DNA from: Nitrospinota bacterium
Lineage (GTDB): Bacteria > Nitrospinota > Nitrospinia > Nitrospinales > VA-1
Direction of reading: 5' to 3'
DNA length: 33,708 nt
Assembly (NCBI GenBank): GCA_038108555.1
Contig: JAYNIA010000009.1
Coordinates: forward strand, 1 to 33,708
Shown here: one piece after another, positions 1-33,708 of the stretch
How the letters are laid out: each line of letters starts with the position of its first letter
How positions within the stretch are numbered: position 1 is the stretch's first letter
Program-made: the position numbers and the translations under genes
Notes under the pieces: generated by a model
Database searches by the model: none
What the model was told of the DNA's origin: nothing
The model's input: the letters and a program-made list of their open reading frames with translations, nothing else

Positions 1-462
1 ACAGGACATATGATTGTCGGAAATATCGGGTCTGAAAAAAACCTAGAGTATACCTGCATCGGTGATACGGTTAATTACAGTTCAAGACTGGAAGGAATTA
101 ATAAGGTGTATGGGACAAATATTATTATCGACATCTTTACAAAAAAGAATGTTGAACATGATCTTCTATTAAGAGAATTGGATACTATCCAGGTAAAGGG
201 CAGGGCACAAGGGTCACAAATATTTGAAGTGCTGGCCGAAGTGCGAAATGCGACGGAACATCAAAAGAGATTAAAGCAGGAATATGAGACCGCTTTGGAG
301 CTATATCGAAAAGGTGATTTTGTTTTAGCTGAAAAGAAATTTCTCTACCTTTATCAATCGAGAAATGATATTGCTAGTAAAACCATGTGGGAACGTTGCA
401 AGAATTATATTGATTCACCCCCTGAAAACTGGCTAGGAATTGTTGAAATGAAAGAGAAGTAG
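1..462 (+). CDS. Class III adenylate/guanylate cyclase, C-terminal part (5'-truncated by window), with TPR-like tail
   Basis: Frame is open from base 1 (TGHMIVGNIGS). Carries cyclase motifs GNIGS..EYTCIGDTVNYSSRLEG (catalytic N/R) and VKGR, then a helical TPR-like tail ending PPENWLG. Confidence 0.88.
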   Translation, partial: TGHMIVGNIGSEKNLEYTCIGDTVNYSSRLEGINKVYGTNIIIDIFTKKNVEHDLLLRELDTIQVKGRAQGSQIFEVLAEVRNATEHQKRLKQEYETALELYRKGDFVLAEKKFLYLYQSRNDIASKTMWERCKNYIDSPPENWLGIVEMKEK

Positions 463-463
463 A

Positions 464-1717
464 TTATAACCAGATTTCTTTGGAGTTGATTCTTTCAAGT
501 GCCAGCTCGGTAGCCGCATCTCTAAAAATAAAATCTCCCTTTATCCGATTAAAAATTTCCCTGACATTTTTAGAAACAGTATTAAAAATCAGGTTTTCAG
601 TATAAGCCCGGGTCCCATGGGTTTTCACTTTTTCTGAATAATCTTTATCTTGAGTCATTTGACGTTCGACTGCGCAACCAATAACCCCACCTGCATTTAC
701 AATAAAGTCGGTTAACGATATTAATTTTTTGCGATGCATTAAATAGTATTCCACCGGTTTGCTACTGGGCGTGTTCGCCCCTTGAAGGATAATGCGGCAA
801 TCGATCCGATCGATATTTTTTGCAGTAATTGCATCAGGCCTGGCGGCTGGAACTAATATGTCACAGGGGACTTCGAGCAACCAGTCCAAATTTTTTGGAT
901 CGAATTTCCTTTCTACCCTTTGGGAATAATTGCTTAATCCACCTTCCTGTTTCCTGATTCGTGAGAGTTCATCCAAATCCAAACCTTTTGGATTCCATAA
1001 TGCACAATGGATATCAGAAGCACCTACAACCAGGGCACCTTTTTGATTTAATTTGACCGCAGTTGGGCCGCCTACATTACCAAATCCCTGTATAACCACT
1101 TTTGAATTATTAAGTTGGAAATCCTCCAGCAGTTCTTCAAGTGTCAATGCGGCTGCGTATAAACCGTGAGCGGTTAATTCCCAACCATCCAGAGGGATCC
1201 CCCCATATTCTTCAGGCCGACCTGAACCTCCCCTGTGATGATTTTTCTGTCGCAGCTTTCTTGTATGATTTTCCTGGATGATTTGAACATCGTATTCATC
1301 TGTACCCATATCTGCAGCGGGGATATATTTATCAATCTCAAATAATGCATCTGCCCATTTTTCCATCAACAGATTTTTTTGCTGTCGATCCTTATAAAAA
1401 TTTTGATTTGCAACTTTTAGTCCCGATTTCCCGCCCCCATAGGGCAAACAGGCGGCACTGTTTTTTAGAGTCATAACGTGTGCCAACCTGTTGACTTCAT
1501 TTAAGGAAACATCCGGTAGCATACGTATGCCACCCAGGCCGGGTCCTCTTTGCGTATTATCAACTGTTACAAACCCCCACACCTGATTTGTAGCCGGATC
1601 AAAAACCTCAAACCTAGCTTCCTGCTTATGTGAATTATCCTGTGAAAACCTGAATGTGTTCTCGGTTTTGGGTAATTTTCGGACTGAAAAACCATTTGCA
1701 GGCAATTTATTGGGCAT
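464..1717 (-). CDS. Glu/Leu/Phe/Val dehydrogenase family protein (probably not glutamate-specific)
   Basis: Motifs PGLGGIRM, MTLKN, PYGGGKSG, PAADMGT, Rossmann IQGFGNVG, LVPAA, GANTP, NAGGV. Confidence 0.9.
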   Translation of the reverse strand: MPNKLPANGFSVRKLPKTENTFRFSQDNSHKQEARFEVFDPATNQVWGFVTVDNTQRGPGLGGIRMLPDVSLNEVNRLAHVMTLKNSAACLPYGGGKSGLKVANQNFYKDRQQKNLLMEKWADALFEIDKYIPAADMGTDEYDVQIIQENHTRKLRQKNHHRGGSGRPEEYGGIPLDGWELTAHGLYAAALTLEELLEDFQLNNSKVVIQGFGNVGGPTAVKLNQKGALVVGASDIHCALWNPKGLDLDELSRIRKQEGGLSNYSQRVERKFDPKNLDWLLEVPCDILVPAARPDAITAKNIDRIDCRIILQGANTPSSKPVEYYLMHRKKLISLTDFIVNAGGVIGCAVERQMTQDKDYSEKVKTHGTRAYTENLIFNTVSKNVREIFNRIKGDFIFRDAATELALERINSKEIWL

Positions 1718-2349
1718 TACAGTTTTCTCATCATGACAATTCGGTGATAAAGAAGGGAGTCTTTATTGACTTTTCGTCCCTGCAAATATAGTAATAAATC
1801 CAGGTAGTGATTTTTATTTAGCCCCAGCCGGGTGATCAATTTAACAGCCATTCGATCTGCTTCCACTTCTTGATTGATACCGAATCCTAAAGGAACATCT
1901 ATTGATGGAAAAGCTCCATAATGCGATTCTCCGTTCCCGGATGAAGATGGGGCTGGAAAATTCTTCAAATTGGAATCGGGATTAACAATTATAATTCCTA
2001 TCCTTGAATAGTAATGACCCATTTTCAGATGAGATATTTCATGGGCTGCAACACAGATTCTACGAATAGGATTTAGCTTTTCTAAAAACCTTCTGTAAAT
2101 ATTTATTTCTCTTCCTTTGGTAACCCAAGCATTGTCAAATTCACCTTCCCAGACCACCGCTCTATATTTTCCATAATCCTGTGGGAAATTCATTTTAACG
2201 ACATAATCGATATCGGCCTGCCATATAGTGACCGCTTTCTTACAGGATGGAGATTGGCTGGTTTGGCAAATATATTGTTCGGGAAAACAACCTGAGTGAA
2301 ATAACAGGCTGATTGTCAGAAGAAATAAACGTGGGATATTTTTGATCAT
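1717..2349 (-). CDS. M48-family zinc metallopeptidase, probable lipoprotein
   Basis: HEISH zinc motif, DNAW motif, QEVEAD third-ligand motif. ATG at 2349 gives a lipoprotein-like signal (MIKNIPRLFLLTISLLFHSGC). Stop overlaps the next ATG (TAATG). Confidence 0.75.
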   Translation of the reverse strand: MIKNIPRLFLLTISLLFHSGCFPEQYICQTSQSPSCKKAVTIWQADIDYVVKMNFPQDYGKYRAVVWEGEFDNAWVTKGREINIYRRFLEKLNPIRRICVAAHEISHLKMGHYYSRIGIIIVNPDSNLKNFPAPSSSGNGESHYGAFPSIDVPLGFGINQEVEADRMAVKLITRLGLNKNHYLDLLLYLQGRKVNKDSLLYHRIVMMRKL

Positions 2350-2357
2350 GGCCAGGA

Positions 2358-4172
2358 TCAATAATAATTTATTCCACCACTCGCGTACAGAATTCCACTG
2401 GTCCCATCTGTTGGTGGAGGACCTTGAAAAGGAATTCCAAATGAAAGAGCAAAATTGTAACTGGGTCCCCAGGGTTTTGTTTTGGGTATATTCATTTTCA
2501 TACCGAATCCTCCGCCGGAAATGGCACGGTTAAGGTCATCGGGCACCTGATCCAGAATTTGAATTCTCCCACCTTCGATAAAAGCATTAAAAGAAAGGAA
2601 ATCTTTCCATTTAAGCTTTTCTCCTTTTGCCACAGGAGCATTTGAAGGGAAAGGAAGAACATATTCCAGGCCGACACTATATCCATTAGAACCAGAATAT
2701 TCAGATATCGGGAAACCGCGAACCGTACCAAATCCCCCTATAGAAAATAAATTAGAAGATAGTACCCGGGAACCAGAAATTTGCCCATTCCCTTTAATAA
2801 TAAAGTAACTTCCCAAAACTCCGGTTCCTTGAAATCGCGTGAAATTTAATTTAGCACGAAAAACATCTCCTCTGGCATCTATGCGAGATGCAAGGTTAAG
2901 GTTTTCATTAGATTCAGAGACACCCTGGTTAAACCTTAGCTCAGCAAAAGTCCTTCCCAAAAAACGATCTGTGTAATTCCCTCCCAGAGATACATGGATA
3001 CCTCTAAGGTTATCCCGGCTATCTATGGAACCCAAACGAAAGTTTCGGCTTTCTCTCATGGAGTAACCGGCTTTTAAGTTAAGTTGACCTAATCTTGATC
3101 GGTAAAGGGGATGGTTTACCTCAAACACATAAGAATCTGACGAACCTTTTATTTCCAATGGAATAATGTTACGGCCCTTGCCAAGGGATTGTTTCGAATG
3201 GGAATAGGAAAACTTAACCGTAGTTCCATAGTTATTTATGGGATATAAAAAAGAAGGGGCTACCAGGGACTGGGTAAAATCCGATTGAATGACCCTCAAA
3301 GAAAATTGATCTCCCAACTTTAAGAGATTTCCTGCGCTTGCAGAAAAATTGTAATGGACTCTGCCTGTAAATTCACTTCCGAAATTGTCCATATCGAATG
3401 CGAAAGAGTAAGCAGGACTTTCTTTTACTTCTAATACAAGATCTGAAGTTCCGGGCAATTCACCTGGTTTTAAAAGGGATTTAACAGTGACTCCCATCAG
3501 GTCATTCAATTCAAGTAAAGTTCTTTCCAGAGTTTGTTCTCTTAGAATTCCTTCTTCTTTTACTCTTGTCATGCGATTTGCAATTTCTTCGCTATCAAGA
3601 GATTTATTTCCAGTCACTTGAATATTGTTAATTTTGCCTTCAGCAATATTTATTTTTACAATACCATCTTGCAATTTCTGGGCTGGGACATAAGCTCGGG
3701 ACAAGAAATAACCCTGTGATACATAATAAGAGGTAAGTTCTTGGGCCAGCAGCAGTAAAAGGCCAAAGGTTATTTCTTTTCCTTTTTCATCCAGTTTTAC
3801 CAGGGCTTCCAGTTCTTCTTTGGGGAAAAGTGTGCTGCCTTCAACTGCAATTTTTTTTACGAAAAACTTTGGCCCTTTTTGAGGGTCAACAGGTTTGCGA
3901 CTGTCGGGTACCACGATTTCAGGTGCTTGTTCTTCAAGGGGCGGTTGGTAGAACGGCTGCGACTGTCTTAAAGATCTTTCCGATAACCCGGGTTCTGAAA
4001 ATTGGGGATTCTGAGCAGATTGTTGAGCCCAAAGGGAGTCCACAAAAAACAATCCATCTAAATATAATGGCGAGTATAAGATGCTTTGGTTTAAGATACT
4101 GGAGCAAGATTCTAAATTGTATATGTTAACTATCGAATATTTTCCTGGAAAAGTTTTATAATCATATACCAA
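2358..4172 (-). CDS. ShlB/FhaC/HecB (TpsB, Omp85-family) outer-membrane transporter; start uncertain
   Basis: POTRA-like segment (YYVSQGYFLSRAYVPAQ..GIVKINIAEGKI), DNFGSEFTG barrel start, loop-6 motif GGFGTVRGF, aromatic C-terminus. The annotated TTG start gives no good signal peptide. Confidence 0.87.
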   Translation of the reverse strand: MVYDYKTFPGKYSIVNIYNLESCSSILNQSILYSPLYLDGLFFVDSLWAQQSAQNPQFSEPGLSERSLRQSQPFYQPPLEEQAPEIVVPDSRKPVDPQKGPKFFVKKIAVEGSTLFPKEELEALVKLDEKGKEITFGLLLLLAQELTSYYVSQGYFLSRAYVPAQKLQDGIVKINIAEGKINNIQVTGNKSLDSEEIANRMTRVKEEGILREQTLERTLLELNDLMGVTVKSLLKPGELPGTSDLVLEVKESPAYSFAFDMDNFGSEFTGRVHYNFSASAGNLLKLGDQFSLRVIQSDFTQSLVAPSFLYPINNYGTTVKFSYSHSKQSLGKGRNIIPLEIKGSSDSYVFEVNHPLYRSRLGQLNLKAGYSMRESRNFRLGSIDSRDNLRGIHVSLGGNYTDRFLGRTFAELRFNQGVSESNENLNLASRIDARGDVFRAKLNFTRFQGTGVLGSYFIIKGNGQISGSRVLSSNLFSIGGFGTVRGFPISEYSGSNGYSVGLEYVLPFPSNAPVAKGEKLKWKDFLSFNAFIEGGRIQILDQVPDDLNRAISGGGFGMKMNIPKTKPWGPSYNFALSFGIPFQGPPPTDGTSGILYASGGINYY

Positions 4173-4243
4173 GCTTGGGGAATAATTATACAGTTATTCC
4201 AAAAGGGTTTTAGGTCCAATTATTTATTGTTTTATAAGGGGTT

Positions 4244-5086
4244 ATGGATAGTTCTCTAGAAAATGCTGCGATAGTTGAGTTGGTTGAAAAAGCCCTTGCG
4301 GAGGATTTAAAAGAAGGGGATATAACGACCCGAAATATTTTTTCCGATGAAAAAAACTCCACCGCCGAGGTGATTGCCCGAGAACCGATTATCTTATGCG
4401 GTCTTGAAGTTTTTAAGGCCGTATTTCAAAAATTGGATTCCAAAGTAAAATTCTCTTCCTGCAACTTTCAGGATGGAGACGAAATTAATACAAACGATAT
4501 TATCATTAAGGTGGAATGTAATGTGGTTGCATTGCTGGAAGGGGAAAGAAGTGCCCTAAATGCCATACAATGGTTAAGCGGTATTGCCACTTTGACCCAT
4601 AGATATGTTGAAAAAGCAAAACCCGTAAAAGTTTTGGATACCCGCAAAACCACCCCGGGTCTGAGAATATTTGAAAAATATGCCGTGAAATGCGGAGGTG
4701 GAACCAACCATCGACTGGGTTTGTACGATCAGGTTTTAATAAAAGACAATCATATTGAAGCAGCAGGAAGTATTACCAATGCCGTAAGCAATATAAAAGG
4801 CAAACTTACAAATAATAAAATTGAGGTAGAAGTAAAAACCCTTGAAGAGGTAGATGAGGCTCTTAAAAATAATGTCGATATCATTATGTTGGACAATATG
4901 GATATTGAAATGATGAAAAAAGCCATTTTAAAAATCAATGGAAAAGCTAAAACTGAAATCAGTGGGGGAGTCACCTACGAAAGGCTGGATGAGATTTCGA
5001 CAACAGGTGCCGACTTTGTTTCCATAGGAGCCCTGACCCATTCCGCTGCAGCGGTTGATATCAGCATGAATATTACGACGGATTAA
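4244..5086 (+). CDS. nadC: Nicotinate-nucleotide diphosphorylase (quinolinate phosphoribosyltransferase)
   Basis: ALAED..GDITT, GERSALN, DTRKTTPGLR, HRLGLYD..LIKDNH, IEVEV, IMLDN, SIGALTHS. Confidence 0.96.
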   Translation: MDSSLENAAIVELVEKALAEDLKEGDITTRNIFSDEKNSTAEVIAREPIILCGLEVFKAVFQKLDSKVKFSSCNFQDGDEINTNDIIIKVECNVVALLEGERSALNAIQWLSGIATLTHRYVEKAKPVKVLDTRKTTPGLRIFEKYAVKCGGGTNHRLGLYDQVLIKDNHIEAAGSITNAVSNIKGKLTNNKIEVEVKTLEEVDEALKNNVDIIMLDNMDIEMMKKAILKINGKAKTEISGGVTYERLDEISTTGADFVSIGALTHSAAAVDISMNITTD

Positions 5087-5088
5087 AC

Positions 5089-5493
5089 ATGCCCTGTAAA
5101 GACACCACAGCACAAATCAGAATCGTATTAGACAATAAAGATTGTCTGCTGGATTTTGATTACTCCAAAATGACCTGTAATAAAGAAATTGGAGGTGGTA
5201 CAGGTTATCGAGAGTTTTGTATCGGGAAATCCATCGATGTTTTATCGCAACAGGAATTTGATGATTTAATTAACAATCTGGAATTGCCTGATACGGAAAG
5301 CCAGTTTTTACTTTTTCTGGAATGGAGCGCACTGAACGCGGCATTGGACCAGTACCAGGGACGGCTGGTTCCAAAAGATGAAGACAGATATCAAATTGCC
5401 ACCATTGCCTATGAATCGGATCGTGTTGAAATAAAACAGATGGTGATGGCTCCTTCCGAAATGCCAAAAATAATTCCTTGCAGAAAGAGATAA
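5089..5493 (+). CDS. Hypothetical protein with divergent IscU/NifU-N-like fold
   Basis: 134 aa, 2 bp after nadC. CxD...C, GKSID, LELP and AL-AAL--Y motifs are spaced almost exactly as in IscU (alignment by eye). Confidence 0.6.
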   Translation: MPCKDTTAQIRIVLDNKDCLLDFDYSKMTCNKEIGGGTGYREFCIGKSIDVLSQQEFDDLINNLELPDTESQFLLFLEWSALNAALDQYQGRLVPKDEDRYQIATIAYESDRVEIKQMVMAPSEMPKIIPCRKR

Positions 5494-5535
5494 GAACTTT
5501 ATTATATAAACACCACAAAGGACAGGAGTTTCGAA

Positions 5536-5931
5536 ATGAATCAAATCGGTGACTATATGAGCACAACCCTTTATTCCACCACACCTGATACATTGGCTCA
5601 TGAAGCAATTAATAAAATATATGAGAACAAAATAGGGGCGCTTTTAGTCGAAGAGAATGGGAACTATACCGGCATGTTTACAAAAACGGACTGGATGGCC
5701 CTGGTGTTAAAAGGTGAGTGTGACCCTAAATCCATAAAGGTATCCACAATCATGACGGACCTGAAACATACTATTGGAATCAATCAGACCATCCCAGAAG
5801 CCAGTGCCATCATCGAAGAAAATAAAATCCGCCATCTACCCGTAGAAGACAACGGAAAAATTGTCGGAATGTTTTCAGTTAAAGACCTGGAGAAATACTA
5901 TTTAGAGCTGCACAAAAAAACAGATTTTTGA
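5536..5931 (+). CDS. Stand-alone CBS-pair protein
   Basis: IGDYMS, IGALLV, VSTIMT, IRHLPV..GKIVGMFS..DL. SD AGGAG upstream. Confidence 0.9.
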   Translation: MNQIGDYMSTTLYSTTPDTLAHEAINKIYENKIGALLVEENGNYTGMFTKTDWMALVLKGECDPKSIKVSTIMTDLKHTIGINQTIPEASAIIEENKIRHLPVEDNGKIVGMFSVKDLEKYYLELHKKTDF

Positions 5932-5971
5932 GTGCTGAAATCTATTTGAGTTACCCCCACCCATCTTATTC

Positions 5972-6397
5972 CTAATCATCCGGGTAAAGCCTTACCAGTC
6001 TCACATAACCTTGAGAATAGTCCTGATCAAAATGTTGCGCCGTCCCTGAAACATAAGAAAAATAAAAGGCGGCCTGTTGATCGAAAGGCAAACACCAGGA
6101 GGCATTTCCACCACCGGATGCGAATAGGGGATCCAGATGTATTTCACAACTGGAACGGGCCATAATGGTGCTTTCCGGTACAAATATTTTTTCAATTTCC
6201 TCTTTTTCAGGGATGCGCCAGTCGTGATAGCCTAAATAATCTTTTTTATTCATTTCATCAACAAACTGTAACGCCTCCTGAAAGGTTAGCCAGTCCTGAG
6301 CAATGGGCCATGAATCCTGCTTGGCCCAAACCAGTCCGGTTTCGTTATCCAATATAGTTGAATCTCCCTTATCTACAAATCTGGGATTACTGGTCAT
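5972..6397 (-). CDS. DUF1566 (Lcl C-terminal, C-type-lectin-like) domain protein
   Basis: RFVDKGDSTILDNETGLVW, GYHDWRIP..EE, C-terminal VRLVR. SD AGGAG upstream. Confidence 0.85.
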   Translation of the reverse strand: MTSNPRFVDKGDSTILDNETGLVWAKQDSWPIAQDWLTFQEALQFVDEMNKKDYLGYHDWRIPEKEEIEKIFVPESTIMARSSCEIHLDPLFASGGGNASWCLPFDQQAAFYFSYVSGTAQHFDQDYSQGYVRLVRLYPDD

Positions 6398-6586
6398 TTA
6401 ATTTTTCTCCTGCTACTTGATAAAAAATCTTTCTACAAAAAACGAATTAAAATATTAGCGCAGGTCGTTTTCTGTGTGAAGAGTAAAAATATATAAATTG
6501 ACCACAATTGCCATTTGCCACTGGAAATCACAGGTTTAATTTGTTAAAAATTAACCTTCGTCCTTCCATCAATTGGAAAAGTCCTT

Positions 6587-7117
6587 ATGGCACTGGATTC
6601 AATAACAAAATTTTTAATATTAAATGATCAGGTTTTAGCGCAAACCGGTTGCGGGGAAAAAATCCCGGATTTAAATATTTACGCACAAATCTCGCAATAC
6701 TCCATCTGGATTGCTCTTGCTCTTGGAATCGGGGGAATCTTGCTGGATCAAAAAGCGATCAAAGGGATTTTATTCACTCTGGCGTTGGTTCCACTCCTGG
6801 CTTGGGGATATGTTCAGTTTGTGGTGGATTATTCCAAATTGAAAAAAGATATCTTTGCCTACAATTCAATGGCGGAGGCCACGCTGGCAAATATTGCTGA
6901 GGCTCAGGACCGGTATAAATCGGAGCAGGGGACCTATATCGGTGATTTACGGAAGTTGTACTCGCATATAGGAGGGGCGGGGGGTATGAACGAATGTGTG
7001 AAGATTCTCAGCGTAAAAGCGGGATTTGATCACTGGCGCGCCGAAGCCGCTCATTTATCCAGCCCGGAAACAGTTATTTGGGACAGCCGGGCAGGAACTT
7101 CATTGAAAAAAGGCTAA
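6587..7117 (+). CDS. Membrane protein (2 TM) with type IV pilin-like C-terminal domain
   Basis: Two hydrophobic segments, then AYNSMAEATLANIAEAQDRYKSEQGTY, resembling the alpha1-C helix of PilE-like pilins. No canonical prepilin motif. Confidence 0.55.
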   Translation: MALDSITKFLILNDQVLAQTGCGEKIPDLNIYAQISQYSIWIALALGIGGILLDQKAIKGILFTLALVPLLAWGYVQFVVDYSKLKKDIFAYNSMAEATLANIAEAQDRYKSEQGTYIGDLRKLYSHIGGAGGMNECVKILSVKAGFDHWRAEAAHLSSPETVIWDSRAGTSLKKG

Positions 7118-7122
7118 CGAAC

Positions 7123-7512
7123 TTAATCTTCCCAGCCACTCACCATCCCATTAAGAGAAACCATTCCCGTTATTGCGTTATTTTCGATGACCATGGCGTA
7201 GGAAACATTGAAGTTTGTCAGGAACCGGGCCGCAAATGGGATGGGCATATCAAAACTAACAGATAAAACCGGCTTGGACATGATTTCGTAAACATGGGCC
7301 TCGTGCAATTTTCTTCGATTCGCAATAACCTTTCTCGCAATATCCTTTAGGGTCATGATTCCATAAACATCGGCGTCATCTCTGGGTTCAACCAATACGG
7401 CATTGATTTTCCTGCTACGCATCATATGAAGGGCATCAGAAACTTTCATAACGCCATCAACTTTAGTGAAGTTAGACATCATGACATCTCCAACTCTTTT
7501 TATTTCTGCCAT
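7123..7512 (-). CDS. CBS-pair protein (last gene of DUF1538 operon)
   Basis: VGDVMM, YGIMTLKDIARKV, VYEIMSKPVLSV. Confidence 0.88.
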   Translation of the reverse strand: MAEIKRVGDVMMSNFTKVDGVMKVSDALHMMRSRKINAVLVEPRDDADVYGIMTLKDIARKVIANRRKLHEAHVYEIMSKPVLSVSFDMPIPFAARFLTNFNVSYAMVIENNAITGMVSLNGMVSGWED

Positions 7513-7534
7513 TCGTTTCTCCAGCTCCCTTTAA

Positions 7535-7882
7535 TTAGAAATAATGTTCCTTGGCATCTTTTTCCATGGATGGCATTTGACTCTCCAGGCCAATAGCACG
7601 GTCAACGTCCAGGGAGAATGTGATGCCATTTCCCTGATCACTCAATTGTCCTGAATCATAAATTGCGTTCATAATGTCGTCGGCCATAAAATCTTCCACC
7701 AGAAATAGAAGCATGTCTTTTTGGGATTCCATTGATAGTCCCAAAAATGATTTTTGCGAATGAATACCTTCACCACGGGCATTCAATATGGTAACACCTG
7801 TTGCCCCTGCGGCTTTGGCGGCTTCAATTACTTCATTCTGATATTTATCATTAACTAAAGCTAAAATAACTTTAAAACGCAT
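7535..7882 (-). CDS. PII-like signalling protein
   Basis: AAKAAGATGVTILNARGEG and B-loop-like GNGITF. Lacks the GlnB/K uridylylation Tyr and the C-terminal RIRTGE. SD GGAGG upstream. Confidence 0.85.
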   Translation of the reverse strand: MRFKVILALVNDKYQNEVIEAAKAAGATGVTILNARGEGIHSQKSFLGLSMESQKDMLLFLVEDFMADDIMNAIYDSGQLSDQGNGITFSLDVDRAIGLESQMPSMEKDAKEHYF

Positions 7883-7895
7883 AAGTCAAAACCTC

Positions 7896-8705
7896 CTAAG
7901 AGTTATTTTTTCTTCGCTTATTTTTGGCCAGAATTTCGGTGATCATAGCATACGCCATTACCGTTATCATAGGGAAAAGGGAGGCGAACGCTATGAGACC
8001 AAAGCCATCTATTAAAGGTGATCGACCCGGAACATTGGATGCTAAACCAATTCCCAGTGCCGCGATCAATGGTACGGTCACAGTTGATGTCGTCACTCCC
8101 CCGGAATCATATGCTAAAGGAACAATCATTTTGGGGGAGAAATAAGTTTGAATCAATAAGAACGCATAACCCGCAGCGATGTAATAATGAAGAGGATCTC
8201 CGGTTACTATCCGATAAACTCCCAGGGAAACTCCAACCGCAACTCCCAATGCAACTGATATTCTGAGTCCCCATGCAGATATTGCCCCAGTGGTAATTTC
8301 TTTTGCCTTCAAAGCGACGGCAATAAGCGCCGGTTCTGCAAGCGTGGTGGAGAATCCAATCAAAAAGGCAAAAACATAGGTCCATAAATATATTGAAGGA
8401 TCAACCGTCGAAGACGCTTTAATGGCTTCAATTTCACTTTTTTCTCCAGACGTTAAAAAATTAAGATCCGTCAATTGGTTTGCCATTTGTGTTCCTATAG
8501 GAAAAACACATTTTTCCAAACCAACTATAAATATACTCAGTCCCACTACGACCAGAAGAAGGCCAAAAAGAATGTTTTTCAGGTTGGGAATTTTTTTGCG
8601 GATAGCAACCGCTTGAAAGAATCCCAAAACCAAAATGATTGGTAGGATATCTATAAACGTCCCACCAAGCGCATTAACAATAGCTTTTAAAAAATTGTTT
8701 TCCAT
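7896..8705 (-). CDS. DUF1538-family membrane protein (subunit B)
   Basis: Polytopic, with motifs GLE..FPIG, TTLAEPAL, AYDSGGVTTSTVTVP, GRSPLIDGFGLIA. Confidence 0.88.
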   Translation of the reverse strand: MENNFLKAIVNALGGTFIDILPIILVLGFFQAVAIRKKIPNLKNILFGLLLVVVGLSIFIVGLEKCVFPIGTQMANQLTDLNFLTSGEKSEIEAIKASSTVDPSIYLWTYVFAFLIGFSTTLAEPALIAVALKAKEITTGAISAWGLRISVALGVAVGVSLGVYRIVTGDPLHYYIAAGYAFLLIQTYFSPKMIVPLAYDSGGVTTSTVTVPLIAALGIGLASNVPGRSPLIDGFGLIAFASLFPMITVMAYAMITEILAKNKRRKNNS

Positions 8706-8708
8706 AAA

Positions 8709-9455
8709 CTAGAAATTCAAGCCATAAACAAAAATTCCATAGGCCAATACAAAAATGATTGGATTCAAACTGGCGAGCGCAATCAAACCGAAACCATCGA
8801 GAATAGGGTTCCTCCCTCGAATGGCTGTTGCCAAACCTACACCCAAAGCTGCTACAAGGGGAACGGTTATGGTAGAGGTAGTTATTCCCCCTGAGTCATA
8901 AGCGATTCCAATTATTTGTGGTGGAGCAAAAAAGGTGGTGATAACGATGAGGGAATACCCGCCAATGATAAACCAGATCAGGGGCCACCCTTTAATAATT
9001 CGCAACACACCCAAAGCGATGGCCATTCCCACTGAAAAAGCAACCGTAAACCTGAGGCCCAGTACAAAAGAGCCGATGGATTCCTCATTGTCCTGGATGG
9101 CTCCGGCACCGGCGGCGAGCCCTCCAGCCTTACCTGCTACCACGGTTAATGCGGGTTCCGCAATGGTGGTGGAAAACCCAAGAGCGAATCCAAAGAAAAT
9201 TATCCATAGGGCATTCCCTTTAATGGCAAATTCGTTTGCCATCTTTTCTCCAATGGGGAATAGGGCACTGTCCAATCCCAGAATAAAAACAAACAGACCA
9301 AAAACGACAAGCAAAACTCCCAATAATATTTGATCCAGATGCGGAAAAGGTTTTTGGATTATGACGATTTGGAAAAATGCAATTACAAGGATGATGGGGA
9401 ATACATCCATGAAGGCGGAAAAAATTTTTTGAAGGAGAGCTTTAGCTATAGCCAC
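8709..9455 (-). CDS. DUF1538-family membrane protein (subunit A)
   Basis: Paralog of the downstream gene: TTIAEPAL, AYDSGGITTSTITVP, GRNPILDGFGLIA. GTG start. Confidence 0.88.
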   Translation of the reverse strand: MAIAKALLQKIFSAFMDVFPIILVIAFFQIVIIQKPFPHLDQILLGVLLVVFGLFVFILGLDSALFPIGEKMANEFAIKGNALWIIFFGFALGFSTTIAEPALTVVAGKAGGLAAGAGAIQDNEESIGSFVLGLRFTVAFSVGMAIALGVLRIIKGWPLIWFIIGGYSLIVITTFFAPPQIIGIAYDSGGITTSTITVPLVAALGVGLATAIRGRNPILDGFGLIALASLNPIIFVLAYGIFVYGLNF

Positions 9456-9653
9456 CGGTAATTTTTAGAAAGAGTAATTTAGATAGTTGGCTTTTTCCAT
9501 ATTCAAAACGAGCTCAAAAAAAGATGCTTTGTTCCCGCAAGGTGTTAAAAATCAACCTTTGAGAGTATAACGGATAATTCTCAAAAAATCAGTTATTATG
9601 GTCTAATTATTTGGATATTGTAAAAAGATGGGAATGAACATAGCGGAGAATAT

Positions 9654-10196
9654 ATGAGTTCCGATGAAATGAACCAGGATGAATTTGACCAGGATGCTTT
9701 CAATAAAGAAATGCTGTTGGATATTTTTTATAACACCAAAGGTGGAATTGATGACATCAATGCCGCCATTGATAAAAAATTGTTTGGGACTCAAAAAAGA
9801 AGTATCACCATTTTTGAAAAATATATAAAAGCCCGATTAGCACTCAATCCAAAAACATTAAATTTAGCCGATCAGGAAATCACTCCCATAGAAGCTGCTT
9901 ATTTGAGCCAATACCCGGGTTTGGAAAATGTAGAAAAACTGGATCTAAGAAGAAACAAGATGGGGGATGAGGGGTTGGAGGTGCTTCTTGAATCAGAGAA
10001 AATTAAAAACCTTCGGGAGCTTGACCTTAGAAATAATCAAATAACGCGTCAGGGAATGATTTTGCTCACGAAAACCAAAAACCTGCTAAACCTCGAAAGT
10101 TTAGATTTAAGGGTAAACAAACTCGGAAAACGTTGGGAAGAGAAACTGAAAGACCAGGGTCACTTCCCAAAATTATCCCAATTAAGGATAGCCTGA
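9654..10196 (+). CDS. Leucine-rich-repeat protein (ribonuclease-inhibitor/RanGAP-like repeats)
   Basis: Repeats of about 27 aa: LNLADQEI, LDLRRNKMGDEG, LDLRNNQITRQG, LDLRVNKLG. Confidence 0.85.
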   Translation: MSSDEMNQDEFDQDAFNKEMLLDIFYNTKGGIDDINAAIDKKLFGTQKRSITIFEKYIKARLALNPKTLNLADQEITPIEAAYLSQYPGLENVEKLDLRRNKMGDEGLEVLLESEKIKNLRELDLRNNQITRQGMILLTKTKNLLNLESLDLRVNKLGKRWEEKLKDQGHFPKLSQLRIA

Positions 10197-10209
10197 CAAT
10201 TTGTCAGGC
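10191..10209. terminator. Possible terminator hairpin between convergent LRR and flgM genes
   Basis: Perfect inverted repeat GCCTGACAA-T-TTGTCAGGC spanning the LRR stop codon. No clear U-tract. Confidence 0.35.
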
Positions 10210-10234
10210 CCTTCCTTGATGGGGTTCCTTAAAC

Positions 10235-10546
10235 TTAAAGAGCTAGATGGTTTTTATTGTCACGGATATTTTGAACTATTTTATCCGCGATTTCATCTGC
10301 CTTGATCGAATAGTTGCCATCACGTAGAACATTGCGAAATTTATTCACTAAATCGTGACGTATTTCGCCTGTTACATTTTTGGACTCCTTGGTCGATGCC
10401 TGGCTCTTTGAAGTTTCAGAAAGGGTCACACGGTCTGCAGCGTTTCCGGAGTAATTTTCTCCCTTAACAGGATTTTTAACACCTCCGGATTCACCTTTGA
10501 CAGCGCTTCCTCTGTCTAATTTAATTGTAGGTTCTAGTTTGTTCAT
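10235..10546 (-). CDS. flgM: Anti-sigma28 factor FlgM
   Basis: DRVTLS motif and C-terminal IRHDLVNKFRNVLRDGNYSIKADEIADKIV. Lies 3 bp downstream of flagellin. Confidence 0.85.
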   Translation of the reverse strand: MNKLEPTIKLDRGSAVKGESGGVKNPVKGENYSGNAADRVTLSETSKSQASTKESKNVTGEIRHDLVNKFRNVLRDGNYSIKADEIADKIVQNIRDNKNHLAL

Positions 10547-10549
10547 AAT

Positions 10550-11407
10550 TTACTGGAGTAGCAATAAAACTCCCTCAGGTATTAAATTAGCCTGTCCTAC
10601 CATAGCGGCAGAAGTCTGTACTAACAAAAGCTGTTTTGTTAAACCTGTTACTTCCTGGGCCACATCAGCATCACGAATGGTGGAAGCCGCTGCTGTAAGA
10701 TTTTCAATATTCACCCCAAGGTTTTGAATCGCTCTTGTAAGCCTGTTTTGAGCTGCACCCACACGAGCACGGGCGCCACTTAAAGTATCTACTGCATTTT
10801 GAAGTTCAACCAAGGCTTCGCGTGCACCCTCCTTGGTACTGATATCAAGATTCTCGATTCCCAAACTGGTCGTGGTTGTCGCGGCCAGATTGAGGGTTTC
10901 ATTTAAATTGATTCGATTTTCTACACTTGAATCCAAACCAATATGGATGATGACATCCTCACCGGGAGCTCCGGATTCCAACGACCCATCCAAGAGTTTT
11001 TGACCTAAAAACTCATTGGTATTGGTAATACGGTTTATTTCCTGCTTGATGGCATCAAATTCGAGTTGCAGGGTTTGTCTTTCTGCATCTCCGATTGTTC
11101 CTGTAGAAGCCTGCGAAGCAAGTTCTCTGGAACGAATGAGAATTCCCGCCAAAATAGTCAGACCACCTTCTGCAACGTTATTGATTAATGACAATCCATC
11201 CTGCAAGTTTCTCAATCCCTGGCGATACGCACGCGCATCGGAACGCAAAGATTCTGAAATAGACAGACTGGCACCATCATCGGAACTGTTTTGAACACGT
11301 TCTCCTGAAGCAACCTTGCCTATGGCTTCTCCAAGATTGGCGTTGTTCCGGTCAAGACGGTTTTGGGCAATTTGTGAATTGAGATTATTGAAGATTCTGA
11401 GTGGCAT
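10550..11407 (-). CDS. fliC: Flagellin (short, essentially D0/D1 only)
   Basis: N-terminal ASGERVQNSSDDGASLSIS..RNLQDGLS; C-terminal RARVGAAQNRL..ENLTAAASTIRDADVAQE..QAN..P..VLLLLQ. Confidence 0.95.
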   Translation of the reverse strand: MPLRIFNNLNSQIAQNRLDRNNANLGEAIGKVASGERVQNSSDDGASLSISESLRSDARAYRQGLRNLQDGLSLINNVAEGGLTILAGILIRSRELASQASTGTIGDAERQTLQLEFDAIKQEINRITNTNEFLGQKLLDGSLESGAPGEDVIIHIGLDSSVENRINLNETLNLAATTTTSLGIENLDISTKEGAREALVELQNAVDTLSGARARVGAAQNRLTRAIQNLGVNIENLTAAASTIRDADVAQEVTGLTKQLLLVQTSAAMVGQANLIPEGVLLLLQ

Positions 11408-11517
11408 TCCATTTCCTCCCTGAAAGTGGAATATTTACGATTTGATTGGTGATCCATAAAGAAACCTCCAAGTTTCAATAAGTTATGGGCCAATCACTGA
11501 TGCGGCCTCCAAGCCGC
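11406..11517 (-). promoter_or_regulatory. Flagellin 5' leader with three GGA-loop hairpins (CsrA-type sites)
   Basis: On the minus strand: GCGGC-TTGGAG-GCCGC (11502-11517), GAAAC-TTGGAG-GTTTC (11461-11476), and ATTCCA-C-TTTC-AGGGAG-GAAA-TGGAAT (11406-11432), which covers the SD and start codon. Confidence 0.65.
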
Positions 11518-11526
11518 CTTAATTTA

Positions 11527-11553
11527 GTTACGGCGTAAATCGGGTTTTCTTGA
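11527..11553 (-). promoter_or_regulatory. Sigma28 (FliA)-like promoter of fliC-flgM
   Basis: Minus strand reads TCAA-N15-GCCGTAAC against consensus TAAA-N15-GCCGATAA. Spacer is exactly 15 nt and it sits directly upstream of the hairpin leader. Confidence 0.65.
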
Positions 11554-11656
11554 GTAAAAATATGAAATCTATTTAAAAATCAAACAAATGTTTACTTCTT
11601 GGTGATATATTTTGATTTTTATCCTTAAAAAAAATTTATAAAAAGGTGACAAAAAG

Positions 11657-11869
11657 ATGAAAGAAGAATTATTAAAAGTGGATGGGATGACTTGTGGGCA
11701 CTGTGTCGAAGTAGTTACTAATTCCTTAAAAACGATATCAGGCTTGAGCAGTGTGGAAGTGAATTTGGATAAAAAAGAGGTGGGTGTAAGTTATAACGAG
11801 GCTGAAACCAATATTAAGGAAATCTCAGATAAGATCGTTGAAGCAGGGTTTGAAGTGATGGATAGCTAG
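11657..11869 (+). CDS. copZ: Copper chaperone / heavy-metal-associated domain protein
   Basis: 70 aa, VDGMTCGHC motif, C-terminal IVEAGFEV. Confidence 0.9.
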   Translation: MKEELLKVDGMTCGHCVEVVTNSLKTISGLSSVEVNLDKKEVGVSYNEAETNIKEISDKIVEAGFEVMDS

Positions 11870-13020
11870 GAAACCAGTTTGCCAATCGTTATTTTCAGTA
11901 TTTCCTCTTTTCCCTCTCGGAATACTTTCACCATAACAACGCGTCCTATTTCGGTATTGGCAACCAGTTTTTGTAAAAGCTTTGAATTTGCAACAGGTTT
12001 TCCATCAAACTGAAAAATGATGTCTCCCCGTAAAATACCCCCTTCATGTGCAGGGGTATTCAGGTCAACGCTGTTAACAAGCACTCCGTCGGTATCTTTA
12101 AACCCCAGCGTAGTTGCAAGCTCCGGGGTAAGATTTTGTATACCGACACCCAGCCAGCCTCTGGACACGTTTCCATTTTTTACCAGCTCGTTGGCAATTT
12201 CCAATGCAGACTCGACGGGTATGGCAAAACCAACACCCGAACCTATGGCCGCAACACCGGTATTCACACCAATAATGTTTCCATCAAGATTTATTAATGG
12301 ACCTCCACTGTTGCCGGGATTGATCGAAGCATCTGTTTGAATAAAACTCTCAAAGCGGGTGATCCCTAAATCCGTTCTCCCTTTACCGCTTATTATTCCC
12401 ACGGTCACTGTGCCCTCAAGTCCGTATGGATTTCCAATTGCCATCACCCATTCCCCGACTTGGAGTTGTGTTGATGATCCAAACTGGGGCTCCGGCAAAC
12501 TTCGAAGTGTGGATATCTTTAAAACGGCTAAGTCTGTCAGAGAATCATGACCAAGGACTTTGGCAAAGTATTCGCGCCCGGTTGAAAGCTTGACGAGGAT
12601 TCTATCCAGTCCTTCGACAACATGGTTATTGGTCAAAATATAGCCATCGGAATCCAAAACGATTCCCGATCCCATACTTTCAACCACATATTTCCGGCCA
12701 CGAAGGTTTTTTGATATCCAGTTTTTTACTTTCAGATACCAGGGCATCACATTATGTGGATCAATTTCATACCAGGAAGATTCCTCGACGACCTCTTTGA
12801 CCTTGTTCACACTCACGACCGAAGGTCTTATGGCTTTCGCATTTTTTACAAAAGCCTTCTGTAAGGCCAACAGGCCCTCATAATCATTTGCATGTTTAAT
12901 TTTGTTGGCGATGGATTTAACAGGGGAGGGTGGGGTATAGGAAAAATGGGTGCGGGAATTAATAAAAGCCAGCATCAATAATATAAAGGTGGCTATGACT
13001 AATTTGGAATTATTATGCAT
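11866..13020 (-). CDS. HtrA/Do-family serine protease with N-terminal anchor/signal and a single PDZ domain
   Basis: Catalytic triad motifs TNNHVV, DLAVLK, INPGNSGGPL; PDZ RGWLGV..PA..GG..GD. Confidence 0.92.
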   Translation of the reverse strand: MHNNSKLVIATFILLMLAFINSRTHFSYTPPSPVKSIANKIKHANDYEGLLALQKAFVKNAKAIRPSVVSVNKVKEVVEESSWYEIDPHNVMPWYLKVKNWISKNLRGRKYVVESMGSGIVLDSDGYILTNNHVVEGLDRILVKLSTGREYFAKVLGHDSLTDLAVLKISTLRSLPEPQFGSSTQLQVGEWVMAIGNPYGLEGTVTVGIISGKGRTDLGITRFESFIQTDASINPGNSGGPLINLDGNIIGVNTGVAAIGSGVGFAIPVESALEIANELVKNGNVSRGWLGVGIQNLTPELATTLGFKDTDGVLVNSVDLNTPAHEGGILRGDIIFQFDGKPVANSKLLQKLVANTEIGRVVMVKVFREGKEEILKITIGKLVS

Positions 13021-13759
13021 TCTTCCTGCCTGTATATAGTGAAACTATTCCCAAAGTTAATGGTCGGGATGTAACTTCATTGAAACCCGAATCTTCAAGC
13101 ATGTTTTTAAAAGCCTCTCCCTGCGGGAAATTGGCCACGGATGCCGGTAAATAGGAATAGGCATTTTTATGGCCTGAAATTATGCGACCGGTCAAGGGCA
13201 ATATTTTTTCAAAATAAAAACGATATAGCCATTGCAGGACCCCATTTGCGGGAAAAGAAAACTCCAGTACCACGATTTTGCCATTGGGCTTAAGAATCCG
13301 ATGCATTTCCCTTAATCCCTGTTTTGCATCTGCAAAATTTCTTACCCCGAAAGCTGTTATTGTTCCATCAAACGTATGATCTTTTAAAGGAATATTTTCT
13401 GCCGATCCCGGAATCAGCTTGATTCCATTAAAAAGCTTTTGATTGGATATTTTTTTGTTTCCCAGCCGCAGCATGGACAGGCTGAAGTCCATCCCAATGA
13501 TCTGGGAAGGTTTGGGATCCCTTTTTCCAATCTCAAGGGCTATATCGGCGGTGCCTGTGGCTACATCCAAAAAAGATTTGTTGCCGACCGGACCAAACTC
13601 GCTGACGGCCACTTTTCTCCAATACCGGTCAAACCCGGCACTCAAAAGACGATTGAGCAAATCATACCTTGGAGCCACTGCATCGAACATGGCCTGGATT
13701 TGACTCGCTCCGCGCATAGGAAGTTCTGATTTTTCTGTTGCCAGCAATATTTTTCCCAA
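13013..13759 (-). CDS. ubiE: Demethylmenaquinone/ubiquinone C-methyltransferase
   Basis: MFDAVAPRYDLLNRLLSAG, LDVATGTADIA, AFGVRN, RILKPNG..LEFS, AYSYLPASV. True start may be a few codons downstream. Confidence 0.93.
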   Translation of the reverse strand: MGKILLATEKSELPMRGASQIQAMFDAVAPRYDLLNRLLSAGFDRYWRKVAVSEFGPVGNKSFLDVATGTADIALEIGKRDPKPSQIIGMDFSLSMLRLGNKKISNQKLFNGIKLIPGSAENIPLKDHTFDGTITAFGVRNFADAKQGLREMHRILKPNGKIVVLEFSFPANGVLQWLYRFYFEKILPLTGRIISGHKNAYSYLPASVANFPQGEAFKNMLEDSGFNEVTSRPLTLGIVSLYTGRKNA

Positions 13760-13873
13760 CCCATTGAAACTTATAGTTTATGTATGCAAAAATTCTAACA
13801 CCTGATGGAATAGGGTACAAGGAAGAAGGGGGATTCTCATAAAAAACAACCTATATTTATTTCGGAGAAACAT

Positions 13874-14416
13874 ATGAAAACGGTTCTCGTAGCCATTGCA
13901 CCGGGATTTGAAGAGATTGAAACCATTACCCCGGTAGATATTTTAAGAAGAGCCGGAGCCCGGGTCACTTTAGCTGGAACGATACCCGGAGTTCTGGAAG
14001 GTTCCCGGGGTGTCAAGGTGCAACCGGATGCGCTTCTGGACGATGTATTGAATCAGGAATTCGACTTGATCTGCCTGCCGGGAGGCCAACCGGGCACGGA
14101 TAATCTTAAAAAGGACCCGCGAATAGAAACGATCCTTAAAAGAATGAAGGATGAAGATAAACATATAGCCGCTATTTGCGCAGCCCCTCTGGTTCTTCAA
14201 AAGGCAGGAATTCTGGAAGACAAGTCCATGACCTGCCATCCTTCGGTTCAGGGAGAATTTGGCTCCTATATTAAAGATAGGGTTGTTGTTGACGAAAAGT
14301 TGGTCACCAGCCAAAGTCCGGGAACCGCTATGGAGTTTTCCCTGAAACTGGTTGAAATCCTCTTTGGAGAGGAACGGCTAAATAAGGTCAATGATGGCGT
14401 TTTGGCGCGAATTTGA
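13874..14416 (+). CDS. DJ-1/PfpI (YajL/ThiJ-like) family protein
   Basis: GFEEIE..DILRRAG, LPGGQPG, nucleophile motif AAICAAP, TSQSPGTAMEF. Confidence 0.92.
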   Translation: MKTVLVAIAPGFEEIETITPVDILRRAGARVTLAGTIPGVLEGSRGVKVQPDALLDDVLNQEFDLICLPGGQPGTDNLKKDPRIETILKRMKDEDKHIAAICAAPLVLQKAGILEDKSMTCHPSVQGEFGSYIKDRVVVDEKLVTSQSPGTAMEFSLKLVEILFGEERLNKVNDGVLARI

Positions 14417-14512
14417 CCGGTTTTCAATAATTTTGAAACTTTTCGGGTGGGGTAGCATCAAAAACGGGCAAATAGGCAATTTTTGCTATCTCATTTTAAT
14501 GGAAGCAGAATC

Positions 14513-14731
14513 ATGAATATTTCCCAAACGCAGTTTTTAATCAATAAAAGACGCATAAAACGGCGAATCAAGAAGAAAAAGCAAGCTGAAGAACGCTGTT
14601 ATCATTGTGGGGGTGCTTTCAAGGGGTCTGAGGAACACGAAAGCTGTATTATGTGCGGACGAGAAAAAGGGCATATCTGCGATACCTGTATGCATGTTCC
14701 TGAAGACAAAAAAGTCAAGCTGTCTGCCTAG
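14513..14731 (+). CDS. Small basic Cys/His-rich (zinc-ribbon-like) hypothetical protein
   Basis: ATG at 14513 with GGAAG upstream. KRRIKRRIKKKK followed by CYHC, CIMC and HICDTCMH. Confidence 0.65.
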   Translation: MNISQTQFLINKRRIKRRIKKKKQAEERCYHCGGAFKGSEEHESCIMCGREKGHICDTCMHVPEDKKVKLSA

Positions 14732-15603
14732 TTGTCCAGATACAAACCCGCTTTAAACACCAATCCGGCTTTCCCGCCAACCCGAATGAATGCCAATTCC
14801 CCAGATTCAATTTCAACAAAAATACTGCTGGGCCGTTTCATTTCGTATCCCTGTTCTATAAGAATCTCTTTCTCTTCAGGATTCTTCTCATTGAGATAAT
14901 AACCCAACGCACCCGCGACACTTCCGGTTGCCGGGTCTTCAGGTATTCCAATGAAAGGGGCAAATCCCCTTGCATGAATGGAATAGTTCGTGTGGACGGT
15001 CTGCCGTGTGAAGGGATAAACAATATCTACCTTCGCTTCTTCCAGAAGTTCTTTTAATAAAGGCTGGTTCAATTCAATCCGCTGTATGGCTCGTAATGAA
15101 TTCAATGGAACCAGTAACGCAGGGAATCCGGTAGAGGCTGTTTGCACTGGGAGGTCAGAGTCGATGTTGTTCACACTCAATCCCAACGCCTGCGCCACTC
15201 TTTCTTTATCAGGAAGGGTATCGACTATTTTACCCGGAGGCTGGGTCATAAATATTCTTCCATCCTCCTGAAGGTCAACAGGGATTAATCCCGATTTAAA
15301 TTTCAACCGCACCTGATTCTGGTCTGCGGGTATCAGGCCAGCATGTTTTAAAACGAAAGCCGTACCCAGGGTAGGGTGGCCGGCAAACGGAATCTCCTTT
15401 TCCGGTGTGAAGATTCTGACATCGAAGTCGGCCTCAGGAGAAGTGGCGGGATAAATAAAAGTGGTTTCGGATAAATTCATCTCCAAAGCCGCCTTCTGCA
15501 ATTGTTCTTCTTTGAAATCCTCACCGCGTAAAAACACCGCTAAGGGATTCCCACCAAACAACTCACTGGAAAATACGTCGACCTGGTAAAAAGGGGTTTC
15601 CAC
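14728..15603 (-). CDS. PhzF-family isomerase/epimerase
   Basis: YQVDVF..GGNPLAV, NLSETTF, RIFTPEKEIPFAGHPTLG, EDPATGS, EQGYEMKRPS. Confidence 0.92.
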   Translation of the reverse strand: METPFYQVDVFSSELFGGNPLAVFLRGEDFKEEQLQKAALEMNLSETTFIYPATSPEADFDVRIFTPEKEIPFAGHPTLGTAFVLKHAGLIPADQNQVRLKFKSGLIPVDLQEDGRIFMTQPPGKIVDTLPDKERVAQALGLSVNNIDSDLPVQTASTGFPALLVPLNSLRAIQRIELNQPLLKELLEEAKVDIVYPFTRQTVHTNYSIHARGFAPFIGIPEDPATGSVAGALGYYLNEKNPEEKEILIEQGYEMKRPSSIFVEIESGELAFIRVGGKAGLVFKAGLYLDN

Positions 15604-15613
15604 AATAAATTCC

Positions 15614-17506
15614 TTATGAAAGGTTCTTGTCCACCCAACGTTTTAACACATAAAGTGCCCAGGGACGTGACCATGCTGTTTTTTCATCCAAAAACTGCTG
15701 CCAGATGGTTTCGACAGCGGACTGGGATATCAAACCGTTTAAAGGTTCAACATTGGTGAGTAAAACCGATTCCATCTCTTCTTTCATGGAACCGCGCATC
15801 CACGGCTCGAAGGGCAGGGTGAATCCCATCTTCTTGCGATGAACTATGGAGTCGGGCAGGGGAGGGTCCATCGAATCCACCAGCAACGACTTGGGCGTTG
15901 CAGTTAGTTTTTTAAGTCCGGCAGCCATGCCAAACATGTACTCCACAAGCTTATGATCGATGAAGGGTACACGTACTTCCAATGGATGCGCCATGCTCAT
16001 CATGTCCGTGTCACGGAGAAGCATGTTCTGCAAATAATGGGTGATTTCCAGATAAGAAATGAGATTGAAATCTCCTTTGATATTGGATTGCTCGAATTTT
16101 TGCAGGAACAGGTTTGTGGACTCAATATTTTTCTGCGTTTCTGCATCAGCCAGACTTTTATCATGAAACAAATCCGCAACCTGATCCTGGCAGTACAAGG
16201 CGCGTATCAGATAAAACTCTTGCGCACCACTCAACTTGCCATTCAGCCAATGGTCGAGTTTGACGCATTGATCGGGAGGCAGAGAACCTTTCAGAATTCG
16301 GGTTCCCATATTCAAAAGGAATTTTGGATAGAACTTCATCCATCTTTTTCTTTCGAGTAATTTGGGAACCAGGTTGAAAGAGGGGTAGCCGCCAAACAAT
16401 TCATCACCGCCCAGTCCACTCAACACCACTTTGAGTCCTGCCTCGTGTGCTGCACGCGAAATCAGAAACGTATTGATCCCATCCATGGTTGGCTGATCCA
16501 TGGCACCCAAAGCATCAGGAAGGGAATCTAAAAGTTGTTGTTCATCGAGAGTTAAGAGCTGGTGCTTTGTTTTGTATATCTGGGATATCTCATTCGAGTA
16601 TTCCGACTCGTCAAATTCCTTTTCCTTAAATCCAATAGTGAGTGTGGTGATTGGATTTTCTGATATGCGCGCCATGTGGGAAACAATGGCACTTGAATCA
16701 ATACCGCCACTGAGAAACGCCCCGATCGGAACATCACTGACCTGACGGAACCTTACAGATTCCTGAAGGATGTTTTGTATGGATTCGCCGTTATTATCGG
16801 ACTCGGCAGCCGAGTCCAAGGGATGCCAATATTGGGTTTCTTTAATGGTTCCATCAGCTTCAACAATTAAATAATGTCCTGGCTTCAGTTCCTGAATGTC
16901 GTTGATGATGGACTCCGGAGACCTCAAATGCCCGAAAGAAAGATAGGAATAGATTCCCGTCGGATGGATCGATTTTTCGGAGTGACCAGAAGCCAGCAGG
17001 GCGCGCACCTCGGAAGCGAACAGGAACTGGTTTTCCTTTTTAATATAGTAAAGAGGTTTGATTCCCAGCCGGTCACGTGCCAGTACCAGTTGTTGTTTGT
17101 TCGCATCCCAGATCGCAAAGGCAAACATGCCTCTGAGTTTATCCAGACAATCCAGTCCCCAGTGCTCGTAGGATTTTAACAGCACCTCAGTATCAGACTG
17201 GGAACTGAAAGAAAATTTATTTGAAAGTTCTTCACGCAGTTCGCGAAAATTATAAATTTCACTGTTGGTGGAGATCCAAAGAGATTTGTCCTCATTGGCC
17301 ATCGGTTGATGGCCGCCGGGACTGAGATCGATGATGGAGAACCGCTGGTGTCCCAAATGCAGGGCGGGTCCGTTTTCTCCTTCAATCAGTTCTTCGCCAC
17401 GATCATCAGGGCCGCGATGACGAATACTATCCAGCATCATCCGCAAAACCCGTCCAGGATTCTCAGAGGGTTTGTCAAATTCAAGAAGACCGGCTATACC
17501 GCACAT
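15614..17506 (-). CDS. asnB: Asparagine synthase (glutamine-hydrolyzing) / AsnB-like amidotransferase
   Basis: N-terminal nucleophile MCGIAG, HRGPD, HQPM, SDTEV, ARDRLGIKPLYY, LSGGIDSS, LSGLGGDELFGGY, EVRVPF, RKKMGF. Confidence 0.93.
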   Translation of the reverse strand: MCGIAGLLEFDKPSENPGRVLRMMLDSIRHRGPDDRGEELIEGENGPALHLGHQRFSIIDLSPGGHQPMANEDKSLWISTNSEIYNFRELREELSNKFSFSSQSDTEVLLKSYEHWGLDCLDKLRGMFAFAIWDANKQQLVLARDRLGIKPLYYIKKENQFLFASEVRALLASGHSEKSIHPTGIYSYLSFGHLRSPESIINDIQELKPGHYLIVEADGTIKETQYWHPLDSAAESDNNGESIQNILQESVRFRQVSDVPIGAFLSGGIDSSAIVSHMARISENPITTLTIGFKEKEFDESEYSNEISQIYKTKHQLLTLDEQQLLDSLPDALGAMDQPTMDGINTFLISRAAHEAGLKVVLSGLGGDELFGGYPSFNLVPKLLERKRWMKFYPKFLLNMGTRILKGSLPPDQCVKLDHWLNGKLSGAQEFYLIRALYCQDQVADLFHDKSLADAETQKNIESTNLFLQKFEQSNIKGDFNLISYLEITHYLQNMLLRDTDMMSMAHPLEVRVPFIDHKLVEYMFGMAAGLKKLTATPKSLLVDSMDPPLPDSIVHRKKMGFTLPFEPWMRGSMKEEMESVLLTNVEPLNGLISQSAVETIWQQFLDEKTAWSRPWALYVLKRWVDKNLS

Positions 17507-17626
17507 AGTTAAATTAAAAGGATGAAGTGAAATGAAATGGTTTTAAATTTAACAATTATTTATTGATAAGGAAAAATTTTTGATATACCTTATTTAACCA
17601 AAAGCCTTTTTTAAGATGGATGAAAA

Positions 17627-17842
17627 ATGTTTAAGGATATAGTAAATAAACTTTTATAGTTTGTTGGTATTGGTGGAATTATTTTATGTTTACTGATGAC
17701 TATTACTATTTGGTCAATTTTTGAATTTAACCCGGATATTGATCCACTAAAAAAAGTAGAAGTGTCCGGAGTTTTTATTTTAAATCTTATTATTATTAGT
17801 CTGTTCCGTTGGATTATGCAATTTAAATCCAATAACAAATAA
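17627..17842 (+). pseudogene. Small 2-TM membrane protein gene interrupted by one in-frame TAG
   Basis: Translates MFKDIVNKLL*FVGIGGIILCLLMTITIWSIF..VSGVFILNLIIISLFRWIMQFKSNNK*, with TAG at 17657-17659. Ends 19 bp before the lipoprotein gene. Confidence 0.5.
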
Positions 17843-17861
17843 AATTTTCAGTTTAAAAAAT

Positions 17862-18707
17862 ATGAAGAAAATAGATTGGATTGTAATCAGTTTTGCCTTA
17901 ATAATTTTAGCAGGTTGTGCGACCAGACACGCGGGCGGTGGGTCTAGCGCTAATGCACCCCAAAACCAAAATATTCAAGTAAAAAAAGGAAAAGACGGGA
18001 AAATAAGAATATTGGTTCGAGATTTTATTGTGGGAAATAGAAGCCAATTTCCTTTTTATCGATATTATTCATATTTGATTTTTACAGAAAAAACCGATTC
18101 TAATATGGAATCAATAAAAGCTGCAGCAAAAGCATATTTATGCAAAATTCAAGATGTTTCTGATGCAGACGATTTAAAAATAAGAAAAGAAAATATGGCT
18201 ATTTTTTATGCGCCAGTTAGAAAAGGAACAGATGTTAATCGATTGAATGCAAACATGTCCTCCGTAGATTTAATAAACGATTATAATTTAGCTTTTTCTC
18301 AAACATTGGTAAATCATTTAAAACATAATAATTCGATTTTTAATAACTTCCGAGTGGGCATAATATCCTATCCGGTACCATTGAATATTAATAATTTAAA
18401 TAATTCTATAGATTTGGAAAATCTTCAATCTATTAATCTTACAAATAAAAATTCAGAAAAAATATTCCAGATAGTTAGAAAATTTAAAACAGCGGTTACT
18501 AATAATTATAAATTTAAAGAAGTTGAAGTAGCAGTAAACTTAGAAGATAGTTACAGGAAACCTTTGAAATTCGTAAAAAAGAAGGTTCCTGTTTTAGATG
18601 AATTGAGTGAAGATGATTTCGTGGAGAAATATAGGAGGATTGTATCTTTTCTAGGAAGTTGGGTTTCTCCAGCAAGTGCCGAAGCCTCAACAAATACCTG
18701 CCTTTAA
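17862..18707 (+). CDS. Hypothetical lipoprotein (AT-rich)
   Basis: 281-aa ORF with signal peptide and lipobox MKKIDWIVISFALIILAGC. No recognised domain. Confidence 0.75.
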   Translation: MKKIDWIVISFALIILAGCATRHAGGGSSANAPQNQNIQVKKGKDGKIRILVRDFIVGNRSQFPFYRYYSYLIFTEKTDSNMESIKAAAKAYLCKIQDVSDADDLKIRKENMAIFYAPVRKGTDVNRLNANMSSVDLINDYNLAFSQTLVNHLKHNNSIFNNFRVGIISYPVPLNINNLNNSIDLENLQSINLTNKNSEKIFQIVRKFKTAVTNNYKFKEVEVAVNLEDSYRKPLKFVKKKVPVLDELSEDDFVEKYRRIVSFLGSWVSPASAEASTNTCL

Positions 18708-18823
18708 TTTGGGACCCAAAAAAACCAAGTTCTCATAACATATATTATGTCAACTAGGATTTGTGGATGGCTTTAGGGGTTAAGTAATGATGGCGAAAAG
18801 CCCGCCCCCTTATGTATAAAGGG

Positions 18824-19759
18824 TTATTTCTTATTGAGGGTGTCTTTTACGGCCTGGGCAATATGGTTGTGGGACAAACCATATTTTTCATACAACTGCG
18901 GTCCGGTTCCGGTTTCGGCGAACTGGTCCTTCACCGCCACACGTCCAAATGGAACCGCGATCTGGTTCTCAAGCAACACTTCACCAACGGCATCACCAAG
19001 ACCACCGATGATATTATGATCTTCAGCGGTGATTAGAGCACCGTGTTTTTGAACCTGTTCAATTATAATATCCCGGTCAATCGGTTTCAGTGTTGAGATA
19101 TTGACCAGGGTCACGTTGATGTTTTCTTTGGCGAGATTCTCCATAGCCACGAGGCTTTCCTGAACCATGCTGCCGGTGGCAAAAATGACAAGATCGGAAC
19201 CTTCCTTTACCACCCTTCCCTTGCCGATTTCAAATTTGTAGGATTCATCAAATATCGCTTTCACCTTAGGCCGTCCAAGACGAAAATAAGCCGGACCTTC
19301 ATGTGCCACCAGGGCCTTTGTTGCCTGAACCGTTTCCACCCAGTCTGCCGGTTGCACGACGATCATATTCGGGATCGCACGGGTATAGGCAATATCGACG
19401 ATCATTTGTGCGCTGGGACCATCTTCACCTACGGCAAGCCCACAATGGGTGCCCACCAGTTTCACGTTTGTGTTGGAATAAGCCACACTGACGAGCACCT
19501 GATCCATCGTCCTGCCAAGTAGAAAACAGGCAAAGCTGGTAGCGAAAGGAATTTTTCCCGTGGTGGCGAGTCCCGCAGCGGTACATACCATGTCCGCTTC
19601 GGCGATTCCCATATTGAAAAACCGGTCGGGGAATGCCTGGCCGAACTTTTTCGTCCTTGTGCTGTCGCTCACTCCAGAGTCTAAAACGACGATATCGGTA
19701 TTGTCACCGATATCCACCAGGGTTTGTCCGTATGCGTCGCGGGTTGCTGCGTCTTTCAT
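18824..19759 (-). CDS. Transketolase, C-terminal subunit (pyrimidine-binding + C domain)
   Basis: ATG at 19759 overlaps the upstream TAA (TAATG). ATRDAYG, PDRFFNMGIAE, GEDGPSAQ, GPAYFRLGR, EDHNIIGGLG. Confidence 0.92.
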   Translation of the reverse strand: MKDAATRDAYGQTLVDIGDNTDIVVLDSGVSDSTRTKKFGQAFPDRFFNMGIAEADMVCTAAGLATTGKIPFATSFACFLLGRTMDQVLVSVAYSNTNVKLVGTHCGLAVGEDGPSAQMIVDIAYTRAIPNMIVVQPADWVETVQATKALVAHEGPAYFRLGRPKVKAIFDESYKFEIGKGRVVKEGSDLVIFATGSMVQESLVAMENLAKENINVTLVNISTLKPIDRDIIIEQVQKHGALITAEDHNIIGGLGDAVGEVLLENQIAVPFGRVAVKDQFAETGTGPQLYEKYGLSHNHIAQAVKDTLNKK

Positions 19760-20586
19760 TACTCCAGTTCCTTTAATGCTTTTTCGTAATCTTCTTTCGA
19801 AGGTGCCACCCCATGCCATGCGGTTTGACCTTCCATAAAACTCACGCCTTTACCTTTAATAGTATCGGCGATGATGACCCTAGGTTTTTCAGCATGCGCA
19901 GGTTTTTCCAGCACCTGCATGATTTCGGTCATATTGTGTCCGTCAATCCGTTGCACATCCCAACCAAACGCTTCCCATTTTGCTTCGATGGGCTCAATGT
20001 CTTTCAGATCTTTGGTGATATTGTCCTGTGCGACTTTATTGAAGTCTACGATGGCGTAGAGGTTATTGGTTTTGAATTTGGCTGCTGACATCGCCGCTTC
20101 CCAGATTTGTCCTTCCTGGATTTCACCGTCCCCTAAAATGACATAGACTTTGGAGTCGAATCCCTGCAAGCGTGTTCCAAGTGCGATGCCGTGAGCGACG
20201 CTTAATCCCTGTCCCAGGGAGCCCGAGGCAATTTCAACGCCGGGTGTTTTGGGAGTGCTGTGTCCGGAAAGGAACCATTTGCTGTTTATTTTCCGATAAT
20301 CAGCAAGATCGGATTCCGCAATGAATCCTGCCTGTGCGAGAACCGAGTAGTGAATGCCTGATGCGTGGCCTTTGCTGAGCAAAAACCGATCACGCTTGGG
20401 ATCTTTAGGGTTTTTGGGGTCATATTTTAATATGCCGCCGAAGAACAACGCGGTCATTAAATCCGTTGCAGAGAGACTTCCTCCCGGATGCCCGGATCCA
20501 GCTTCGAAAATGATTTTTAAGGCAAGACGCCTGAGTTCCAGAGCCTTCTTTTCGAGGCCGGCTATGTCGAGTGATGCATTTGTCAT
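19759..20586 (-). CDS. Transketolase, N-terminal (TPP-binding) subunit
   Basis: GSGHPGGSLS, DRFLLSKGH, GSLGQGLS, TPP motif GDGEIQEGQIWEA..N, DGHN, TIKGKG..WHG. Confidence 0.94.
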   Translation of the reverse strand: MTNASLDIAGLEKKALELRRLALKIIFEAGSGHPGGSLSATDLMTALFFGGILKYDPKNPKDPKRDRFLLSKGHASGIHYSVLAQAGFIAESDLADYRKINSKWFLSGHSTPKTPGVEIASGSLGQGLSVAHGIALGTRLQGFDSKVYVILGDGEIQEGQIWEAAMSAAKFKTNNLYAIVDFNKVAQDNITKDLKDIEPIEAKWEAFGWDVQRIDGHNMTEIMQVLEKPAHAEKPRVIIADTIKGKGVSFMEGQTAWHGVAPSKEDYEKALKELE

Positions 20587-20705
20587 AAATAAACCTGTAT
20601 TCCTAAAAAAACGTGTCCATGCTTATATCATAACCCTTTTCCATTTGCGAATTGAAAAAGGCAAAAGGAGTTCCCGGTGTTCGGAGACGGTTTAATTGCT
20701 GGGGT

Positions 20706-21341
20706 TCAGGATTTGGCTTGAGACTCAGGAAGCGTCACAAAATCATTACATAAAGAAAGCAGGTTTTCAAAATTTACCGGTTTGGTAAAAAACGAATTGG
20801 CCCCTGCTTCCAGCACCTCGGATTCCGAATAACGCAGGTCCCCGGAAATCGTAACGATCTTGATATTTTCCGTTTTGGGGTCAGATCTCAAATTCTGGCA
20901 AACCTGCAGTCCATTGATACCCGGTAGTGTGATATCAAGAATCATGATGGTCGGCTGGAATTCTGCGGCTTTCTTGCCGGCTTCCCATCCATCGTAGGCG
21001 GTCTCGACAAGAAAATCGTTTTTATGGAAAATCTTTTTCAGCAAGTCGCAAAATTTGACTTCGTCATCCACAACGAGAATTTTTCGAGTGGATTTTTCTT
21101 TCTCTTCTTTTTCTAAAATTTCCTGGATCATTGCAATGGTGTAGCCCTTTTTCTGCAAGGCATAAACCTGTTTGCATCTTTCTTCAACCCAGGCCGGATA
21201 ATATCCAACAATTCCCTTTCCTCCAGGATGACCTTCCTTTTGTGGATCGGGAAAGAAACGGTATTTTTTCTGCCACAACCATAAGGTTTTTCTGGTTATG
21301 GGAACGACTTTTAAAATATCAGCAGCGGTAATTCTAGACAT
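20706..21341 (-). CDS. Response regulator with N-terminal MerR-like HTH and C-terminal receiver
   Basis: N-terminal AADILKVVPITRKTLWLWQK..GYTIAMIQEIL; receiver ILVVDDE, ILDITLPGING, ISG, TKPV. Confidence 0.85.
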   Translation of the reverse strand: MSRITAADILKVVPITRKTLWLWQKKYRFFPDPQKEGHPGGKGIVGYYPAWVEERCKQVYALQKKGYTIAMIQEILEKEEKEKSTRKILVVDDEVKFCDLLKKIFHKNDFLVETAYDGWEAGKKAAEFQPTIMILDITLPGINGLQVCQNLRSDPKTENIKIVTISGDLRYSESEVLEAGANSFFTKPVNFENLLSLCNDFVTLPESQAKS

Positions 21342-21739
21342 GGTGACTTAAAAACCCTAAATGTTAATAATCAATGGAATGAATTAAGAATATATCATAT
21401 TTCTTAAAGACTCGAAAGTAATTGTAAATCGGACTTCCGGAGTGAGATCCCTTTTAAATTAAAAATAATTAATTTATTTTTAAGTTTAGATTAAGTTTTT
21501 AAAGGTAATATATATAATATAAATTTTAAAATTTAAAGAAATTGGCTTACTTCACCCGATTCTTATCAAGAAGAGCATAAGAAAATCCGTTAAATATCAT
21601 TAAAATCAACTGTTTATTTGCTATTGCCCACTGGGGTGATATGAGGAGCATTGGGCAGGCCTTTTTGCCATATCAATTGATGTGTGCGGGAAATATAATG
21701 GAGTGATCCCACTCTTTTAAGTCTGGAGTTAATTGTAAT

Positions 21740-23314
21740 ATGAGTTTTTTCAGCATTTTTCGTGTTTCTCTGCTGACCTTTTTATTGACCTGTTTTTTTG
21801 CATTGGAAGTACATGCACAGTCGCCCTCCCCGGTTTCTTTTTCTTTAAGCCTTAAGGAAACCATCGAGGACGCTCTAAAAAATAATGTCAATATTGCAGT
21901 TCAAAAATACAACTCAAAAATAAACGAACAAGCCATTTATGAAAAAATGGCGGAATTCGATACCACGTTAGAATTTGAACTTTCTGTAGGAGAAGAAACC
22001 CGCCAGCAAGCGAGCGCGTTTGCTAATCCTGTCAAAAGTAGAAACCAAAATTATGACTGGGATTTTTCCATCAGCAAAAAATTTGTGACGGGTGCTGACT
22101 ACGAATTGAGTTTTGATACCAACCGCAATCTTACCAATTCAACATTTGCCGGACTCAATCCGCAATACACCTCTGATTTGAATTTGGCGTTGACCCAGCC
22201 GTTATTGAAGGACTTTGGAATCGATAACAACAAACGCGAGATTTATATCGCAAAAAATAATCAGAAAATTTCAGACTTCGAATTTGAGTCCTCCGTTATT
22301 GATGTCATTACAGAAGCAGAGAACACCTATTGGGATCTGGTTTTCAGCATTGAAGATTTGAAGGTTAAGGAAAAATCCCTTGAAAGAGCACAGGATTTGG
22401 AAAAGCAGGTAAAGGCCCAGGTCGAAGTGGGAACCATGGCCCCCCTGGAAATGCTTCAGGCTCAATCTGAAGTTGCTTCCCGTGAACAGCTATTACTCAG
22501 TGCTCAGGATATTATTCTTGATAACGAAGACAATTTAAAAAACATTCTTAATTATTCGTTTGATACTGAGTTGGGTCAGAAACGGTTGGAGCCTACCGAA
22601 CCTCCGGTGTTTGATCCGGGCACAGAAGGTTCATTGGAAGAATCATTGCAGGTGGCGTTAAGTGACAGGCCTGATCTACTGGTCAAAAAGAAAGAACTCG
22701 AAAACCGAAATATTGAAGTTAAGTACAACGAGAATCAAACCTACCCTACTCTCGATCTGGTCAGCAGTCTGGGACTCAATGGTATTAGCGGTGAAGCTAT
22801 CAACATCACCAGTGGTACCGTTCAGGGAAGAAGTAAATTTGGTGGAAATTATGGGGACGCCTTAAGCGATGTCGGTTCAGGGAAATACCATCTCTGGGAG
22901 TTCGGTCTGAATTTCAGTTATCCTCTGGGCAATCGTGCTGCAAAAAGTAAATTGGCTGCCAAGAAGCTTGAAGTTGCGCAACTCCTTTTAGATATAAAAG
23001 ATCTGGAAAAAACCATTACGGTGGAAGTCCGTGAAGCCTATCGGCAAATCAAAACAGATATTAAAAGAGTGCATGCGGCGCGAATTGCAAGAAAACTTGC
23101 AGAGGAGAAGCTCAGTGCTGAGGAGAAGAAGTTTGAAGTCGGTCTTTCCACCAGTTTCAATGTTTTGGAATTTCAGGAAGATCTCGCAGAAGAGCAAAGC
23201 AACGAAATAAAGGCGATCATTGATTATAAAAAGTCTAAGAACCGGTTGCGACAGGTGAAAGCACAGACTTTGAAGGAGAACAATATCCAATTAACTGAAG
23301 GCGATGAAACATGA
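21740..23314 (+). CDS. TolC-family outer-membrane efflux protein
   Basis: Signal peptide (..VHA-Q), LSLKETIEDALKNN, LTQPLL, YWDL, KFEVGLST. First gene of a MacAB-type operon. Confidence 0.9.
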   Translation: MSFFSIFRVSLLTFLLTCFFALEVHAQSPSPVSFSLSLKETIEDALKNNVNIAVQKYNSKINEQAIYEKMAEFDTTLEFELSVGEETRQQASAFANPVKSRNQNYDWDFSISKKFVTGADYELSFDTNRNLTNSTFAGLNPQYTSDLNLALTQPLLKDFGIDNNKREIYIAKNNQKISDFEFESSVIDVITEAENTYWDLVFSIEDLKVKEKSLERAQDLEKQVKAQVEVGTMAPLEMLQAQSEVASREQLLLSAQDIILDNEDNLKNILNYSFDTELGQKRLEPTEPPVFDPGTEGSLEESLQVALSDRPDLLVKKKELENRNIEVKYNENQTYPTLDLVSSLGLNGISGEAINITSGTVQGRSKFGGNYGDALSDVGSGKYHLWEFGLNFSYPLGNRAAKSKLAAKKLEVAQLLLDIKDLEKTITVEVREAYRQIKTDIKRVHAARIARKLAEEKLSAEEKKFEVGLSTSFNVLEFQEDLAEEQSNEIKAIIDYKKSKNRLRQVKAQTLKENNIQLTEGDET

Positions 23315-24633
23315 AAAAAACCCTGATTTTGATCGGGGTGTTACTCGTTCTTTCTGTCCTATATTTTTCTGATAGCGAATCAGAAGCGCCCCTCAAGCCC
23401 AAATTTAATTTTGCTGAGGTAACTCAAGGGCCCCTTTCTATTAAAATTTCTGCGACAGGTGTCGTAGAACCCAATTTTAAGGTTGAGGTTAAATCTAAAG
23501 CCAGTGGTGAAGTTCTTTCCTTTCCTCTTCTTGAAGGCGATAAAGTAGAAAAAGGAACCCTGCTTTTACAATTGGACAAATCCGATGAAAAGCGGAATGT
23601 CGCCAAAGCCAAGGCCGATCTTTCCAGTGCCATTGCAAAACTGAAAAAAGCCGAAACTGCCCTGCTCCTTCAACAGACAAAATATCAAACTGATATTAAA
23701 AGCTCCCAGTCCGAAGTCCAAACAGCCATTGCCAATCTCAAGGAAAGTGAGGACAAGCTAAAAAGACAGGTCGAGTTGTTTGAGGAAAAAGTAGTGTCTC
23801 AGGAGTCACTGGATGCAGCCAAAACGGTCTTTGAAGTCAATCAGCAGCAATTGATCCAAGCCGAATCGCAGCTACAGGAGGCCAAGGATTCCGTTCATGA
23901 TATTGCCATGAAGGAAAACGAAATAGAGCTTGTCAAAACCGAAGTGGAACTTGCCGAAATAGCCCTTGATGAAGTTGAGGAGAGACTGGAAGAGACGGAA
24001 ATTTTTGCGCCGATCACCGGAGTGATTATTGAGAAACTGGTGGAAGAAGGACAGATCATCGCTTCCGGCATCTCCAATGTCAGTGGTGGAACCGCCCTCG
24101 CCACAATTGCCGATATGTCCCGCCTTTACATCATTGCTGATATTGATGAAACAGATATTGGTTCTGTTAAAATGGGACATAAGGTAACCATTACTGCAGA
24201 TGCTTTTCCGGATAAGAAATTTAAGGGTCGTGTTAAACGCATTGCGCCACAAGGATTGGTGGAAAACAGTATTACCATTTTCAAAGTTAAAATTGAGGTA
24301 CTTGGAAAAGGCAGAAAAATTTTAAAACCCATGATGTCTGCGAATATCGAAATCGTGACGGACCATGTAAAAAATGCGGTTTACACTACAAGAGCAGGCA
24401 TCCGAGATGGGAAAGAAGGCAAGTTTGCCATGGTATTAAAAGATGACATGCCTGAAAAAGTCCCAGTTAAAACAGGAATCAAAAATCCCATTCATGTCCA
24501 GATTCTTTCCGGGTTATCTGCCGGGGATCAGGTGATATTGGGAGATTGGGAAAAGGTCCTTGAAGAAGCAAAGAAATCCGGCGGAAAAGGGTCTTCCCTT
24601 AAAAAGATATTGTGGATGATTCGCTCTAAATAA
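23311..24633 (+). CDS. Periplasmic adaptor (MacA/HlyD-like membrane fusion protein)
   Basis: N-terminal anchor, ATGVVEP..VEVKSKASG, EGDKVEKG lipoyl half, long coiled coil, APITGVI, IDETDIG. Confidence 0.92.
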   Translation: MKKTLILIGVLLVLSVLYFSDSESEAPLKPKFNFAEVTQGPLSIKISATGVVEPNFKVEVKSKASGEVLSFPLLEGDKVEKGTLLLQLDKSDEKRNVAKAKADLSSAIAKLKKAETALLLQQTKYQTDIKSSQSEVQTAIANLKESEDKLKRQVELFEEKVVSQESLDAAKTVFEVNQQQLIQAESQLQEAKDSVHDIAMKENEIELVKTEVELAEIALDEVEERLEETEIFAPITGVIIEKLVEEGQIIASGISNVSGGTALATIADMSRLYIIADIDETDIGSVKMGHKVTITADAFPDKKFKGRVKRIAPQGLVENSITIFKVKIEVLGKGRKILKPMMSANIEIVTDHVKNAVYTTRAGIRDGKEGKFAMVLKDDMPEKVPVKTGIKNPIHVQILSGLSAGDQVILGDWEKVLEEAKKSGGKGSSLKKILWMIRSK

Positions 24634-24646
24634 CGAAGAGGCCGTT

Positions 24647-25330
24647 TTGATTGAAGCCAAAAACCTTTCCAAAACTTATGACACAGGCGTGTTATCAGTC
24701 ACCGCATTGGAACAAGCCAGTTTTCAAATAGGGAAAGGTGAGTTTGTTGCCATCATGGGTCCCTCCGGCAGTGGCAAATCCACTCTAATGAATTTACTGG
24801 GGTGTCTGGACCTTCCCTCCAGTGGTTCTTATTTTCTTGAAGATGTAGATATAGGCCAACTCAAACCCAACCAATTAGCCGAAGTAAGAAACCGAAGGAT
24901 CGGATTCGTATTTCAAAGTTTCAATTTACTTCCCCGGGCCACCGCCCTCGAAAATATCGAATTGCCCCTCCTCTATGGACGGGTTCCCAACTCAACTGAA
25001 ATTGCCATGAATGCACTGGATCGGGTGGGATTAAAACACCGGGCAAAACATAAACCAACAGAACTTTCCGGTGGAGAAAAACAAAGGGTGGCTATCGCCA
25101 GGGCTCTGGTGAACCAACCAGCCATTATTCTTGCGGATGAACCCACAGGCAACCTGGATTCGGCTACAGGAGAAGAAATCATGTCTCTGTTTCACAAGTT
25201 AAATGAAGAAAAGGTAACCCTGATTCTGGTCACGCATGAAGAGGAAATCGCCCAACAGGCCAAACGGATCATAAAAATGAAAGACGGAAAAATTGTTCAG
25301 GACCAGTTATTAGGAGTCGCTTCATGCTGA
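24647..25330 (+). CDS. ABC transporter ATP-binding protein (MacB/LolD type)
   Basis: Walker [48 protein letters not shown]. Confidence 0.95.
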
Positions 25331-26532
25331 TTCTGGACTTATTTAAAATGGCGCTCAGAAGTTTGATATCCCATAAACTTCGTACGTTCTTGACCGCATT
25401 GGGGATCATCATTGGGGTGGCCTCCGTAATATCCATGATTTCTATTGGTGAAGGAGCCCGACAGCAAACCCTGAGCACCATTTCCAAGTTTGGAACCAAT
25501 ATTATTACCATCAAGCCCGGCCAGAAAAAATCTCGACATGTCTCCACGGGAAAAGTTGATACTCTGATGCTTGAAGATGCAAATGTGATCGAAAAGAATG
25601 TTCCTTTAATCACCGGAGTGGCGGCTCAGGTTTATCGATCTGCCCAGTTGAAGTATGGCAACAAAAACACCAACACAACGGTTCGTGGAACCGGAAAAAG
25701 TTATGCGCGATTGGCCAATTTTGAAATGAAGAATGGTCGCTATTTCAATCAACCGGAAATCAATGCCGCGAAAAGGGTCTGTGTTCTCGGTGCTACGGTG
25801 GTTAAAAATCTATTTGAGGAAGCTGAGCCTCTGGGACAAACCATCAAAGTTGATGGAAAAAATTTCATGGTTATAGGCACCACAGAGCCCAAGGGGGCTT
25901 TGAGTTGGTTTGATCCAGACGATCAGATATTTATACCCGTTACCACGGCTCAAAAAAGGGTTTTCGGGATGGACCATATCCAATCCATTGATGTTCAGGC
26001 AGCAAATATTGAAGATCTCGAGATCATTAAAGAAGACATCGCTCAATTATTGAGACTGCGCCACAATATCGCAGAAGGCAAAGAGAATGACTTTTATGTT
26101 CAAAACTCATCGCAATGGTTGAACAGTTGGGGAGATGCAGCAAAAACTTTTACCTACCTGCTGGGTGGAATTGCAGCCATTTCCCTCATGGTGGGTGGAA
26201 TCGGGATCATGAATATCATGCTGGTTTCCGTCACAGAACGCACACGGGAAATCGGCATTCGTAAAGCCATTGGTGCCAAGAAAAAGGAAATTCTAGAACA
26301 GTTTCTCATTGAATCTGTTTTAATCAGCTTTCTAGGAGGTGGAATCGGGATCCTATTGGGAGTTTCCATTTCTAAAATGGTTTCAAAAATTGGTGGATGG
26401 GACACGATTGTATCCACACAATCCATCCTTCTAGCCTTCGGTTTTTCAGTGGGAATAGGTATTTTCTTCGGATTTTATCCTGCCAATAAAGCTGCAAACA
26501 TGAATCCCATAGAAGCCTTACGGTACGAATAG
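25324..26532 (+). CDS. ABC transporter permease (MacB/FtsX type)
   Basis: LRTFLTALGIIIGVASV, large periplasmic loop, GGIGIMNIMLVSVTERTREIGIRKAIGA, PIEALRYE. Confidence 0.95.
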   Translation: MLILDLFKMALRSLISHKLRTFLTALGIIIGVASVISMISIGEGARQQTLSTISKFGTNIITIKPGQKKSRHVSTGKVDTLMLEDANVIEKNVPLITGVAAQVYRSAQLKYGNKNTNTTVRGTGKSYARLANFEMKNGRYFNQPEINAAKRVCVLGATVVKNLFEEAEPLGQTIKVDGKNFMVIGTTEPKGALSWFDPDDQIFIPVTTAQKRVFGMDHIQSIDVQAANIEDLEIIKEDIAQLLRLRHNIAEGKENDFYVQNSSQWLNSWGDAAKTFTYLLGGIAAISLMVGGIGIMNIMLVSVTERTREIGIRKAIGAKKKEILEQFLIESVLISFLGGGIGILLGVSISKMVSKIGGWDTIVSTQSILLAFGFSVGIGIFFGFYPANKAANMNPIEALRYE

Positions 26533-26600
26533 CACTTAAAGCCTGCTAAATTCCTTCTTCTTGCCATTGCGGGGAATATTATATATTTTATGAAAATATT

Positions 26601-28067
26601 ATGGATATTCTTCCCGACAAAAAGAAATTTATCCAACTGGCTGCCTCTTCTCAACGCATTCCGGTGTTTGGTGAGGAACGAATTCCAGATCTGGATCCCT
26701 TCCTTTTATTTCAGGAACTTTATAAGGATTCCGAAAAATCTTTTTTATTAGAAAGTGGAAAAGGTCCTGTAGAAACGGCTCAGTTTTCAATTTTCGGTAA
26801 TTCCAGCTCCCGCCTTTTAAAGATTTTTAAATCCAAAGCATTGTTATATGAAAAGGGTTCTCAGGAGACCGAATATATCCAAAAAGATGAAGCCTTCAAA
26901 CTATTGAACTTTGATAACACTCTTGAGTCGGTGGACTATCTTCCCCATTTTTGGGGCGGCTGGGTTGGATTTGTTAGTTATGAAGCCGCCTCACTGTTTG
27001 AAGATATCCAGTTAAAACTGTCCTCAAGCAAACCGGTTATCAGCTTTATGGAAGTCGAACGGCTTTTTATTTATGACCACAAAAGTCAAAAGCTGAAATT
27101 TATTTTATCCGGACAGGATAAAACTAAAGAATCGGATTACGATGATTTTCTCTGGGAAATAAAGCGGGTCTGGAAAGATGTCCAAAGAGCTTTAATGAAA
27201 ATTCAACTTGGAAACTCCTGCTCGGAGGAAAAAGATGGAGAATTTTTCCCAACAACCCTGAAACCTCTATTAAACAAGGACGACTATATAGACAAGGTTG
27301 AAAAGATTAAATCTTATATTGCTGAAGGCGATATATACCAGGCCAATCTATGCCAAAAATTTGAAGCTTCTTTCAATCAAGAACCCCTACAATTATACAA
27401 AAGGTTGAGAAAGGTGAATCCCTCCCCTTTTTCAGGTTTTTTGAAGTTTGATGATCTTGTCCTTGTCAGCTCATCCCCGGAGCGGTTAATAAAATTAGCA
27501 GGGAGTAAAATAGAATCCCGACCGATTGCAGGCACACGCCCAAGGAGCCAGATAGAAGAGCAGGACAAAGCTTATATGGAAGAGTTATTGGTGAATCATA
27601 AAGAGCGGGCGGAACATTTAATGTTGGTCGACCTCGAAAGAAACGACCTTGGGCGAATCTGCAAAACGGGAACAGTTGAGGTGACGGATTTTATGCTTTT
27701 GGAAAAATATTCCCATGTCAGCCACATCGTTTCGAACATTTCGGGAAGTTTATTGCCTGAACTGGGGATTTTTGAGATTTTAAAAGCTGTATTTCCGGGA
27801 GGCACCATAACCGGTTGTCCAAAAATCAGATGCATGGAAATCATCAATGAATTGGAACCGGTGGAACGAGGTCCCTATTCCGGTTCTTTTGGATATATTG
27901 GATTCGCACCCTATATGGATTTAAACATCATAATTCGTTCAATCGTTATTCAAAATGAAAAAGCAAGTTTTCACGTTGGAGCGGGTATTGTGGCCGATTC
28001 CATTCCGGAAAAAGAATATCAGGAAACATTAGATAAATCCGCTGCAATGGTTGAAGCCTTATCTTAA
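26601..28067 (+). CDS. pabB: Chorismate-binding enzyme, probably aminodeoxychorismate synthase component I
   Basis: FLLESG, GDIYQANL, NPSPF, SSSPERL, RPIAGTRPR, KERAEHLMLVDLERNDLGR, FPGGTITGCPK, GAGIVADS. Directly upstream of a class IV aminotransferase. Confidence 0.75.
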   Translation: MDILPDKKKFIQLAASSQRIPVFGEERIPDLDPFLLFQELYKDSEKSFLLESGKGPVETAQFSIFGNSSSRLLKIFKSKALLYEKGSQETEYIQKDEAFKLLNFDNTLESVDYLPHFWGGWVGFVSYEAASLFEDIQLKLSSSKPVISFMEVERLFIYDHKSQKLKFILSGQDKTKESDYDDFLWEIKRVWKDVQRALMKIQLGNSCSEEKDGEFFPTTLKPLLNKDDYIDKVEKIKSYIAEGDIYQANLCQKFEASFNQEPLQLYKRLRKVNPSPFSGFLKFDDLVLVSSSPERLIKLAGSKIESRPIAGTRPRSQIEEQDKAYMEELLVNHKERAEHLMLVDLERNDLGRICKTGTVEVTDFMLLEKYSHVSHIVSNISGSLLPELGIFEILKAVFPGGTITGCPKIRCMEIINELEPVERGPYSGSFGYIGFAPYMDLNIIIRSIVIQNEKASFHVGAGIVADSIPEKEYQETLDKSAAMVEALS

Positions 28068-28079
28068 GAGGGTTGATCA

Positions 28080-28952
28080 ATGGTAGAACCCACTGTCTAC
28101 ATAAACGGGTTATTCATGCCGCTTAGCAAGGCAAAAATCTCCATACTTGACAGGGGGTTTTGCTATGGTGATGGCCTGTTTGAAACCTTGCGCGTGAATA
28201 AAGGGAAAATATTTTGTTTGGAACGGCATATCGACAGATTATTTGACTCAATGTCTAAAGTTCTAATTGACCTGCCTATGACACGAATGGAGTTAACAAA
28301 AGTCGTTCAGGATACACTGGCCAGAAATAAATTTAAAAATGCGATAATTCGATTGGCAGTAACCCGTGGGGATACACACTCTCATATCCAAATAGATCCT
28401 GACCTTCCCCCTACCCTGGTAATAAATATTCGACCTTTCACCCCACTCCCGAAATCAGTTTACAAGAAAGGGGCGAGCATCATGCTGTTCAGGGAAAGGG
28501 CCAATATCACGAATGGTCTGAAACACCGCCTAAAAACTTCCAATTACTTGTCGAATATCCTGATTAGGGAGCAGTCGGAGAAGAAAAATTTTATGGAAGG
28601 CGTGGTGGTGGATCCGGAATTTGGAGTTACCGAAGGAACAACAAGCAATATTTTCATTGTGGAAAAGGGCCTGATAAAAACCCCTCCTTTAAGCCCTTAT
28701 GTGTTGGCAGGTGTCACCCGACAGGTGATATTGGAAATTGCCCGTGAAAATAAAATTCCTTTTTTAGAAGAAAGAATAACTTTGGACGATTTGTTGAATG
28801 CCGACGAGGTTTTTATTACAAATAGTGGCATTGAAATTGTTCCTGTGATTCAGGTGGATTCAAAGTATATCGGAAATAAAAAACCCGGAATATTAACGAG
28901 ATTTATCCATGATGAATTCTTAAAATGCGTTGAAGCCTATAAAAATCCATGA
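28080..28952 (+). CDS. pabC: PLP-dependent class IV aminotransferase, probably aminodeoxychorismate lyase
   Basis: DRGFCYGDGLFETLR, HIDRL, PLP lysine in LKTSNYL, EGTTSNIF, LAGVTR, ADEVFITNS. Symbol rests on adjacency to pabB. Confidence 0.7.
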   Translation: MVEPTVYINGLFMPLSKAKISILDRGFCYGDGLFETLRVNKGKIFCLERHIDRLFDSMSKVLIDLPMTRMELTKVVQDTLARNKFKNAIIRLAVTRGDTHSHIQIDPDLPPTLVINIRPFTPLPKSVYKKGASIMLFRERANITNGLKHRLKTSNYLSNILIREQSEKKNFMEGVVVDPEFGVTEGTTSNIFIVEKGLIKTPPLSPYVLAGVTRQVILEIARENKIPFLEERITLDDLLNADEVFITNSGIEIVPVIQVDSKYIGNKKPGILTRFIHDEFLKCVEAYKNP

Positions 28953-28996
28953 TAATTTCTATTCTTATTTTTTAACTTAAGGGATGGAATGATTTA

Positions 28997-29422
28997 ATGA
29001 CAGAATCAAATCGATTTCAAGATAACTCCTCTGGAGTGATTACAGATAATAAACATAAGAAATACTGGTTACCTAAAGACTCCTGGGGCGATTTGGGTCA
29101 ATGGAGAAACTATGAGGAAGCCCTGGGGTACGCGCGTCTTATGAACCAGGTTTATGCAGGGGGGTATAGTGATTGGCGGCTTCCCACAAAAGAAGAAGCA
29201 GAAGGACTCTATGATCTTTCCTGTGATTCGATTGATTGGCAAGATGAAGTGGTTCATATTTCCACCCTGTTTGTAACCAAATGCTCGAATTATATTTGGA
29301 CCAGTGACAAGGACGAAAACCAGAACGTCTGCAGGATTAATCTGAGAAATAAAGAAACGGAATATATTGACCCCAATACCCGCGAGCATCAAGCTGCCAG
29401 ACTGGTCCGGGATATTTCATAA
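28997..29422 (+). CDS. DUF1566 (Lcl C-terminal) domain protein
   Basis: RFQDNSSGVITD, GGYSDWRLPTKEE, YIWTS, ARLVR. Confidence 0.85.
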   Translation: MTESNRFQDNSSGVITDNKHKKYWLPKDSWGDLGQWRNYEEALGYARLMNQVYAGGYSDWRLPTKEEAEGLYDLSCDSIDWQDEVVHISTLFVTKCSNYIWTSDKDENQNVCRINLRNKETEYIDPNTREHQAARLVRDIS

Positions 29423-29432
29423 AAGAATTCTT

Positions 29433-29825
29433 TTACCAGGATTCCCAAACTTTTTGCCAGAAGGTCTTGGTGTCCAATTTTTCGTAGCCTCCCTCTTGAT
29501 AATTTTCACCCGATACCGTTTTTTCTTTTGATTCCTCGCAATCGCTGGATACGATCATCACATCCGCATGCTTGGTTTTTTCGAATCCATTGAACAAAGT
29601 CCCATTCAAACTGGGGTTCGAGTTTAGAGGAATTATGCGAGCTGTCCTCATTTTTTTTGGGGGATCATGGAGATCAATGCATAATCCTTTATTATCCACC
29701 CAAAGCTCAACATCCGGTTCTTCTTTTATTCCTGTAGCAATGATTTTATCATCGACCCGAACTGCATGTACCGGTCCAACGGAGCCTTTTATCCAAACTT
29801 TTCCAGTATCATTTATCTCTGCCAT
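29433..29825 (-). CDS. Hypothetical protein
   Basis: 130-aa ORF with ATG start that fills the gap between flanking genes. Normal globular composition, no recognised motif. Confidence 0.65.
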   Translation of the reverse strand: MAEINDTGKVWIKGSVGPVHAVRVDDKIIATGIKEEPDVELWVDNKGLCIDLHDPPKKMRTARIIPLNSNPSLNGTLFNGFEKTKHADVMIVSSDCEESKEKTVSGENYQEGGYEKLDTKTFWQKVWESW

Positions 29826-29910
29826 TTTTCCCGTCTCATTCAGCGGATCCTTTGACTTAAATGCCGATTTATACCATAATTTGTTTTTACAAACCCACCA
29901 GCGAAATTAA

Positions 29911-31044
29911 TTGATAAAAAAATTTACCAACCGCTTGAATGAAGAGCTAGAGGGTCGCAAGGAAAGGCACCTTCATCGAGAAGTGAGGTTGTATAATAAC
30001 TATAAGCACAACCTGGCTTCCAACGACTATTTTCAGCTACGGTTTCATCCCAAGGTAGTTTCAGGGGCCCAAAAAGCTTGTGAAGAATATGGTTCCGGTA
30101 GTGGGGCCTCCCCTCTTCTATCGGGGCATTTACCCTGTCATCACGAATTATTGCAGGAAATACTTGATTGGAAGCAAAAACCCTTTGGGATGCTTTTTAA
30201 TTCAGGTTTTGTAGCGAATCAATCCATATTAAAACATCTTCCTGGAAAAAATGATTTAGTTCTAGCAGACAGGCTCATCCACCATTCACTGGCCCAGGCG
30301 TTATTGAGTTGCCCTGCAAAATTCAAACGGTACAACCATTTGGATTTAGATGCACTGGAATCCCTTTTACAGAAAAATCAAAATAATTACGACTCTATTT
30401 TTGTAATTTCTGAAAGTGTTTTCAGTATGGATGGCGATTATCCAGACTTGAAAAAGCTTGTGGCTCTGAAAAAATTATATCCCTTTGTTTTGGTGCTGGA
30501 TGAAGCTCATGGAACAGGTATTTTTGGGGGTAATGGAGGTGGGTTGGCAGAAGAAATGGGTGTGTTGCCTGAAATAGACATTCTTGTGGGTACCCTGGGA
30601 AAATCACTTGCAAGTATGGGAGCTTATGTATTAACAAACGAACAATGCATCATTGACTATTTAACCAATGAGGCCGGTGAATATATTTATTCTACCTTCC
30701 TAACCCCCTCCCAGGCAGGAGCCGCTTTGGAAGCCATTAAATTGATACAAAATTACGCAGAGAAAAGGGTTAAATTGCGGGAATTATCCAAATATATTAG
30801 AAAAGAATTGAATCAACCCAACTCCGACTTTGAATCGCCGATTGTTCCTGTGATTATAGGAGATCCTCAATCAACTTTGGAACTGAGGGATAAATTACTG
30901 GAAAATGGAATACTGACCGGTGCGGTTCGGCCACCCACCGTTCCTGCGGATACTTCCCGGTTAAGAATTTCTCTGCATTCGGAAGTAAATAAACTTGTTG
31001 TCGATGAAATATTGAATATGATTGGTTCATGGAGAAAAAGCTGA
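29911..31044 (+). CDS. bioF: 8-amino-7-oxononanoate synthase
   Basis: NLASNDY, GSGASPLLSGH, FNSGFVAN, ESVFSMDGD, DEAH, GTLGKS (PLP Lys), RPPTVP..SRLRISL. Confidence 0.92.
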   Translation: MIKKFTNRLNEELEGRKERHLHREVRLYNNYKHNLASNDYFQLRFHPKVVSGAQKACEEYGSGSGASPLLSGHLPCHHELLQEILDWKQKPFGMLFNSGFVANQSILKHLPGKNDLVLADRLIHHSLAQALLSCPAKFKRYNHLDLDALESLLQKNQNNYDSIFVISESVFSMDGDYPDLKKLVALKKLYPFVLVLDEAHGTGIFGGNGGGLAEEMGVLPEIDILVGTLGKSLASMGAYVLTNEQCIIDYLTNEAGEYIYSTFLTPSQAGAALEAIKLIQNYAEKRVKLRELSKYIRKELNQPNSDFESPIVPVIIGDPQSTLELRDKLLENGILTGAVRPPTVPADTSRLRISLHSEVNKLVVDEILNMIGSWRKS

Positions 31045-31685
31045 CAATAACAGCCATATCCGGTTGGGCCGTTCCGGAATCATGGTATGCGGAGCAAATA
31101 CAAACTGCCTTCCCCGATTCCGATATTAATATTGTCTATCCCAAGCAACCTGAAGATAGCCGGGAGGCAAAAGAAATCCTTGATCGATTTCAATCCCAGC
31201 TTTATATCGGATACTCCCTGGGAAGCCTGTGGCTTTTAAAATATCAAAGTTATTTGCCCAAAAATTGCCTGAAGGCCCTCTTGGCGCCAATATTGGCATT
31301 TCTAAACAATGCCGATTTGGGAGGGAAAACCTCTAAATCGCAATTAGAATATTTAATTAAAATTTTGGCCCGGAACTCCAACCAAACAGAGGTTTTAAGG
31401 GATTTTTTCTTTCATGCAAATTTGCCTTATCCCGAAACCCATATGCAGGAGATAAAAGACAAAAATATCCTGATAAATGGTTTGGAATTCCTGAAAAATT
31501 CCTCAGTCAGTGGCAAAGAAACTAATGATTTTTTGTCGATTATAGGAGAAAATGATATTTTTGTGGATGCAGAAGCTTTAAAAAGGCATATTCCACATTT
31601 GGAAATCATAAGGGATGTGGGACATTCACCCATACCTCTATTGAACCAATTGGCTAAAACCTTGAAGAAAAAAGAAACTATTTAG
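31029..31685 (+). CDS. Alpha/beta hydrolase, candidate pimeloyl-ACP methyl ester esterase (BioH-like)
   Basis: SGWA oxyanion-like motif, GYSLG nucleophile, GEND acid, GHS histidine. Overlaps bioF by 16 bp. Confidence 0.7.
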
Positions 31686-31690
31686 TTTTA

Positions 31691-33708
31691 ATGAAAATCT
31701 TTGGAATAAATTTTATTGAGAATCCCAGTCCCAAAAACCCAATATCTATTGCGGTTTGCGATTTTAAAAAAAATCATGGGCTATCGATTCACAAAGTCGA
31801 AACTTATGACACTCTTCAAGAGTTCGAGACCTTTTTAAAACAAAAGGGTCCCTGGTTTGCCGGAGTCAATTTTCCTCTTGGTCAACCCAAACAGTTTCTT
31901 GAAAAAATGTCATTATCAAATGGCTGGGATAAAAATATAAAAGAAATCCAGAAATGGAAAAAGGCCGGGTTTGAAAAAAAGGTCAAACAGTATGCAAAAA
32001 AACTTCCGAAAGGAACAAAAATCCCCCTGCGAATTACTGATATTTTTGCTGGAGGAGATAGTCCCTTAAAAAGCACAGGAAGCCATTCCTTGCATCGCTT
32101 CTTTGAAGGTACCGAATGTCTGCTTAAATCTGGTGTTTCAATTTTTCCCTGTTTTCCCAGAAAAACGAATCGAGTTGTTATAGAAACCTTGCCCTCGCTG
32201 GTTGCCGGGCGATTCATGGTTCAGGAAGCCAATAGAAAAAAGAAAAAATCGGATTCGGAGAATATTCATAAAGAAGTTATAAAAGGATTGGAAACTCCGG
32301 AATTCGAGCATGACTTCGATTTCAAATTATTTATTGATGACACCTTAAAGCTAAAATGTATTGAGGACGCAAAAGGACGGTCGCTGGATGCCATTTTAAG
32401 TGCCGTTCAAACTGCCTGGTCCTACAATATGGGGAAACCCAATTATGGAATTCCTGATCTCCAACATCCCAGTATTAAATCTGAAGGTTGGATCATTGAT
32501 CCCAGTTTGGTTAATGGTATTGCCAAATCCAGGAACCAGTTAGGCAGTGAACTGGCTGAATTCATTCAAAAAGGAGGATTGGATTCAAAAAGGTCCTTCA
32601 ATCTGATGGGCCATATTCAAAGGCTATCCAATATTGGACGAGCCCTCTCAGGTGAGCGGAACCTGAATGCTTTACTTGAAATTATAGTTAATGAAGCAAG
32701 AAGCCTCACCTATGCCGATGGAGGAACGCTTTATATCCTCGAAGATGGTGTTTTAAATTTTAAAATCGTACAGAATGAATCCCTGAATATTTTTATGGGT
32801 GGTACAACCGGTAAGGAGATTACGTTTCCTCCGGTGGCTTTGAAAGAATCAAATGTATCTGCCTATGTGGCTATAAAGAATATCTCCGTTAATATTCCTG
32901 ATGTCTATAACTATGAACCATTCGACTTCACGGGCCCTAAAAAATTCGATGAAAAGACCGGTTACCGAACTCGGTCTATGCTGGTGGTACCTCTCACCAA
33001 CCATGAAGATGTGGTTATTGGAGTTTTGCAACTACTGAATGCAAGGGATGTAAAGGACAAAAAAAGGGTGATCCCCTTCTCTCCAGATTACGAAAGCCTC
33101 GTTGAATCATTGGCATCACAGGCGGCTGTAGCTGTAAGTAATACTTCCCTTATTAATGAGTTGAAATCTGCACATCAGACCTTAATTGTTGCCCGTGACA
33201 AATCTGAGGAAGCCAACCGTGCAAAAAGTAATTTTCTTGCAAATATGAGTCATGAACTGCGTACTCCAATGAACGCCATAATCGGATACAGTGAAATGTT
33301 GTTGGAGGATGCTAAAGAGGAAGGACTTGATGATTTTGAAGAAGACCTTGGAAAAATACGATCCTCGGGAAAACATTTATTGGGGCTTATCAACGAAATT
33401 CTGGATCTTTCTAAAATTGAAGCAGGGAAAATGGATATCGTCCTTGAAAGTTTCGATATTTATAAACTGGTTAAAGAAGTGGAAGCCACGATTCATCCCC
33501 TTGCAGAAAAAAATTCCAATAAGTTGATAATAGATTGCCCCGAAAACGTAGGCACCATGGACGCCGATGAAACCCGGGTTCGGCAAATGCTGCACAATTT
33601 ATTAAGCAACTCATGCAAATTTACAGAAAATGGGACCGTAACCCTCAGAGTTTATCTGGATAACAGAGATGATATCGACTGGGTCAATTTTGCAATTATC
33701 GATACCGG
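31691..33708 (+). CDS. Soluble sensor histidine kinase: DUF429-like domain + GAF + HisKA + HATPase (3'-truncated by window)
   Basis: Missing from the ORF track. Translated by hand it is open from ATG 31691 to the end (672 codons). [36 protein letters not shown]-box [18 protein letters not shown] (His codon 33251), N-box [11 protein letters not shown]1 box beginning DTG at the window end. Confidence 0.9.

Follow-up and report, generated by a model that had tools for sequence, protein, structure and literature searches.

In a bacterium of the phylum Nitrospinota, a soluble histidine kinase carries at its N terminus a DUF429 domain with a RuvC-like RNase H fold, in which three of the family's four aspartates have been replaced and in which sequence conservation, as comparison with intact fusions shows, has moved from a loop region to a surface patch and a linker. 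All coordinates refer to the window, the whole 33,708-nucleotide stretch that was analysed (Nitrospinota bacterium, Nitrospinales, VA-1; GenBank assembly GCA_038108555.1, contig JAYNIA010000009.1, positions 1-33,708, forward strand). The reading we favour, tentatively and at a little under even confidence, is a soluble kinase whose pseudo-nuclease domain is docked on the adjoining GAF domain via a fixed linker and tunes kinase activity.

The gene (31691..33708, + strand) opens with the ATG at 31691 and runs as a single frame of 672 residues to the end of the window, where a 100-N scaffold gap begins (contig C9, 33709-33808). Beyond the gap, 16 further codons and a stop at contig position 33859 encode a tail (VKVV...RRRKTDR-stop) that matches the ends of 753-residue orthologs; the window kinase therefore lacks a receiver domain, and its full length is about 753 residues by orthologs, with some 64 HATPase residues falling in the gap. 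Extending the contig in search of receiver domains, as the preliminary description had proposed, thus revealed none, and none was present in the kinase chain of the orthologs scanned. The frame is uninterrupted and free of membrane segments, as had been claimed (highest 19-residue hydropathy, 1.29), and the N-terminal domain is indeed followed by GAF, HisKA and HATPase domains: Pfam matches place GAF at residues 324-482 (32660..33136, +), HisKA at 511-579 (33221..33427, +; PF00512, 77.6 bits), with His521 (33251-33253) in the motif SHELRT, and a partial HATPase at 626-672 (33566..33706, +) that comprises the N box and the start of the G1 box, the remainder lying in the gap. HATPase is complete in the orthologs scanned and broken in G004. 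No RelA/SpoT synthetase domain was detected by Pfam in the window kinase or in the orthologs scanned. The fusion is real rather than an assembly artefact, because it was found in 18 of 19 matching genomes (41 genomes searched) and because contigs of runs X2-X4, from one estuary study, read across the end of the DUF429 domain; the alternative that all relatives encode two separate genes fails on the first of these counts. The same contigs carry no alternative letter at codons 7 and 60; another run, X1, may be where the window DNA itself came from.

Assignment of the N-terminal domain (residues 1-272; 31691..32506, +) to the DUF429/RNase H fold held through its orthologs, its Atlas placement and its structure model, but not through the Pfam profile, since the window domain gave no match to DUF429 (PF04250) at the cut-off of 23 bits. 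Five of the 11 orthologs scanned (L009, L011, L015, L016 and L020) pass that cut-off with 28-46 bits, Atlas placed the window domain among DUF429 clusters at 0.97, with 29 of 30 matches being DUF429, and full-length homology searches reached 607 representatives with E values of 0.001 or lower, many of them aligned over residues 1-274. In the structure model (pLDDT 95), a five-strand core with flanking helices matches RuvC-type structures, the top fold matches being RuvC, Ydc2 and a poxvirus resolvase; profile comparison of the domain with RuvC was not significant. Residue 7 ends strand 1, residue 60 lies just past strand 4, and residues 230 and 233 begin the last helix, where we take the DxxD pair, by position, to be equivalent to RuvC D138/D141. 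The domain is also as lysine-rich as had been described (36 of 275 residues, 13%, versus 6-7% in the remainder of the protein). In the accessible parts of the survey that places DUF429 (PF04250; COG2410, COG4328, COG4923) in RNase H-like clade D, the key acid pair of RNase H-like endonucleases occupies the same strand positions as residues 7 and 60 (PMC3985635); the motif order and fold are shared, as are the strand 1 and strand 4 acids in relatives, whereas the window copy differs in lying below the Pfam cut-off and lacking three of four Asp.

Replacement of the acids is explicit in the window sequence. Asn7 (AAT; 31709..31711, +) stands in for the strand-1 Asp, Asn60 (AAT; 31868..31870, +) for the Asp that closes strand 4, and Arg230-x-x-Asp233 (32378..32389, +) for the family DxxD that opens the last core helix, leaving Asp233 as the only one of the four aspartates; these residues, together with E165 and H521, are where the preliminary description had put them. 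A fourth change, His193 (32267..32269, +), replaces a family-invariant Arg. Active RNase H-like enzymes are characterized by a strand-1 Asp plus a strand-4 acid, which all 27 domains from other genera possess and the window domain lacks; the window domain is predicted to be inactive.

Placing these changes on the family revealed that they do not go with fusion as such, contrary to what had been supposed. Ten other genera supplied 27 full domains (26 fused, one free), and every one of them keeps D7, D60, R114, D117, E165, D230 and D233, the 26 fused orthologs thus retaining all four aspartates, and the same residues are kept in 60 of 62 kinase fusions recovered with an intact query, which favours intact ones. 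Among the 17 domains of genera g1 and g20, position 7 is Asn in all 16 that cover it, position 60 is Asn in 15 of 17, Asp230 occurs in none of 16, and position 233 is D, N or T. When this inactive clade was reduced to 29 protein clusters, Asn7 was present in 29/29, Asn60 in 27/29, His193 in 29/29, Asp230 in 0/29 and Asp233 in 9/29, against Asp7, Asp60 and Arg193 in 54/54 intact fusions. Relatives without a kinase carry Asp7 in 133 of 137 and Asp60 in 140 of 141 cases, in keeping with the expectation that Asn at these sites is rare in them.

Because the domains of the other genera are all intact, the fusion is, on this comparison, older than the loss of the acids. That loss is shown by the trees to be derived, in the ancestor of the two sister genera g1 and g20: with free relatives as the root, the 16 inactive rows group together on one branch with SH-aLRT 97, surrounded by intact rows, and the clade is a single branch in both domain and GAF-kinase trees, which were quick trees with SH-like support only, the domain trees built without G079 and the GAF-kinase trees without g17 rows (motif filter). 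Degeneration occurred separately in a second fused protein, P0037 (AU test p 0.0016); P0212, also fused, has Cys at position 7, with p 0.17 for separate degeneration by the same test. Two free DUF429 proteins, P0044 with Asn at 7 and 60 and P0040 with Asn at 7, indicate that the same change arose outside fusion as well.

The loss extends beyond the acids. Among 37 family invariants, the clade lost 12, of which 10 are polar (D7, T9, S10, K16, D60, Y167, R193, D226, D230 and D233) and two are not (P132 and M136), and kept 25, of which five are polar (Fisher p 0.0007). T9, S10, K16, P132, M136, Y167 and R193 occur in 54/54 intact fusions and are lost or variable in the inactive clade; R114, D117, S124, E165 and the EGW motif are retained in the window domain. 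Since the loss was mostly polar and 25 invariants were kept, the pocket has gone while the scaffold stayed. Net charge is +11 in the window domain, with medians of +8.5 in inactive and +9 in intact fusions.

By dN/dS, calculated with a simple counting method, the inactive domain is still under purifying selection, with values of 0.064-0.100 in five unsaturated inactive pairs compared to 0.088-0.179 in seven intact pairs, which agrees with the earlier statement that the scaffold was kept. Where that constraint falls has changed. At matched domain identity of 0.55-0.70 (185 inactive and 83 intact pairs, which are non-independent), region 111-147, the family's most conserved loop region, has an identity of 0.52 in inactive versus 0.81 in intact domains and is now among the least conserved parts of the inactive domain, whereas patch 198-228 (32282..32374, +), a candidate docking surface, rises to 0.72 from 0.43, and linker 273-305 (32507..32605, +) reaches 0.80 in the inactive clade versus 0.16 in intact fusions. 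The same pattern was obtained when the comparison was made genus by genus. The linker is nearly fixed in sequence and fixed in length, the spacing from EGW to the GAF motif GGTLY being 79 residues in 29/29 inactive clusters versus 68-84 in 54 intact fusions, and it contains an amphipathic stretch (283-296; helical moment 0.55). These comparisons show that loop region 111-147 lost conservation and that patch 198-228 and the linker gained it.

By the genome comparison, the gene is confined to one order and present in part of it: the domain was found in 50 of 120 genomes of the phylum Nitrospinota (30 of the 57 high-quality genomes), every one belonging to one of four families in a single order, and in none of 18 genomes from five other families of the phylum; titled relatives are Nitrospinota. 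In the first 19 matching genomes, 18 carry the domain fused to a GAF(-PAS)-kinase and one, G027, carries a free domain followed by a receiver-kinase gene. The locus runs bioF, a BioH-like gene, the kinase, and then mostly bioC and a Maf-type gene. In the window, a bioF-like 8-amino-7-oxononanoate synthase gene (29911..31044, +; best NCBIfam match TIGR00858 at 360 bits, below the cut-off of 426) is followed by a conserved upstream neighbour of 218 residues (31029..31685, +) whose motifs (GYSLG, GEND and GHSP; no family match) suggest a BioH-like hydrolase and whose end lies 5 bases before the kinase start. Two small Lcl_C-domain genes lie at 5972-6397 (-) and 28997-29422 (+), the second being a conserved neighbour of the bio cluster. 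On the same comparison the kinase gene is often deleted: 19 genomes have bioC directly beside the BioH-like gene and show no sign of the kinase, and broken copies or remnants occur in eight genomes, all of the inactive genera g1 and g20. bioF is present in 13 of 13 high-quality genomes lacking the domain. Two irregular loci were noted along the way, one with bioF split over two frames (G034, L090:1486-2558) and one in which the BioH-like gene is separated from bioC by about 1 kb that has neither a kinase match nor N letters (G017, L089:2964-4031).

The kinase GAF domain is of the phosphodiesterase/adenylate cyclase type, the nearest solved GAFs being those of adenylate cyclase (1ykd), PDE5 and an HD-GYP protein (4mcw), at E 1e-15 to 5e-8. 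Residues N450, Ala451, F463, Tyr467 and E468 form what we take to be an NKFDE motif, degenerate relative to PDE5 in that Ala451 (invariant in 51 rows) replaces Lys and Tyr467 replaces Asp, with N450, F463 and E468 present; cyclic nucleotide binding by this GAF therefore cannot be assumed. Its closest paralog, 65% identical, belongs to a GAF-HD-GYP protein of the same genome (L002:6422-8098, -), the gene for which occurs in 49 of 62 genomes searched and lies 19-75 kb from the kinase in the seven genomes compared that have both on one contig. Across 54 genomes of the order that are at least 88% complete, the GAF-HD-GYP gene and flagellin are present in 25 of 25 genomes with an open fused frame and absent from 12 of 29 and 6 of 29 others, respectively, a pattern that hints at a link between the kinase and a motility and c-di-GMP network and that streamlining could also produce. 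Of 63 fusions, 56 terminate in an RRx(S/T)D tail, compared with only 1 of 2723 long frames of the window's genome; we presume a resemblance to RxxD c-di-GMP sites, and a search for support for this putative role found none. No response regulator gene lies beside the kinase gene, and the genome has 57 receiver matches above cut-off. Elsewhere in the window are a flagellin gene followed by flgM (10235-11407, -) and, 10 kb from the kinase, an orphan response regulator whose receiver is preceded by a weak MerR-type helix-turn-helix (20706-21341, -).

These observations can be assembled into a sequence of events. An intact DUF429 domain was fused to a GAF kinase inside a bioF-bioH-bioC cluster early in one order, as the comparison shows; the ancestor of two sister genera then, by comparison and trees, dropped the acids and other conserved polar residues while keeping the fold, with conservation shifting from the loop region to patch and linker. 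We infer that patch and linker interface with the GAF domain, its first helix or a partner protein, and that the domain acts allosterically instead of as an enzyme. The dimer would, from what is known of the family, autophosphorylate His521 and pass the phosphate to a response regulator encoded elsewhere, and its output might lie in the motility and c-di-GMP network rather than in biotin synthesis.

The preliminary description had proposed a dead domain repurposed as an input sensor of nucleic acid, nucleotide or a partner protein, and this survives in part: binding of a partner protein or of the protein's own GAF helix fits the data better, and trap-like binding of nucleic acid has lost ground. 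Under the latter, an uncutting domain would still bind RNA:DNA hybrid or branched DNA and thereby switch the kinase, which we consider rather improbable. Isosteric Asn7 in 29/29 clusters and Asn60 in 27/29 are what it would predict, and RuvC offers a precedent in the accessible text of two studies, where D7N takes away one of four essential carboxylates (PMC3864405) and the D7N E66D protein still binds and traps Holliday junctions (PMC5222578); the RelZ DUF429 domain, moreover, is described as cutting RNA:DNA hybrids and R-loops (PMC7591505), and the window domain combines its charge of +11 with retained R114, D117, S124, E165 and EGW. However, the positive charge is the same in intact fusions, one fused protein (P0212) has Cys at position 7, and seven invariants of all 54 intact fusions (T9, S10, K16, P132, M136, Y167 and R193) are lost or variable while region 111-147 is among the least conserved; the loss of these further conserved polar residues is therefore evidence against a substrate trap. 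A related possibility, which we regard as unlikely, is that across most of the order DUF429 is an active nuclease linking the binding or cleavage of R-loops, hybrids or branched DNA to His phosphorylation, and that it became a pure sensor in this lineage and again in a second.

The domain might instead be a structural passenger, arising by chance fusion of neighbouring genes and kept for folding or coupled translation, with GAF the only sensor; we judge this unlikely. The DUF429 subfamily does fuse with many unrelated partners (NUDIX, CinA, deaminase, HTH, AAA kinase, CobU, MmgE/PrpD and others), the kinase occurs as GAF-PAS-kinase without the domain in G026 although it is present in the sister sequence P0154, G027 carries the domain by itself, P0037 degenerated separately, and deletion is frequent, with all eight genomes holding broken copies in the inactive clade. 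A passenger should nonetheless gain no constraint, and here the linker stands at 0.80 versus 0.16 and is constant in length across 29 clusters, His193 is present in 29/29, and dN/dS is not relaxed. Least credible of all, and in our estimate very improbable, is that DUF429 handles or senses a small metabolite or a biotin-cluster protein and that the kinase reports pathway status: genomic position is its sole support, whereas the bio genes persist in 19 genomes from which the kinase is deleted, none of 33 neighbours scanned at eight loci of free relatives from other phyla, which were varied, is a biotin gene, and nucleases supply both the best fold matches and the acid pattern. A regulatory pseudo-nuclease docked through its linker remains our preferred, if provisional, account.

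The literature that we searched contains no paper describing a DUF429-kinase architecture, in line with the earlier statement that no such kinase was known, and the protein combines a standard core, the GAF-HisKA-HATPase arrangement without a membrane segment that it shares with cytoplasmic GAF histidine kinases, with an undescribed front domain. Of the proteins described so far, RelZ (MS_RHII-RSD, MSMEG_5849) of Mycobacterium smegmatis comes closest; in the accessible portions of its reports, it joins an N-terminal DUF429 nuclease to a signalling enzyme, an alarmone synthetase (PMC3153485, PMC4429107, PMC7591505, PMC10500699, PMC5566576). Compared by description only, RelZ has a (p)ppGpp synthetase as output and a DUF429 domain active on RNA:DNA hybrids, whereas the window protein has a GAF histidine kinase and a domain predicted to be dead; inactivating one RelZ domain is reported there to have left the activity of the other unaltered (PMC10500699). 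DUF429 proteins are described, in the family accounts available in part, as mostly single-domain, with fusions only to NUDIX, RelA/SpoT and phosphomethylpyrimidine kinase. RuvC folds without resolvase activity are known, TEFM among them (PMC3105396, in part); TEFM, Tex and Spt6 act in transcription complexes, and none is reported in the portions of those sources at hand as a kinase input.

With one characterised DUF429 member, and sensor kinases with a nuclease-fold front absent from the literature searched, the order offers a set of natural variants, namely intact fusion, inactive fusion, kinase without domain and domain without kinase, that allow a direct test of the role of DUF429 and of the change from enzyme domain to regulatory module. 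The shift of constraint from active-site loops to linker and surface patch points to sites for mutation. Were the nuclease-input reading true, these proteins would form a natural series from enzyme to pseudo-enzyme sensor within one order, and nucleic-acid damage or foreign nucleic acid would have a first way into two-component signalling; were the domain merely a passenger, they would be a gene-fusion curiosity.

Several observations lie outside this argument. The window domain has no match to PADLOC PDC-S44, for which three of five relatives give weak partial matches (E 1e-4 to 8e-3), and P0213, P0223, P0029 and similar proteins of 550-570 residues join an intact DUF429 domain to a C-terminal domain with a restriction-nuclease-like motif, identified by eye, with two relatives matching DUF6946; because of these fusions and weak matches, there are hints of a defence role for some DUF429 members. 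Behind the scaffold gap, an O-methyltransferase is encoded in two frames (L001:6595-7625, -) where relatives have one 326-residue gene. Further runs in the window comprise a ShlB/FhaC-type transporter gene with POTRA domains followed by an M48 peptidase gene (1717-4172, -); two DUF1538 genes, a P-II-family gene and a CBS-pair gene (7123-9455, -), with another CBS-pair gene at 5536-5931; and genes for TolC-like, membrane-fusion, ABC ATPase and MacB-type permease proteins (21740-26532, +).
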